From the NCBI GenBank assembly GCA_041687695.1, contig JAWLBL010000007.1:225135-289134 (forward strand): a stretch of 64,000 bases of DNA, given 5' to 3'. Below, one piece after another: positions 1-64,000 of the stretch. The notes beneath the pieces were generated by a model. It saw only the letters and a program-made list of their open reading frames with translations, had not been told where the DNA came from and ran no database searches. The first letter of the stretch is position 1, and each line of letters begins with the position of its first letter. This DNA is from Myxococcota bacterium. Its GTDB lineage: Bacteria; Myxococcota_A; UBA9042; PHBI01; JAWLBL01. The position numbers were made by a program, and so were the translations under genes.

Positions 1-59
1 ACCCGGACGTGTACGACTACGACAAGGCGACGCTGGGGAGCGGGGGCGGCGCGCGCTGA
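1..59 (+). CDS. 3' end of a gene entering the window (partial, product unknown)
   Basis: Frame from position 3 reads PDVYDYDKATLGSGGGAR then TGA at 57-59, with G/C third positions; convergent with the next gene. Confidence 0.4.
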   Translation, partial: PDVYDYDKATLGSGGGAR

Positions 60-79
60 GGCCGGCCGCCGGGCCACGG

Positions 80-1720
80 TCAGAAGCGCAGCGTCGACTC
101 GAGCTTGACGCCCTCGAAGTCGGGGAAGATGCGGCAGACGCCGCCCGAGCACTTGAGCCCGCCCTTCGAGCGGCCGGCGAACAGGCGCACGAAGCTGTCG
201 GACGTGAAGCGGTAGGCCACGAAGCCGCCTGGGAACCAGGTGGCCTCGGCGGCGCGCTCGGTCAGGTACTCGAACTGCGCCGTGAACGACCAGCGCGGCG
301 CGATGTTCCAGCTGACGTAGCTGGTGCCCTCGAGGTAGCTGTCCTCGAGGTCGCCGAGGCCGGGGTTCCTGGTGCGGAACTCGTGGTTCCAGTGCAGCTG
401 GAGGTCGTGGCCGCCGCCGACGAGCAGGTAGACGTCGAGATCGAAGTGCGTCATGCGCAAGCCGGTCGTGGGCGCGCGCTCGTAGCGGTAGCCGGCCTGC
501 GCGAGCCAGCGGTGGCCCGCCTCGGCGCGGTGCTCCCAGCCGCCGTAGGCGTGGCTGGTGACGCTGTCCTCGGCGACGTCGGCCTCGCGCGCGAAGGCGT
601 CGGTGAAGACCGCGCCCGACACGAAGGCGGTGTCGCGGCCGTCCGGCAGGCGGTAGTCGGCGCGCAGGTGGGCGCCGCTGACGTCGCTGTTGTTCTGGAC
701 GCGCTGGTCGATGCGCTCGAGGGTCGGCGGGGCGATGTAGGGGAAGGTGCGCGTGACGCCCTGGGCGTCCCAGGTCTCGGGGTGCAGCGACGAGTCGAGC
801 CGGTAGTCGTCGTAGTGCTTGGCCTCGGCGAGGAAGGTCCATGCGCCCGTGAAGAAGGTGGCCGACGCGTAGACGGCCAGGCCGTCGCTGTGGTCGCGGC
901 GCTCGCCTCGGGCAGTGTCGCGGGCGGTGGTCGTGCGCAGGACGTCGGCCTCGGCGTAGAGCTGGCCGACGCCGGCGAGATCGGGCACCTCGAGCGAGAC
1001 GCCGCCGACGAGGCTGCGCAGCGCCCGCTCGCCGCCCAGCGGAGGGCTGGGGTCGGTCCCGGGCAGCGCCTCGGTCAGGGGCGAGTGGCGCCGCTCGACG
1101 TCGACCACGTGGGCCCCGACGACCAGGTTGGGGACGACGCGGCTCTCGACCCGGCCGGCGAAGACGAGGTCATCCGGGTCGGGGACGCGCTTTTCCTCGA
1201 TGGCGTCGACGTTGACGACGTTGGTCAGGCCGGCCGACAGGCGCGCGCGCAGCTGGGGCGAGCGGTACTGGACGTGGGCGCCGCGCAGGGTGATGTCGAA
1301 GCCGACCTCGTCGAGCTTGCGCAAGGTCAGGGCCAGGCCGCGGCCGAAGGACAGGTAGTCGTCGCCCGCGGTGAAGGTCCAGCGGCCGGCGCGCCAGGAG
1401 GCGAAGAGGGACTCGACGCGCAGATCGCTGCCGTATTGATCGGAGGGGGCGTCGGGGAACCATGCGGCGTCCAGGCGCAGGCCCAGGGTCAGCTGGCGCC
1501 AGCCGAGGCGCAGGTTCAGGCGCTCGCGCAGATCGAACACGCCCTCGGGGTCGGGGTCCAGCAGGGCGTCGTCGAGGACGGTGTGGTAGTCGAGGAAGAG
1601 GCTCTGCGTGACGTCGAGGACCACCGGGGCGGGGCCGGCGGACAGCTCGAGCGCGCGAGCCGGGGCCAGGGTCGAGGCCGCGATGGCGACGAGCGCCGCG
1701 GCGAGGGCGGTGCGCTTCAC
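80..1720 (-). CDS. Outer-membrane beta-barrel-like protein, DUF6029-like
   Basis: Signal peptide (ALAAALVAIAASTLAPARA), alternating beta-strand pattern, C-terminal GGLKCSGGVCR...F; start overlaps the stop of the upstream TlpA gene. Confidence 0.65.
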   Translation of the reverse strand: MKRTALAAALVAIAASTLAPARALELSAGPAPVVLDVTQSLFLDYHTVLDDALLDPDPEGVFDLRERLNLRLGWRQLTLGLRLDAAWFPDAPSDQYGSDLRVESLFASWRAGRWTFTAGDDYLSFGRGLALTLRKLDEVGFDITLRGAHVQYRSPQLRARLSAGLTNVVNVDAIEEKRVPDPDDLVFAGRVESRVVPNLVVGAHVVDVERRHSPLTEALPGTDPSPPLGGERALRSLVGGVSLEVPDLAGVGQLYAEADVLRTTTARDTARGERRDHSDGLAVYASATFFTGAWTFLAEAKHYDDYRLDSSLHPETWDAQGVTRTFPYIAPPTLERIDQRVQNNSDVSGAHLRADYRLPDGRDTAFVSGAVFTDAFAREADVAEDSVTSHAYGGWEHRAEAGHRWLAQAGYRYERAPTTGLRMTHFDLDVYLLVGGGHDLQLHWNHEFRTRNPGLGDLEDSYLEGTSYVSWNIAPRWSFTAQFEYLTERAAEATWFPGGFVAYRFTSDSFVRLFAGRSKGGLKCSGGVCRIFPDFEGVKLESTLRF

Positions 1721-2226
1721 GGACCGAGCAGCCCCACGATCTTTTGCTCGAGGGCGTCGGCCTCGGAGAGCTGGAAACCCTCGATCTTCTCGACGATGCG
1801 GCCCTCGCGGTCGATGAGGACCGTGTAGGGCGCGGTGGCGCGCGGGTTCCAGCGCTGGGCGATGGCGGTGTCCTCGTCGACGAGCACGCGGAACGAGTAG
1901 CCGTTCGAGCGGATGTAGGGGACGACGCCCGACTGGGTGTCGGGGCCGTCGAGGCTGACCGAGACGATGGTCAGGCCGCGCACCTGGTAGCGCTCGTGCA
2001 GGCGCTGGAGAAAGGGCATCTCGGACTTGCAGGGCTCGCAGTAGGTGGCCCAGAAGCTGAGCAGGACGACGTCGCTGCCGGCGTGGTCGGCGAGCGTGAA
2101 GGGCCGGCCCTGGATGTCGACGCCCTCGAGGGTCGGCAGGCCGGCCCCGGAGGTCGCCGAGGTGCCGGCGCAGGCCGGGGCCACGAGGGCCAGCAGGAGC
2201 AGGAGCGCGAGGCGGGGGACGGGCAC
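1717..2226 (-). CDS. TlpA/ResA-like thioredoxin-fold lipoprotein (disulfide reductase)
   Basis: FWATYCEPC active site, cis-Pro region APYTVLIDREG, lipobox-like VAPAC; GTG start at 2226 inferred. Confidence 0.85.
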   Translation of the reverse strand: MPVPRLALLLLLALVAPACAGTSATSGAGLPTLEGVDIQGRPFTLADHAGSDVVLLSFWATYCEPCKSEMPFLQRLHERYQVRGLTIVSVSLDGPDTQSGVVPYIRSNGYSFRVLVDEDTAIAQRWNPRATAPYTVLIDREGRIVEKIEGFQLSEADALEQKIVGLLGP

Positions 2227-2476
2227 GGGGGGCCTCTCGGGGGTGAGGGGTGGCGAGACGGGCGCGAAGCCTACCGCGCGCGACGGGTCAGGGAAACCGC
2301 GACGCGCGCGGGGCGGACGGCGAGGCGCGCGAGCAGGCGGGGCGAGCGCGCAGGAGCGCGAATTGACAGGGATTGCCGGGCGCGGCGATGATGCCGCCCT
2401 GGGCGGGGCGGCCCGCGCGGCGGTGGCGCCGGGCACAGGGGGTCGCGCCGGGGCCGGTTGGCGCGCGAGGGATTCG

Positions 2477-5287
2477 ATGCAGGCGACGCGAGTGGGGCTC
2501 TCGGGGCTGGCGGTGCTGGTGGCGGTGGCGCCGGCGACGCAGGCCTTCGGCCAGGAGGCCGGTCAGGTCGCGGAAGGCGACGTGCAAAAGCGCCTCGGGG
2601 CGATGGCGATGGCGCTGCGCGAGGCGGTGAGCCCGGACGAGCGGCAGATCGAGAACGCCGCGCGCGAGATGGCCGCGGTGGGCGAGGCGGGCGACGACGC
2701 GCTGCTGGATCTCATGACCGACCCGGTGCCCGCCGTGCGGCGCGCGGCCGTGCAGGCGCTGGGGGCGCGGGCGCCCAAGAGCGCGATGCCGGCGTTCATC
2801 CAGGCGCTCGGCGACGAGGAGGCGGGCGTCGTGGTCGACGCCGTGAAGGTGGTCGCGACGTACCAGGGCGAGTGGCCGACGCGGGCGCTGGTGCGCTGGC
2901 TGGCCCATGACGACAAGGCCGTGCGCGGGGCGATCGTGGCCGCGCTCGAGCAGCGGCCGGTCGAGGACGTCCGGGAGATCGTCCGCAAGCAGCTGGCGAG
3001 CCCGCCGGTCGACTCGGGCCCCGGGCCGTTCCTGACGGCGCTCGGGCGCTTCCCGGACCGGTACGCGGCGCGCGACCTGGTCGGCGCGCTGTCCGATCCC
3101 GAGCTGGCGTCGTACGCGATGCGCGGGCTGACGTTCTTCGGGGACAAGGCGGCGCCCGAGCTGCTGCGCTGGATCGAGCGCGAGGGCCCCAAGCAGGAGG
3201 CCACCGCCGTGGCGGCGGTCGGCGTGCTGGCGGGCTTTGGCGACAAGGCGCGGGCCGGGCTGGGCAAGCTGGTCGAGAAGGGGCCGCTGGCGATCAAGCG
3301 GGCGGCGCTGCAGGGGCTGCTGTCGCAGCTGGGCGCCGAGGGCGCGGCCAAGGTAGACGCCCTGGCCAAGCATCGGTCGGCCGACGTGCGGGTGGCCGTG
3401 CTGGAGGTGCTGCCGACGCTCGAGGGCGCCAACACGCGGGCGGCGATCGAGGCGAACCTGCGGCACGCGCACGGCCCGCTGCGCCTGCTGGCCATCGCGG
3501 CGGCCGGCGGGGGCCCGGCCTCGGGGCTGCAGTCGCTGCTGGTCCAGCGCTATCGCGAGCTGTCGGCGCGGCGGACGGCGGACACGGCCGAGGAGCGGCG
3601 GGCGCTGCTGCGGGCGCTCGGGCGCGTCGGCGACGCGGGCGCGGTCAGCGAGCTCATCCAGGCGATGGGGCGCGACGACGAGTCGGCGGCGGCCATCGAG
3701 GCGCTGGGCCTGCTGGGGGACCAGGCGACGGGCCCGCTGCTGTTCGTCATCAAGTCGGGCGACCCGGTCCGGACGCCGCTGGCGGTCGACGCGCTGTCGC
3801 GCGCCGGCGACTCGGCCCTCGAGCCGATGCTGCAGCTGCTGGTCCATCCCAGCCGCGACGTCCGCAACATCGCGCGGCAGGCGCTGGCCCAGGCGGCCGA
3901 CCCGGTCATCGTCCCGGGCGTCGTCAAGCTCGTGCAGGAGCCCGAGACCCCCGGGCGCGCCGCGCTCATCGCGCTGCTGGGCCACGTCCCGTCCGACGAG
4001 AGCGCCAAGGCGCTGCAGACCTTCGCGACCGGCCCCTACGACCACGAGATGCGCCTCGCGGCCGTCAAGGCGCTGATGCGGCAGGATCAGGCCGAGGTCG
4101 TGCCGCTCTTGCGCAAGCTCGCCGAGACCGACGACAGCAACGACGTGCGCCACCTGGCGGTCTGGGCGCTCATCGGGCGCGGCGACGTCGACTCGGTGCC
4201 GCTCCTCATCAAGATGCTCAGCTACGAGAAGGACTTCATCCGCAAGACGGCGGCGCTCGGCCTCGGCTACCTCGCGGGCGTCCGGGACATCGCCGCCATC
4301 TCCAAGAAGATGAGCGACCCGCGCTCCGAGATCGTCTCGGCCGTGCGCGACACCCTGCGCCGCCTGTCCTTCCACCCCGAGTTCAAGAACCCCGAGGAGT
4401 TCACCGGCTGGGCGCAGTGGTTCGCCAAGCGCCCCGCCGCGAAGCTGGCGCTCAAGGCCGGCGAGATGACCCTCGCCGACGGGACGGTCGTGGCCTACTG
4501 GATGGGCGGGCAGGGCAAGCCGCTGCTGGTCCTGCACGGCGGCCCCGATCTCGACCACGGCTACCTCGAGTCCGGTCTGGCGGCGCTGGGCGCGTCGCAC
4601 CTGCTGGTCTTCGTCGACCTGCCGGGGCGTGGGGCCTCCAAGCTGCCTCCCCAGGGCGTGCCGTCGCTCGAGCACGACGTGGCCTCGGTCGCCACCACGC
4701 TTGCGCGCCTGAACCTGTTCAGGGTCAACGTCCTGGGGCACGGCTGGGGCGGGCTGGTCGCCGCGCGCCTCGCCACCAAGCAGCCCAAGCTGGTCTCCAA
4801 GCTGGTCCTCGACGGCACCCCGCACCCGACCCTGTCGGGCTGGGCCGCGGAGCTCGACGCCATGGCAGCCGCCGCGCCGTACCCGTTCAAGGACGACATG
4901 CAGACCTTCGTCTCCGAGGCGGGCAACTTCCTGCCCGAGGTCCGCGACCGCTTCATCGCGCGCCTGCTGATGACCGGCGCCGTCAACAAGGCCCACGTGC
5001 TCGCCCAGATCTCGGGTCACCTGCAGACCCGGCCGCACCTGCGCACGGCCTACCTGAACGCCCTCGGCGACTTCGACCTCACCGGCACGTTGGCCAAGCT
5101 CGACAAGCCGACCCTGCTGCTCTACGGCGACGCCCTGCCCATGACCGAGGCCGGCGCCGCCTGGCGCAAGGAGCTGGTCAAGGGCAACCCCAACGTCGTC
5201 GCCAAGGTCATCGCCGACGCCGGCTACCTGCCGGCCTACGAGCAGCCCAAGGCCTACAAGGACGCCCTCGACGCCTTCCTGAAGTAG
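2477..5287 (+). CDS. Secreted HEAT-repeat protein with a C-terminal alpha/beta-hydrolase (proline iminopeptidase-like) domain
   Basis: Signal peptide ending ATQAFG; repeated VRxxAxxAL HEAT motifs; C-terminal LHGGP, DLPGRGAS and GHGWGG motifs; ATG at 2477. Confidence 0.8.
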   Translation: MQATRVGLSGLAVLVAVAPATQAFGQEAGQVAEGDVQKRLGAMAMALREAVSPDERQIENAAREMAAVGEAGDDALLDLMTDPVPAVRRAAVQALGARAPKSAMPAFIQALGDEEAGVVVDAVKVVATYQGEWPTRALVRWLAHDDKAVRGAIVAALEQRPVEDVREIVRKQLASPPVDSGPGPFLTALGRFPDRYAARDLVGALSDPELASYAMRGLTFFGDKAAPELLRWIEREGPKQEATAVAAVGVLAGFGDKARAGLGKLVEKGPLAIKRAALQGLLSQLGAEGAAKVDALAKHRSADVRVAVLEVLPTLEGANTRAAIEANLRHAHGPLRLLAIAAAGGGPASGLQSLLVQRYRELSARRTADTAEERRALLRALGRVGDAGAVSELIQAMGRDDESAAAIEALGLLGDQATGPLLFVIKSGDPVRTPLAVDALSRAGDSALEPMLQLLVHPSRDVRNIARQALAQAADPVIVPGVVKLVQEPETPGRAALIALLGHVPSDESAKALQTFATGPYDHEMRLAAVKALMRQDQAEVVPLLRKLAETDDSNDVRHLAVWALIGRGDVDSVPLLIKMLSYEKDFIRKTAALGLGYLAGVRDIAAISKKMSDPRSEIVSAVRDTLRRLSFHPEFKNPEEFTGWAQWFAKRPAAKLALKAGEMTLADGTVVAYWMGGQGKPLLVLHGGPDLDHGYLESGLAALGASHLLVFVDLPGRGASKLPPQGVPSLEHDVASVATTLARLNLFRVNVLGHGWGGLVAARLATKQPKLVSKLVLDGTPHPTLSGWAAELDAMAAAAPYPFKDDMQTFVSEAGNFLPEVRDRFIARLLMTGAVNKAHVLAQISGHLQTRPHLRTAYLNALGDFDLTGTLAKLDKPTLLLYGDALPMTEAGAAWRKELVKGNPNVVAKVIADAGYLPAYEQPKAYKDALDAFLK

Positions 5288-5373
5288 GCGGCAATGCCTC
5301 TCGGTGCGTGCGACTTGACGCGGCGCGCACCGGAGCCTACGACGAACCTGATGGCCTCTTGGAGGAGGGCGCG

Positions 5374-5694
5374 ATGAACAAAGATGAAGCCGTCAAGGAC
5401 CTCATCGAGTACCACTTCGACTCGGAGTCAGAGCTGCGTACCGTCTTCCGCTTCATCTCCGAAAGGGAGGATGACCCGGACGAGCCCGTGAAGCTGCTCG
5501 AGGTTTCGGGAGCTACGCCCGCTACCGGTTCTGTGGACGTCTTCGGATTCCGGAGCACCGAGACCTTTCCGTTTCGGCTGATGATCGCCGAGGTCACGCC
5601 CGAAGAGATGGACGCCATCAGAGCCGATCCCTCCCGGCTTCCTGCTGGATGGCGCCTGGACAGCGCCGTCGAAATCTCGCGTAACCGTCTATGA
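5374..5694 (+). CDS. Small 106-aa hypothetical protein, possibly a degenerate minimal nucleotidyltransferase-like antitoxin
   Basis: Strong RBS GGAGGAGG before ATG 5374; ATGA overlap with the next gene; LMIAEVTPEEM resembles MNT C-terminal strands. Confidence 0.6.
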   Translation: MNKDEAVKDLIEYHFDSESELRTVFRFISEREDDPDEPVKLLEVSGATPATGSVDVFGFRSTETFPFRLMIAEVTPEEMDAIRADPSRLPAGWRLDSAVEISRNRL

Positions 5695-6200
5695 CCGAGG
5701 CGCCAACGGAGGCGTGGGCGCGCGCCTATGCCGCCCAGGCCCGATCGGATTGGCAGGTCTACAAGGCGCTGCAGTTCGAAGCGCGTCAGTCAGCGTGCCA
5801 TGAACTCCACTTCCTTCAGATGGCCTGTGAGAAGATCGCCAAGGCCTATCGCCTCCGTGATGACTCGGTCCCGCTCGAGAAGATCCGAACGGAGCACGTT
5901 GGGTGCGACAAGTTCTTGAAGAACTATCTCAAGTCATCCGAGGCGCGTGAGTTCTACCGGGGACGGCCGAAGCAGCTGGAGGCTGCAACGCCCAAACTGG
6001 TCCAGCTGATGAAGCAGATCCAGGCACTCTGTCCGGCGATCGATTCCGTCGCTTGTCCCACGAACGTCGAGTATCCGTGGGAAGACGGCAGCGGCCGCGT
6101 GATAGCGCCTTGCGAGCATCGCTTCCTCGCACCGGACCTGACGACGGCTCAGGCTCGAACGCTGCTGAAGATCATCGAGAGGGCGCTGGAACGGTTCTAG
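5691..6200 (+). CDS. HEPN-like domain protein
   Basis: AxSDW...HFLQMACEKIAKAY matches the HEPN helix (QxAxEKxxKA); downstream H and EYPW match the RYP position; lower GC than flanks. Confidence 0.6.
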   Translation: MTEAPTEAWARAYAAQARSDWQVYKALQFEARQSACHELHFLQMACEKIAKAYRLRDDSVPLEKIRTEHVGCDKFLKNYLKSSEAREFYRGRPKQLEAATPKLVQLMKQIQALCPAIDSVACPTNVEYPWEDGSGRVIAPCEHRFLAPDLTTAQARTLLKIIERALERF

Positions 6201-6232
6201 CCGGCGGCGCCGAGCCCGAGCCCCGCGGGCGC

Positions 6233-9031
<2,799 letters not shown>

Positions 9032-9069
9032 GAGCTTCTCCAGGCGACCCGGGGGCTTCGGGGCGCCAC

Positions 9070-9098
9070 AACTTAGAGACCGGCCCCCCCGGCGTCAA
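9070..9098 (-). promoter_or_regulatory. Putative sigma-70 promoter of the radical SAM gene
   Basis: Minus strand TTGACG-17 nt-TAAGTT about 40 nt upstream of ATG 9031. Confidence 0.5.
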
Positions 9099-9159
9099 CG
9101 AATCGGGGACGCCGCTGGTCCTATTGCGAGGCGGGGCGGGCCTGGGTCATGCTGGCCCG

Positions 9160-10215
9160 ATGCTCTCCCTCGAAGCGCCGCTCGTCATGAGTCCCATCGT
9201 GCGGGCGTGGCAGTGCCAGCAGCGCGGTCAGTGCTGCAAAGGCCACCACGTCCCGGTGGACCTCGTCACCTTCCGCCGCATGCGCCGCGCCCTCGACGCC
9301 GAAGGCGACCCGCGCGCGCCGCTGATGGACGAGGAGCGCGCCGAGCACCTGGACGGCTGGCTCGGCCTGCCGCGCGTCGCCGAAGAGGCCTGCGTCTTCC
9401 TCGAGGGCAAGCTCTGCGGCTGGCGCCTGCGCCACGGCACGGCCTCGCTGCCCAAGATCTGCGGCTCCTATCCTCACATGGGGCTGCTCACGCCCCGCCG
9501 CCTCCTCTTCGGGCTCATGTTCTCCTGCCCGACCGCCCTCGGTCTGCTCGCCCGCGAGGATGGCCACCCCCTCGTCCACGAGCCCGGCGGCGCGCTCCCC
9601 ACCCACGAGATCGCCGTCGCCCTCGCCCGCGACGACTGCCGCCTGCTCGACGGCACCCGGACCGACGCCGACGCCTTCTTCGAGGCGCTCTGGGACTGGG
9701 GCCAGCGCTTCCGCGCCAGCTCCGGCCGCCCCGCCGAGCGCCTGCTCGCCCTGACCGGCGTCGACCCCTCCGAGCTGCCGCTCCCCGGCCTCGACCCCGC
9801 CGCCCTGCGCGCCTACCAGCCGCCGCCCGAGTGGGTGTCCCTCGCCCTCGAGGAGGGCGCCTTCGAACTGCTGCTCGGCCTGTGGTCCACCGAGCCCGCC
9901 CGGGACTACGCCGCCGACCCGCCGCCGCCCGACCTCGACGAGCCGGCCTTCGTCGGCCGCTACCTGGCCCACCGCCTGCTCTTGCCGGTCGGCCTCGGCA
10001 CCACCTGGTCGCTCTCGCGCCTACTGACCATGCTCTTCGCGATGCTGGTCCGCTACCGCCTCGAGCGCGCCCGCGGCTTCGAGCCCCTGCGCGCCGTGCA
10101 GCGCCTGGACATCCTGGCCGTGCACATGGGCCTGTTCGCCGGCCTCTGCCCGCGCCCCGACGACGACCGCTGGCAGCTCCTCGCCGCCATGGCCCTGGCC
10201 CTCGAGCCCGCCTGA
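9160..10215 (+). CDS. YkgJ/FliB-like cysteine-cluster protein
   Basis: WQCQQRGQCC, ACVFLEGKLC, LPKICGSYP and SCP motifs typical of CxxCxxCC/FliB families; start uncertain. Confidence 0.65.
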   Translation: MLSLEAPLVMSPIVRAWQCQQRGQCCKGHHVPVDLVTFRRMRRALDAEGDPRAPLMDEERAEHLDGWLGLPRVAEEACVFLEGKLCGWRLRHGTASLPKICGSYPHMGLLTPRRLLFGLMFSCPTALGLLAREDGHPLVHEPGGALPTHEIAVALARDDCRLLDGTRTDADAFFEALWDWGQRFRASSGRPAERLLALTGVDPSELPLPGLDPAALRAYQPPPEWVSLALEEGAFELLLGLWSTEPARDYAADPPPPDLDEPAFVGRYLAHRLLLPVGLGTTWSLSRLLTMLFAMLVRYRLERARGFEPLRAVQRLDILAVHMGLFAGLCPRPDDDRWQLLAAMALALEPA

Positions 10216-10236
10216 CCCGCCCCTCGGGGCCCGCCC

Positions 10237-12210
10237 TCAGATGACCCTGTCGCTGCCGCCGTCGATGGGCACCTGCGCCCCGGTCGTCTTCGCGAACGCC
10301 GGCCCGACCATCGCCGCCACCAGCGCCGCCACGTCCGCCGACCCGATCTCGACCCCCATCAGGTTGCGCGTCTTGTACTGCTCGGGCGTCAGCCCATAGC
10401 GCGCCGCCCGCTCCGCGATGCGCTCGGCCGGCCAGATGCCCGTGTCGAACACCGCGTCCGGGTGCACCACGTTGACCCGCACCCCGGCGGGCGCCAGCTC
10501 CAGCGCCGCCACCCGCGCCAGCTGCGTCAGCCCCGCCTTGGCCACCGAGTACGCCGCCGCCCCCGGTCCCGGCGCCGGCACGTTCTTCGACGCCACCACC
10601 ACCACCGCCGGGTCCAGGCCCAGCTTCAGCAGCGGCGCCGCCGCCCGCAGCACCCGCTGGTGCGTCGTCAGGTTCGCCTCCAGCGTCGTCCGCCAGGCCT
10701 CGTCGCCCAACGCCTCGATGGGCGCCCCCGCCGGGAACGTCCCCGCGTTCGACACCAGCACGTCCAGCCCGCCGAAGCTCGCCACCACCCGGTCCAGCGC
10801 CGCCTCCACCGCCCCCGCGTCGCTCAGATCGGCCACCAGCGCCAGCACGTCCCCGCCAAAGGCCTCGGCGACCCCCGGGTCCCGGTCCAGCGCCGCCACC
10901 GCCGCCCCCTGCGCCCGCAGCGCGTGCACGGTCGCCCGCCCGATGCCGCTCGCCGCGCCGGTCACCAGCGCCGCCTTGCCCTCGAGCGGCGGCCGCGCGC
11001 CGCCCTTGCCCAGCTTGGCCTGCTCCAGCTCCCAGTACTCGACCTCGAACAGCTCGGCCTCGCTCACCGGCCGCCACCCGCCCAGCGCCTCGGCCCACTG
11101 CATCGCCCGGACGGTGTGCCACGCCACGTCGCGCACCACCCGCAGCCGCGCCGGCGACGGCCCGAAGGCGACCAGCCCCGCGCCCGGCCACACCGCCCAG
11201 CGCGGCGCCGGGTCCAGCGCCGCGTGACCCGCCGTCGCGTGGCGCCCGAAGTACGCCCGATAGGCCTCGCCGAACGCCGCGACCTCGCCCTCGGGCTCGG
11301 ACTCGCCCACGATCAGCGGCCACGGCTTCATGTGCAGGACGTGGTCCGGCGTGACCGTCCCACCCCGCGCCAGCGTCGCCGCGTCGTCACGCCGCGAAAA
11401 CCCCACCGCCTGGGGCCGCTCGTCCAGCCGCGCCAGCACCGGCCGGCCCCACGCCCGCGCCACCTCGCGCCGCAGCGTCGCCAGCCGCAGCGGGTCCCAG
11501 CTCGACACCTCGGCCGCCGCCGTCGCCCCCAGCGCCCCCTCGGCCTCGAGCCGCCGCTCGGCCTCGTCCACCAGCGCGATCATCCGCTCGTAGCTCTGCC
11601 GCGCGTCGTCCGCGAAGGTGAAGACCCCGTGGTGCATCAGCACCAGCCCCTCGAGCCGGCCCCAGTCCACGTCGCGCGTCAGCTCGAAGACCTGCCGCGC
11701 CAGCACGAACCCCGGCATCACGTACGGCACGACGAGCACCCGCTCGCCGTACAGCGCGCGCAGCCGCGCCTGCCCGTCCGGCGTGTTGCTCAGCGCGACC
11801 ACCGCGTCGGCGTGGGTGTGGTCCACATACCGAGAGGGGATCAGCGCGTGCAGGATGGCCTCGACCGACGGGTTGGGCGCGCCCGGGTCGGTCATCGCCG
11901 TCCGCTGCAGCCGCACCATGTCCGTGTCGCTCAGCGCCGGCAGCGCGGCCAGCCGCAGCAGCAGCTCCATGCGCACCGGCGCGAACCCGGCCGGCTCGAT
12001 GCTGGCCAGATCCCAGCCGCTGCCCTTGACGTACAGGACCTCCTGCTCGTCGCCGAAGAAGTCCCGCTCGCGCACCTTCACCGAGGTGTTGCCGCCGCCG
12101 TGCAGGACCAGCCCTGGCTCGCGCCCCAGCAGCCGCGACGAGTACGCCCGCAGCGCCACCGGGTCGTCCGCGAACGCCGCCGCCTCCGCGTCGCTCCACT
12201 GGCTGCGCAT
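10237..12210 (-). CDS. Bifunctional class II aldolase / short-chain dehydrogenase (RhaD-like fusion)
   Basis: LVLHGGGNTSVK, VKGSGWDL, PSVE, HTHAD, EYWELEQAKL, TGAASGIG and YSVAK motifs; ATG at 12210. Confidence 0.9.
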   Translation of the reverse strand: MRSQWSDAEAAAFADDPVALRAYSSRLLGREPGLVLHGGGNTSVKVRERDFFGDEQEVLYVKGSGWDLASIEPAGFAPVRMELLLRLAALPALSDTDMVRLQRTAMTDPGAPNPSVEAILHALIPSRYVDHTHADAVVALSNTPDGQARLRALYGERVLVVPYVMPGFVLARQVFELTRDVDWGRLEGLVLMHHGVFTFADDARQSYERMIALVDEAERRLEAEGALGATAAAEVSSWDPLRLATLRREVARAWGRPVLARLDERPQAVGFSRRDDAATLARGGTVTPDHVLHMKPWPLIVGESEPEGEVAAFGEAYRAYFGRHATAGHAALDPAPRWAVWPGAGLVAFGPSPARLRVVRDVAWHTVRAMQWAEALGGWRPVSEAELFEVEYWELEQAKLGKGGARPPLEGKAALVTGAASGIGRATVHALRAQGAAVAALDRDPGVAEAFGGDVLALVADLSDAGAVEAALDRVVASFGGLDVLVSNAGTFPAGAPIEALGDEAWRTTLEANLTTHQRVLRAAAPLLKLGLDPAVVVVASKNVPAPGPGAAAYSVAKAGLTQLARVAALELAPAGVRVNVVHPDAVFDTGIWPAERIAERAARYGLTPEQYKTRNLMGVEIGSADVAALVAAMVGPAFAKTTGAQVPIDGGSDRVI

Positions 12211-12212
12211 CG

Positions 12213-13163
12213 TCAGACCGCCTCGGGGTCCTGCTGCCGCTCGAGCTCGGCGTCGAGCATCGCGCAGATGTCGTCCTTCACCTCGGCCAGGTTCAGCCCG
12301 ATGAAGGCGATGGAGGTGCGCCCGGTGACCGGCGTCGCGTCCCAGTCCAGCTGGCCCGGCATGCCGTTGACGCAGTGGGTCTTGTCCCAGCAGCGCAGGA
12401 CGCCCTTGAAGCGGGCGATGCGCTCGCGGCCGCCCGGCGGGTTGAGCAGCTTGTGGCCGAAGACCAGGCGGTCGTAGCAGATCTTCTTGGAGCGGTAGAC
12501 GAAGGCCTCGAAGTCGGCGGGCAGCCCCTCGGTGGCGGCGTCGTCGGACAGGCGCGGCGCGAGGCCCTCGGGCATCGTCAGGACCGCCGACCGGCTGACC
12601 TGGCCCTGGTAGGCGAACTGCACGCGCGCCGCCGGGTTGCGGGCCTTGATGCGGTCGCGGATGGTCGACAGCGACGTCTCGTTGGCCTTGTCGGTCTTGT
12701 TGACGACCACGACGTCGGCGACGTCGACCTGCGCCCACAGCTGCGCGCCGAAGCGCTGGTCGTGCGCCTCGAAGGCGCCGGCGTCCAGCACGACGATGGT
12801 CGGGCCCAGCACGGTGTCGCGGCGGATCTCCTCGTCGCCGAACAGGTCGCGGGTGATGAGGTCCAGCTGCGCGACGCCGCTGGTCTCGAGGAAGATGTGC
12901 GCCAGCGGGTTGCCGTCGCCCAGCAGATCGGCGACCGGCTCGGAGTACGGGCGCGCCGCGGCGCCGATGCCGGTCGCGGCGATCTGGCGGATCTCGACGC
13001 CCGTGGGCTTGAGCATCTCGGCGTCGAAGCCCTGCTCGGCGAACTCGCCGACGACCACCGCCGAGCGCCCGTCGATGGCCGTGCCGTCGAGCAGGTGCTT
13101 GAGGACGCTGGTCTTCCCCGACCCGAGGATGCCCGTGATGATGTGCAGCTTGGTCTTGCGCAT
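12213..13163 (-). CDS. CobW/COG0523-family P-loop GTPase (metallochaperone-like)
   Basis: ITGILGSGKT Walker A, LETSGVA, ADVVVVNKTD, C-terminal RFKG...FIG domain; ATG at 13163. Confidence 0.85.
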   Translation of the reverse strand: MRKTKLHIITGILGSGKTSVLKHLLDGTAIDGRSAVVVGEFAEQGFDAEMLKPTGVEIRQIAATGIGAAARPYSEPVADLLGDGNPLAHIFLETSGVAQLDLITRDLFGDEEIRRDTVLGPTIVVLDAGAFEAHDQRFGAQLWAQVDVADVVVVNKTDKANETSLSTIRDRIKARNPAARVQFAYQGQVSRSAVLTMPEGLAPRLSDDAATEGLPADFEAFVYRSKKICYDRLVFGHKLLNPPGGRERIARFKGVLRCWDKTHCVNGMPGQLDWDATPVTGRTSIAFIGLNLAEVKDDICAMLDAELERQQDPEAV

Positions 13164-13337
13164 GCCTACTCCCAGTTCGCGGCGGAGCCTAACAGGAAGG
13201 GCCCGCGCCCGCCACGCCGCCCCGCCGGCCGATGATGATCCGCCTCGGGCGTCCGCCTCGGGCCCACGCGGATTTTGGACCGCCCCGGCGGACCGCCTTA
13301 GGGTCGGGGCCGCCCAACGTCCCCCGGGAGCCCTGGC

Positions 13338-14432
13338 TTGGCGCGCACCGACACCCGCTGGTATCGCCACGAGCGCTGGATCGCCACCCTGGCCCGCGTC
13401 GTGCTCTTCGTGGGCGCGCTCTGGTTCCTGGGCGCCGTCCTCGTGCGCCTGTCCAGCGTCACCGTGCCCCTGTTCGGCGGCTTCCTGCTGGCCTTCGTCA
13501 GCCTGCCGGCCATCGACGCCCTCGACCGCCGCATGCCCCGCGGCCTCGCCGTCACCCTGGTCGCCGTCCTCGGCCTGCTCGCCGCCGCCGTCCTGGCCTT
13601 CCTGGTCGTCCCGCTCTTCACCCGCGAGCTGGCCGTCGTCCTGCGCCTGCTGCCCGAGTGGGTCGAGCGCGTCCAGACCGACTGGATCCCCGCCCTCATC
13701 CGCACCTTCGATCTCGAGGACGCGGTCGAACCCGGCGCCATCCAGCAGATGATCGAGCAGTCGGCCGCCCCGCTCATCCGCAACACGGGCCTCGCCCTGC
13801 AGAGCCTGACCGGCTTCCTCGCCCGCGCGGTCGACGCCGCCATCATCCTGGTGATGGTCCCCATCTTCGCCATGTTCTTCGGCTACCACTTCCACACGGT
13901 CGTCGCCTTCGGCCGCTCGCTCGTCCCCCCGCGCCACATGGACGACACCGTGCGCGTCCTGCGCGACGTCGACCGCACCCTGGCCAAGTGGATCCGCGGC
14001 CAGCTCACCGTCTGCGTCGCCCTGGCCGTCATGTACTGCATCGGCCTGTCGCTCGCCGGCCTCAAGGGCGCCATCGCCATCGGCATCGTCGCCGGCCTGC
14101 TCAACTTCGTGCCCTACCTGGGCACCATCGCCGGCAGCACCATGAGCTTCCTCATGGCCGCCCTCGAGGGCTCTCCCCCCGAGACCTTCGTCCTCATCGC
14201 CTCGACCTTCGCCATCGCCGGCCTCATCGAGGGCTGGATCATCACCCCGCGCGTCGTCGGCGGCTCGGTCGGCCTGGGCGGCCTGGGCGTGCTGGTCGCC
14301 CTGATGGTCGGCGCCGAGCTGATGGGCATGCTGGGCGTCCTGGTCGCCGTCCCCACCGCCGCGGTGCTGGTCATCCTGCTACGCGAGGCCCGCGTCGCCT
14401 ACTCGAAGAGCCCCTTCTTCACGCACCCCTGA
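13338..14432 (+). CDS. AI-2E family transporter (PerM-like)
   Basis: Multiple TM helices; WIRGQL, NFVPYLG and ITPRVVG...GL motifs. Confidence 0.9.
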   Translation: MARTDTRWYRHERWIATLARVVLFVGALWFLGAVLVRLSSVTVPLFGGFLLAFVSLPAIDALDRRMPRGLAVTLVAVLGLLAAAVLAFLVVPLFTRELAVVLRLLPEWVERVQTDWIPALIRTFDLEDAVEPGAIQQMIEQSAAPLIRNTGLALQSLTGFLARAVDAAIILVMVPIFAMFFGYHFHTVVAFGRSLVPPRHMDDTVRVLRDVDRTLAKWIRGQLTVCVALAVMYCIGLSLAGLKGAIAIGIVAGLLNFVPYLGTIAGSTMSFLMAALEGSPPETFVLIASTFAIAGLIEGWIITPRVVGGSVGLGGLGVLVALMVGAELMGMLGVLVAVPTAAVLVILLREARVAYSKSPFFTHP

Positions 14433-14439
14433 CCGGGCC

Positions 14440-16509
14440 TCACCCCGCCGCGCCCTCGGCCAGCCGCAGGAACTCGGTCTCGGTGATGATCCGCAGCGGC
14501 GCGCCCTCGGCGACGTACTTGTCGGCCGTCTTGTGCTTCGAACTGCGCGCGCCGTCGCCCAATAGCGGCGACCCGTCGTCGCCGATGACCAGGAAGTCCA
14601 GATCGCGCGTGACCCCCGAGGGCGTCGTCCCGCCCGCCGCGCGCACCTTCTGCTGCGCCGACTTGCGGTCCATGTGGGCCAGCTTCCCGGTGAACACGAC
14701 CGACTTGCCGGCCAGCGGGTGCGCCGCGTCGCCGACCGCCGGCGCCTGCACGTCGTGGTGGTCCTCGACCGCCACGAACGCGAGCAGGTGCTCGATCTGC
14801 TCGCGCCGCTGCGCCAGCCCTTGCACGATGCTCGCCGCCAGCACCTCGTCGAAGCCGTGCAGACCCTTGAGGTCCTCTTCGCGGAGCTCCAGCACCCGCC
14901 CCAGCGTCCGGAACTGCGCCGCGAGCGTCCCTGCCATCTCGGGGCCGAGGCTCGGCACGCCTAGCGAAGCCAGGAAGGTGGCCAGCGGCAGCACCCTCCG
15001 GCCCGCGATGTTGTCCACCAGCTTGCGCGCCAGCGTCTCACCCATCCGCTCGAGGGGCGTCAGGTCATCCGCGCGCAGCCGATAGAGATCCGCCGGCTCC
15101 TTCACCAGCCCGCGCTCACGCAGCTGCGCCACGACCTTGGGCCCGAAGCCGTCGATCTCCGCCGCCTTCAGGAAGTGCTGCAACGCGCCGTCGATCACCG
15201 CGGGGCAGCCCTCGGGTCGCGAGCACATCAGCGTCTTGATGATGCGCTTGGCCTCTCCCTTCTTTCCGGCGGAGGCCTCGCGCGCCACGACGTGCGTCGG
15301 GCCCTCGCAGGAGGGGCAGGTCGCGGGGATCTGCAGCGGCTCCGGCCCCGCCTCCACCACCGACTCGATGTGCGGGATGACCCCTCCTCGTCGTGACGCC
15401 ACCACCGTCGCGCCCCGGGTCACGCCCAGCTCCTCGACCCGCGTCAGGTTGTGGAGCGAGCACCGTCCGACCATCGCGCCCGACAGCTCGATGGGCTCGA
15501 TCAGCGCCACGGGCGTAATCGCCCCCGTCCGCGCCACCGACCACTCGACGTCCAGCAGCGTCGTCTTGCCGGTCTCGGCCTGGAACTTGTAGGCGATGGC
15601 ATAGCGCGGGTGATGCGCGGTCAGACCCAGCCGCCGCTGCTCCGAGATCGCGTTCACCTTGTAGACGATGCCGTCGATCTCGAAGTCCAGCCCGTCACGC
15701 CGCGCCAGCCACATGTCGAAGCACGCCTGCATGGCCTCCTTCGGTACGACCTGGGTCTCGACCGTCTCGAAACCATGCGCCCGCGCCCACTCCAGCTTGG
15801 CCGCCTCGGTCTCCAGCTCTGGCCCGATCACGTCGTACGCGAAGAACGACAGCCGATACTCCGCGGTCTTCTCCGCTACCTTCTGCTTGATGGCGCCGGC
15901 GGTCGTGTTGCGCGGATTGGAGAACTGGTCTCTGAGTCCGGCGAAGACGCTCAGGCGCATGTAGACCTCGCCGCGCACCTCGACCGGCCCCCCGCCCGAA
16001 ATCTGCTTCGGGATGTCGGCGATGTGCAGGGCGTTGGCCGTGAAGGCCTCGCCCCGCACCCCGTCGCCGCGGGTCACGGCCACCGACAGGCGCCCCTCGG
16101 TGTCGTACTTCAGCGAGGCGGCGACGCCGTCGACCTTGGGCGTCTCGACGACGTCTCCGACGAAGGCCTCCTGGCCGGTCCGTGGGTCCCACGCCCAACG
16201 TCGCAGCTCGTCCTCGGTGTAGCACTTGTCCAGGCTCAGCATGGGCGTGTCGTGGAACACGCGCTCGCCGGCGCTCGACGGCGTCGCCTCGAGCTCGAGC
16301 AGGGCCGGGTGCTCGGGGGCCAGCGCCTGCAGCCGGCGCGTCAGCCGGTCGAAGGCGTAGTCGCTGATCTCCGGCGCGTTCAGCGCGAAGTACCGCCAGT
16401 TGTGGTAGCGCACGGCGACCGCCAGCTCGTCGACCGTCATCTGGTCGAAGGGCTTGTCCGCCGGGCGCGGCGGGCTCTGCAGCGTCTCGGGCTCGCGGCT
16501 CGTGCTCAT
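14440..16509 (-). CDS. ligA: NAD-dependent DNA ligase
   Basis: PMLSLDK, KVDG adenylation motif, TRGDG, EVRGEVYM, NPRN, IDGIVYK, zinc finger, HhH repeats, C-terminal BRCT. Confidence 0.97.
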   Translation of the reverse strand: MSTSREPETLQSPPRPADKPFDQMTVDELAVAVRYHNWRYFALNAPEISDYAFDRLTRRLQALAPEHPALLELEATPSSAGERVFHDTPMLSLDKCYTEDELRRWAWDPRTGQEAFVGDVVETPKVDGVAASLKYDTEGRLSVAVTRGDGVRGEAFTANALHIADIPKQISGGGPVEVRGEVYMRLSVFAGLRDQFSNPRNTTAGAIKQKVAEKTAEYRLSFFAYDVIGPELETEAAKLEWARAHGFETVETQVVPKEAMQACFDMWLARRDGLDFEIDGIVYKVNAISEQRRLGLTAHHPRYAIAYKFQAETGKTTLLDVEWSVARTGAITPVALIEPIELSGAMVGRCSLHNLTRVEELGVTRGATVVASRRGGVIPHIESVVEAGPEPLQIPATCPSCEGPTHVVAREASAGKKGEAKRIIKTLMCSRPEGCPAVIDGALQHFLKAAEIDGFGPKVVAQLRERGLVKEPADLYRLRADDLTPLERMGETLARKLVDNIAGRRVLPLATFLASLGVPSLGPEMAGTLAAQFRTLGRVLELREEDLKGLHGFDEVLAASIVQGLAQRREQIEHLLAFVAVEDHHDVQAPAVGDAAHPLAGKSVVFTGKLAHMDRKSAQQKVRAAGGTTPSGVTRDLDFLVIGDDGSPLLGDGARSSKHKTADKYVAEGAPLRIITETEFLRLAEGAAG

Positions 16510-16671
16510 GACCTTCCCTCGGTGGCGGTGCTGCGGACGGCGGGTTCGATACCGCGAAGCCTGCCCGGCCGCAACCGCCTCGAAGCTGGACCCCAACCCC
16601 CCGCCACGCCGCGAACTTCCCGTCAGAACGGGGCATTGCCGCCGCCCCCGTCCGCCGCTACCCTCCGGCTC

Positions 16672-18006
16672 ATGTCCTTCGCGGCGCCCAGCTCCCGCTC
16701 CCCCTTCGAGGCCGCCAACGCCTGGCTCGCCTCGCTGCACCCGCGCGGCATCCGCCTGGGCCTCGACGGCGTCCGCATGGCGCTCGAGCGCCTCGGCTCG
16801 CCCCACCTGCGGCTGCCGGCCGTCACCATCGCGGGCACCAACGGCAAGGGCTCGACCGCCGCCTTTTTGGCCTCGATGGCCCACATGGCCGGCTACCGGG
16901 TGGGCCTTTACACCTCGCCCCACCTGGTCCACGTCACCGAGCGCATCCGCCTGGGCAGCCTGCCCATCCTGCCCGACGACTTCGCCGAGCAGGCCTTCCT
17001 GGTCCGCGCGGCCATGCAGGGCACGCACAGCCGCCCCGAGCTGCCGCTGACCTACTTCGAGGCCATGACCGTCATGGCCATCCACTACTTCCACCAGCGC
17101 GAGGTCGACCTGGCCATCCTCGAGGTGGGCCTGGGCGGCCGCCTCGACGCGACGGCCGTGGTCCCGCCGCTGGTCAGCGTCATCACCCCCATCGGCCTCG
17201 ACCACCAGGAGTACCTGGGCGACACGCTAGAGGCCATCTGCACCGAGAAGGCCGGCATCATCCAAGAGGGCGCGACCGTCGTCACCAACGTCGCCCCCGA
17301 GCTGTTCCGCGCGGTCATCGGCCCCAAGGCGTACTCGCTGCGCTGCCCCATCCGCCGCGCCGAGGTCGACTTCCTGCACGCCTTCTTGCCCGAGGGCTTC
17401 CGGTACCGCGGCTGGATCGGCCGCCTGGGCCCGGTGCGCCTGGGCCTGCGCGGCACCCACCAGGGCGACAACGCCGCGCTCGCCTGCGCCGCCGCCGAGT
17501 CCCTGGCGCCCCACGGCTTCTGCATGAAGCCCATGCACATGGCCGAGGGCCTGGCCCGCGCCCGCCACCCCGGCCGCCTCGAGCTGCGCGACCCACAGAT
17601 AGACCCGTCCGGCCGCTCCTGGCCGCTGACCGTCCTCGACGGCGCCCACAACCCGCTGGGCGCCCAGACGCTGGCGACCGAGCTGGACGCCTTCCTGACC
17701 GAGTCGCCCCGGGTCCTGCTCTTCGCCGCCAAAGCCGACAAGGACGTCCGCGGCATCCTCACCCACCTCGCCCCCAAGGTCGACGCCATCATCGTCACCA
17801 CGGCGCCCCTGCTCTCGGACGCCGCCGAGGTGGCCCCCCACGCCCGCGCCCTGTGCCCCAACGTCCTGGTCGAGCCCGACCTCGAGCGCGCCGTCGAGAC
17901 CGCCCGCCGCCTCACCGGCGCCTCCGGCTCCCTGCTCGTCTCGGGCAGCCTCTACCTGCTGGGCGCCGTCATCCCGCTGCTGCCGACCCCCACACCTTTC
18001 CCTTGA
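16672..18006 (+). CDS. folC: Bifunctional folylpolyglutamate synthase / dihydrofolate synthase
   Basis: AGTNGKGST, YTSPHL, TYFE, LEVGLGGRLDAT, LDGAHNP, GSLYL motifs. Confidence 0.95.
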   Translation: MSFAAPSSRSPFEAANAWLASLHPRGIRLGLDGVRMALERLGSPHLRLPAVTIAGTNGKGSTAAFLASMAHMAGYRVGLYTSPHLVHVTERIRLGSLPILPDDFAEQAFLVRAAMQGTHSRPELPLTYFEAMTVMAIHYFHQREVDLAILEVGLGGRLDATAVVPPLVSVITPIGLDHQEYLGDTLEAICTEKAGIIQEGATVVTNVAPELFRAVIGPKAYSLRCPIRRAEVDFLHAFLPEGFRYRGWIGRLGPVRLGLRGTHQGDNAALACAAAESLAPHGFCMKPMHMAEGLARARHPGRLELRDPQIDPSGRSWPLTVLDGAHNPLGAQTLATELDAFLTESPRVLLFAAKADKDVRGILTHLAPKVDAIIVTTAPLLSDAAEVAPHARALCPNVLVEPDLERAVETARRLTGASGSLLVSGSLYLLGAVIPLLPTPTPFP

Positions 18007-18032
18007 CACCCCCGGCCGGCACCCACTAAAAC
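18003..18032 (+). promoter_or_regulatory. Putative sigma-70 promoter of tRNA-Val
   Basis: TTGACA-18 nt-TAAAAC just upstream of the tRNA. Confidence 0.55.
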
Positions 18033-18049
18033 CCCGTCCACTTCCGCGA

Positions 18050-18124
18050 GGGCGCATAACTCAGCGGTAGAGTGCCACCTTCACACGGTGGAAGTCACAG
18101 GTTCAAATCCTGTTGCGCCCACCA
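18050..18124 (+). tRNA. tRNA-Val (anticodon CAC)
   Basis: Acceptor stem GGGCGCA/TGCGCCC plus ACCA, D arm ACTCAGCGGTAGAGT, anticodon arm CCACC-TTCACAC-GGTGG, T arm ACAGG-TTCAAAT-CCTGT. Confidence 0.97.
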
Positions 18125-18136
18125 GCGTCCGACGTC

Positions 18137-18170
18137 AACAAAGCCCGGGGTTCGGACCCTGGGCTTTGTT
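18137..18170 (+). terminator. Intrinsic terminator-like hairpin after tRNA-Val
   Basis: AACAAAGCCCGGGG-TTCGGA-CCCTGGGCTTTGTT inverted repeat. Confidence 0.7.
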
Positions 18171-18199
18171 GCTTCGAACCCGAAAATCTGCGGGGCTGC

Positions 18200-19507
18200 A
18201 TGCGACTCGAACGACTCGGCTTGGAGAACTTCAGGGCCTTCGAGTCGTTGGACCTGGACCTGCATCCACAGTTCAACGTCCTGGTGGGCACCAACGGGAC
18301 GGGGAAGTCGAGTGTCCTCGAAGCGCTCGCCATCGGTGCAGGGAGCCTCTTTCTGGGGGTCCCAGGCGCCGAAGCACCAGGGGTATCGCGCCAGCAGGTC
18401 CGGCAAGTGGTCTACACCTTCGACGGTCTGCCGGACCTGCAAGCACAGTACCCTGTCGTCATTCGATGCGAGGGAGCATTCGGGGATAGACGGCTGTCGT
18501 GGGTGCGAACGCTCGAGAGCGAGACGGGGCGTACGACGCGGGTCGGCGCCGAATCGATCCGCCTCGTAGGCGAGCAACTCGTAAGGCGCGTTCGGAAGGG
18601 TGAAGGGGTCGTCCTTCCCTTGATCGCACATTACGGGACACAGCGTCTGTGGCGTCAGATCAAACAGACCCGGGGCAAGCAGGGCGTGGGGAGTCGGTTC
18701 GACGGCTACATGGACTGCCTGGAGCCGGCGTCGAACCACAAGCACCTCACTGATTGGATGCGGAAGCAAGCATTGGCGGCTGCCCAGCGACAGGCCGCGA
18801 TCCCGCACGTCGGCGCGGTCGAGGCGGCCGTCTGCGCGTGCATCACGACACCGGAGGCGCCGGTTGAAGCGTTCTACTTCGACGTTCAGCACGACGAGCT
18901 GCGGGTGCGATGGAAGTCGGTCTCAGGTGAGCCTCCGCTGATTCGTCCGTTCGCGCTCCTCCCAGACGGATTTCGCAACATGGTCGCCATGGTGGCGGAC
19001 CTCGCGTGGCGAGCCGTCGTGCTCAACCCGCACCTCGGCGCTGGAGCCGCACGTGGGACAGCCGGGATTGTCCTGGTCGACGAGATCGACCTGCACCTAC
19101 ATCCCTCCTGGCAGCGAAGAGTGGTTGGTGACCTGATGAGGGTGTTCCCCAATGTTCAATTCGTGGTGACGACCCACTCACCTCAGGTCATCGCGACGGC
19201 GAAGCCCGAGTTCCTCCGCATCCTGAAGCCAGACGGCGAGATCGCGCGTGTGGACCATGTCCTGGGCAAGGACTCCAACGCCGTGCTCCGCGAGGTCATG
19301 GACTTGCCGGATCGGCCCAGCTGGATGCAGGACAAGCTCGACGAGCTGGCGCGATGGCTGGAAGCCGAGGACGTCCCCAAGGCCCGTGCCCTTCTCGAGG
19401 AACTCACGAGACTCCTGGGGCCTGGTGATGCGGCGCTTCGTGGGCTCGAGTGGGAGCTTGTCGATCTGGAGCTAGCCAGTGCGGAACGTCGCCAAGAGCC
19501 AACCTGA
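18200..19507 (+). CDS. ptuA: ABC/AAA ATPase, Septu/retron-type PtuA-like
   Basis: MRLERLGLENFRAF start, GTNGTGKSS Walker A, LPDG signature, VLVDEIDLHLHPSWQR Walker B, TTHSPQ; paired with an HNH gene. Confidence 0.8.
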   Translation: MRLERLGLENFRAFESLDLDLHPQFNVLVGTNGTGKSSVLEALAIGAGSLFLGVPGAEAPGVSRQQVRQVVYTFDGLPDLQAQYPVVIRCEGAFGDRRLSWVRTLESETGRTTRVGAESIRLVGEQLVRRVRKGEGVVLPLIAHYGTQRLWRQIKQTRGKQGVGSRFDGYMDCLEPASNHKHLTDWMRKQALAAAQRQAAIPHVGAVEAAVCACITTPEAPVEAFYFDVQHDELRVRWKSVSGEPPLIRPFALLPDGFRNMVAMVADLAWRAVVLNPHLGAGAARGTAGIVLVDEIDLHLHPSWQRRVVGDLMRVFPNVQFVVTTHSPQVIATAKPEFLRILKPDGEIARVDHVLGKDSNAVLREVMDLPDRPSWMQDKLDELARWLEAEDVPKARALLEELTRLLGPGDAALRGLEWELVDLELASAERRQEPT

Positions 19508-20165
19508 ACCGGTGTGCCTGTCGGACGCCCGTCGCCTAGCGCGTGTGGGAGGGCGTCGCGTCAGCTCCGAGGACTGGGACTCCGTCCACGGCGACTGCAA
19601 GGGGCGGCTCCGGGAGAGACTCTTCCGGGATCAGAAGGGCCTCTGTGCCTACTGCTGCGATCGATTGCGCGGAGGCCACGGCTGGTTGGACCACCGGCCC
19701 GATCTGGGAGGCATGAAGATCGAGCATTGGCTGGCTCGCAGCCGATTTGGCGAGGAGACGCTGACCTGGAGCAACCTCCTGGGGGTCTGCGGCGGACGGC
19801 CTTCGGCTAGCTCCGGCTCTTGTGACAACGCCAGGGGCAACGGCGACTTGAGATGTCACCCTGTGAGCTCGCCAAGTCTCCACGAGCGCTTTACCTACAC
19901 GGCAACGGGAGAAGTCCGGGGTCGCGACGCGGATGCTGCGGCCGACATCGATCTCCTCAATCTGAACCACCCCGTCCTCAAGGCGGGCCGGGCGAGGGTC
20001 ATCGAAGCCTTGCGGAAAGCGCTGGCCCGGGATGACAGGCCCGGGAGCATCCGTCGTCGGCTCGCGAGCCTTCGTCAGGAAGATGAACACGGGACGTTGC
20101 CGGGATTCGTGCAGGTGGCAGAGCACTACTTGGAGAAGAAGCTGCGGCTTCGGGATGGCCGCTGA
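19479..20165 (+). CDS. ptuB: HNH endonuclease, PtuB/TIGR02646-like
   Basis: Q.GLCAYC, IEHW, W.NLLGVC, SCDNAR, LNLN motifs; overlaps the 3' end of the ATPase gene. Confidence 0.8.
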   Translation: MRNVAKSQPEPVCLSDARRLARVGGRRVSSEDWDSVHGDCKGRLRERLFRDQKGLCAYCCDRLRGGHGWLDHRPDLGGMKIEHWLARSRFGEETLTWSNLLGVCGGRPSASSGSCDNARGNGDLRCHPVSSPSLHERFTYTATGEVRGRDADAAADIDLLNLNHPVLKAGRARVIEALRKALARDDRPGSIRRRLASLRQEDEHGTLPGFVQVAEHYLEKKLRLRDGR

Positions 20166-20366
20166 GGGCTCGCCAGGGAGTGCAGCGATCGGATGACCAA
20201 GGGGGGGCCACGGAGGGAGGGCGGGGTGGAAGCCGCTGTAGCTGAGCAGGACGACGCAGGATGGGATGGTCGGGGGCCGTCCAGGCTCGACGGCCCTACC
20301 TACCGTTGAGGTGCCGTGATGATGTTGAGGTCACCCGCTCGACCTCGTTCGATCTCGATGCTTGAC

Positions 20367-20397
20367 GTCACAGGTTCAAATCCTGTTGCGCCCACCA
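20367..20397 (+). repeat. Duplicated 3' end of tRNA-Val (attR-like)
   Basis: 31-bp exact match to 18094-18124; the 5' half of the tRNA is absent. Confidence 0.92.
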
Positions 20398-20400
20398 CGA

Positions 20401-20435
20401 AAGAGCCCAGGCCCTGCCTGGGCTCTTCGCGTTTT
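20401..20435 (+). terminator. Intrinsic terminator-like hairpin after the tRNA fragment (possibly the original tRNA terminator)
   Basis: AAGAGCCCAGG-CCCTG-CCTGGGCTCTT followed by CGCGTTTT. Confidence 0.65.
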
Positions 20436-20510
20436 AGGGCCTGGCGGGGCGGGTTGACGGGGGCGGAACGCAGGGGTGATGCTGGCTGACCTTCGCTGAA
20501 GAGGTCCGCC

Positions 20511-21659
20511 ATGTGGAAGCATCGTTCCGTCGTTGCAGGGCTGCTCGTCGTCATCGGACTCGCCGGCTGCGGCGAGGGCGCGACCGTGCGCTCCGAGCCG
20601 GCCGAGGATGCAGCGGCCGAGGAGATCGAGGGCGAGGACGTCGGGGTCGACTCCGCGACTGCTTCGGACGGGGGCGCCGACGCGCTGGCGGACGCACTAT
20701 CAGAGGTCGTCGGCGACGTGGACGCGGCGCTGGAGGGGGACGCCGCGGAGCCGGCCGGGGACGCCGCGGACGCGGTGGAGGCGGGGCCAGGCGATGCTGG
20801 CCTCGACGTGCTCGAGTCCGACGCGGAGCCGGACCCCGCGACGCAGGATTCGGACGGGGACGGGGTCGTCGACGCGATGGACAACTGCCCCAAGCACCCC
20901 AACCCGCTGCAGAAGGACTCGGACCACGACGGCCTGGGCGACCCGTGCGACGGCGACCGCGACGGAGACCTCATCCCGAATGGGGACGACCTCTGCCCGG
21001 ACGCCTTCGACCCCTACGACCTGAACACGGACTGCGACTCGAAGGGCAACGCCTGCGACGACGACGACGACGACGACGGCGATGGGGTGCCCGACGGGCC
21101 CGACGACAACTGCCCGCTGACGCCCAACGTCGAGCAGACGGATAACGATCACGACGGCAAAGGGGACGCTTGCGACGAGGACGACGACAACGACGGCGTG
21201 CTCGACGTCGAGGACGACTGCCCCTGGACCTTCAACCCGGCCCAGGACGGCCGCGTCACCTGCGCCTTCGTGGACCCCGACGGTGACGGGATCCACAGCG
21301 CGGCCGACAACTGCCCCTACGACTTCAACCCCGATCAGGCGGACTCCGACGGCGACGAGCGGGGTGACGCCTGCGACGACTGCTGGGTGCCCTGGCCCGA
21401 GCGCTGCGGCAACGGCAAGGACGACGACGCCGACGGCGAGGTCGACGAGGGCTGCCTGTGTGACGGCGACGCCGAGTGCGCCGACGACATCCCGTGCACC
21501 GTCGATCGCTGCTACTCGCACGGGATCGGCTGCATGAGCGGATACATGAAGCCGGCCGACGCGTGCGCCTGCCAGACCGACGCCGACTGCGACGACGGCG
21601 ACCCGGCGACCACCGACTGGTGCCACCCGGACGGCCTGGTCTGCCATCACACGAAGTAG
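20511..21659 (+). CDS. Thrombospondin type-3 repeat lipoprotein (Ca-binding, Cys/Asp-rich)
   Basis: Lipobox GLAGC; repeated DxDxDGVxDxxDNCP..N..Q.D.D.DG.GDACD motifs; C-terminal ERCGNGKDDDADGEVDEG. Confidence 0.85.
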   Translation: MWKHRSVVAGLLVVIGLAGCGEGATVRSEPAEDAAAEEIEGEDVGVDSATASDGGADALADALSEVVGDVDAALEGDAAEPAGDAADAVEAGPGDAGLDVLESDAEPDPATQDSDGDGVVDAMDNCPKHPNPLQKDSDHDGLGDPCDGDRDGDLIPNGDDLCPDAFDPYDLNTDCDSKGNACDDDDDDDGDGVPDGPDDNCPLTPNVEQTDNDHDGKGDACDEDDDNDGVLDVEDDCPWTFNPAQDGRVTCAFVDPDGDGIHSAADNCPYDFNPDQADSDGDERGDACDDCWVPWPERCGNGKDDDADGEVDEGCLCDGDAECADDIPCTVDRCYSHGIGCMSGYMKPADACACQTDADCDDGDPATTDWCHPDGLVCHHTK

Positions 21660-21700
21660 GCCCTCGGTCGCCTGCCGATCGGCAAGAGCCCCGCTGGTCC

Positions 21701-21998
21701 GGGTGGTGGACCACCGGGTCGAGGCCCTGGGAGGGGGGCGACGGGTGGTGGACCACCGGGTCGAGGGCCTTGGGAGGGCGAAGGACGGGTGGTCGACCAT
21801 CGGGTCGAGGGCCTTGGGAGGGCGGAGGACGGGTGGAAGACCACCGGGTCGAGGGCCTTGGGAGGGCGGAGGACGGGTGGTGGACCACCGGGTCGAGGGC
21901 CTTGGGAGGGCGAAGGACGGGTGGTGGACCACCGGGTGGGGGCCTTCGGGACGTCTTGCCCGGTGGTCGACCACCTCGCGGGGCCCCCTGGAGGGGGG
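21701..21998. repeat. Tandem array of about 7 units of 42-44 bp with a palindromic core GGTGGTSGACCACC
   Basis: Units start at 21701, 21743, 21787, 21831, 21875, 21919, 21961; consensus GGGTGGTGGACCACCGGGTCGAGGGCCTTGGGAGGGCGRAGGAC. Confidence 0.92.
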
Positions 21999-22107
21999 CG
22001 GAGAGCCCTTGGAGGACGAGGGCGGGGCCCGCTGAACGGGGATTGTGAAGAAGTCTTAATGGAAGGCTTCATGACGGCGGGCCGGGGCGTGGGCAGGCTG
22101 CGGCGCC

Positions 22108-23403
22108 ATGAGCGCGTGGCGTGGGACATTGCTGCTGGGTCTTCTGTTGGCGCTGACGGCGGCCGCGGGCGACGCGGTCCGGGCCGCGCCGCCGGGGCCG
22201 GCCGCCGAGCCGTTGACCTGGGAGGCGCTCTTGCCGGTGGCCGGGGCGATCTTCGAGGCCGGGCCGGGCAGGGCGGGGGCCGTGGAGGCCGAGGGGCTGA
22301 GCCGGGCCGCGCGCGTGGTGCCTGGGCGGCTCCTGGCGCTGGACGCCTCGGGCGGCGCCGATGCGCGCCTGGGCGGTGGCAGCGGCCACGGCGTCGAGGC
22401 CTCGCTCGCCGCCGCGCTGGTTTTGCAGCTGGGGCGCGCGCCGGAGCTGGGGCGGCGGGCCTGGTCGGCGCGGGCCGAGGCGGCGACGGCGCGCCAGGAG
22501 CTGGCCCGCTGGGAGTTCGTGTCGCAGGTCGCGGACGCCTGGGTCGCCTGGTGGGCCGCCAAGGCGGTCTCCGAGCAGCTGCACGAGCACCGGCAGCAGC
22601 TCGACGGCTATCTGGCGCCGCTGCGGCAGGCCGCGCGCAGCCAGGCGGTGAGCCGCGTGCTGGTGAGCGATCTGGAGGCCGAGCTGGCGCGGGTCGACGC
22701 CCAGGCGGCGGTCGCGCGGCGCGAGGCGGCCAGCGAGGCCGCGGGGCTGCAGGCGCTGCTGGGCCGGCCGGTGACGCTGCCGGAGACCGCCCAGGCCGAG
22801 GTCGGCCGCGCGCTGGCCGAGGACGACCCCTGGCGGGCGGTGCTGGCCGGCCTCGAGGCGCACCCGGCGCTGCGCTCGCTCGACCGCGAGGCCGAGGCCG
22901 CCCGCGCCGAGGCGGACGCCCTGGGCGCGGCCACGGCGCCGACCTTGAGCGTGGGCGTGACCGGGCGCGAAGAGGGCGACGAGGGCACCTGGGGCGGCCT
23001 GATGGTCGGGCTGAGCGTGCCCCTGGCGGACCCCAACGCGCCCGAGGTCGCGCGCCTGCGCAGCGAGGCGATGGCGGCCGAGGCGGAGCGCCGCTGGCGG
23101 GGGCAGGCGCTGCGGGCCGAGGCCCGGGCGGCCTCGCAGCGCTTCGAGGCGCTGGCCGAGCAGCACCGTGAGCTGGGGCGCCTGCTGCTGGAGCCGCTGG
23201 AGCGGCGGGTGGCGCTGTTCGAGGAGGCGCTGGCCTCGGGGCAGGTCTCGCTCGACCAGGTGATCCGCGCCCGCCGTGACCTGCAGGACGCCCTGCAGGC
23301 GCGGGTGGCCACGCGGGCCGAGCTGATGCGGCACGCGGCGCGCGGGCGGGCGACGGCCGCCCTCATGGCGTCGACGGCGCCGACCGACGGGAGCGAACGA
23401 TGA
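22108..23403 (+). CDS. TolC/CzcC-family outer-membrane efflux protein
   Basis: Signal peptide, long Ala/Glu/Arg helices, HP.L and GLSVPL motifs, first gene of an RND operon. Confidence 0.75.
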   Translation: MSAWRGTLLLGLLLALTAAAGDAVRAAPPGPAAEPLTWEALLPVAGAIFEAGPGRAGAVEAEGLSRAARVVPGRLLALDASGGADARLGGGSGHGVEASLAAALVLQLGRAPELGRRAWSARAEAATARQELARWEFVSQVADAWVAWWAAKAVSEQLHEHRQQLDGYLAPLRQAARSQAVSRVLVSDLEAELARVDAQAAVARREAASEAAGLQALLGRPVTLPETAQAEVGRALAEDDPWRAVLAGLEAHPALRSLDREAEAARAEADALGAATAPTLSVGVTGREEGDEGTWGGLMVGLSVPLADPNAPEVARLRSEAMAAEAERRWRGQALRAEARAASQRFEALAEQHRELGRLLLEPLERRVALFEEALASGQVSLDQVIRARRDLQDALQARVATRAELMRHAARGRATAALMASTAPTDGSER

Positions 23404-24545
23404 CGAGATGGCGCGGAGCGCTGAGCGCGCTGACCCTGGGGCTGTGGGCGTGGGGCGCGGGGGCGGCTTGTGGGCCGGCCGAGGCCAGCGTCGGCCAGCC
23501 CGAGGCGACCCCGGCCTCGACCCTGGGGCAGCGCATCGTCACCTCCGAGGCCCAGCCGGCGCCCGAGACCACGCTGGTCACCCTGCCGGCCGAGGTGGTC
23601 GTGCCCTCGCACGCCGTCCAGGCGCTGGGGCCGCCGCTGCCCGGCCGCCTGACGCGCTGGCACGTGACGGTTGGCGCCCAGGTCCGCGCCGGCGCGCCGC
23701 TGGCCGAGCTGACCAGCCCCGAGCTGGCCGACCTCGAGGCCGCCGAGGCCGAGCTGGCGCGCGTCGTGCGCGACCGCCGGCGCATCCTGGGCAAGCAGCG
23801 CCAGCACGTCGCGACCGGGATGCAGCCCGTCCAGTCGAGCTACGAGGCCGAGCTGGCCCTCGGCGAGGCCGAAGCGCGCCTGGGCGCGGTGCGCAAGCAG
23901 CTCGAGGCGCGCCGGACGCTGTCGGCCCACGGACCGGGCATGACCTGGACCTGGACCGCCCCGGCGGCGGGCGTCGTCCGCGAGATCTCCTGCGCGCTCG
24001 GCGCCACGGTCGGCGCCGAGGTCGCCTGCGTCACCCTGCTCGACGCCTCGGCGGCCGAGCTGCGGGTGCGCGTCCCCGAGCGCCACACCGGCCGCCTCGG
24101 ACCCGAGACCCGCCTCACCTGGCAGCCGACCGCCGCCTGGCCCGACGCCCTCGCGCTCGACCTGCAGCTGAGCCGCCTGGACCCGGTGGTCGACCCGCGC
24201 AGCCGCACCCGCGCGGCCTTCTTCACCCCCGGCCCCGAGGCCGCCGACGCTGCGCGCTGGATGGTCGTCGGCGCCACCGGCCCCGCCGCGCTGCGTGCGC
24301 CGGCCGAGGCGGGGGCCGTCCTGGTGCCCGCGGCGGCGCTGACCCGCATCGACGGCCAGCCCGCCGTGCTCGTCGCCGCGCCGGGCGCCGCCCCCGACGC
24401 CGCCCGCCCGCTGACCGTCTCGGTGCTCGGCCGCAGCGACGCCGGCGTCGTGGTCCGCGGCGACCCGCTGGCCCCCGGGGCCTCGGTCGTCACCCGCGGC
24501 GTCTTCCTGCTCAAGAGCGTCCTGCTGCTCGAGGACGAGGACTGA
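23400..24545 (+). CDS. RND efflux periplasmic adaptor (CzcB-like)
   Basis: Biotinyl-like V..G..V..G.PL, coiled coil, VDP.SRT and VP..AL motifs; ATGA overlap. Confidence 0.85.
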   Translation: MTRWRGALSALTLGLWAWGAGAACGPAEASVGQPEATPASTLGQRIVTSEAQPAPETTLVTLPAEVVVPSHAVQALGPPLPGRLTRWHVTVGAQVRAGAPLAELTSPELADLEAAEAELARVVRDRRRILGKQRQHVATGMQPVQSSYEAELALGEAEARLGAVRKQLEARRTLSAHGPGMTWTWTAPAAGVVREISCALGATVGAEVACVTLLDASAAELRVRVPERHTGRLGPETRLTWQPTAAWPDALALDLQLSRLDPVVDPRSRTRAAFFTPGPEAADAARWMVVGATGPAALRAPAEAGAVLVPAAALTRIDGQPAVLVAAPGAAPDAARPLTVSVLGRSDAGVVVRGDPLAPGASVVTRGVFLLKSVLLLEDED

Positions 24546-24548
24546 CCG

Positions 24549-27500
24549 ATGGATCGCCTGCTCGAGGCCCTGGTCCGCGCGTCGGTCCGCAACCGCTTCT
24601 TCGTGCTGGCCGGCACCCTGGTCTTCGCGGCCTTCGGCGCCTGGTCCTTCCACACGATGACCTTCGACGCCTTCCCGGACCTCACCAACGTGCAGGTCCA
24701 GGTGGTCACCGCCTCGCCGGGGATGGCCTCGTCCGAGGTCGAGATGCTGGTCACCGTCCCCATCGAGCGCTCGCTGGGGGGCCTGCCGGGGGTGCAGCAG
24801 GTCCGCAGCCTGTCGCGCGCGGGCGTGTCGGCCATCACCGTGGTCTTCGAGGACGGCACCGACCCCTGGCTGGCCCGCCAGCTCACCAAGGAGCGGCTCG
24901 ATCTGGCGCGCGGCGACATCCCGCCCGAGGCCGGCACCCCCGAGCTGGGCCCGCCCTCGACGGGGCTGGGCGAGGTCTACCAGTTCACCCTCGCCAGCGA
25001 CCGGCACCCCATGCCCGAGCTGTACCGCATCTTCGAGCGCGACGTCGCCCCGCGCCTGCGCACGGTCGACGGGGTGGTCGAGGTCAACGCCTGGGGCGCG
25101 GGGGCGCCGCAGCTCCACGTGCGGGTCGACCCGTTCCGGCTCGCCGCGCTGGGCCTGCCCCTGCCCGAGGTCCACGAGGCGGTCCGGGCGGCGCTGGGCG
25201 TCCAGCCCGGCGGCGCCGTGGGGGCCGGCGCCGAGCAGATCCTGGTCCGCGGCGTCGCCAACCCGCTGGACCCCGAGCGCCTGGGCGAGGTCCCCATCCC
25301 GCTGCCGGGCGACGGGGCGGGCTCCGTCCCCCTGCGCGACGTCGCCGACATCGAGCTGGCCGGCGCCCTCACCGTCGGCCTCGGCTCGGCCCAGGGCGAG
25401 GGCGAGCGCCTGTTCGCCATGGTGCAGCTCCTCGCCGGCGCCGACGCCCGCCGCGTGGTCGCCGAGGTCCGCGAGCGCGTCGCGGCCGTCGAGGCCAGCC
25501 TCCCCGACGGCGTCCACCTCGACACGGCCTACGACCGCGACAAGCTGGTCTCCAGCACCCTGGGCACCATCGCCAAGTCGCTCGCCGAAGGCGGCGCCCT
25601 GGTCATCCTGGTGCTGCTCGTGCTGCTCGGCGATCTGCGGGCGGGCCTGCTGGTCGCCTCGGTCATCCCGCTCGCCATGCTCGGCGCCTTCGCCGGCATG
25701 CGCTACCTGGGTTTCTCCGGCAACCTGATGTCGCTCGGCGCCATCGACTTCGGCCTCATCGTCGACGGCACCATCGTCGTCACCGAGAGCATCGTCGCCC
25801 TGCACCTGACCGAGCTGGGCGCCCGCGGCCACCTGGGCCCCGCCATCGTCGCCCGGGCGCGGCGCGTCGCGCGCCCCGTGGTCTTCGCCGTCGGCGTGCT
25901 GCTCCTCGTCTACACGCCCATCCTCCTGCTCGGCGGCACCGAGGGGAAGCTCTTCCGCCCCATGGCGGTCACGGTGCTGCTCGCCCTCGCCACCGCGCTC
26001 GTCCTCACCTTCACCTACGTGCCCGCCCTCGCGACGCTCCTGCTGCGCCCCCACGGCGAGCGCCAGACCTGGGTCGAGCGGCAGCTCGCGCGCCTGTACG
26101 CCCCGGTGGTCACGCGGGCGGTCCGCCGCCCCGCCGGCCCGGTCGTGCTCGCCCTCGCCGTGGTGGCCGTCAGCGGCGTCGCCGGCACCCGCCTGGGCCT
26201 CGAGTTCGTCCCGCGCCTCGAGGAGGGCGATCTCGTCCTGCAGACCGCGCGCCTGCCCTCGCTCACGCCCGAGCAGGCCCTGCGCGAGAACACCCGCATC
26301 GAGCGCGTCCTGCGCGGCTTCCCCGAGGTCCTGCACGTCGCCACCCGCACCGGCTCGCCCGCCGTCGCCACCGACCCCATGGGCCTCGAGGAGTCGGATA
26401 TGCTCATCACCCTGGCGCCGCGCGACCGCTTCACCACCGCCCAGACCACCGAGGACCTGGTCGAGGCCATGGCCCGCCGCGTCGAGGCCGAGGCGCCGGG
26501 CGCCCTGCTCACCTTCACCCAGCCCATCGAGATGCGCTTCAACGAGATGCTCGAGGGCATCACCAGCGACGTCGGCGTCATCGTCTACGGCCAGGATCTG
26601 GAGGTCCTGATGGCGGTGGCGCGCGAGGTCGCCGCCGCCCTCGCCGCCATCCCAGGGGCCGCCGACGTGAAGCTGCCCTCCTTGGAGGGGGTGCCGGGCC
26701 TGGACGTCGAGGTGCGCCAGGCGGACGCCGCCCGGGTCGGCCTGTCCGCCGAGGCCGTGCTCGACCTGGTCGCGGACTTGAAGCGCGGCACCGAGGTCGG
26801 GCTCGTCACCCGGGGCCAGTTCCGCGACGCGGTGGTGGTCACCCTGGATCTGCCGCCCGAGCTGCCCATCGCGCAGATCCCCGTGGTGCTGCCCGAGGGC
26901 GGCGCCGTCCCGCTCGAAGAGGTGGCCGACGTCCGCGAGGTCTCCGCCCCCGCCAACATCCAGCGTGAGGCGGGCAGCCGCCGCGTCATCGTGCAGGCCA
27001 ACGTGCGCGGCCGCGATCTGGGCAGCTTCGTCCAGCAGGCGCAGGCCCGCGTCGGCGCCCTGACGCTGCCCGAGGGGACCTGGATCGACTGGAGCGGCCA
27101 GTACGAGCAGCTACGCGACGCCGCCGTGCGCACCGGGATCCTCATCCCCGCCGTGCTGTTCCTCATCCTGGGCGTGCTCTACGTCACCTTCCACAGCTGG
27201 CGCGCGGCCCTGCTCATCTTCCTCAACGTCCCGGTGGCCATCTCGGGGGGCGTCCTGGCCCTGTGGGCGCGCGATCTGCCGCTGTCCATGAGCGCCGTGG
27301 TCGGCTTCATCGCCCTGTTCGGCATCGCGGTGATGAACGGCATCGTCCTGCTCAGCCGCACCCGCGAGCTCCACACGGGCGAAGGCGCCGAGGGGCGCGA
27401 CGGCGCGCGCGCGGCCTTGGCGAGCGCCCTCGAGCGCTTCCGCCCGGTGGTCATGACCGCCGCGGTCGCCGGCATCGGCTTCGTGCCGATGGCCGTCGCC

Positions 27501-27668
27501 ACGGGGATGGGCGCCGAGGTGCAGAGGCCCCTGGCGACCGTGGTCATCGGCGGCCTCGTCACCTGCACCGGGCTGACCCTGGTGGTGCTGCCCGCGGTCT
27601 ACGCGCGGGTGTTCGCCCGAGACGACCGCGTCGAGGCGGGGCGGGCGGCGGCGGCGGCGGTGGGGTGA
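24549..27668 (+). CDS. czcA: Heavy-metal efflux RND transporter, CzcA/CusA family
   Basis: DAFPDLTNVQVQV, NLMSLGAIDFGLIVDG, EGKLFRPMA, RFRPVVMTA, GAEVQRPLATVVIGG. Confidence 0.93.
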   Translation: MDRLLEALVRASVRNRFFVLAGTLVFAAFGAWSFHTMTFDAFPDLTNVQVQVVTASPGMASSEVEMLVTVPIERSLGGLPGVQQVRSLSRAGVSAITVVFEDGTDPWLARQLTKERLDLARGDIPPEAGTPELGPPSTGLGEVYQFTLASDRHPMPELYRIFERDVAPRLRTVDGVVEVNAWGAGAPQLHVRVDPFRLAALGLPLPEVHEAVRAALGVQPGGAVGAGAEQILVRGVANPLDPERLGEVPIPLPGDGAGSVPLRDVADIELAGALTVGLGSAQGEGERLFAMVQLLAGADARRVVAEVRERVAAVEASLPDGVHLDTAYDRDKLVSSTLGTIAKSLAEGGALVILVLLVLLGDLRAGLLVASVIPLAMLGAFAGMRYLGFSGNLMSLGAIDFGLIVDGTIVVTESIVALHLTELGARGHLGPAIVARARRVARPVVFAVGVLLLVYTPILLLGGTEGKLFRPMAVTVLLALATALVLTFTYVPALATLLLRPHGERQTWVERQLARLYAPVVTRAVRRPAGPVVLALAVVAVSGVAGTRLGLEFVPRLEEGDLVLQTARLPSLTPEQALRENTRIERVLRGFPEVLHVATRTGSPAVATDPMGLEESDMLITLAPRDRFTTAQTTEDLVEAMARRVEAEAPGALLTFTQPIEMRFNEMLEGITSDVGVIVYGQDLEVLMAVAREVAAALAAIPGAADVKLPSLEGVPGLDVEVRQADAARVGLSAEAVLDLVADLKRGTEVGLVTRGQFRDAVVVTLDLPPELPIAQIPVVLPEGGAVPLEEVADVREVSAPANIQREAGSRRVIVQANVRGRDLGSFVQQAQARVGALTLPEGTWIDWSGQYEQLRDAAVRTGILIPAVLFLILGVLYVTFHSWRAALLIFLNVPVAISGGVLALWARDLPLSMSAVVGFIALFGIAVMNGIVLLSRTRELHTGEGAEGRDGARAALASALERFRPVVMTAAVAGIGFVPMAVATGMGAEVQRPLATVVIGGLVTCTGLTLVVLPAVYARVFARDDRVEAGRAAAAAVG

Positions 27669-27781
27669 TGGAGGCGGACGGGGCTGCGCCCGAGTCGTGC
27701 ACGCCGGCCCGCGATGGGGCATCTTGCGCGGCGGCGGCGCCCCCCTCCCCGAACGACGAGCGCCGCCCGGAGGACGCTCCC

Positions 27782-28483
27782 GTGCTGGCCCTCATCGTCG
27801 AAGACGACCCCCGCGTCGCCCGGTTCCTGGTGCGCGGCCTGCAAGAGGAGGGGTTCGTGGTCGACGTGTGCGAGCGGGGCGACGAGGCGGCGGCCCAGGG
27901 CCTGAGGCAGCCTTACGACGTCGTGCTGCTCGACTGGAACCTGCCCGGGCTCGACGGCCTGTCGGTCCTGCGGGGCTGGCGCGAGCGTGGCCTCGAGGCG
28001 CCGATCATCGTCCTGACCGCGCGATCGGGGGTCGATCCCACCGTGCTGGCCCTCGGCGCCGGCGCCGACGACTACATGACCAAGCCGTTCAGCTTCGAGG
28101 AGCTGCTGGCCCGGGTGCGCGTCCAGCTCCGGCGCCGCGCCCTGCCGGCGACGGCGGACGCCCAGATCGCCATCGGGCGGGCCCGCCTGGACGCGCGTCG
28201 GCGCACCGTAGAGCGGGGCGGGGCGGTCGAGGCGCTCACCAACCGCGAGTTCCAGCTGCTCGACCTCTTCCTGCGCCACCGCGGCGAGGTGCTCAGCCGG
28301 ACCCGCATCCTGGACCGGGTGTGGGGCGTCGACGCCGACCCGAGCACCAACGTCGTCGACGTGCACGTCTGTCACCTGCGCGCCAAGCTCGACGACCCCG
28401 CCGAGGCCGGCGCTCCCACGGCCATCGAGACCGTGCGCGGGCGCGGCTACCGCCTCCGCACCGAGGAGGAGCTGGCGCCTTGA
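27782..28483 (+). CDS. OmpR-family response regulator
   Basis: IVEDD, LLDWNLP, GADDYMTKPF, winged-helix NVVDVHV..LR.KL and TVRGRGY; GTG 27782 has a GGAGG RBS (alternative start ATG 27668). Confidence 0.92.
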   Translation: MLALIVEDDPRVARFLVRGLQEEGFVVDVCERGDEAAAQGLRQPYDVVLLDWNLPGLDGLSVLRGWRERGLEAPIIVLTARSGVDPTVLALGAGADDYMTKPFSFEELLARVRVQLRRRALPATADAQIAIGRARLDARRRTVERGGAVEALTNREFQLLDLFLRHRGEVLSRTRILDRVWGVDADPSTNVVDVHVCHLRAKLDDPAEAGAPTAIETVRGRGYRLRTEEELAP

Positions 28484-29934
28484 GCCCGCCTCGACCGCCG
28501 CGTCGCCCGCTCGGTCGCCTCGTAGTCTGGGGCTCGGCCGGCATCGCGGCCACCACGGCCTTGGTGGTCGCTGGCGTGATGCTGGCGCTGCTCCATGCCC
28601 AGGTGCACCACCAGACCGACGAGCTGCTGGTCCAGATGACCACCGCCGAGGCGAGGCGCATTCTGGACGGGCCGCCCGACGAGCCGATCAGCGCCGACGA
28701 GGCGGCGATCCCCCTGCCGGGCCTCGAAGGTCCGCCGGTCGCGCGCTCCGAGGCGGTCTTCGACGCCGACTGCCGCCCGCTCGCGACCAGCCCCGACCTG
28801 TCGGGCCGCCCCCTGTCCAGCGCCCTGTGCCGCGCCCCGCTCGCCGTGGCCGGCCCCCGCGTCCTCGACCTCGACGACGGCCCGGAGGTCAGCCTCCGCG
28901 GCGCCGTCCTGGCGGTCGCGGCCCCGCAGCGCGCGCCGGACGGCGCCCTGGGGGTCTTCGTCGGCGTCGACCACGCGCGCATCGACGAGTCCACCTGGCT
29001 CTCCTTCCGCTTCGGCCTCGTGGTCTCGGTGCTGCTCGTGCTGGGCGTCGGCTTCGGGGCCGCGGCGGTCGCGCGTCGCCTGACCCGCGATCTCACCCAC
29101 CTGGGCGGCGCCGCCACCGAGCTCATCGCCCGCGGCGGTGACGTGGCCGGCCTGCGCGCCGCGGCCGAGCGCTTCACGGTCTCCGGCGCCGCGCCCGCCG
29201 AGGTGGCCGCCCTCGCGACCACGCTCAACGCGCTGGTGACGCGCCTGGCCCGAGCGCTGGACGCCCAGGCCCGCTTCGTCGCCGAGGCGGCCCACGAGCT
29301 GCGCACGCCGCTGACCGCCCTGCGCGGCGAGCTCGAGGTCGCCCTACGCCGCGACCGTTCCAAGGACGAGTACCGGGCCGCCCTGGAGGACGCGGCCACC
29401 GACGCGCGGCGCCTGTCGGATCTCGCCGAGCACCTGCTCGAGGCCGCGTCGGCCCGCTCGGACGCGCTGCCGGTCGCCGAGGCGCCCCTGCGCCCGCTGG
29501 TCGAGGCCAGCCTGGCGCGGCTGGCGCGCACCCTGAGCGACGCGGGCGTGGACGCGACCCTGGTCGACGAGGCGCCCGACCTCGCGGCCGAGCTCCACGC
29601 CCTGTCGACCTCGCGCATCCTGGAGAACCTGCTGCAGAACGCGGCCCTGCACGCCGCGCCGGCCCGGCTGGCCGTCCGGATCGCCCCGGGGCCGCCCGGC
29701 TGGGTCGACGTCGTGCTGACCGACGACGGGCCGGGGGTCGCGCCCGACGTCGCCGAGCACCTCTTCACCCCCTTCGTGCGTGCGGGTCACGGGCGGGGGC
29801 ACGGCCTGGGCCTGACCATCGCCCGGGATCTGGCCCGGCGGCAGGGCGGCGAGCTGACGCACGAGGTCCCCGAAGGCGGCCGCGGCACGCGCTGGCGGCT
29901 GCGGCTCCGGGCGCCAAACGGGGCCCAGGCCTGA
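28480..29934 (+). CDS. Sensor histidine kinase
   Basis: Two TM segments, H-box AAHELRTPL, N-box NLLQNA, DDGPG and GHGLGL; TTG start overlapping the regulator stop is inferred. Confidence 0.9.
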   Translation: MSPPRPPRRPLGRLVVWGSAGIAATTALVVAGVMLALLHAQVHHQTDELLVQMTTAEARRILDGPPDEPISADEAAIPLPGLEGPPVARSEAVFDADCRPLATSPDLSGRPLSSALCRAPLAVAGPRVLDLDDGPEVSLRGAVLAVAAPQRAPDGALGVFVGVDHARIDESTWLSFRFGLVVSVLLVLGVGFGAAAVARRLTRDLTHLGGAATELIARGGDVAGLRAAAERFTVSGAAPAEVAALATTLNALVTRLARALDAQARFVAEAAHELRTPLTALRGELEVALRRDRSKDEYRAALEDAATDARRLSDLAEHLLEAASARSDALPVAEAPLRPLVEASLARLARTLSDAGVDATLVDEAPDLAAELHALSTSRILENLLQNAALHAAPARLAVRIAPGPPGWVDVVLTDDGPGVAPDVAEHLFTPFVRAGHGRGHGLGLTIARDLARRQGGELTHEVPEGGRGTRWRLRLRAPNGAQA

Positions 29935-29982
29935 GAGAGGCCGCCGACGCCGCGTGCGCCGGCGGCCCCTTTGCGCCGAGCG

Positions 29983-30693
29983 TCAGACGACCCACTCGCC
30001 GCCCGCGCCGGGAGGACGGCGGGGGCTGGGCTCGGGCGCCTGGCCGTCGCCGCGGGTGGCCTCGAGCAGGGCGATGACCTCTTCGTCCTCGGTCTGGGGG
30101 AAGCGGTCGTACCACTGGCTGATGGCCATGAAGGCGCTGGGCTCGGCGACCGCGACCAGCTCGTCGACCTCGCCGCGCAGGATCTCGAGGGTGCTCGCCG
30201 GGCCGACCGGGACCGCCAGCACCAGATGGTCGGGGCCCTGGGCCCGCAGGCTGCGGATGGCGGCGCGCACGGTGCCGCCGGTCGCGACGCCGTCGTCCAC
30301 CAGGATGACCACTCGTCCGACCACGTCGGGGCGCGGACGGTCGCCGCGGTAGCGCTCCACCCGGCGGGCCAGCTCGCGCTCTTCGCGCGCGGTCACCTGC
30401 TCCAGGTAGGCGTCGTCGCCGCCCGCGTAGCGCAGCGACACCGGGTCGACGTAGCGGCCGCCGCCCTCGGCGATGGCGCCGATGCCGAACTCGGGCTGAT
30501 AGGGCGCGCCCAGCTTTCGCGCCACGATGACGTCCAGCGGCGCCCCCAGGGCGCGCGCCACCTCGTAGCCGACCGGCACGCCGCCACGCGGCAGGGCCAG
30601 GACCACGACGTCCCGTCCGCGGTAGCCTTGCAGCCGCTCGGCGAGCAGGCGTCCGGCCTCGCGTCGATCCGCAAAACCCGTAAAGCGCGTCAT
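29983..30693 (-). CDS. Phosphoribosyltransferase family protein
   Basis: FADRREAG, LALPRGGVPVG, PRPP loop VILVDDGVATGGT. Confidence 0.9.
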   Translation of the reverse strand: MTRFTGFADRREAGRLLAERLQGYRGRDVVVLALPRGGVPVGYEVARALGAPLDVIVARKLGAPYQPEFGIGAIAEGGGRYVDPVSLRYAGGDDAYLEQVTAREERELARRVERYRGDRPRPDVVGRVVILVDDGVATGGTVRAAIRSLRAQGPDHLVLAVPVGPASTLEILRGEVDELVAVAEPSAFMAISQWYDRFPQTEDEEVIALLEATRGDGQAPEPSPRRPPGAGGEWVV

Positions 30694-30782
30694 GCCGCAC
30701 CTCCCCAGGCCTCCCCTCGGGGCCTCACTCGCCAAGGGTAAGGGCGAGCGACGCGCGGACACCGGGGGCCGGCGCCTGCCGG

Positions 30783-31904
30783 TCAGTCCCAGGCCGCCTC
30801 GAGGCGGCCGTCGTCGCGCAGGGCGACGCTGACGCCGAAGGGGCGGCTGTGGGTGCTGAGCGTCTCGGCCAGCCAGGCCGCGTCACGGGGCTCGGCGCGT
30901 TCGAGCCGCAGGCGCCGCAGGCGGGTGGGCGTCAGGCGAAGGCGGGTGAGCCGGCCCGTCCGGGCCTCGAGGGTGGGGAAGACCATCAGCCCCAGCTCGC
31001 CGCGGTAGCGCTCGTGGCCGCCGATGCCCTCGTAGTCGGTCAGCAGATCGCCGGTGCCGTAGAGGATGAGCCGGTCCCGGTAGACCTCGAGCCCCTTGGG
31101 GTGATGGGACGAGTGGCCGTGCACGAGGTCGACCCCGGCCTCGTCGACCAGGCGCCGGGCGAAGGCCTGCTGCTCGGCCGGGACCTCGTAACCCCAGTTG
31201 CCGCCCCAGTGGATCGAGGCCACGACCAGGTCGCCGGGTCGGCGGTGGCGGGCGACCAGATCGCCGAAGGCGCGGGCGGCGTCGTCCTTCAGCTCGGGCA
31301 GGTAGGCGACCCCCGAGCGCCGCTGGCCCGCCGCCCAGCCGCTGGGGATGCCGCTGCTGGGGTGGCCCAGCCCGAAGACCAGCACCCGTCCGCGGACGCC
31401 CAGGTCCACCACGGCCGGGCGCTGGGCCTCGGCCAGGTCGCGTCCTGCGCCGCAGTGGCCGATGCCCAGCGCCTCGAGGGTGGCGAGCGTCTCCTCGAGC
31501 CCCGCGCGCCCCCAGTCGACCACGTGGTTGTTGGCCAGCACGCACACATCCAGCCCCGCGGCCCGCAGCGTCTCGGCGTTGTCGGGGCTCATGCGGTAGT
31601 GGATGCCCTTGTCGGGCCAGGGCTCGTCGGCGCGGGTGAGGCTGGTCTCCAGGTTCACGATGCGCGCGTCGGGCGCGAGGGCGGCCAGCTCGGCCAGGGC
31701 CTCGCCCCAGGGGGTCTCGACCCCGAGCGGTCGCTCGATGGGGCCGTTGGCGATCTCGGCGAGCGCGACATAGTCCCGCGCGTCGCGGATCCAGGGCTCG
31801 TGCAGCGTCGGCTCGCAGGGCCAGGGCAGCGCCTGGTCGATGCCGCGGCCGGTCATCACGTCGCCGCTCAGGAACAAGGTCACGGTGGCGGTCTCGGTGC
31901 CCAT
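30783..31904 (-). CDS. CapA/PgsA-family metallophosphatase-fold protein
   Basis: GDVMTGRG, VNLET, LANNHVVDWG, SIHWG, VHGHSSHH motifs; ATG at 31904. Confidence 0.9.
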   Translation of the reverse strand: MGTETATVTLFLSGDVMTGRGIDQALPWPCEPTLHEPWIRDARDYVALAEIANGPIERPLGVETPWGEALAELAALAPDARIVNLETSLTRADEPWPDKGIHYRMSPDNAETLRAAGLDVCVLANNHVVDWGRAGLEETLATLEALGIGHCGAGRDLAEAQRPAVVDLGVRGRVLVFGLGHPSSGIPSGWAAGQRRSGVAYLPELKDDAARAFGDLVARHRRPGDLVVASIHWGGNWGYEVPAEQQAFARRLVDEAGVDLVHGHSSHHPKGLEVYRDRLILYGTGDLLTDYEGIGGHERYRGELGLMVFPTLEARTGRLTRLRLTPTRLRRLRLERAEPRDAAWLAETLSTHSRPFGVSVALRDDGRLEAAWD

Positions 31905-31959
31905 GAGGCCTGTCCCGAAGCACCGGCGCCGGGGAGTCCACGCGGGGTCGGGCCGACGC

Positions 31960-32130
31960 GGTGGCCGAGGCGGTGGCCGTGGGCCGTGGCGGTGGCCGTG
32001 GGCCGTGGCCGTGGCCGAGGCGGTGGCCGTGGGCCGTGGCCGTGGCCTGGGGCCGTGGCCGGGGCCGTGACGGTGACCGAGGCCGGGGGCCGTGGCCGGA
32101 GCCGTGACCGTGGCCGGGGCCGTGGCCGGG
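31960..32130. repeat. Low-complexity (GGCCGT/GGCCGG)n tract
   Basis: Directly visible hexamer repeats; mirrored by the inverted tract at 33752-33935. Confidence 0.8.
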
Positions 32131-32157
32131 CTTCCGGGACCACCACCGCACCTGCTA

Positions 32158-32248
32158 CCGGACTGCACGAGCTCGCTCGTGCTCCGGATTCGCGCAGCTC
32201 GCTGCGCGCGGAGTGGCGCCCATCACCGAGGATTCAGCACGGCCCACG
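32158..32248 (+). repeat. REP-like double-hairpin element, copy A
   Basis: CCGGACTGCACGAGCTCGCTCGTGCTCCGG...GCGCAGCTCGCTGCGC; near-identical inverted copy at 33632-33723. Confidence 0.85.
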
Positions 32249-32470
32249 CCACGGTCACCGGCACGGCCACGGCCTACGGCCACGGTCACCTTCACGGCCT
32301 CGACCCCGGCCCCGAGCTCGGCCCCAGTCTCGCAGCGGGGAAGGCTCCGCTCGCCGGGTGCGGAGATCTGCGCATTTTCGGCGGTATCGGCAGGCCGGCG
32401 GGTCGGTCGACGCGGGGTGGTCTAGAGAAGGGCCGCATGATCCTTGGGCGTCGGCGACTGCGTCGAGGGT

Positions 32471-32486
32471 TGGCACGGTTGCTGCT
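32471..32486 (+). promoter_or_regulatory. Sigma-54 (-24/-12) promoter of putative ncRNA copy 1
   Basis: TGGCACGGTTGCTGCT, with GG-N10-GC spacing. Confidence 0.75.
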
Positions 32487-32496
32487 TCACCGTCCT

Positions 32497-32767
32497 GCGT
32501 CGCGCGCGGCTCCTCCCCGACCGCGTCTGACAACCAGACCTCGCGAACCGGCGGCCCGAGCCCCTCCCCGAGCTCGGACCACCGCTGGATCGGTGCCGGC
32601 CACCCCAGCCGACACGTCGAACCCCGAGAGGCGCCACGCACCGAGCTTCCAGGCCGGCAGGGCAGCAGGCGGACGATGAACCCCGACATCGGTCCCCAGG
32701 GCTGTCCCGGTGAGCCGGGTCCCTGCAAACCGGGCGGGCGCCGTCTCGATCTTCTCGCGAGGTCTGG
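32497..32767 (+). ncRNA. Putative novel structured RNA, copy 1
   Basis: Paralog of 36561-36840; 13-bp closing helix 32534-32546/32755-32767; stems covary with copy 2; sigma-54 promoter at the expected distance. Confidence 0.65.
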
Positions 32768-32814
32768 GCCGGGCCGACGGCGCATGACAGGATGCCTCCG
32801 CACGGGAGGCCCTC

Positions 32815-33627
32815 TTGTCCGACTCCGCCATCGCCGCCAACCGCCGCGCCTGGGACGCGCTCGTCCCGGTCCACCTGGCCAGCGACTTCTACGACGTCGA
32901 GGGCTTCCTCGCCGGGCGGGATCCCATCCCCGCCTTCGAGCGCGCCGAGGTCGGGGAGGTGGCCGGCCTCGAGCTGCTGCACCTGCAGTGTCACTTCGGG
33001 CTGGACACCCTGGCCTGGGCCCGGTCGGGGGCGCGAGTGACCGGGCTGGACTTCTCGCCGGCCGCGGTCGCGCAGGCGCGTCGGCTGGCCGACCGGGCCG
33101 GGATCGACGCGCGCTTCGTCGAAGCGGACGTCCACGACGCGCCGGCCGCCCTCGGCCACGCCCGCTACGATCTGGTGTACGTGAACGTCGGGGCCTTGTG
33201 CTGGTTGCCGCGCATCGAGCGCTGGGCGGACGTGGTGGCTGCGCTCGTGCGCCCGGGCGGGCGGCTGTACGTCCGCGACGTGCATCCGATGCTGATGGCG
33301 CTCGAGGTGCGCGAGTCGGGGCTGGCTGTGGCTCATCCGTACTTCGAAGACGGCGCGCCCGTCGAGGAGACCTCGGCCAGCTACGCCGACCCCAGCTCTG
33401 CGCCTCGGACGACCGTCACCTGGAACCGCGGGCTGGGGGAGATCGTGCAGAGTTTGCTCGACCGGGGGTTCTCGTTGGAGCTGCTCCGAGAGCACCGCGT
33501 CGCCGACTGGCAGGCGCTGCCCATGGCCGAGCTGGGCCCCGATCGCCTGTATCGGCTGCCCGCCGAGCTGCGCGATCGCGTCCCCCTGACGTTCTCGCTG
33601 CGGGCCACCTACCGAGGAGATCGGTAG
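32815..33627 (+). CDS. Class I SAM-dependent methyltransferase
   Basis: NRRAWD, LLHLQCHFGLDT, VTGLDFS, LVRPGG motifs; TTG start with GGAGG RBS. Confidence 0.9.
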   Translation: MSDSAIAANRRAWDALVPVHLASDFYDVEGFLAGRDPIPAFERAEVGEVAGLELLHLQCHFGLDTLAWARSGARVTGLDFSPAAVAQARRLADRAGIDARFVEADVHDAPAALGHARYDLVYVNVGALCWLPRIERWADVVAALVRPGGRLYVRDVHPMLMALEVRESGLAVAHPYFEDGAPVEETSASYADPSSAPRTTVTWNRGLGEIVQSLLDRGFSLELLREHRVADWQALPMAELGPDRLYRLPAELRDRVPLTFSLRATYRGDR

Positions 33628-33631
33628 CGGG

Positions 33632-33723
33632 CCGTGGGCCTGGCTGATCGCGCGGCGAGGGTGGCCACGCCGCGCGCAGCGAGCTGCGCGAGGCCGGAGC
33701 ACGAGCGAGCTCGTGCAGTCCGG
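33632..33723 (-). repeat. REP-like double-hairpin element, copy B (inverted relative to A)
   Basis: Reverse complement reads CCGGACTGCACGAGCTCGCTCGTGCTCCGGCCTCGCGCAGCTCGCTGCGCGCGG... Confidence 0.85.
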
Positions 33724-33751
33724 TGGCTGGCACGGAGACGGTCGTGCGGTC

Positions 33752-33935
33752 GGCCACAGCCCCGGCCACGGTCCCGGCCACGGTCCCGGTTCCGGTCCCG
33801 GCCACGGTCCCGGCCACGGTCCCGGCCACGGTCCCGGCCTCGGCCTCAGTCACGGCCCCGGTCCCGGCCCCGGCCCCGGCCACGGTCCCGGCCCCGCCCC
33901 CGCCCCCGGCCCCGGCCCCGGCCCCAGCCCCCGGC
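33752..33935. repeat. Low-complexity (CCCGGCCACGGT / CCCGGC)n tract
   Basis: Visible 12- and 6-bp repeats; reverse-complement-like to the tract at 31960-32130. Confidence 0.8.
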
Positions 33936-34087
33936 ATCGTCCGAGCACCTTCGGGGCGGGGGCTTGACGCGAGGCGTTCGCTCTTGGACGCTCGCCGCCT
34001 CACGGACGTCGGGCGGTGGGCCATCAGGCGAGGGCCTCGCTCGCGGCGTCGACGCGGGCCCCGGCAGGGCCTGCCCTGGAGCCCGTC

Positions 34088-34663
34088 ATGCTGAGGAAGA
34101 TCCTGCTGGGCCTCGCGGTCCTCGTCGTCGTCCTGTTGATCGTCATCGCCACGCGGCCGGACACCTACCGCGTCGAGCGCTCTACCGTGATCCAGGCTCC
34201 GGTCGAGCAGGTGTTCGCCGTGGTCAACGGCTTCGAGCGCTGGGGCGAGTTCTCGCCCTGGGACAAGCTGGACCCGGACATGAAGGTCGAGCGCAGCGGC
34301 CCGGCCACCGGCGTCGGCGCCGTCCATTCCTGGACCGGCAACGACCAGGTCGGCAAGGGCCGCATGACCATCACCGAGAGCGTCGCGAACGAGCGGGTCG
34401 CCATCAAGCTCGAGTTCCTCGAGCCGTGGACCTCGACCGCCGACACGGCGTTTACGCTGGCGCCCGAGGGCGGCGGCACCATGGTCACCTGGAGCATGTC
34501 GGGCGACAACGACTTCATGGGCAAGGCGTTCTCGCTCTTCATGGACATGGACGCGATGATCGGCGCCGACTACGAAAAGGGCCTGGCCGCGATGAAGCAG
34601 CTGGTCGAGGCCGAGGCCAAGGGCGCGGGCGCCCAGGCGCCGTCGGCGACCACCGCGAAGTAG
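34088..34663 (+). CDS. SRPBCC/START-like (polyketide cyclase) family protein
   Basis: N-terminal TM, VERSTVIQAP.E.VF, W.GNDQVGKG.M, IGADYEKGL..K. Confidence 0.85.
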   Translation: MLRKILLGLAVLVVVLLIVIATRPDTYRVERSTVIQAPVEQVFAVVNGFERWGEFSPWDKLDPDMKVERSGPATGVGAVHSWTGNDQVGKGRMTITESVANERVAIKLEFLEPWTSTADTAFTLAPEGGGTMVTWSMSGDNDFMGKAFSLFMDMDAMIGADYEKGLAAMKQLVEAEAKGAGAQAPSATTAK

Positions 34664-34680
34664 TCCCCGGAGGCGCCCGA

Positions 34681-35649
34681 TCACGCGACGGACGGCCAGC
34701 GTCCGTCGCGGTCCCACAGCAGGGCGTCCACCGTGGCCTGCTCGGGGACGTGGTCGGTCGCGCAGAAGGCGACGATGGCCTCGACCACCGCGGGGTCGCG
34801 CAGGATGCGCCGGTGCCCAAGGCCGTGGGTCTCGAGCAGGCGGGCGCCGGGCCAGGCGCGGGCGATGGCCTGCGCGTCGGACAAGGGCACCTCGCGGTCG
34901 AGGCGGTCGTGCACCAGCAGCGCCGGGGCGGTCATCCGGGCGGCGTTGGCCACGGTGGACAGCGCCTCGCCGCGGAGGCCCAGCCAGCGGTCGACGGCGG
35001 CCTCGGCGGCCCGCAGCGCCTGGGGCTGGGAGGTGAGGGCGCGCAGCCAGGCCCGCAGCCACTGGACCGGGTCGGCCGCGGGGCCGACGAGCACCACGCG
35101 CCGGACGGGCAGCCCCGACGCGGCGGCGAGGACGGCGGCCGGCGCCCCCAGCGAGTGGGCGACGACGGCGTGGGGCGGCCCGACCTCGGCGGCGACCGCG
35201 GCCAGGGCGCGCGCCATGCGGGCGACGTTGGTGCGGCGGCCGGGCGAGCGGCCGTGGGCCGGGGCGTCGAGGGCGACCGGCATGAAGCCGGCGGCCACCA
35301 GCGGGGCGACCAGCGGACTCAGCTGCGCACCATGGCCGCCCCAGCCGTGCATCAGCAGCACGGGCGCGCCGTGACCCCAGGCCCAGGCGTGCACCGGGCC
35401 CGCGGCGGTCTGGACCTGGAAGGCGCGGCCCTCGGCCAGGGTCCGGCGCTCGTCGTCGGACAGGCGGCGGCGCGGCGGGGCGAGGAAGAAGGCCCAGGCG
35501 CCCAGGCGGGCGGCGAGCCGCGGGGAGACCGTCGCCACCCGGCGCAGCGCCGAGGCGACCTGCCGGACCGTCGGATCCTGGGGGCGGGTCGTGGTGCGAA
35601 CGTTCGTGCTATTTTCTGGGCGGACGAGGGCATGGTCGTGAGCCGTCAT
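34681..35649 (-). CDS. Alpha/beta hydrolase
   Basis: MHGWGG, DAPAHGRS, AHSLG nucleophile elbow, HDRLDREVP, GLGHRRIL (intact triad). Confidence 0.9.
   Translation of the reverse strand: MTAHDHALVRPENSTNVRTTTRPQDPTVRQVASALRRVATVSPRLAARLGAWAFFLAPPRRRLSDDERRTLAEGRAFQVQTAAGPVHAWAWGHGAPVLLMHGWGGHGAQLSPLVAPLVAAGFMPVALDAPAHGRSPGRRTNVARMARALAAVAAEVGPPHAVVAHSLGAPAAVLAAASGLPVRRVVLVGPAADPVQWLRAWLRALTSQPQALRAAEAAVDRWLGLRGEALSTVANAARMTAPALLVHDRLDREVPLSDAQAIARAWPGARLLETHGLGHRRILRDPAVVEAIVAFCATDHVPEQATVDALLWDRDGRWPSVA
35597..35615 (-). promoter_or_regulatory. Putative TetR operator inside the 5' end of the hydrolase gene
   Basis: Minus strand AAAATAGCACGAACGTTCG matches 16/19 with AAAATGGAACGACCGTTCG at 36271-36289. 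Confidence 0.6.
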
Positions 35650-35670
35650 GGGGGATCTCCGTGGAAAGCG

Positions 35671-36264
35671 TCAGCGGGGTTGGGCGTCCCGAAGGAGCCG
35701 GTCGAAGGCGAGGCGGGTGCGCTCGAGCGCGCGCGGGTCGCGCATGAGGCGGGTCGCGTGGTGATAGGCGCAGATGACGCCGAAGAGCTCGTGGGCCAGC
35801 TGCGTCGGGTCGAGATCGTCGCGGAGGTGGCCCTCGGTCACCGCGGCGCGGGCGACGCTGGCGATGAACTCGAGCCAGTCGCGCTGCTGGGCGACCAGCT
35901 GGTCGCGGGCCGGGCCGGGGCGGTCGTCCAATTCGATGGCGGCGGCCAAAAACAGGCAGCCGACCTCGGCGCGGCGGACCTCGAGGTAGTCGAGCCAGCG
36001 CTCGAACAGCGCCACGATCCGCGGCAGGCCGCGTGGGGCGCGCAGGGCGGGGCGGATGACGGCGTCGGTGAACTGGTCGGTCGCCGCCTCGAGGATCTGG
36101 ACCTGCAGCGCCTCCTTCGAGGCGAAGTGCGCGAAGAGCCCGGACTTGCTCATGCCGAGATCCTTGGCGAGCGCGCCGATGGTCAGCCCCTCGAGGCCGA
36201 CGCGGGCCGCCTCGCGGGTGGCGTGGTCGAGGATGGTCGCGCGTGTGTCGTCGCCCTTGCTCAT
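35671..36264 (-). CDS. TetR/AcrR-family transcriptional regulator
   Basis: MSKGDDTRATIL...GLTIGALA..LGMSKSGLFAHF.SKE HTH; GCLF motif. Confidence 0.93.
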   Translation of the reverse strand: MSKGDDTRATILDHATREAARVGLEGLTIGALAKDLGMSKSGLFAHFASKEALQVQILEAATDQFTDAVIRPALRAPRGLPRIVALFERWLDYLEVRRAEVGCLFLAAAIELDDRPGPARDQLVAQQRDWLEFIASVARAAVTEGHLRDDLDPTQLAHELFGVICAYHHATRLMRDPRALERTRLAFDRLLRDAQPR

Positions 36265-36270
36265 GTCGAC

Positions 36271-36299
36271 AAAATGGAACGACCGTTCGTTCGTGTCAA
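36271..36299 (-). promoter_or_regulatory. Probably leaderless sigma-70 promoter of the TetR gene with an overlapping operator
   Basis: Minus strand TTGACA-17 nt-CATTTT-6 nt-ATG; the spacer contains the operator-like ACGAACGGTCGTT. Confidence 0.6.
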
Positions 36300-36533
36300 G
36301 CGTCTGTCGGTTCGAGGCCCGAGGGGCGCCAGTGTCGGTGGGCGGGACGGCCGCGGAGGCGTCACCGGGAGCGCTCGCCTCGTCCGCGGGGGGCGGTGCG
36401 GAAGGCCTCGCGTCACGGGTGCTGGATTTTCCCCGCTTCTCGGCGCCGAGGGTGTCCAGCCTCCGGTCGCGTGCGGGACCCGAGGACGGCGGCGCCGCGT
36501 CACGGCTGGGCGTCTCGCGCGGGCGGCGGGACC

Positions 36534-36549
36534 TGGCACGGAACCTGCT
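36534..36549 (+). promoter_or_regulatory. Sigma-54 (-24/-12) promoter of putative ncRNA copy 2
   Basis: TGGCACGGAACCTGCT, with GG-N10-GC spacing. Confidence 0.75.
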
Positions 36550-36560
36550 TTGTCTGTGAA

Positions 36561-36840
36561 GCGTCGAACGCGGCCTCCCGAGGACGCGCTGACAACCAGA
36601 CCTCGCGACCGACGGACGGGCCTCCCACGCTCCCCGAGCTCAGGCCATGCGCCGAACGGTCGATGCGCCGCGCCTCCCCACGCGGCGCATGTCGCACACC
36701 GAGTGGCGCCGCGCACCGTAGCTCCATCCCGGCAGGGCCGCAGGCGGAGGATGAACCCCGACATCACTCCCCAGGGCGGTCCCGGCGAGCCGGTTCCATG
36801 CAGCAGGGCGGGCGCCTACTCGACGCCGAGGGCTGGTCAG
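36561..36840 (+). ncRNA. Putative novel structured RNA, copy 2
   Basis: Same GCGTCG 5' end and conserved blocks as copy 1; closing helix 36589-36605/36827-36840; no same-strand gene downstream. Confidence 0.65.
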
Positions 36841-36984
36841 ACCAGGGTGAGCCCGACGCCGGGCGCGGGCGCGAGCCGCAGGCGTCGCGCCGGGCGGTCC
36901 CAGCCGGGGCCAGGGGCAGGGTTGCTGCGGTCTGTCGGCCTCGGCGCGGAGTCCGGCCGCAAGTGAGGGTGAGGCCGGCGAGGC

Positions 36985-37515
36985 TCACATGTGGATGTGC
37001 CAGAACAGGCTGCCGACGCGCCGGGCGGCGACGCGGAGCGGGGCCTGCGAGCGCTCGAGGGCGCGCTGGAGGCGGACGCGCGAGGGGCTGGTCGGGAGCT
37101 CGCCGGCCTCGTCGAGGCCCAGGGTGCGCGCTTGCGGGTCCAGGGTCAGCAACACCAGGGCGTCCTCACGCGCGACGGGCGAGAGGGTGTAGTAGGGGCA
37201 GGCGCGGAAGAAGGCCTCGACCTGAGGCGCGCGCGGGGTCCGGGCCTGCCAGCGGCCCTGCGGGCCAGCGACGGCGAGCCGCTGCATCAGGACGAAGCTG
37301 GCCTGCGAGTAGCGCCAGGCGGCGTCGACGGCGTGCCACAGCGCAGTCGCTCCCGCTTCGTCCGTCAGGCTGGTCACCATCAGGTGGCCGTAGCCGCGCT
37401 CGGGCGCGTGGGAGCCGTACACGAACAGGAACAGGTCCGCGTCGGCGGGCTCGGACAGGGGCGGGCCGGCCTCGGGCACGTCGAGCGGGTCGTAGGTCTG
37501 AAGGCGTGGTGGCAT
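36985..37515 (-). CDS. Hypothetical protein (176 aa)
   Basis: ATG start, normal amino-acid composition, GC-skewed third positions; no recognised motif. Confidence 0.6.
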   Translation of the reverse strand: MPPRLQTYDPLDVPEAGPPLSEPADADLFLFVYGSHAPERGYGHLMVTSLTDEAGATALWHAVDAAWRYSQASFVLMQRLAVAGPQGRWQARTPRAPQVEAFFRACPYYTLSPVAREDALVLLTLDPQARTLGLDEAGELPTSPSRVRLQRALERSQAPLRVAARRVGSLFWHIHM

Positions 37516-37592
37516 CGGCCGACGATACGCGAGGGTCGTCGGGCGGGGCCAGCGGCTCGGGGGGCGCGGGCGGGACTCTAGCTACGGACGTG

Positions 37593-37721
37593 TCGGACTG
37601 CCCGAGCTTGCTCAGGCTCGAGGGCCCGCGCAGCTAGCTGCGCGGGGAGTCATGGGACTGTAGCCTCGCGGGCGCAGCGAGCTGCGCCATGCCGGAGCAC
37701 GAGCGAGCTCGTGCAGTCCGG
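37593..37721. repeat. REPIN-like inverted doublet of the REP-like element (degenerate forward copy C and reverse copy D)
   Basis: TCGGACTGCCCGAGCTTGCTC...CGCGCAGCTAGCTGCGCG (37593-37646) faces GCGCAGCGAGCTGCGC...CCGGAGCACGAGCGAGCTCGTGCAGTCCGG (to 37721). Confidence 0.75.
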
Positions 37722-37778
37722 TGGTCGGGCTCCGCGGTGGATTCATAGCGGTAGCCATGACGGACGTCGGGCACGCGG

Positions 37779-40031
37779 TCAGGGGCCGTGGGTGAGGTAG
37801 GGGCGGGCCTGCTTGATGACGACCTGGCCCGTCGCGTCGAGCTTGATCTCGACGTCGAGGTGGAGCGGGGCGAGGTGGGGGTAGACGTTGGCCGCGAAGT
37901 GGTCGTGGAGCTGGAAGAGCAGGTCGGCCAGGACGGCGGTGTCGGCCTGGGACCACAGCGGGGCGCCGTCGGGCGACAGCGAGGAGGCGACCAGGACCTT
38001 CAGGTCGACGGGGACCGGCGGGTCGCCGTCGCGGCGGAAGGTCATCACCTCGGCGACGGCGGTGGGGTCGATCGGCTGCGCGACGCCGATGGCGCCGACC
38101 TGCGAGACGACGCGGTAGACGGGGGCGCCCGCGTCGACCTGCAGGTGGGTGACGGCGATGGCGTCGGCGCGCTCGAGGACGAAGGACGGGTTGACGGCGA
38201 GGCCCATGTAGACCGCCTCGTGGTCGAGGCCGTAGAACTCGCGCTCGTCCCAGGCGCGCTCGTTCCAGAGGCTGGCCCAGACCTTGCGGACGGCGTCCTC
38301 GACCGGGCGCTCCTTGGTGAGGTCGCCCTCGAGGTCGTCGATGATGGCGGCGACCCAGACGCGGTCGGGGTGGGCGGCGAGCTCGGCCTTGCGGCGGGCC
38401 AGCTCGTCGGTGAGCCAGGCCTGCTCGGCGGGGGACAGGCACTTGGAGGGGCCGGCGGCGTCGCCGTCGAGCGAGTCGGCGAGGCAGCCGGACTTGGAGT
38501 CGTACAGGCCGGCGCCGGTGAGGGCGTCGAGGTCCTCGGCGTTGGTGGAGCTGCGGAACTTGAAGCGGGTGGTGCGGCCGTCGGCGCCGAACAGGGCGAA
38601 GGCGTGCGCGTCGACCTTGGCGAGCAGGCCGACCGGGAAGGGGGCGGCGCGGATGGCGTCGCGCAGGGCGGCGAGACGCTGGCGCTTGTAGGTGATGTCG
38701 GTGCGCATGGCCGGGTCGGCGGCGAGGGCGGCGATCTCGGGGGCCAGCCCGGCGGCGTCGATGAAGGCGGCGTAGGCGGCGAAGGGGATGGCGAAGCCCG
38801 GGGGGCGGTGGGGCGCGGGCAGGGCGCCGTGGATCTCGGCGAGGTTGGCGGCCTTGGCGCCGTAGGCGATGGCGTCGTCGTGGCCGAGGTCGGCGAAGGA
38901 GGCGACGGCGGTGACGGCGAGGTCCGACTGCGGGGCCGGGACGGTGGGGCGGTGCGCCTCCCACCAGGCCTCGGCCTCGGCCAGCGAGGCGGCGCGGATG
39001 ACGGTGCCCTTGGGGCCGACGTCGATGCGGACCAGCTGGCCGTCGAGCCCGAGGACCAGGGGGTTGTCGTAGATGCCGGGGACGGTGGCGTTGGGGATGC
39101 CCTTCTCGATGAGGCGCAGGTTGACGTGGCTGTGCTCGTTCTGCGGATCGGCCGTGACCAGGCCGGCCACCAGCGAGATGTCGTTCGGGGCGCTCTCGAC
39201 GACGACCACGTCGCGGGGGCCGTAGTCGACCAGGGGGTCGCCGCGCGGGACGACGCGCAGGAAGCCGTAGCCGGTGCCCGGGCTGTGGGCGACCGAGCCG
39301 AGGCCGGCGGACAGCTGCTCGGGCCAGACCACGTCGACGCCCTGGGCCGCGAGGACCGCGCCGGCGGCGTGGGCCAGCTGCTTTTGCTGCGGGTCGCTGG
39401 GCACGAAGACCAGGAGATCGGTCGCGAAGGGCGCGCAGGCCTTCAGCGCCTGGTCGACCTGCACGACGTCGTCCACGGTCAGGGCGTTGGCGCCGCCCGG
39501 CTGCGAGTAGACGACGTACGAGACGACGCCGTGGGCCGCGGTGCGCGGGTGGACCACGGCGGGCCAGGCGCGGACGGCGCCGCCCCAGAACACGCGCGAG
39601 GTGCGCTGCATCACCATGGCGACGTAGGCCTCGTAGGCTAGATCCGCCAGCTCGGGGAAGGAGGTCAGGAACTCGAAGTGCCAGGCAAAGCGGTTCATGT
39701 CCTGGAAGTAGCAGGCCTCGGTGAGCGGCGCGGGCGGCTGGGCGCCGTCGACGCGGGCGAGGTACTTCACGTCGCTGCCGTCCTTGCCCAGCGCGGCCAG
39801 GTCGGCGGGGCCGCTCAGGGTCGTGAGGTAGCCGTCGGGCGGCGGGGGCGGCGGCGTGGTGTCGCCCGGGTCCACGTCCGACGCCTCGCCGTCGTCGTGG
39901 CCATCGTCGTCGACGTCGTCGGCGCCGGCGTCCCAGGCGTCGGGAGCGGTCGGAGGTGTCGTCTCGGGGCAGCCGGCCGTGAGCAGCGACAGGGCCGCGA
40001 GCAGCGTGAGTGAGGGGAGGGCGCGACGCAT
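37779..40031 (-). CDS. Lipoprotein with PEP-utilizing His-swivel-like and PEP/pyruvate-binding (PPDK_N ATP-grasp) domains
   Basis: Lipobox LLTAGC; GLVT...HSHVNL....GIPN; YGAKAANL, PGFAIPF, FRSSTNAEDL...GAGLYDS, VWASLWNERA, DVEIK...KQARP. Confidence 0.85.
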   Translation of the reverse strand: MRRALPSLTLLAALSLLTAGCPETTPPTAPDAWDAGADDVDDDGHDDGEASDVDPGDTTPPPPPPDGYLTTLSGPADLAALGKDGSDVKYLARVDGAQPPAPLTEACYFQDMNRFAWHFEFLTSFPELADLAYEAYVAMVMQRTSRVFWGGAVRAWPAVVHPRTAAHGVVSYVVYSQPGGANALTVDDVVQVDQALKACAPFATDLLVFVPSDPQQKQLAHAAGAVLAAQGVDVVWPEQLSAGLGSVAHSPGTGYGFLRVVPRGDPLVDYGPRDVVVVESAPNDISLVAGLVTADPQNEHSHVNLRLIEKGIPNATVPGIYDNPLVLGLDGQLVRIDVGPKGTVIRAASLAEAEAWWEAHRPTVPAPQSDLAVTAVASFADLGHDDAIAYGAKAANLAEIHGALPAPHRPPGFAIPFAAYAAFIDAAGLAPEIAALAADPAMRTDITYKRQRLAALRDAIRAAPFPVGLLAKVDAHAFALFGADGRTTRFKFRSSTNAEDLDALTGAGLYDSKSGCLADSLDGDAAGPSKCLSPAEQAWLTDELARRKAELAAHPDRVWVAAIIDDLEGDLTKERPVEDAVRKVWASLWNERAWDEREFYGLDHEAVYMGLAVNPSFVLERADAIAVTHLQVDAGAPVYRVVSQVGAIGVAQPIDPTAVAEVMTFRRDGDPPVPVDLKVLVASSLSPDGAPLWSQADTAVLADLLFQLHDHFAANVYPHLAPLHLDVEIKLDATGQVVIKQARPYLTHGP

Positions 40032-40078
40032 CAGGCAAGGGCTCCCGAGCCGAAGGGCGAGGTGTGGACTCCCCCGCA

Positions 40079-40094
40079 TGCAGACCGCGTGCCA
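40079..40094 (-). promoter_or_regulatory. Sigma-54 promoter of the PEP/pyruvate-binding lipoprotein gene
   Basis: Minus strand TGGCACGCGGTCTGCA (GG-N10-GC) about 50 nt upstream of ATG 40031. Confidence 0.65.
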
Positions 40095-40289
40095 GCGCCG
40101 CGGTGCCCGGGCCGACCGCGTGGCGAGCGCTCGGCGGCGCGACATGGGGCGCGCCCGCCACGGCCTGCTGTGTGCAAAGACGCTACACCTGTCGCGCCCG
40201 CGCCCTGGGTTGCCCGCCGTGGCGCCCGGCTGCTACAGCTGGTCGGGGGCGCCGCCGCGAGCTGGGGCGCCCGAGGAGCGCGACGCGAC

Positions 40290-41240
40290 ATGAACCGCCC
40301 CGACCCGCAGCGCCGCAAGGCGATGAAGAAGGCCTACCTGGCCGAGCACGGCCGCCGATCGCACACGCGCAGGATCGTCGCGCATCCGCTGACCTGGGTG
40401 CTGGCCATCCCCTTGGTGGTCACGGCCTGGCGGGCGCTCGGCCTGGGGCTCACCGGCGGCGAGCTGCTGGCGACCCTGGCGCAGGATCTCATCGTCACGG
40501 TGCTGTTCGTCCTGGTCCTCACCTTCAACCCGCTCGAACGGCCCATCGTCTACCGCACCCTCTGGGTCGCCTTCAGCGCCGCCTTCCTGGCCGCCGAGCC
40601 CCCCAGCGGCGGCCTCGAGTGGTTCGGCACCATCGTCGCCCTGCTGATGGTCGGCGAGCTCTTCCCGCGCCTGCACCACCTGGTCCCGCTGGTCGCCCTG
40701 GGCCTGTTCGCCGCCTACTTCATCGTCATCGGCGTCATGGCCCCGCTGATGGACCGCGACGCGGCCAGCGAGGTCCTGGCCGGCGACAACCCGCTGAACG
40801 TCGGCGGCGCCTACCTGCATGGCGCCCTGGGGGCCGACCGCTTCTCGGTCGCCATCCAGTCCGCGCGCTGGTTTTTGGCCCCCGACGCCCAGCTCGGCGA
40901 GCGCGTCGCCGCCACGGGCGCCCTGCACGCCGCCATGCGCGAGCGCCTCGACGCCGCCGGCCTGAGCTACCTCGAGTGGGACCGGCTGTCCGGCGCCGTG
41001 GATCTCCAGGACGGCGGCCGCGCCACCGTCCGCTTCCGCGGCCGCGTCCCCGGCTACCTGGCCGACGAGCCGCCCACGCCGGTCGGCCCCACCGTCCCCG
41101 CCCAGGGCCGCCTGTCCAACGCCGTCGCGGTCGACGTCAGCCCCTTCGAGGTCACGTTCGCCCGCGCCGAGGACGGCCGCTACCGCGTCCAGACCTTCCC
41201 GGCCGCCATCGACTTCGCCATCGCGCGCCCCGCGCCCTGA
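40290..41240 (+). CDS. Hypothetical membrane protein
   Basis: GAGGAG RBS, several hydrophobic helices then a soluble C-terminal domain. Confidence 0.7.
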   Translation: MNRPDPQRRKAMKKAYLAEHGRRSHTRRIVAHPLTWVLAIPLVVTAWRALGLGLTGGELLATLAQDLIVTVLFVLVLTFNPLERPIVYRTLWVAFSAAFLAAEPPSGGLEWFGTIVALLMVGELFPRLHHLVPLVALGLFAAYFIVIGVMAPLMDRDAASEVLAGDNPLNVGGAYLHGALGADRFSVAIQSARWFLAPDAQLGERVAATGALHAAMRERLDAAGLSYLEWDRLSGAVDLQDGGRATVRFRGRVPGYLADEPPTPVGPTVPAQGRLSNAVAVDVSPFEVTFARAEDGRYRVQTFPAAIDFAIARPAP

Positions 41241-41258
41241 GGGGCGCGGCCCGCCGCC

Positions 41259-41966
41259 TCAGCACTTCACCGTCTTGCGCTTGGCGCCCACGCTGCCCCG
41301 CGCCTCGATCTTCTCGAGGTAGGGCACCGCGTCGGGCACCTTGCACGCCGTCCCGCCCATGTCGACGCGCACCTTGCCGTACGCCGCCGCCGCGGCCTTG
41401 GCCTTGGCGTTCAGCGGCGCGACGTAGGCCCCGACCGCGATGACGAACCCGTTCATGCAGTAGCGCACCCGGTTGGGCGCCTCGTGGATGCCCGCCGCGA
41501 TGCGGTCGACGAGCCCCTCGATCTCGGCCAGATCCAGCGCCGCGTCCGGCGTCAGCGCGAGCAGCCCCGCGTAGGTGCACCACCCCGCGCAGGCCACGCG
41601 CTCGTGGGGCGACCCGATCCACTCCAGCGCCAGCTCCCGCGCGTAGGGGCTCTCGGCCGCGACCCACGCCACGGTGTACTCCGCGATCATGGTCCAGGGC
41701 GCCGCGCCGGCCCACGCGCGCAGCTGCTCGCGCGTCATCCGCTTGCCGTCCGCCACCAGCCCGGCCAGGTACATCGCGTCCGAGTTCCCGGTCGCGTACA
41801 GCGCCAGCGCCAGCTCCTGCCGGCCCTTCAGCTTCTTGGCGATGGGCTTGAGATCCCCCACCTTCACCCCGAACGCGCCGGCCGGCAGCCCGTGCTTGGA
41901 CAGCGTCTTGCGCGTCTGCTCGCTGCCGAGCCGCTCCAGCTCGGCCATCACCTCGCTCAGCTCCAT
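41259..41966 (-). CDS. DNA alkylation repair protein (AlkD-like HEAT fold)
   Basis: FGVKVGDLK.IAKK, LALALYATGN.DAMYLAG, V.VDMG.TACKVP.A motifs. Confidence 0.85.
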   Translation of the reverse strand: MELSEVMAELERLGSEQTRKTLSKHGLPAGAFGVKVGDLKPIAKKLKGRQELALALYATGNSDAMYLAGLVADGKRMTREQLRAWAGAAPWTMIAEYTVAWVAAESPYARELALEWIGSPHERVACAGWCTYAGLLALTPDAALDLAEIEGLVDRIAAGIHEAPNRVRYCMNGFVIAVGAYVAPLNAKAKAAAAAYGKVRVDMGGTACKVPDAVPYLEKIEARGSVGAKRKTVKC

Positions 41967-42203
41967 CTCCCACCCCTCGCTTCGCTCACGGCGCGCTCCG
42001 ACACCCGACCCATCCAGGTCCCCGGTCGCGGCGCGCATTGTCGGCCCCGCGGGGCCTCGGTTCAATGCGCCGCCCGCGCGCGCCGAAACCCGGCGATTGT
42101 TCACCCTGGCGAACGATGCGTCGCCCGCACCCCGCCTACCGCCGCCCCGCGGTCGGCGCTAGCTTCGACTCATCCCGATCACCCCACACACGGAGCCGAA
42201 GCG

Positions 42204-42935
42204 ATGATCACCCTCCGCCCCGCCGCCGAGCGCGGCGCCGCCGACCACGGCTGGCTGGACACGCGCCACACCTTCTCCTTCGCCAACTACTACGACCCCC
42301 GCCACATGGGCTTTCGCGCCCTGCGTGTCATCAACGACGACCGCGTCGCCCCCGGGGCCGGCTTCCCGACGCACCCCCACCGCGACATGGAGATCCTCAC
42401 CTGGGTCGTCGAGGGGGCCATCGCCCACCGCGACAGCATGGGCCACGGCGCCGTGGTGCGCGCCAGCGAGCTGCAGCGCATGACCGCTGGCACGGGCGTG
42501 ACCCACAGCGAGTTCAACGCCTCGGGCACCGACCCGCTGCGCTTTCTGCAGATCTGGATCGTCCCCGAGGCCCGCGGCCTCGAGCCCGGCTACGAGCAGC
42601 GCCCGTTCGGCCCCGACGCCACCCGCGGCCGCCTGCGGCTCGTCGCCTCGCCGGACGGCGCCGACGGCTCGCTGACCCTCCACCAGGACGCGCGCCTGTA
42701 CGTCACCCGCCTGCCGCCCGGCGCGCAGGTCGAGCACACCCTGGCTCCGGGCCGCCACGCCTGGGTCCAGGTCGCCCGCGGCGCCGTCCGGCTGGGCGAC
42801 CTCACGCTGCGCGAGGGCGACGGCGCGGCCCTGTCCGACGAGCCCGCCGTGCGCCTCGAGGGGCTCGCCGCCGCCGACGTCCCCGGGGCCACCGAGGCCC
42901 CCGAGGCAGAGATTCTGCTGTTCGACCTCGCGTGA
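42204..42935 (+). CDS. Pirin family protein (YhhW-like)
   Basis: HGWLDTRHTFSFA.YYDP, HPHRDMEI, MTAGTGVTHSE, LQIWI. Confidence 0.95.
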   Translation: MITLRPAAERGAADHGWLDTRHTFSFANYYDPRHMGFRALRVINDDRVAPGAGFPTHPHRDMEILTWVVEGAIAHRDSMGHGAVVRASELQRMTAGTGVTHSEFNASGTDPLRFLQIWIVPEARGLEPGYEQRPFGPDATRGRLRLVASPDGADGSLTLHQDARLYVTRLPPGAQVEHTLAPGRHAWVQVARGAVRLGDLTLREGDGAALSDEPAVRLEGLAAADVPGATEAPEAEILLFDLA

Positions 42936-42993
42936 GGCGCGCCGGGGGGGCCCGTGCGATGGTGGACCCTCCCCGCAGCACCCCGAGGTCCCC

Positions 42994-44130
42994 ATGCGCA
43001 CGGTCCCCCGGCTCGCGTGGCTCGACGTCCGCTTCGCGGCGACAGGGCTCGCCGTGGCCGCCTCGCTCGCGGTCGCCTGCGGCCCGCGCGGCGTCCAGCT
43101 CCACACCATCGATCTGCCGCCCGGCTTCACCATCGGCGCCTTCTCGACCGACACCCCGGGCGCCCGCTCGCTCGCGGTCGGCCCGGGCGGCACCGTCTTC
43201 GTCGGCACCCGCGACGAGGGCCGGGTCTACGCCCTGCAGGACCTCGACGGCGACGGCCGCGCCGACCGCACCTTCGTCGTCGCCGAGGGCCTCCGCTCAC
43301 CCAACGGCGTCGCCGTCCACGAGGGCGCCCTCTTCGTCGCCGAGATCGGCCGCATCCTGCGCTTCGAGAACGTCGAGCAGCGCCTCGGGCCGCCCCTGCC
43401 GCCCGCCGTCGTCTTCGACCAGTACCCCGACGCCGCGCGGCACGGCTGGAAGTTCATCGCCTTCGGCCCGGACGGGCTGCTCTACGTCCCGGTCGGCGCC
43501 CCCTGCGACGCCTGCCTCAGCCCCGAGCCCATCTTCGCCACCCTCACCCGCCTGCGCCCCGACGGCACCGGCTTCGAGGTCTTCGCCCACGGCGTCCGCA
43601 ACACCGTCGGCTTCGACTGGCACCCCACCACCGGCGAGCTGTGGTTCACCGACAACGGCCGCGACTGGCTCGGCGCCGACATCCCGCCCGACGAGCTGAA
43701 CCGCGCCTCGGGGCCCGGCCTGCACTTCGGCTTCCCCTTCTGCCACGGCGCCGACCTCCCCGACCCCGAGGTGCGCGGCCCCCGCAGCTGCGAGGACACC
43801 CAGCCGCCCGAGGCGGCCCTCGGCCCCCACGTCGCCGCCCTGGGCATGCGCTTTTACACCGGGACGATGTTCCCGCCCGAGTACCGCGGCCAGATCTTCA
43901 TCGCCGAGCACGGCAGCTGGAACCGCGCCGACCCCATCGGCTACCGCGTCACCCTGGTGACCCTCGGCGACGACGGCCGCGTGCGCGACTATCTGCCGTT
44001 CGCCGTCGGCTTCCGGCAGCCCATGGGGACCTGGGGCCGCCCGGTGGACGTCCAGGTCATGCCCGACGGGGCGCTGCTGGTCTCGGACGACCACGCCGGC
44101 GCCGTCTACCGCATCGCCTACGCCCCGTGA
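42994..44130 (+). CDS. PQQ-dependent sugar / L-sorbosone dehydrogenase family lipoprotein
   Basis: Lipobox LAVAC, HGWKFIAFGPDG.LY, GVRNTVGFDW, AEHGSWNR, GRPVDV...DG.LLVSDD. Confidence 0.9.
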   Translation: MRTVPRLAWLDVRFAATGLAVAASLAVACGPRGVQLHTIDLPPGFTIGAFSTDTPGARSLAVGPGGTVFVGTRDEGRVYALQDLDGDGRADRTFVVAEGLRSPNGVAVHEGALFVAEIGRILRFENVEQRLGPPLPPAVVFDQYPDAARHGWKFIAFGPDGLLYVPVGAPCDACLSPEPIFATLTRLRPDGTGFEVFAHGVRNTVGFDWHPTTGELWFTDNGRDWLGADIPPDELNRASGPGLHFGFPFCHGADLPDPEVRGPRSCEDTQPPEAALGPHVAALGMRFYTGTMFPPEYRGQIFIAEHGSWNRADPIGYRVTLVTLGDDGRVRDYLPFAVGFRQPMGTWGRPVDVQVMPDGALLVSDDHAGAVYRIAYAP

Positions 44131-44164
44131 CCTTGGCGGGCCGCCCGCGGGTGCCCCGTGAGGG

Positions 44165-45391
44165 TCACTCGACCCGCGGCAGCGACCACTCGCGGCCGGT
44201 CGCCACGTCCTTGAGCCACAGCGTCTCGGGCCCGGCGGTGACGCGGAACAGGAAGACCTCCTCGCGACCCTTGGCCGGGATCAGCACGATCTGCCCGTTG
44301 GTGACCTCGTATCGGCCAGCGCGCACGACGCTGGGGCAGGGCGGCTTGCCGCAGGTCCGCTGGGCCTGCCAGGTGTAGGTGCCCGCCTGGTCGAAGCGCA
44401 CCGTCGTCCCGCCGCCGTCCCAGCGGCCGAGCATCGCGTCGGGGCCGGTCAGGTCCTTGGCGGTGGTGACCAGCGACAGGGCCTCGAGCGCGGCCTGCCG
44501 CCGCAGGCAGCCGGCGCGGTTGCGCGCGTAGTAGTCCTTGAAGTCGGGGCTCGCCAGCGCCCGGTCGTACCAGGGCAGCGCCTCGGCGTAGCGCCCCGAG
44601 GCGTCGAGCAGGGCCGCCAGGTTGTGCATCGCGCTCGCGCTCTTGGGGTGCGCCGCGGCGAAGGCCTCCATCTTGCCGAGGGCGACCTCGACGTGGCCCT
44701 CCTCGGCCAGCTCGAGGATGCGCTCCTGCCGGTCGTCGTCGTCGTCGAGCTCGATGGTCATGCGCACGCGGCGCGGCGTGATGGTCGCCAGCAGGCGCGC
44801 GATGGCGTCCTGGGCGGCCGCCGCGGCGATGGTGTCCGGCGGGTCGTTGCTGTCGTACACGACGGCCGAGCCGAAGAACTCGGCGTCGAGCAGCGGCGCG
44901 CGCCCGTCGACCTCGGCGGCGGTGACCTGCAGCGCCACCTCGCCGGCCATCTTGCGCCGCGTGCGCGCGACCTTCTTCACGTGCTTGACGCCGTCCTTCT
45001 CGAACTCCTTCTCGACGTAGTCGCGGACCACCTCGGCGTTGACGCCCCAGTGCGTCACGGCGACCTGCAGCAGGATCTCGCCCTCCTGCTGGCCCGCCTT
45101 GCCGCCCACGACGGCCACCCGGTCGCCGCCCTGCGGCTGCAGGTGCATCCGCTCGCCGGTCCGATCGACCACGACGTACCAGCCGGCGTTGCCGGCCTGG
45201 CGCGCGACCTCGGAGACGACCAGCGCCCGCACGTCCGGGCGGGCCTGCACGTCCGTCAGCGACAGCCGGTCGGCCGCGCCGAAGCTGACCGGCGCCGGCT
45301 CGAGCGTCACGACCGACAGCCGCGTCGAGCACCCCGAGGCCAGCCAAGCCAACGCCAGCACCCACCCCATCCAAGCGAACCGTGCGCGCAT
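44165..45391 (-). CDS. TPR-containing lipoprotein
   Basis: Lipobox LASGC; TPR-like AMHNLA..L...GRY.EAL.WY.RAL. Confidence 0.7.
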   Translation of the reverse strand: MRARFAWMGWVLALAWLASGCSTRLSVVTLEPAPVSFGAADRLSLTDVQARPDVRALVVSEVARQAGNAGWYVVVDRTGERMHLQPQGGDRVAVVGGKAGQQEGEILLQVAVTHWGVNAEVVRDYVEKEFEKDGVKHVKKVARTRRKMAGEVALQVTAAEVDGRAPLLDAEFFGSAVVYDSNDPPDTIAAAAAQDAIARLLATITPRRVRMTIELDDDDDRQERILELAEEGHVEVALGKMEAFAAAHPKSASAMHNLAALLDASGRYAEALPWYDRALASPDFKDYYARNRAGCLRRQAALEALSLVTTAKDLTGPDAMLGRWDGGGTTVRFDQAGTYTWQAQRTCGKPPCPSVVRAGRYEVTNGQIVLIPAKGREEVFLFRVTAGPETLWLKDVATGREWSLPRVE

Positions 45392-45436
45392 GCGTCACCT
45401 CCCGCGTGCCGGCATAGGCCGCGCCGCCTGGGCTTG

Positions 45437-46027
45437 TCAAACGGCGCCGGCGATCGCCTGCGATCGGGTCAGGACCAGGCCCAACGAGCCGCCCGGCCGG
45501 AGCGCGACGACCAGCAGGAGGTCGGGCGCCGTCCGGGTCACGATGAGGTGCAGATCCTCGGCGGTCACGATGGCCTGAAGGCCCGCCGAGGCCGGACCTT
45601 CGATGGCGCGCGCCGCCATCAGCCGCGTGGCGCTGGCCTCGAGCCAACCCGCCGCGGCCACGCCGAGGTCCCGTTCGTCGACGCCGTCCTCGGGGGCGAG
45701 GGAGGTCGAGGCCAACACCTCACCCCGCACGGCGCCGATGCAGGTCAGGGAGAGGCAGCCCCGGACGCCGCGCAGGTCGGCCACGGCGCGCGCCAGGAGC
45801 GCTTGGACGCGCTCGTGACGCACGCTCGGCGGCGGCGCCACCGGCGGCTCGGCCCCACGATCCCGCCGCGGGTGCCAGGTGCCCGTGTTGCGGGGCGTCA
45901 AGGCCGGCCTCGCCACGGGCGCGGTCGGCGCGTCCGGGACAGGGCGGGCCCTCGAGGCCCGCCCCCGCCACACCACGACGCCCACCGCCAGGGCCGCCAG
46001 GGCCACGACGAGCAGGGCGACGGTCAT
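45437..46027 (-). CDS. Membrane-anchored protein with a C-terminal Roadblock/LC7-like domain
   Basis: N-terminal TM helix, Pro-rich linker, alpha-beta-beta-alpha-beta-beta-beta-alpha pattern ending SLGLVL..S. Confidence 0.55.
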   Translation of the reverse strand: MTVALLVVALAALAVGVVVWRGRASRARPVPDAPTAPVARPALTPRNTGTWHPRRDRGAEPPVAPPPSVRHERVQALLARAVADLRGVRGCLSLTCIGAVRGEVLASTSLAPEDGVDERDLGVAAAGWLEASATRLMAARAIEGPASAGLQAIVTAEDLHLIVTRTAPDLLLVVALRPGGSLGLVLTRSQAIAGAV

Positions 46028-46067
46028 GAGGGCTTCGCGTCCCCCACGAGGCTCTGTCGTCCGCCGC

Positions 46068-46472
46068 TCAGAGCGCGTCCTCGACGCTCGCGACCGCCAT
46101 GCGGCTCTTGGCGATCACCATGCCCACGTTGGCGCTCTTGCGCGTCACCCACACCGTCACGTGGTCCTGGGTGCGCTTGCAGCGCTGGAAGACGTGGATC
46201 AGGTTGTCGCTGAAGATGATGAGCTCCTGGAAGTAGTGGTGACCGTCGTCCTTGAGGCCGCGGTTCTTCTTGAACATGCGCTCGATGGCGCTGACGTTCG
46301 GGCCCTGGAAGAGGTCGGCCGTCGCCGCGGCGACCAGATCGAGCACGTCGCTCGGGTGCGACTCGACCGTCTTCACGCCCAGCAGCATGCCCGTGGACAT
46401 GTCCACGTAGCCGGCGGCGACGCACTCGGGGATCGTCTGCATGGCGCGTTGGAGGGCAGCATCCAATGACAT
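46068..46472 (-). CDS. Roadblock/LC7 (MglB-like) protein
   Basis: IPECVAAGYVDMSTGMLL, FQELIIFSDNLIHVF, ANVGMVIAKSR pattern; AGGAG RBS. Confidence 0.7.
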   Translation of the reverse strand: MSLDAALQRAMQTIPECVAAGYVDMSTGMLLGVKTVESHPSDVLDLVAAATADLFQGPNVSAIERMFKKNRGLKDDGHHYFQELIIFSDNLIHVFQRCKRTQDHVTVWVTRKSANVGMVIAKSRMAVASVEDAL

Positions 46473-46497
46473 TCTCTACTCCTGTTGCAGTGCACGA

Positions 46498-47925
46498 TTA
46501 GCGGCTCGACAGGGCCCCAGCGGGCCCGGCCCCCCACGCCCCGGCCGTGCGGCCGCCGGGTTCGTCGGGACGCTCCGGCGAGGCGAGCCCGCGCTCGCTC
46601 CGCCAGGACTCGTAGCGGCGCAGGAACTGCTCCTGCACCTCGGATTGCACCCAGCGCGGCTCGACGGTCCGCGCCGCGGTCAGCGCCTCGGCGGCCGTCC
46701 TGCCGTGGTGGACGAGCCAGGCGGCGAGCAGCGTGCCCGTCCGCCCGAGGCCCGCCTTGCAGTGCAGGGCGACCACATCGCCCGCCGCCAGGCGCCGATC
46801 CACCTCGTCGAGGAAGGCGGCGGCCTCCGGCAGGCCGGGCGCCTGCATGTCGTCCATCGGCAGGGCGAGGGCCCCGAGGCCGAAGGGCGCGAGCGCTTCG
46901 AGGGGGAAGCGCCGCTCGGTCAGCGAGGCCAGCACCGTCACCCCGACCCCGCGCAGGCGCGTCAGGGCGAGGTCGCGCTCCTCGAGGACGCCGGGCGCGG
47001 GCGTGCCGGCCAGGCGGCCGGGGACCAGCCACCTGAACCCGCGCGGCGGCGACGTCGGCCGACCGGAGCGGTCGAGCGGGGCGGGCGCGGCGTCCTCGGG
47101 TGCGCGCGCGGCTCGGGGCCGCTCGGCGGTGTCGGCCGCGCGGCCGACGAACTCGGGGTCGAGCTCGTCCTCGGAGGCGTCGGGCGAGGCCACCAGGCAG
47201 CCGCCGGTGCGGACGTATTGCTGCGCGGCCGCCGACCGAGGCGTCTCGAAGAAGGCCTCGGTCGGCCGGTGCTCGTGGATGCGCCCGGCCGCGAGGAGGG
47301 CGACCGACCGGGCGACCCGGCGGGCGTGGCGCTGATGGTGGGTGACGAACAGGACGGCGCGCCGCGAGGCCTCGCGTTCGACGAGGGCCAGCAAGGGCTC
47401 GGCCTCGTCGTCCTCGAGCCCCGCCGTGGGCTCGTCGAGGCAGACCAGGGCGGGGTCGGCCAACAGGGCCCGGACGAACATGGCGCAGGCCCGGTCGGCG
47501 CGGGACAGGGCGACCACGTCCTCGTCGAGGCGCCCCGCGAGGGCCTCGAGGCCACGCTCGGAGAGCTGCCGCCGCAGCCGATCGCGCAGCTCGACCCGCG
47601 TGAGGGTGTCGCGCTGCGGCATGACCTCGGCCAGCGCGTCGTACAGCGGGGCCACCATGGCCCGTGCGTTCTGAGCGACCATCTCGGGGCGCATGGCCGC
47701 CCCGAGAGGCTGGCCCAGGTAGTCGGCGCATCCGGTCCAGCCGGCGTCGCGGAGCGAGGGGGTGAGGCCGCAGATCGTGCGCAGGAGCGTGGACTTGCCC
47801 GAGCCGCCGGGGCCCATCAGGGCGACGACGCCGCGGCTGGGGACGTCCAGATCGACCCCGTGGAGGATGCGGCGCGCGCCGATGGAGACCCCGAAGCCGC
47901 GAAGGGACAGCACCGGCGCGGTCAC
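46498..47925 (-). CDS. ABC-type ATPase fused to a dual-specificity/tyrosine phosphatase
   Basis: GPGGSGKST, VCLDEPT, VTHH; C-terminal FRWLVPGRLAG..P, PMDDMQAP and HCKAGLGRTG (CX5R); GTG start overlaps the upstream stop. Confidence 0.88.
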   Translation of the reverse strand: MTAPVLSLRGFGVSIGARRILHGVDLDVPSRGVVALMGPGGSGKSTLLRTICGLTPSLRDAGWTGCADYLGQPLGAAMRPEMVAQNARAMVAPLYDALAEVMPQRDTLTRVELRDRLRRQLSERGLEALAGRLDEDVVALSRADRACAMFVRALLADPALVCLDEPTAGLEDDEAEPLLALVEREASRRAVLFVTHHQRHARRVARSVALLAAGRIHEHRPTEAFFETPRSAAAQQYVRTGGCLVASPDASEDELDPEFVGRAADTAERPRAARAPEDAAPAPLDRSGRPTSPPRGFRWLVPGRLAGTPAPGVLEERDLALTRLRGVGVTVLASLTERRFPLEALAPFGLGALALPMDDMQAPGLPEAAAFLDEVDRRLAAGDVVALHCKAGLGRTGTLLAAWLVHHGRTAAEALTAARTVEPRWVQSEVQEQFLRRYESWRSERGLASPERPDEPGGRTAGAWGAGPAGALSSR

Positions 47926-49016
47926 TGCGCCCCCTGGGGAGCGTCGTCTTCCGGCATGAGGGCGCGCTGGGCCAGGGCGATGATGCGCCCCATGCTGACG
48001 GGGGAGTGGCGCGTCAGGGACAGCTGCTTCGGGCCGACGGCGCAGGTCCAGAAGGCGTCGGCGTGCACCAGCGTGAACAGGCGCGTGTCGGCCGAGATCC
48101 CGATCTCGCGCAGCCACTCCGAGGTCGCGGCGAGCGCCAGGGCCGACTTGGTCGCGGCGATGAGGGGCACCACCGACGGGCCGCTCGGCGGCAGGCTCCC
48201 GACCGGCAGGACGCCGCCCGTCGGGAGCCGCCGCAGCAGCCAGCCGTCCTCGGCGTGCGGGGCCAGGGCGCGGTGGACCCGATGGGCGCCGTCTTCCGGC
48301 GGCGGCCCCAGGGTCGCGGTCAGGGCCGCCAGCAGCTCGGCCGGCGTGAACGCCAGGAAGTCGGGAGGCAGGGGCGGCAGCGGCATCTGACGGATCTGGA
48401 CCGAGGTGCCGTCGAGGTGCTCGAGGACATAGAGCAGGGCCCGCGCGGTGAGCCGCCTCAGGGCCTCGAGCTCCGCCGGATCGTTCGTGGGGCGCGGGGC
48501 GTAGGCGAGGTTGACGCTGCGGGGCCCGGGCGGGCCGTCCTGGTGCATCGCGAGCAGCTGGCTCGCGAGATCGGGGGCTTGCTGCCCGAGCGCACCGTCC
48601 ACGTACAGGCGGCCTCCGAAGCGGATGCCGAAGCAGACGCGCCCCTCGGTCACCGTCAGGGCGGCGAGCGGGTGGCGAGTGGACGAGACGAAGACCAGAT
48701 CGTGCACGACCCCGGTCTGCGGGTGCGTGCCCTCGACGAAGCGCAGCAGCCGGAGCAGGCTCTCGAGGGTGCGGCCGGCCCGCTCGCCGCTCGGGGCGGT
48801 CCGGGTCCGGCGTCGCTTCACGGGAGGCCCCTCACTCTTGGCCGTGGCCGTGGGGGCCGGGCGCTGCGGGCCCCCGGCCGCCGCGGGCAGCGGAGGCGGA
48901 ACCTGGGGCGCCCTGGAGGCGGCGCGTTGCGGCGCCGTCGGCTGCCTGTCGACCTGCGGCGCCGTCGCGGCGCGGGCCGCGTTACCGCGAGGGCTCTCGG
49001 GCTCCTGCTGCGTCAC
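47922..49016 (-). CDS. Hypothetical protein (possible PATAN/DUF4388-like and degenerate Roadblock-like regions)
   Basis: Translationally coupled to the ABC-phosphatase gene; Pro/Ala-rich N-terminus; start inferred. Confidence 0.6.
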   Translation of the reverse strand: MTQQEPESPRGNAARAATAPQVDRQPTAPQRAASRAPQVPPPLPAAAGGPQRPAPTATAKSEGPPVKRRRTRTAPSGERAGRTLESLLRLLRFVEGTHPQTGVVHDLVFVSSTRHPLAALTVTEGRVCFGIRFGGRLYVDGALGQQAPDLASQLLAMHQDGPPGPRSVNLAYAPRPTNDPAELEALRRLTARALLYVLEHLDGTSVQIRQMPLPPLPPDFLAFTPAELLAALTATLGPPPEDGAHRVHRALAPHAEDGWLLRRLPTGGVLPVGSLPPSGPSVVPLIAATKSALALAATSEWLREIGISADTRLFTLVHADAFWTCAVGPKQLSLTRHSPVSMGRIIALAQRALMPEDDAPQGAQ

Positions 49017-49214
49017 TGGTCCGTCCCCCCACATGCCTCGGACGCGACGCTCCGACGCTTTTCGAGCGACGGCGCGGCGGCGCCCCCCTGACCACCGGCT
49101 CACCAGATACCCACGACCGGGCGCGCCGGACCATGACGCCCTTGCATCATTTTGAGCCGCTGATTCAGGTGCATCGCGGCGTGATGCACGTCCCGGGGCG
49201 ACGCTCGGCGTTCG

Positions 49215-49982
49215 TCAGGTGGGGACGATCCAGCCGCGCCGGAGCGCCAGGGCCACCGCCTCGATGCGGCTGTGCACCCCGAGCTTGGCGAGGATGTTCT
49301 GGACGTGGTTGCGGACCGTGACGCGGCTGATGCACAGCTCGCTCGCGATGTCTTCGGTGCCCAGGCCTTGCGCCAGCAGCCCCAGGATCTCCATCTCGCG
49401 CGGCGTCAGCCCCGAGTCGTCGTGGCCGCGCTCGGCAGCCGGCGCCGGCCGTGGGGCCCCGGCCTTCGGCGCGTCCGGGCGCGCGGCCGGCGCGTCGGGG
49501 AGCGTCGTCGCGGCTGGGGGCGAGCGCTCGGCGGCGGCGATGGCCCGCGGGCAGCCGGGGATCGGCTGCCCCGGCTGGCCCTCGGGGCACGTCGCGACCG
49601 CCTCGGGGGCGACCTGCTCGCGGGGCGCGAGCTCATAGACCAGCAGGGGCAGGTCGGCGCCCGGGCCGAGGATGTGGTGCACCAGGACGCGCATGGCCCG
49701 CCGCCCTTCGGGCGTGGTCACGAGCATCTCGAACGGCCGCACCGGCTCGCCGTCGTCTCGCATGCGCACGATCGCGCAGCCAGGCATGCAGAAGCGGTTC
49801 CCGAAGGGATCGCGGCCCTGCAGGAGGTCGAAGCAGTGCCGCCCGATCGCCGCGTCCGCCGGGATGCCGAGGCATGACTCGCAGCCCTTGGACCACACGA
49901 GGACGCGGGTGCTGCGGTCGGTGACGAAGACGCACCGGTCGAGCTCGCGGGTGCCCTCGAGCATGGCCTTGAGCATCAACAA
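49215..49982 (-). CDS. PAS domain + LuxR-type HTH transcriptional regulator
   Basis: VFVTD...VLVW...E..LG....AIGRHCF PAS with FC..GC; LTPREMEIL.LLAQG....IA.EL.IS..TVRNHVQNIL.KL. Confidence 0.9.
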   Translation of the reverse strand: MLMLKAMLEGTRELDRCVFVTDRSTRVLVWSKGCESCLGIPADAAIGRHCFDLLQGRDPFGNRFCMPGCAIVRMRDDGEPVRPFEMLVTTPEGRRAMRVLVHHILGPGADLPLLVYELAPREQVAPEAVATCPEGQPGQPIPGCPRAIAAAERSPPAATTLPDAPAARPDAPKAGAPRPAPAAERGHDDSGLTPREMEILGLLAQGLGTEDIASELCISRVTVRNHVQNILAKLGVHSRIEAVALALRRGWIVPT

Positions 49983-50500
49983 GTCGCGTCACCCACCTGC
50001 TGCCGTGGGGTGACCGCTGAGCCCAACCGATTGGCCACGCGTTCGCGTGGGCGGCCGCCGCCGGCCCGAGGTCGAGGGAGCGTAGCGCTTTCGGGGCCTT
50101 GACCGGCGATCCGTTGCTGGTGCTTCGAGCTGGTCTTCACGTCTCTCGCGTCCCGCGGCCAGTCCGCGCGCCGGACGGCGCGGCTCGCGCTGTCCGGACC
50201 CCCATTGCGGCGGGCCCTCTCCGGGCCAAGGGCGACCGTGGTGGGCCCCGGTCATCCGTAGGTAGACCGGCGCCAACGACAGGCTCTAGCCCAGGTCAGG
50301 CGGTCGCGCCATGAAGCGTCCGCATCATTTGGCGCACGACGGCGCTCGGTCGACCTCCCCGGTATGGGGAGAACGAACCATGGGCGGACCTTGGACAATG
50401 TCGATGCAGTCGTTCGCGGCCCCGCGCTGCGGGCCGTGCAGGAGCGCGCCGGCCTGGCGTTCGCTCCATGGAGTCGGCGCCACGGACGGCGCGGATCGGA

Positions 50501-50869
50501 TCAGGCCTCGAAGCGGGAGTCGGCGTCGGCGTCGCACTCCGGCGGCGTGAGCATGCCCGAGGCCGCGACGTGGCGCAGCGCGGCCTCGATCGCTTCGGGC
50601 GGTCGCTGCGCGATCGGCGGATCGAGGGCCAGGGTCAGCGCGATCTCGCGCCCGTCGCGCATGAGGCGCACGCGGCGCTCGCGGTCTACGTCGGCCTCGC
50701 AGGCCCGCTGGTAGGCCTGGACGCCGTCGGTGCGCACGCCGTTGACCTCGAGGAGGATGTCCCCGTACCCGATGCCCGCCCGGTGGGCCGGGCTGCCGGG
50801 CAGGCAACCCCAGACCGGCAGGCCGCCAAGGGTGTCGGCGATCGCCTGGATCTCGGCGCGGCGTCTCAT
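50501..50869 (-). CDS. Small PDZ-domain protein
   Basis: PGSPAHRAGI..GDILLEVNG PDZ signature; ATG at 50869 inferred. Confidence 0.75.
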   Translation of the reverse strand: MRRRAEIQAIADTLGGLPVWGCLPGSPAHRAGIGYGDILLEVNGVRTDGVQAYQRACEADVDRERRVRLMRDGREIALTLALDPPIAQRPPEAIEAALRHVAASGMLTPPECDADADSRFEA

Positions 50870-51021
50870 GACGACTCCAGATCTGTTGTGAGGAAGCGGG
50901 AAGCATAGCAGGGGGGGCGGGCCCGAGGGAGGGGGCGGTCGCAAAGGACGGTGTGCCCTGACGAGACCGCGGTCGTTCATAGGGTTGGCGGGGAGGGCCA
51001 ATGGCCGTGAAGGGGGGAGTC

Positions 51022-52089
51022 ATGGAACGAACGGAGACGCGCCGCCCCGGTCGCTGGGGCTGGGCGCTGATCGGGGCCGGCGTCCTGGCGGGGCGCGCCC
51101 TGCTGCGGCGCGGCGAACGCCTGACCGGCCGGGTGGTGCTGGTGACCGGCGGCTCGCGCGGGCTGGGCCTGGCGATGGCCCGGGTGTTGGGGGACCACGG
51201 GGCGCGGCTGGTCATCTGCGCGCGCGACCCGGTCGAGCTCGAGGAGGCGCGCGCGGATCTGGAGGGCCGCGGGGCCGAGGTCCTGGCCGTGACCGCCGAC
51301 GTGACGGTCGCGGCGGACATCGAGCGGCTGGTCGCGCGGACCCGCGAGCGGTTCGGCGGCCTGGACGTGCTGATCAACAACGCCGGCATCATCCAGGTCG
51401 GGCCGCTCGAGCACCTGTCGCGGCAGGACTTCGAGCGGGCGATGGCCGTCATGTTCTGGGGGCCGCTCGATCTCGTCCGCGCCTTCCTGCCCGACCTGCG
51501 GGCGCACGGGCGCGGGAGGATCGTCAATGTGACGTCGATCGGCGGCGTGGTGGCGGTCCCGCACCTGTTGCCCTACAGCTGCGGCAAGTTCGCCGAGGTC
51601 GGGCTGTCCGAGGGGCTCGCGGCCGAGCTGGATCGCGAGGGCATCGCGGTCACCACCATCGTGCCGGGGCTGATGCGGACCGGCTCGCCCATCCAGGCCG
51701 AGGTGAAGGGGCGCCAGGAGGAGGAGCTGACCTGGTTCGCGCTGGGCGACTCGCTGCCCATCACCTCGATGTCGGCCGAGCGCGCCGCCCGGCGCATCGT
51801 GCTGGCCCTGCGTCGGCGCGAGCGCTTCGTCACGTTGTCCTGGCAGGCCAAGGCGCTGCGCCTGGTGCACGCCCTGGCCCCCGCGACGACCATCCGCGGC
51901 CTGGCCTGGGTGAACCGGGCGCTGCCGTCGCCCCGGGGCGGCTCGAGCGAGGCGGTCAAGGGGATGCAGCTGACCTCGTCCCTGGTGCCGTCCCGGTGGA
52001 CGGTGCTGATGAACCGCGCGGCGCGCCGGCTCAACGAGCTGGGCGGATCGCTGCGGCCGTCGCCCGAGCACGCGCGCCGGATCCAGTGA
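51022..52089 (+). CDS. Short-chain dehydrogenase/reductase
   Basis: TGGSRGLG, NNAG, SIGG, YSCGK. Confidence 0.92.
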   Translation: MERTETRRPGRWGWALIGAGVLAGRALLRRGERLTGRVVLVTGGSRGLGLAMARVLGDHGARLVICARDPVELEEARADLEGRGAEVLAVTADVTVAADIERLVARTRERFGGLDVLINNAGIIQVGPLEHLSRQDFERAMAVMFWGPLDLVRAFLPDLRAHGRGRIVNVTSIGGVVAVPHLLPYSCGKFAEVGLSEGLAAELDREGIAVTTIVPGLMRTGSPIQAEVKGRQEEELTWFALGDSLPITSMSAERAARRIVLALRRRERFVTLSWQAKALRLVHALAPATTIRGLAWVNRALPSPRGGSSEAVKGMQLTSSLVPSRWTVLMNRAARRLNELGGSLRPSPEHARRIQ

Positions 52090-52099
52090 GCGGAGGCCG

Positions 52100-52216
52100 C
52101 GGGCCGTGGCTCCCAGGGCCGTGAGCGTGGCCGTGGGGGCCAGGGCCCGTGGGCCATGAGCGTGGCCGTGGCCTCGAGGCCGTGGCCGTGAGCGTGGCCT
52201 TGGCCGTGGCCGTGGG
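52100..52216. repeat. Low-complexity (GGCCGT/GAGCGT)n tract
   Basis: Visible hexamer repeats of the same type as 31960-32130. Confidence 0.7.
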
Positions 52217-52330
52217 CGCTGATGGACTCCAGGTGGTGCGGCGCCCCGGCGCGTGGCGGGTGGGGCGCCCGTCTGCTACAAGGGCGTTGCAGACACGCGG
52301 CCCGGCACGTGGCCGCGAGAGGGGGCGCCC

Positions 52331-53032
52331 ATGACGACGGGGGGCAGCGGAGGCGGACTCGCGAGGTGGGTCACGGCGCTGGTCGCCGCGGCCAGCTTCG
52401 CCGCGGTGCCCGCCGCCCGCGCCGAGAAGCCGACCCGCGGCCAGGGCGGCTACGCGTGTCAGGCGCGCCCGGTCGGCGGCGTCGTCGCCTTCGGCTGCAA
52501 GGGGGCGCCCGGCGGCGGGCGTCTGTTCGTGCTGGACCAGGACCTGACGCGGGTCCGCCTGTCCGGGCACGGCGAGCCCGGCCTCGGCGAGTTCGTCGGC
52601 TTCGGTCGCACCCACGCCGCCTGGGGCGCCGCGAAGGTGCCGGCCCTCGAGGTCCGGTTCCTGGCGCCTGGCGCGGGCAAGGAGCGGGCGGGGAGCGCGC
52701 GGCGGCCGGTCCTGCGCCTGCTGGTCGCCGGCGCGATGGTCACCCTGGTCGATCCGGCGCGCGGCGAGGCGGCCTCGGCGTCGCCGTGCCTGACCCTGGT
52801 CGAGATGATGTGCGCGGCCGCGGGGGAGCGGCTCTGCGGCGAGATCCGGCGCGAGGTCGACGGCAAGGTCTCGACCGAGGCCGAGGAGCGGCAGTGCGCC
52901 GAGCTGCTCGGCGATCCCGCCCGGCTGCGCGAGCTGGTCGACGCGGCGCGCGCGGCGGGCGAGCGGGCGCCAGGGCCGGCCCCGAGGCCCGCGCCAGGGC
53001 CAGCCATCGACCCGCCGCGCGTGTCCGAGTGA
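52331..53032 (+). CDS. Hypothetical secreted protein
   Basis: Signal peptide ending VPAARA, six Cys, Pro-rich tail. Confidence 0.55.
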   Translation: MTTGGSGGGLARWVTALVAAASFAAVPAARAEKPTRGQGGYACQARPVGGVVAFGCKGAPGGGRLFVLDQDLTRVRLSGHGEPGLGEFVGFGRTHAAWGAAKVPALEVRFLAPGAGKERAGSARRPVLRLLVAGAMVTLVDPARGEAASASPCLTLVEMMCAAAGERLCGEIRREVDGKVSTEAEERQCAELLGDPARLRELVDAARAAGERAPGPAPRPAPGPAIDPPRVSE

Positions 53033-53034
53033 GG

Positions 53035-53499
53035 TCAGAGCCGCCGGGCCAGGGCGCGCCCGGCGCCAACCACGGCAGCGTCCTCGAGCGCGCCCGCCGC
53101 GAAGGGCGGCATGCGGTCGGAGACGAACTGGCGCAGCTTGCGCGAGGCGAAGGTCGCGGCCATGGCGGCCGCGGCGCCGGCCAGCGCGCCCGGGAGCAAG
53201 GCCCGCCCCGCGGCGCCCATCACGGCGGCCGCCGCCAGGGCCCCGGCGCCGGAGCGCACGACCAGCGACGGGGGCGTCGTCCGGCTGGGGATGCCGGGCA
53301 GCTTGTCCGCGGCCAGCTCGCCCGCGGCGGCCCACTGGAGCCCGCGCGCCACCCGGCGGTCCGAGAGCCAGCGCAGCGGGCCCGAGGCCGGGTGATCGGG
53401 CGCGCGCGACAGGCGGCCGGCGACCAGCGCGAGCGGCATCATCGAGCGGTGGCCGGCCAGCAGGCCGAGGCCGACGGCGGTCCAGAGATCGCGGCTCAT
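53035..53499 (-). CDS. DUF4126-like membrane protein
   Basis: G..AG.RSM.P, GELAADKLP.IPSR, EDA motifs; GGAGGTG RBS. Confidence 0.75.
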   Translation of the reverse strand: MSRDLWTAVGLGLLAGHRSMMPLALVAGRLSRAPDHPASGPLRWLSDRRVARGLQWAAAGELAADKLPGIPSRTTPPSLVVRSGAGALAAAAVMGAAGRALLPGALAGAAAAMAATFASRKLRQFVSDRMPPFAAGALEDAAVVGAGRALARRL

Positions 53500-53522
53500 G
53501 GCGTCACCTCCGGTCCCCCGGC

Positions 53523-54758
53523 TCAACGCCGCACCTGGGTGCGGTCGCGGAAGCGCTCGACGGGGTGCTCGCCCTCGAGGGACTGGCGGTAGTCCTCGCC
53601 GTCGAGCCCGATGCGGTCGGCGATGACGCGCTGGCTCGGCACCGCGGCGTCCCCGTCTCCGTGGACCTTGGCCTGGTAGTCGAAGTAGCGGTCGTCGCGG
53701 CTCAGGCGGTCCATCGGCACGAAGTCGGTGTCTCGCCCGGTGAGGTCGATCTGCCGGCGCAGCACGTCGCGCACGTAGTCGATGTTGGACTGAAAGCGCG
53801 TCGGCTCGGGCAGCCGCTTGGGCAGGATCTGCTCGGGGTCACGGCCCTCGTGCTTGCGCATCAGCTCGCAGGCCGCCTTGAGCTGCTCGATCTCCATGGC
53901 GAGGTGCAGCTCCCACAGCTGCTTGATGCGCGGGTCCGTCTCCTCGGTCATGAACGAGTGGTACAGGTAGCACTCGTTGTACTGGTGCAGGACCTCGCCC
54001 TCGAACCAGGACTCGGTCGGGTCCAGCAGCGACTCGTAGTGGGTCACGTGCTGCTCCTCGATCTGGCCGATCTCGAGGTACAGCGCCCGCGCCAGCGGCT
54101 CGAGCGGGCGGTTGCCGATGGTCATGTAGAAGTTCATCGTCTGCTGCTCGGCCGCCGTGATGGTCAGCAGGTGCAGCTTGGTCAGCGGGTCGGCCCGCTC
54201 GCCGTCGATGGGGCGGCGCACGTCGTCGTGCGGGTGCCGGTGCTCCGAGATGGTCGGCCGGCCCGGCAGGATCTCGGTCAGCTCGCCGGTGATCTCCTCG
54301 GCCCGGCGATGGCCGCCGATGAGCGCCATCAGGTTGGCGTAGCGGTACAGGTGGTCGAAGTCTTCGAGCAGGCCGAACTCGAGCGCCTGCTCGACGTAGG
54401 CGTCGGGCTCGGTGCGGGCCAGGTAGGCCGTCAGATCAACGGCGACCTGCTCGTAGCCGATGGTGACCTCGAGCGTGGTCTCGTCCGCCGGGATGAGCCA
54501 GTTGACGGCCTTCTGCTGCTGCTGCTCGATGCGCCGCGTCACCGCGAGCGACCGCCGCACCTCGGGGATGGGGCAGTGGCGCGCGAACTGGTGCGAGTGC
54601 AGCACGCCCTCCACCTCGATGCCGTTGAGCGCGATGATGCGCGTGCGCGTGTACGGGTGCACCTCGCGCTTGTCGTACGGCCTGGTGTTCAGCTCGCTCC
54701 AGTTGCGCAGCTGCTTGTCGAGCGGGATCCCCTTCTCCTCGAGCGGGTTGAAGCCCAT
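53523..54758 (-). CDS. Ferritin-like (tandem ExxH) protein
   Basis: EDFDHLYRY, AAEQQTMNFY, IEEQHVTHYES motifs; helical; GAGGAGG RBS. Confidence 0.75.
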   Translation of the reverse strand: MGFNPLEEKGIPLDKQLRNWSELNTRPYDKREVHPYTRTRIIALNGIEVEGVLHSHQFARHCPIPEVRRSLAVTRRIEQQQQKAVNWLIPADETTLEVTIGYEQVAVDLTAYLARTEPDAYVEQALEFGLLEDFDHLYRYANLMALIGGHRRAEEITGELTEILPGRPTISEHRHPHDDVRRPIDGERADPLTKLHLLTITAAEQQTMNFYMTIGNRPLEPLARALYLEIGQIEEQHVTHYESLLDPTESWFEGEVLHQYNECYLYHSFMTEETDPRIKQLWELHLAMEIEQLKAACELMRKHEGRDPEQILPKRLPEPTRFQSNIDYVRDVLRRQIDLTGRDTDFVPMDRLSRDDRYFDYQAKVHGDGDAAVPSQRVIADRIGLDGEDYRQSLEGEHPVERFRDRTQVRR

Positions 54759-54875
54759 GTCGCCCTCCTCGGGTCGTCGCGTGGATCTCGAGGTCGCCGC
54801 CCCCGGATGACGGGGGGCGGCGGCTCCTCCTCGGACCCTACGAACCCGGCATGGGCGATCGACGGCTTGACCGGC

Positions 54876-55256
54876 TCAGCGCGGGCGCAGCTCGCCGGCG
54901 CGGCGGGCCTTGTCTTCGTAGTACTGCCGCCAGGAGCGTGGAGGCTGAGTGGCTTCGCTGGGGATGATGGCGAACAGGGCCAGGGTGAGCCCGACCAGGA
55001 TGAGGTTCTGGTAGCCGGGCGGCGAGGGGTGGCCGTGGCCGAAGTAGCCGACGGCGGCGAGCGCCAGGCCGGCCGCGAGCGTCACCAGGTGCGCGCGGTG
55101 GGCCGGACCCCAGAACGCCAGGCAGGACACGCAGAAGACGCCCAGCCCGAAGGCGAGGTCGACGACCAGCAGGGTCGTGTCGCCGACGTGGCCGAAGACG
55201 AAGGGGCTGACGAGCAGCCACAGGCCCAACATGGCTTCGATGGCGCGTGGCCACAT
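54876..55256 (-). CDS. SPW-repeat membrane protein
   Basis: LGLWLLVSPFVFG motif, four TM helices. Confidence 0.75.
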   Translation of the reverse strand: MWPRAIEAMLGLWLLVSPFVFGHVGDTTLLVVDLAFGLGVFCVSCLAFWGPAHRAHLVTLAAGLALAAVGYFGHGHPSPPGYQNLILVGLTLALFAIIPSEATQPPRSWRQYYEDKARRAGELRPR

Positions 55257-55259
55257 CGG

Positions 55260-55877
55260 TCAGCTCCTGTCGAGAGCGACGAGCTCGGCGCGGGCGTCGG
55301 GGCGGCCGCAGAAGACGCGCCAGAGCAGGCGCGGGTCGCGATGGCGCGTCCAGACGCGGCGCAGGTACTTCAGGCAGGCCCAGACCTCGTCGTAGGCGAG
55401 GGCGATGAGCACGAAGGAGATGAGCGCCGAGACCAGGCAGAGGAAGCACCAGGACCCGACGACCGCGCCCTGCGCGACGACGAGGATGGCGCTGACGCCG
55501 CCGAGCGGGATGACGTCGATGCCGAAGACGATGACCATCCAGGGCCGGAACTGCCAGCGGCGCGTCGAGCCCGCGAGGCCCAGGATGGCCTCGCTCAGGT
55601 AGCCCCAGGCGCCGAGGGCCGCGTCGGGGATGCGGATCCTGCGCTGCATGTCGTGGGACAGGTCCGACGACAGGACCGCCGTGGTCTGGCCGCCGAAGAC
55701 CGGGTCCCAGACGCTGTCGATGAGGTTCCACTGGTACAACGCCATGTAGGTCGAGATGACGCAGCCCAGCCCGGCGAGGATGCAGATGGGGATCCGCTGG
55801 TTCCAGGCGGACGGGTTGCGCTCGAAAGGGGGCGCGTCGACGGCGAGATCGACCGCGCGGTCCCAGACCTCGGCCAT
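55260..55877 (-). CDS. Vitamin K epoxide reductase (VKOR) family protein
   Basis: [18 protein letters not shown] redox motif; GAGGAG RBS before ATG 55877. Confidence 0.85.
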
Positions 55878-56004
55878 GGTGTGCTCCTCGAGGCGGCTCG
55901 GCGCGCGTCGGGTGCCCGGGCTCACTGCGGGGGGCGGGCCGTTCGATGGGGCGGGCGCGTTGGGGGGCCTCGACGAGGAGAGTAGGCGCGGGCGTCGGCC
56001 TCGC

Positions 56005-57003
56005 CTAGGCGGGGCTGAACGCCCAGACCACCTCGCGCTCGGGCCAGCGCAGGGCGCCGGCGCAGGGCGTCTTGGTGGCGAGCAGGGCGCCGTTGTAGTC
56101 GACGCAGATGGCGCGCGCGTCCTCGGGGACCGGCGCGCGGCCGGTGGGCGGCAGGTGCGGCGCCAGCGCTTTCAGCCAGGCGACCAGCGCGGGGGTGCCG
56201 CTGGGGTAGGGCGGGGCGAAGGCGTCGTGGTGACCCGGCAGGGGCGGCAGGTTCCAATAGTGTCCGAAGACGACCGGCTTGTCGGTCGGGACGTCCTCGT
56301 TGGTGTCGTGCCACCAGGTCACGCGCTCGCGGTTGCGCACGGCGCCGTCCTTGTCGGCGAAGCTGGCCGCGATGGGCCGCTCGTGGCCCTTGATGAGCAG
56401 CTCGTGGCGCAGATCCTCCTGGCCCTCGGGGAGGTCGGTCGGGACGTCGGGGTGGAGATCGGCGCCGTGGATGGGCGAGGCGACCGCGACGTGGCGCAGC
56501 AGCCACTCGACGGGGGAGCGCGCCGGGTCGGCCGAGGGCGGGCCGGACGACAGGCCCAGCGCAGGCGACAGGGCGTCGACGCAGTGCGACAGCCACACGG
56601 CGTGGACGATGCGCAGGTCGGGCAGCTCGATGGCCAGCGGCAGGCGGGCGAAGAAGTCCAGGACCGGCCCCCAGCGCTCGGGGCGCCGCTCGATGTCGGC
56701 GATGGTGTCCGCGTTGGAGTGCTTGACCTTCATCTTGCCCTGGCGGTTACGCACCAGGTTGTACTCGTGGTTGCCCATCAGGCAGACCGCCTCGCCGCGC
56801 TGGACCAGGGCCATCACGCGCTCGGCGATCTCGAGGCTGTGGGCGCCGCGGTCGACCAGATCCCCCAGGAAGACCAGGGTGCGGCCGTCGGGGTGGCGCC
56901 AGTCGGCGTCGTAGCCGAGCTGGGCGAGCAGGCGCTCCAGGGCGGGGAGGGCGCCATGGACGTCGCCGATGATGTCGAGGAGAGGCGTGCTGTGGGTCTG
57001 CAT
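56005..57003 (-). CDS. Metallophosphoesterase (ApaH/PrpE-like)
   Basis: [27 protein letters not shown]. Confidence 0.9.
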
Positions 57004-57080
57004 GACCCGGCAGCCTAGGGCGTCTGCGCCGCCTTGACCAGCGTGGCGTCGGGCGCGCGGGCGGTGGTAGGCTGCCCGCC

Positions 57081-59468
57081 ATGAAGACAGCCCAGCTCAT
57101 CGGCCTGGCGGCGTTGCTCCTCCTCGTCCTCGCGCCCGCGCGCGCGGAGGCCAGCTGCGCGGGGATCCCCATCAACGGCCAGTGCCAGGGCGACACCCTG
57201 CGCTACTGCGCGGGTGACGTGACGGTCGAGATCGACTGCGGCTGGTTCGGCAAGACCTGCGGCGTCGAGTCGCTGTTCGGGCTCATCCCGGTGATGGCCT
57301 GCGTCGACGAGCAGCCCGGCGTGAACCCGTGCCAGGGCGTCGTGTGCGGCGGCAGCTGCGGGACGTGCCCTTCAGGTCAGGTCTGTAACGTCTACGGCCA
57401 GTGCGTGGACCCGCAGGGCTGCATCCCCGACTGCGCGGGCAAGGCCTGCGGCGGCGACGGCTGCGGCGGCGCGTGCGGCGCCTGCCCCGACGGGTACAGC
57501 TGCGGCTACTCGTTCCAGTGCGTCGCCCTCGAGACCTGCGCGGCGACGTGCTCGGGGCGCGAGTGCGGTGGCGACGGCTGCGGCGGACACTGCGGCTTCT
57601 GCGCGGCGGACGAGAGCTGCAACTACGCCTACGACTGCGTGAAGAAGATCGGCTGCACCCCGAGCTGCAGCGGCAAGACCTGCGGCGGCGACGGCTGCGG
57701 GGGCAGCTGCGGGACCTGCCCGGCCACCCACAGCTGCAGCTTCAACTACGAGTGCGTGCCCAAGAGCGGCTCGTGCACGCCCAGCTGCGCCGGCAAGGTC
57801 TGCGGGTCGGACGGCTGCGGGGGGAGTTGCGGGACGTGCCCGGCCGGCTCGAGCTGCAAGTACGACGGGACCTGCACCGGGGGCGGCGGCTGCACGCCGT
57901 CGTGCGGCGGCAAGCAGTGCGGCTCGGACGGGTGCGGCGGGTCGTGCGGCACCTGTCCGGCCGGCCAGTGGTGCGGCGCGACCGGGCAGTGCACGGACGG
58001 CGGCGCCTGCGTGCCGGACTGCGACGGCAAGGTGTGCGGCGGCGACGGCTGCGGCGGGTCGTGCGGCAGCTGCGCGCCCGGGGTCAGCTGCAAGTACGAC
58101 GGGTCGTGCGCGGCCACGGGGGGCTGCGTGCCGCAGTGCGACGGCAAGCAGTGCGGCTCGGACGGCTGTGGTGGCCTGTGCGGCGGCTGCGCCCAGGGCC
58201 AGAGCTGCAAGTACGACGGCAGCTGCGTGGACGCTGGCGGCTGCGTGCCCGACTGCGCGGGGCGCGAGTGCGGCGGCGACGGCTGCGGCGGGACCTGCGG
58301 CGCGTGCGCGGCGGGCGTGAGCTGCAAGTACGACGGGACGTGCGTGGGCAGCGGCGGCTGCGTCCCGGCCTGCGAGGGCAAGGTGTGCGGCGGCGACGGG
58401 TGCGGCGGGACCTGCGGCAGCTGCGCGCCGGGGGTGAGCTGCAAGTACGACGGGACCTGCGTCGGCGGCTCGGGGTGCGTCGCCCAGTGCGCCGGCAAGC
58501 AGTGCGGGTCGGACGGGTGCGGCGGGACCTGCGGCAGCTGCGCGCCGGGCGTGAGCTGTAAATACGACGGGACGTGCGCGGACGGCGGCGCCTGCGTGCC
58601 GGCCTGCGCCGGGAAGGTCTGCGGCCCGGACGGGTGCGGCGGGACCTGCGGCGCGTGCCCGGCGGGCCAGAGCTGCGCGTGGGACGGCACCTGCAGCGGC
58701 GCGCCGGTGTGCACGCCCGACTGCCAGGGCAAGGCGTGCGGCGGGGACGGGTGCGGCGGGTCGTGCGGGAGCTGCGCGTCCGGGGCCAGCTGCGCGCCCG
58801 AGGGGGTCTGCGTCGTGCCGCGCGGGTGCGTGCCCGATTGTGCGCTGCGGGAGTGCGGCGGCGACGGGTGCGGCGGGACCTGCGGGGACTGCGGGCCCGG
58901 GATGGCGTGCGACGACGACGGGGTGTGCGAGGCGGTCGAGCCCGGGTGCGTGCCGGACTGCACGGGCCGGCAGTGCGGGGGCGACGGGTGCGGCGGGAGC
59001 TGCGGCGGGTGCAAGGCGCTCGAGACCTGCGGCGCGCTGGGGGTGTGCGAGCCCATGGCGTGCGAGCCGCTGTGCGCGGCGGACGGGCGCGAGTGCGGCC
59101 CGGACGGGTGCGGCGGGAGCTGCGGCGCCTGCGAGGGGGGCGCGGCCTGCCTGATGCCCGCGGGGCGGTGCGAGGTCGGGTGCGCGCCGTCGTGCGAGGG
59201 GCGATCGTGTGGGTCGGACGGCTGCGGGGGCAGCTGCGGGGCCTGCGGCGAGGGGGCGTCGTGCACGGAGGCGGGCCAGTGCGTCGCGCCGGGCTGTGTG
59301 GGCGCCGAGTGTCTGGCGCCCACGCCCGAGGACCCCGACACGCAGACCACCGGGCGCGCCAGCGACGGCTGCGCGGGCGGGCGGGGTGGGGCGGGCGCGC
59401 TGGCCTTCGGGATGCTGCTGGGCCTGTTGGCGGTGGTCCGGCGGGGGGCGGCGCGGGCGCGGGGCTGA
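57081..59468 (+). CDS. Cys-rich repeat surface protein with a MYXO-CTERM-like anchor
   Basis: Signal peptide; 16 repeats of CxxxCxGKxCGxDGCGGxCGxC; C-terminal SDGC...hydrophobic helix...RR. Confidence 0.88.
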   Translation: MKTAQLIGLAALLLLVLAPARAEASCAGIPINGQCQGDTLRYCAGDVTVEIDCGWFGKTCGVESLFGLIPVMACVDEQPGVNPCQGVVCGGSCGTCPSGQVCNVYGQCVDPQGCIPDCAGKACGGDGCGGACGACPDGYSCGYSFQCVALETCAATCSGRECGGDGCGGHCGFCAADESCNYAYDCVKKIGCTPSCSGKTCGGDGCGGSCGTCPATHSCSFNYECVPKSGSCTPSCAGKVCGSDGCGGSCGTCPAGSSCKYDGTCTGGGGCTPSCGGKQCGSDGCGGSCGTCPAGQWCGATGQCTDGGACVPDCDGKVCGGDGCGGSCGSCAPGVSCKYDGSCAATGGCVPQCDGKQCGSDGCGGLCGGCAQGQSCKYDGSCVDAGGCVPDCAGRECGGDGCGGTCGACAAGVSCKYDGTCVGSGGCVPACEGKVCGGDGCGGTCGSCAPGVSCKYDGTCVGGSGCVAQCAGKQCGSDGCGGTCGSCAPGVSCKYDGTCADGGACVPACAGKVCGPDGCGGTCGACPAGQSCAWDGTCSGAPVCTPDCQGKACGGDGCGGSCGSCASGASCAPEGVCVVPRGCVPDCALRECGGDGCGGTCGDCGPGMACDDDGVCEAVEPGCVPDCTGRQCGGDGCGGSCGGCKALETCGALGVCEPMACEPLCAADGRECGPDGCGGSCGACEGGAACLMPAGRCEVGCAPSCEGRSCGSDGCGGSCGACGEGASCTEAGQCVAPGCVGAECLAPTPEDPDTQTTGRASDGCAGGRGGAGALAFGMLLGLLAVVRRGAARARG

Positions 59469-59546
59469 ACGGGCCCGACCGCTCCTTTGCCGGGCGCCGG
59501 GCTTTGCCGTGTAATCGGGGGGACCCGGTCACGAGGCCCCCCAGCG

Positions 59547-60608
59547 ATGCCCCACGGACACGACGAGCCCCGCATCGGGGCGGTCTTCGACGGACGGTAC
59601 CAGGTCGCCTCGCGGCGCACCGGGGACGACGGGGTCCTGGTGTGTGACGCGGTGCGCCTGACGGACGTGCGGCCGGTGGTGCTGGTCGTCGGAGCGGCGG
59701 GCGCCGTGGCCGAGCCGGCGGGGGCCGAGCAGTTCGCGCAGGACGGCGCGCGGCTCGCGCGGCTGCGGCACCCTGGGCTGGTCGCGGTGGTCGAGGCGAG
59801 CGTCGCGCAGGGGGCGCGGCCCTATCTGGTGCTCGAGCCGGTCGAGGGGCGCGGGCTGGAGGTCGTGGTGGCCGAGGAGGCGCCGTTCGTGCCGCGGCGG
59901 GTGGCGGCGATCGGCGGCGAGGTGCTGCGGGCGGTCGAGGGGCTGCACGGGCACGGGGTGGCGCTGGGGGGCGTGCTGGCCGAGGATGTGACGGTGACGG
60001 CGCTGGAGGACGGGCGCGAGGTGGTGCGCGTCGCGCCGCACGGGGTGGTCCGACGGCCGCAGGGGCGAGAGGCGACGCTGGACGTGGCGGCGATCGGGGC
60101 GCTGATGTTCGAGCTGCTGACGGGCGTCGCGCCGCGGGCGGGCGTCCAGGGGCCGGTGGCGCCGACGCTGGCGGGCGCGACGGTGATCGGGCCGCTGGTC
60201 GACTTCGTCGGCGGGTGCATGCAGGCCGGGGCGGCGGGCGGCTACGAGAGCGCGGCGGCGGCGGTGGCGGCGCTCGCGGGGGTGGATCCCGAGGCGACCG
60301 AGACGGCGCCCGGGGCGCGCGCGCCCGCCGGGGAGCTGCTGCTGGCCGAGTCGACGGCCGCGCCCGCGCCGTCGGAGCCGCCGCCGCGGCCAACGTCGAC
60401 GGCGATCGCGTCCCCCGAGCGGCGTACGCTCCCGCTACCGACGCTGGCCGCGGCGCCCGAGGAGGTCGCGCCGGCCGCGGTGCCCTCCGCCGCCTCGACG
60501 GCGCCGCCGGATCCGGCCGGAGAGGCCGAGCAGCGGCTCCTGGCCCGGTGGGGGTGGCTGCTCGTCGGGGCGCTGGCGACGCTGGCGGCGCTCTGGACGG
60601 CGCTCTGA
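59547..60608 (+). CDS. Ser/Thr kinase-like protein, probable pseudokinase, with a C-terminal TM helix
   Basis: FDGRYQV, LARLRHPGLV, PYLVLE...G, DV.AIG..MFELLTG..P retained; catalytic motifs degenerate. Confidence 0.75.
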   Translation: MPHGHDEPRIGAVFDGRYQVASRRTGDDGVLVCDAVRLTDVRPVVLVVGAAGAVAEPAGAEQFAQDGARLARLRHPGLVAVVEASVAQGARPYLVLEPVEGRGLEVVVAEEAPFVPRRVAAIGGEVLRAVEGLHGHGVALGGVLAEDVTVTALEDGREVVRVAPHGVVRRPQGREATLDVAAIGALMFELLTGVAPRAGVQGPVAPTLAGATVIGPLVDFVGGCMQAGAAGGYESAAAAVAALAGVDPEATETAPGARAPAGELLLAESTAAPAPSEPPPRPTSTAIASPERRTLPLPTLAAAPEEVAPAAVPSAASTAPPDPAGEAEQRLLARWGWLLVGALATLAALWTAL

Positions 60609-60640
60609 CCCCGGGGCGTCCGCTGGTCAGGCCCGGCGCG

Positions 60641-60729
60641 GTGGCTATACTGCGCTCCCCTCGCCACGAGTGGCTACACTGCGCTGCCCCTCGCCACGAG
60701 TGGCTACACTGCGCTGCCCCGCGCCACGG
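60641..60729. repeat. Three tandem 29-30-bp repeats upstream of the Rieske oxygenase gene
   Basis: GTGGCTAYACTGCGCT(G)CCCCTCGCCACGA units at 60641, 60670, 60700. Confidence 0.9.
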
Positions 60730-60742
60730 AGGGCACCTGTCC

Positions 60743-61825
60743 ATGACCGCGCTCGTTCCGACTCTGGCCCCGCCCGCGACCAAGCCCGTGACGTCGGTCG
60801 TGCGGCTGGCCGACCAGTGGTACATCGCCTGCACCTCGCGCGAGCTGCGCCAGGCGCCGCTCAAACGCGTGGTGCTGGGGGTGCCGCTGGTCGTCTTCCG
60901 CGAGGGCGACGGCCGCGCGGCGACGCTGCTGGACCGCTGCCCGCATCGCAATGTGCCGCTGTCGATGGGCAAGGTGGTGCAGGGGCGCCTCCAGTGCGGC
61001 TACCACGGCTGGCAGTTCGACGGCGCCGGCGCTTGCCGGGCGGTCCCCGGCCTGTGCGGGGTCGCCGAGGGCAAGGGGCGGCGGACGCCCGCTTACGCGA
61101 CGCGCGAGCAGGACGGCTTCGTCTGGGTGTTCATGACGGCGGACGTCGAGCCGGCCACCGAGCCGTATCGCCTGCCTCGCTTGAACGAAAAGGGCTACAC
61201 GACGGCGCGCCAGACCGTGACCGCGCCCGGCTCGCTGCACGCGACCATCGAGAACGCCCTGGACGTGCCCCACACGGCCTTCCTGCACGCCGGCCTGTTC
61301 CGCGGCCAGGGCGAGCCGAACGAGATCGAGGCCATCGTGCGGCGCTGGGAGGGCACGGTCGAGGCGCAGTACGTCGGCGAGCCGCGCCCCGAGGGGCTCA
61401 TCGGCCGCATCCTGTCGCCCAGCGGCGGCATCGTCGAGCACTACGACCGCTTCCTGCTGCCCTCCATCGCGCAGGTCGAGTACCGCATCGGCACCGAGAA
61501 CCACATCCTGGTGACCTCCATCGGCACGCCCGTCAGCGACTGGGAGACCCGGCTGTACGCCGTCATCAGCTTCCGCACGCGCTTCCCCGGCTGGCTCATC
61601 AAGCCCTTCCTGCGGCCCATCGCGCTGCGCGTGTTCCACCAGGACACGGTGATGCTGCGCGCGCAGACCGAGCTCATCCACCGCTTCGGCGGCGAGCAGT
61701 TCGTGTCGACCGACATCGACGTCCTCGGCGGGCCCATCTGGCGGCTGATGAAGCAGGCCGAGCGCGGCGAGGTGCCGACCAACACCGAGCCCGAGGAGGT
61801 TCGGCGCGTCAGGCTGCGGGTCTGA
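60743..61825 (+). CDS. Rieske [2Fe-2S] oxygenase alpha subunit (VanA/KshA-like)
   Basis: DRCPHR...CGYHGW Rieske motif; ENALDVPHTAFLH mononuclear Fe site. Confidence 0.92.
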   Translation: MTALVPTLAPPATKPVTSVVRLADQWYIACTSRELRQAPLKRVVLGVPLVVFREGDGRAATLLDRCPHRNVPLSMGKVVQGRLQCGYHGWQFDGAGACRAVPGLCGVAEGKGRRTPAYATREQDGFVWVFMTADVEPATEPYRLPRLNEKGYTTARQTVTAPGSLHATIENALDVPHTAFLHAGLFRGQGEPNEIEAIVRRWEGTVEAQYVGEPRPEGLIGRILSPSGGIVEHYDRFLLPSIAQVEYRIGTENHILVTSIGTPVSDWETRLYAVISFRTRFPGWLIKPFLRPIALRVFHQDTVMLRAQTELIHRFGGEQFVSTDIDVLGGPIWRLMKQAERGEVPTNTEPEEVRRVRLRV

Positions 61826-61828
61826 CCG

Positions 61829-62218
61829 TCAGGCGCCGCCCGCCGCCGGCTGCGTGAGCCGGTCGATGGCCCCGAACAGCGCGTCGAGGTCGAAGGGCTT
61901 GCGCAGGAAGATGAGCTGCTCGTCCTGGGGCACGCCGCCCGCCGGGCGGACGGCGCTCATCAGGATGACGGGCAGGCGCGCGAACGGCTCGGCGCGGCGC
62001 AGGCGGGCGAGGACCTCGAGCCCGTTCAGGCCGGGCATCATGACGTCGAGCATCACCAGATCGGGCGGGTCGGCCGGCAGCCGCGCCAGGGCCTCGAGGC
62101 CGTTGTTGCACGTCCCCACGACGTGGCCCTCGTCCTCGAGCACGGAGGCGAGCGCCGTGGCCACGTCGAACTCGTCGTCGACGACCAGGATGCGCAGCGA
62201 TGACGGCGCCTCGTTCAT
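61829..62218 (-). CDS. Single-domain response regulator (CheY-like)
   Basis: ILVVDDE, LDVMMPGLNG, LRKPF. Confidence 0.92.
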   Translation of the reverse strand: MNEAPSSLRILVVDDEFDVATALASVLEDEGHVVGTCNNGLEALARLPADPPDLVMLDVMMPGLNGLEVLARLRRAEPFARLPVILMSAVRPAGGVPQDEQLIFLRKPFDLDALFGAIDRLTQPAAGGA

Positions 62219-63756
62219 CGCTCGCCTCCCTCGTCCCGGATGGGCGCGTCCCGGCCCGTGATGGCGCGCCTGCGCACGGGCGCCCGCGCGCGGCCGTACG
62301 CGCCGGCGAGGATGTCCTCGGCCGACGCGCTGTCCGGCGCGACGTGCACGCCGGACGCGTCGATCCAGAACTCGCGGACCGAGGCGTCGTAGGCGCTCTC
62401 GCGCGCCTTGATGATCGAGATGAGGCGACGCATGGCGCTACGGTGCTCCACGCAGCGCAAGAGCACCATGTTTTCGACGCTCCCGGCGAGCGTCGCGTCG
62501 GGCATGTCGACGTCGGGGCCCATCAGCGCCAGCTCGTCGGCGAGCACCGTCGTGACGTCGAGCGAGCGCAGCTCGTGCAGCAGGGCGGCGAAGAACAGGC
62601 TCATGCGCCCCGGGTAGGCGATGGCCGAGCGGAAGCCGGAGACGCCGTCTACGAACAGGCGCAGCCGCTCGGTGCGGCCAGTGCCGATGCGCTCGACGAT
62701 GCGCTCGAGCAGCCGCTCCGAGAGCGCGTCCACGTGCACCTCGAGCGGTGGCTGCCACAGGATCTCGAGGCTCCCGTCGTCGACCATGGCGCGCAGCGGC
62801 AGCCCGACGGCTTCGGCCTTGGCGCACAGGCGCGGCGGCGTCTCGTGGAAGCCGAAGTACATGCCCGGCTGCCCGGCGCGCGCGCCCGTGACCAGAAAGT
62901 GCAGGCCCAACAAGGTCTTGCCGGTGCCGGGGGCGCCGATGAGGGTCGTCGTCGAGCTGGACAGCAGGCCGCCGTGGAGCATCTCGTCCAGGGGCTCGAC
63001 GCCGAAGGCCATCCGGATGCGCGCCTCGCTGGCCTCCTCGGGCGGCGCTCCGAAGCGCACCTCGGTGCGCGGGTGGACGACCAGGCCGTCGCCGCCGATC
63101 TCGACCTCGTGCCGCCCCAGCAGGTAGTCGCTGCCGCGCAGCTTGCGCACGGTCAGCTCCCGGATGGCGCGCGGGCCGAGCAGCTGGTGCTGCAGCTCGA
63201 GGATGCCGTCGGCGACTCCGGTCGTCGCGTCCAGCTCCTCGAACGATCGCAGCGGCGCCGTGATCAGCGACGTGCACCCGACCAGCGTGGCGAGGGCCTG
63301 CAGCTCGCGCAGAAAGCGCAGGTAGGCTCGCCCGTCGGCGGCGTACGACCGCGCCGTCTCGATGCCGTCGACCACCAGCACGGTCGCCCGGCGCTCGCGC
63401 ATGCCCTTGCCGAGCACCTCGAGCAGCCCCTCGAGCCCGCCCTCCTCGAGCGCCGCATAGCCGCTGACGTAGACCAGCTCCCGGCCGATCCGCGCCTCGT
63501 CGAAGAAGCTCAGCGACTGCAGCTGGCGCAGCATCCGGCTGGTCGACTCGGCCAGCAGGGTCACGTACAGGGCCCGTCCGCCCTGCGCTGCGACGTGGAA
63601 GCACAGCTGGTTGCACAGCACCGTCTTGCCCGATCCCGGGGGGCCGATGACGAGGTAGGTCCCGCCACGGAACAGGCCGCCCTTCAGGATGAAGTCCAGG
63701 CGCTCGATGCCGGTCGTCACGCGCTCGGCGAGCGCGCGGGAGTCACCGCTGTCCAT
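62215..63756 (-). CDS. KaiC-like/RAD55 double-domain ATPase
   Basis: TGIERLD.IL.GG, Walker A GPPGSGKT and GAPGTGKT, KLRGS and KARES motifs; ATG 63756 inferred. Confidence 0.9.
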   Translation of the reverse strand: MDSGDSRALAERVTTGIERLDFILKGGLFRGGTYLVIGPPGSGKTVLCNQLCFHVAAQGGRALYVTLLAESTSRMLRQLQSLSFFDEARIGRELVYVSGYAALEEGGLEGLLEVLGKGMRERRATVLVVDGIETARSYAADGRAYLRFLRELQALATLVGCTSLITAPLRSFEELDATTGVADGILELQHQLLGPRAIRELTVRKLRGSDYLLGRHEVEIGGDGLVVHPRTEVRFGAPPEEASEARIRMAFGVEPLDEMLHGGLLSSSTTTLIGAPGTGKTLLGLHFLVTGARAGQPGMYFGFHETPPRLCAKAEAVGLPLRAMVDDGSLEILWQPPLEVHVDALSERLLERIVERIGTGRTERLRLFVDGVSGFRSAIAYPGRMSLFFAALLHELRSLDVTTVLADELALMGPDVDMPDATLAGSVENMVLLRCVEHRSAMRRLISIIKARESAYDASVREFWIDASGVHVAPDSASAEDILAGAYGRARAPVRRRAITGRDAPIRDEGGER

Positions 63757-64000
63757 CTGCGTCGACCTCGGGCCGTCATGGCGCCGCGCGGCCCCGCCGG
63801 CGAACTTGGTCGGGGCGGGGGGCGGCGCCTTCGGTCGCCTCGTCCCCGACGAGGTGCGCCAGCAGGCGCGGTCGCGGGAGGAGGGCTGCAACACGAGCCA
63901 TGCTAGATGACCCCGGCAGAAGTAGCAATCCGATGTTGACGGAGCCATCCGCGAGGATCATGCTGCGGAGATCTCGTTTCGGGGAGGTCATCCGGCATGG

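Follow-up and report, generated by a model that had tools for sequence, protein, structure and literature searches.

Two related elements lie at 32497-32767 and 36561-36840 of the window, the 64,000-nt stretch of Myxococcota DNA that was analysed, and an initial annotation had read them as sigma-54-driven structured RNAs of a new family. The question raised by this locus is whether such elements are RNA genes at all and, if they are, in what manner the RNAs could act. Both elements were recovered at these positions, aligning with 78% identity over 268 nt (E 3e-42), and the four sequence blocks that the annotation had named as common to them were found in copy 1 and copy 2 alike. The copies are very probably genuine folded non-coding RNA genes. 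The reading preferred here, to which we give a probability of roughly 0.55, is that of a multicopy sigma-54 sRNA repressing translation via anti-Shine-Dalgarno loops, like Pxr or LhrC. All coordinates refer to the window, and the features to its + strand.

Five paralogues behind conserved promoters

Copies 1 and 2 are two of five paralogues in the genome of a 73% GC, Gram-negative lineage; the three further copies, beyond the pair initially annotated, are located elsewhere in the genome. The paralogues are 55-92% identical, copies 1 and 3 sharing 92%, and the RNAs predicted from them are about 260-285 nt long. The RNA of copy 1 (32497-32767) would be about 271 nt by its predicted ends, and is indicated by its fold, by the paralogue alignments and by contigs from RNA libraries; that of copy 2 (36561-36840) would be about 280 nt. 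All five copies have the same architecture of a sigma-54 site, three hairpins with CUCCCC-type loops, a UGACA linker and a rod of about 125 nt. Copy 5 was detected by a model of the rod only, without the promoter, and turned out to have the promoter about as far upstream as in the other copies.

The -24/-12 promoter words begin, as annotated, at 32471 in copy 1 (32471-32486) and at 36534 in copy 2 (36534-36549), and the GCGTCG taken as the start follows the -12 GC by 12 and 13 nt, respectively. The consensus TGGCACG-N5-TGCW is common to the five copies and invariant despite diverged flanks, rpoN is present in the genome, and no sigma-70 promoter was found. Each copy would be a free-standing RNA gene transcribed by sigma-54 RNA polymerase. 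Of the genome's 281 sigma-54-like sites, 213 precede no YCCC hairpin loop, and these five are the only ones to precede at least four.

Farther upstream, 103-117 bp before the -24 element, a similar 18-mer is found in all five copies, at 32358-32375 in copy 1, where it is an imperfect palindrome with an AT-rich centre, and at 36419-36436 in copy 2. This is a candidate site for an upstream activator (enhancer-binding protein). A leave-one-out matrix recovers the 18-mer at the same place, and of the 62 other sigma-54 promoters no more than 2-6 reach as high a score, a test that is partly circular because the motif was chosen by eye. One enhancer-binding protein probably activates all five genes together. 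The genome gave 37 matches to Sigma54_activat, 30 of them strong, amounting to some 30 activators, and none of the 37 adjoins any of the five copies.

Predicted hairpins and closing helix

In the predicted fold of copy 1, SL1 and the invariant UGACA linker occupy 32499-32531; the hairpin has a GUCG/UGAC base and a CUCCCC loop (32513-32518) with an unpaired probability of about 1.0. SL2 (32548-32586) carries CUCCCC at 32564-32569, and SL3 (32588-32619) has the loop CACCCCA at 32601-32607, which is CUCCCCA in copies 2-4. The C-rich sites of copy 2 are at 36574-36579, 36630-36635 and 36673-36680. SL3 stems vary in sequence between copies with pairing kept in all, and an environmental variant forms a perfect 6-bp stem around CCUCCCCA. 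There are 3-5 YCCC hairpin loops per copy, mostly with unpaired probabilities near 1.0, and shuffles matched the observed loop count in only 0-1 of 60 cases per copy. Against 200 shuffles, the folding z was -3.67 for copy 1 and -1.85 for copy 2, and it is modest in copies 2, 4 and 5 (-1.5 to -2.0).

The long-range helix proposed to close both elements is predicted in the folds, with 13 bp in copy 1 (32534-32546 pairing with 32755-32767) and an interrupted form in copy 2. Of all parts of the element it is the least conserved: copies 1-3 form it strongly, and copies 4 and 5 have it weak or shifted. A further helix proposed in the initial annotation, GAGCU/AGCU(U/C), had to be given up: it is in no predicted fold, its halves pair elsewhere, and the second half is missing from copies 4 and 5.

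A conserved and covarying rod

The irregular rod of about 125 nt spans 32625-32748 in copy 1, with the apical loop AACCCCGA at 32679-32686, and 36700-36823 in copy 2, with AACCCCGA at 36754-36761; a CCCCGA loop caps it in every copy. Over the five copies 13 of 42 rod pairs have changed on both sides and 95.7% of 210 cells pair, which none of 500 shuffles reached; these are paralogues of one genome, and with copies 1 and 3 at 92% identity the independent changes are fewer than the cells counted. Two compensatory changes read from the first pair of copies, A-U to C-G and C-G to G-C, fall within the rod and are upheld by the multi-copy structure, and in the covariation check on the paralogues the signal was well above both controls. 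Six G-U/U-G cells against two A-C/C-A cells in the rod favour the promoter strand.

Covariation also bears on the possibility that the elements are small mobile or selfish repeats (MITE- or REP-like), their structure a by-product. Dispersal in unrelated contexts and the failure to find them in the related genomes searched would suit such repeats, as would the upstream sequence shared by copies 1 and 3 near a different, 105-copy palindromic repeat. This explanation is nevertheless disfavoured and very improbable, since the copies number only five, diverge to as little as 55% identity and show compensatory change, and since the promoter and putative activator site are conserved outside the closing helix. 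The MITE that the annotation had named as an alternative was not borne out by terminal inverted repeats or target duplications, neither of which was found; repeats in the flanks reach at most 6-9 nt (direct) and 6-7 nt (inverted), without a constant position, and the 13-bp helix lies inside the transcript.

In environmental relatives the rod is conserved at 98-99%, with their upstream 55 nt unaligned. Its conservation exceeds that of the seed hairpins, which would be unusual if pairing were the only function of the RNA, and many unpaired letters of the rod are invariant, more than pairing requires. The CCCCGA motif recurs in loops, at the rod base and at the rod apex.

Within the rod stem of all five copies, GGA(C/G)G stands directly 5' of an NUG codon. 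Pairing between 5' and 3' parts is typical of type I toxin and small-protein mRNAs with a hidden Shine-Dalgarno sequence and start codon, and the elements could be read as such messages. We regard this as hardly probable at all, since the codon varies (AUG/CUG/GUG) at a spacing of 0-1 nt, the frames diverge via 1-nt indels so that the longest indel-free stretch in the five copies is about 36 nt, and the ORFs from the NUG codon (57-232 codons) are unrelated and not hydrophobic. No ORF is conserved across the five copies.

Possible traces of expression and transcript context

RNA libraries from three studies yielded short contigs (151-239 nt) that fall inside the copy 1 element (within 32535-32772) and are 94-99% alike to it over the aligned part; one of them has an untemplated, A/G-rich tail at its end. 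What is probably a DNA run spans the promoter side of copy 1 as well. This comparison took in four of 18 listed sequencing runs; no contig aligned to copy 2, which does not argue for its absence, and the contigs give a weak hint of expression that falls short of proof of transcription, strand or ends.

A gene for a SAM-dependent methyltransferase (32815-33627), a neighbour only, begins 48 nt past copy 1, and its GGAGG lies within a small CCUCC/GGAGG hairpin at 32795-32809. No U-tailed or intrinsic terminator was found after copy 1 or copy 2. Such an arrangement could suggest a cis-acting leader or attenuator of the downstream gene, with the GGAGG sequestered and no terminator between, and copy 5 also has a same-strand gene downstream. 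That reading is quite improbable, as the methyltransferase neighbour is unique to copy 1 and copies 2, 3 and 4 run toward convergent genes; copy 2, which has a divergent TetR gene on one side and a convergent ORF on the other, has no same-strand gene downstream, in agreement with the annotation. The convergent genes at three of five copies imply action of the RNA in trans. On the upstream side lie a CapA-family gene, TetR, a RuvB-like gene, a malic-enzyme-like gene and a small lipoprotein-like ORF, of which the RuvB-like, malic-enzyme-like and lipoprotein-like ones owe their names to a reading of the translations; from copy to copy the neighbours bear no relation to one another.

Exposed loops and ribosome binding sites

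Under the preferred reading as a translational repressor, three short hairpins would expose unpaired CUCCCC/CCUCCC loops ahead of the long conserved rod. The loops would pair with GGAG, GGGAG or GGAGG at the Shine-Dalgarno positions of target mRNAs and exclude the ribosome, a repression independent of Hfq. Five genes with three seeds each could provide a strong, sensitive response, and the rod and closing helix would probably confer stability or act as a processing site or protein dock.

The impression that the loops resemble anti-Shine-Dalgarno sequences proved sound in that they complement the commonest Shine-Dalgarno words of the genome. Of 2526 crude gene starts, 846 had GGAG in the Shine-Dalgarno window versus 86 in the upstream window, with 365 versus 34 for GGAGG and 209 versus 26 for GGGAG. 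TCGGGG, the complement of the apical loop, showed no enrichment ahead of starts (15 versus 25), which indicates that the invariant apical loop is not anti-Shine-Dalgarno. A target search by duplex energy gave only GC-driven, non-specific matches with no common theme.

Hfq, CsrA and TROVE (Ro60) were not found in the genome, where controls gave matches, and a KhpA-type KH protein is encoded. This distribution of proteins is relevant to another explanation, a sponge or scaffold in which the CCCC(G)A motif titrates an RNA-binding protein and the rod is its dock. CsrB and CrcZ are RNAs that titrate an RNA-binding protein, and CrcZ/CrcY are sigma-54-driven multicopy sponges. The KhpA-type protein, the 4-5 exposed CCCC(G)A sites per RNA (SL1-SL3, junction and apex) and the invariant unpaired rod letters beyond pairing needs lend this explanation a tentative plausibility, and we hold it possible though somewhat unlikely, since the genome yielded neither Hfq nor CsrA, to which known sponges bind, and no Ro60, and since the loops directly match Shine-Dalgarno vocabulary. 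CsrB/RsmY/RsmZ and CrcZ are defined by a cognate protein and by GGA loops or A-rich motifs; the loops here are C-rich.

The translational role may also be broader than that of the preferred target-pairing sRNA. A multivalent anti-Shine-Dalgarno decoy, with three seeds in each of five genes, could damp translation broadly upon the firing of a single sigma-54 activator. It would be one half of a two-module RNA of a new kind, the other half being the 125-nt rod, in whose invariant stem the Shine-Dalgarno-like GGA(C/G)G is hidden beside the NUG codon and which may serve as a dock for a protein or for the 30S subunit. We consider this doubtful; if true, it would amount to a global chaperone-free translation brake without Hfq or CsrA instead of a conventional target-specific sRNA.

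Distribution of the family

BLASTN of copy 2 gave matches of 28-38 bp in two of 60 relatives, in DNA that reads as coding. The core pattern with three mismatches was absent from all 17 further genomes searched within the order, and covariance models, applied in each genome to the best 150 or 30 candidates out of thousands from a first look, found none in these 17 or in 106 genomes of the class. A promoter-plus-SL1 pattern matched 14 of 106 other genomes, mostly at protein-gene promoters, with the rod in none of the 14 loci. In the phylum, the core pattern matched six of 400 other genomes versus 13 control matches, and none of the six gave a score with the model. Exact patterns were absent from the genome contigs, metagenomes and viral contigs searched; 17 metagenome and 12 genome loci from a looser pattern were all rejected by the model. 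These searches are insensitive to diverged relatives, and Pxr itself matched none of 151 phylum genomes, so Myxococcaceae may be unsampled. No description of this RNA was found in the literature covered, most subscription papers being outside its scope. The family appears uncatalogued and lineage-restricted, with a single uncultured lineage as its only known source to date.

Comparison with known RNAs

The Rfam check returned no match at the copies, Pxr included: the Pxr model (RF01812) had none at E up to 10 at copies 1-2 or copies 3-5, and genome-wide it was empty, though no control matched either. Pxr, cited in the initial annotation as a precedent, is an analogue as a sigma-54-linked sRNA and not the family of these copies. 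6S RNA and SRP RNA, both present elsewhere in the genome, were rejected with no Rfam match at the elements, as was Y RNA, for which the genome has no TROVE/Ro60 and the elements no Rfam match.

Qrr1-5 of Vibrio and CrcZ/CrcY of Pseudomonas are sets of paralogous RNA genes that sigma-54 and a single activator control, and their RNAs depend on or sequester Hfq. The present family resembles them in having several paralogous sigma-54 RNA genes; Hfq was not found here, and the copies have no sequence or structure match to Qrr1-5 or CrcZ/CrcY.

Regulatory RNAs described from myxobacteria-like lineages are few, and in the literature found only Pxr has been studied well. In M. xanthus and relatives Pxr is described as having a sigma-54 promoter with an enhancer region and several stem-loops, and Cystobacter paralogues as having a sigma-54 promoter each (PMC5568312). 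One C of the SL1 loop is reported to be essential (PMC5684412), and Pxr to pair near Shine-Dalgarno sequences in a myxobacterium that lacks Hfq (preprint 10.1101/2025.09.11.675593), a source that also names MXnc1, a candidate sRNA of M. xanthus left out of this comparison. Shared with Pxr is the upstream sigma-54 promoter, a predicted site in all five copies. Pxr is 108 nt and directly follows pxrK/pxrR (nla19), whereas the copies here are about 260-285 nt with no adjacent activator gene, and have the 125-nt rod and closing helix in addition. Pxr of about 108 nt is described as forming three stem-loops and as processed to Pxr-L and Pxr-S (PMC10217877); the first 120 nt or so of the predicted RNA also form three stem-loops, and processing to a Pxr-sized piece is possible.

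LhrC1-5 of Listeria monocytogenes are described as five copies with three redundant CUCCC sites each, placed in loops and single strands and pairing with Shine-Dalgarno sequences with Hfq dispensable (PMC4132741), and RNAIII and RsaE of Staphylococcus aureus are UCCC-motif sRNAs of the same mechanism class; none of these families had an Rfam match at the copies. The likeness lies in the five copies and the several unpaired UCCC motifs in loops. LhrC RNAs are near-identical, 111-114 nt and controlled by the LisRK two-component system in low-GC Firmicutes, whereas the copies here are 55-92% identical, sigma-54-driven and found in a 73% GC Gram-negative host. The LhrC design of five copies and three C-rich seeds seems to have been reached independently, under sigma-54 and without Hfq or CsrA, and was joined to a long conserved rod that is present in none of the analogues. 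The family would offer a testable model of chaperone-free riboregulation.

Results

The two elements described in the initial annotation, copy 1 (window 32497-32767, + strand) and copy 2 (36561-36840, +), most probably belong to a real multicopy family of structured non-coding RNA genes (probability about 0.9). Both were found, with their promoter words and common blocks, where they had first been reported, and are 78% identical over 268 nt. BLASTN and nhmmer retrieved copy 3 (G000:C32, about 65135-64865, minus) and copy 4 (G000:C12, about 52952-52695, minus) from other contigs of the source genome (G000). Copy 5 (rod match G000:C35:25211-25352, minus) was detected at 67.7 bits by a covariance model, built from copies 1-4, of the rod alone, an irregular conserved stem; the same sigma-54 promoter was then seen upstream, which is an out-of-sample confirmation. 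The five copies share 55% to 92% pairwise identity, and a profile built from them found no sixth in the source genome. That the elements resembled no recognised family was borne out by Rfam, which at gathering score matched only a tRNA gene (18050-18121, +) in the whole window and gave nothing better than E 4.8 in the copy 1-2 region or E 0.81 at the loci of copies 3-5. The 6S and SRP RNAs are located elsewhere in the genome, away from the copies.

From 5' to 3' the order is promoter, hairpin SL1, invariant UGACA, hairpins SL2 and SL3, GUCG and the rod. The SL1 loop is CUCCCC or CCUCCC, SL2 and SL3 have loops of this type and stems that vary in sequence, and the rod, about 125 nt, is capped by a CCCCGA loop. 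The fold of copy 1 beats 200 of 200 shuffles (z -3.67); copy 2 folds less strongly (z -1.85), with 10 of 200 shuffles doing equally well. The long-range closing helix proposed initially is strong in copies 1-3 but weak in the newly found copies 4-5, and the proposed GAGCU/AGCU helix was not supported. The claim of pairing-preserving substitutions held in the rod, where 12 of 43 pairs are altered on both sides across four copies (98% of cells pair) and 13 of 42 across five (96%), well above controls (0 of 500 shuffles as good; slid partners pairing at only 31-49%) that overstate somewhat, because these same sequences yielded the structure and copies 1 and 3 closely resemble each other. G-U outnumbers A-C by 6 to 2 among rod cells, which favours the promoter strand as the RNA strand. 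YCCC hairpin loops number 4, 3, 4, 5 and 4 in copies 1-5 (shuffle means 0.5-1.7), and among 281 sigma-54-like sites in the genome only the five copies reach at least four such loops downstream.

A protein-coding reading was rejected, as no reading frame survives the one-base indels across the rod and ORFs from start codons are unrelated between copies. A mobile element such as a MITE was rejected too, the flanks lacking terminal repeats and duplications. Copies 2, 3 and 4 face convergent genes, in agreement with the predicted lack of a same-strand gene downstream of copy 2, and the same-strand genes following copies 1 and 5 are unrelated to each other, so a leader function was likewise rejected. 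No U-tailed terminator was found after copies 1 and 2, and the 3' ends thus probably arise through processing or Rho. Transcription from copy 1 may continue into the methyltransferase gene just beyond it; a CCUCC/GGAGG hairpin (32795-32809) masks the likely Shine-Dalgarno (SD) sequence of that gene.

The neighbourhood also harbours a dispersed REP/BIME-like palindromic repeat of about 60 nt (32157-32210, -; 33668-33730, +; 37669-37724, +), with 105 genomic matches of at least 45 nt, often as inverted pairs. It stands upstream of copies 1 and 3 and is flanked by low-complexity arrays of 6/12/19-nt units (31950-32130, 32238-32327, 33750-33935); a similar array precedes copy 3. A 788-aa lipoprotein-like protein with a PPDK_N domain (37779-40145, -) has its own sigma-54-like site upstream, near 40094.

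The source genome (7.97 Mb, about 73% GC, 99% complete) is the only member of its family among those compared. It encodes RpoN and carries 37 Sigma54_activat matches, of which 30 are strong; the named proteins nearest to this RpoN come from MAGs of Myxococcota and Deltaproteobacteria (82-84% across the DNA-binding domain). Its 67 TGGCACG-N5-TGCW sites, many directly ahead of an SD and start codon, indicate that sigma-54 is widely used. An imperfect palindrome common to the copies lies 103-117 bp upstream of the -24 element; leave-one-out tests recovered it in place, only 2-6 of 62 other promoters matching as well. As the motif was chosen by eye, this is moderate evidence for a putative common activator. 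Its best matches at other sigma-54 promoters (G000:C6 33327, -; C16 117132, +; C29 95889, +; C1 336344, +) may mark co-regulation with the RNAs; three of these four stand before lipoprotein-like secreted proteins. A candidate for a second C-rich sRNA, with no sequence relationship to the five copies, lies on the minus strand of G000:C9, from 79380. There a sigma-54 site precedes a single-copy, CU-rich stretch that seems to be non-coding, in which UCCCC sits within a perfect hairpin and CCCCUCUUCC is repeated.

Searches of limited sensitivity found no homologue in the order (17 other genomes), the class (106) or the phylum (400), nor did pattern scans, similarly limited, of genome, metagenome and viral collections. 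Close relatives are present in public sequencing runs. Contigs from 4 of the 18 matching runs were examined; those from the RNA libraries of three studies, one labelled compost and two labelled soil, span 32603-32772, 32603-32750 and 32535-32685, with lengths of just 151-239 nt. On neighbouring genes, the pieces listed for these runs are short or show about 80-90% similarity, and probably derive from other organisms. A bioreactor run, probably of DNA, adds coverage of 32336-32576, promoter included. SL3 of the environmental variant stays paired around CCUCCCCA. At 32750 one RNA contig passes into an A/G-rich tail that is untemplated, after which comes what we take to be the beginning of an Illumina adapter. 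Heteropolymeric tails are described as being added by bacterial PNPase (PMC5872136). These contigs weakly hint at expression of copy 1, as they lack strand, ends and level and RNA libraries may contain DNA.

Discussion

The anti-SD look first ascribed to the loops is real in that SL1-SL3 complement the commonest SD words of the host (at 2526 crude starts, GGAG 846 vs 86, GGAGG 365 vs 34, GGGAG 209 vs 26). By analogy with LhrC, which has three CUCCC sites per copy, five copies and a translation block without Hfq, and with RNAIII and RsaE, which use a UCCC motif in like manner (PMC4132741), the loops would pair with mRNA SD sequences and repress translation. Pxr, a myxobacterial sRNA, also has a sigma-54 promoter and paralogues (PMC5568312), one essential loop C (PMC5684412) and pairing near SD sequences (preprint 10.1101/2025.09.11.675593); its predicted targets found little support in one transcriptome study (PMC11928866). 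Loop complementarity and the LhrC and Pxr precedents lead us to lean towards SD-blocking. Against it, the target search yielded no mRNA, the apical loop of the rod is not anti-SD, and conservation is higher in the rod than in the seed hairpins, which leaves room for a role as protein sponge or scaffold, a reading we consider less likely; both roles might be combined in one RNA. Searches of the source genome whose controls gave matches did not find Hfq, CsrA or TROVE; a KhpA-type protein is encoded.

No published description of the family turned up in literature searches, the sequence of the candidate M. xanthus sRNA MXnc1 being left out of the comparison. The five-copy family belongs neither to Pxr nor to LhrC, and its mode of action is most likely as in one of these.
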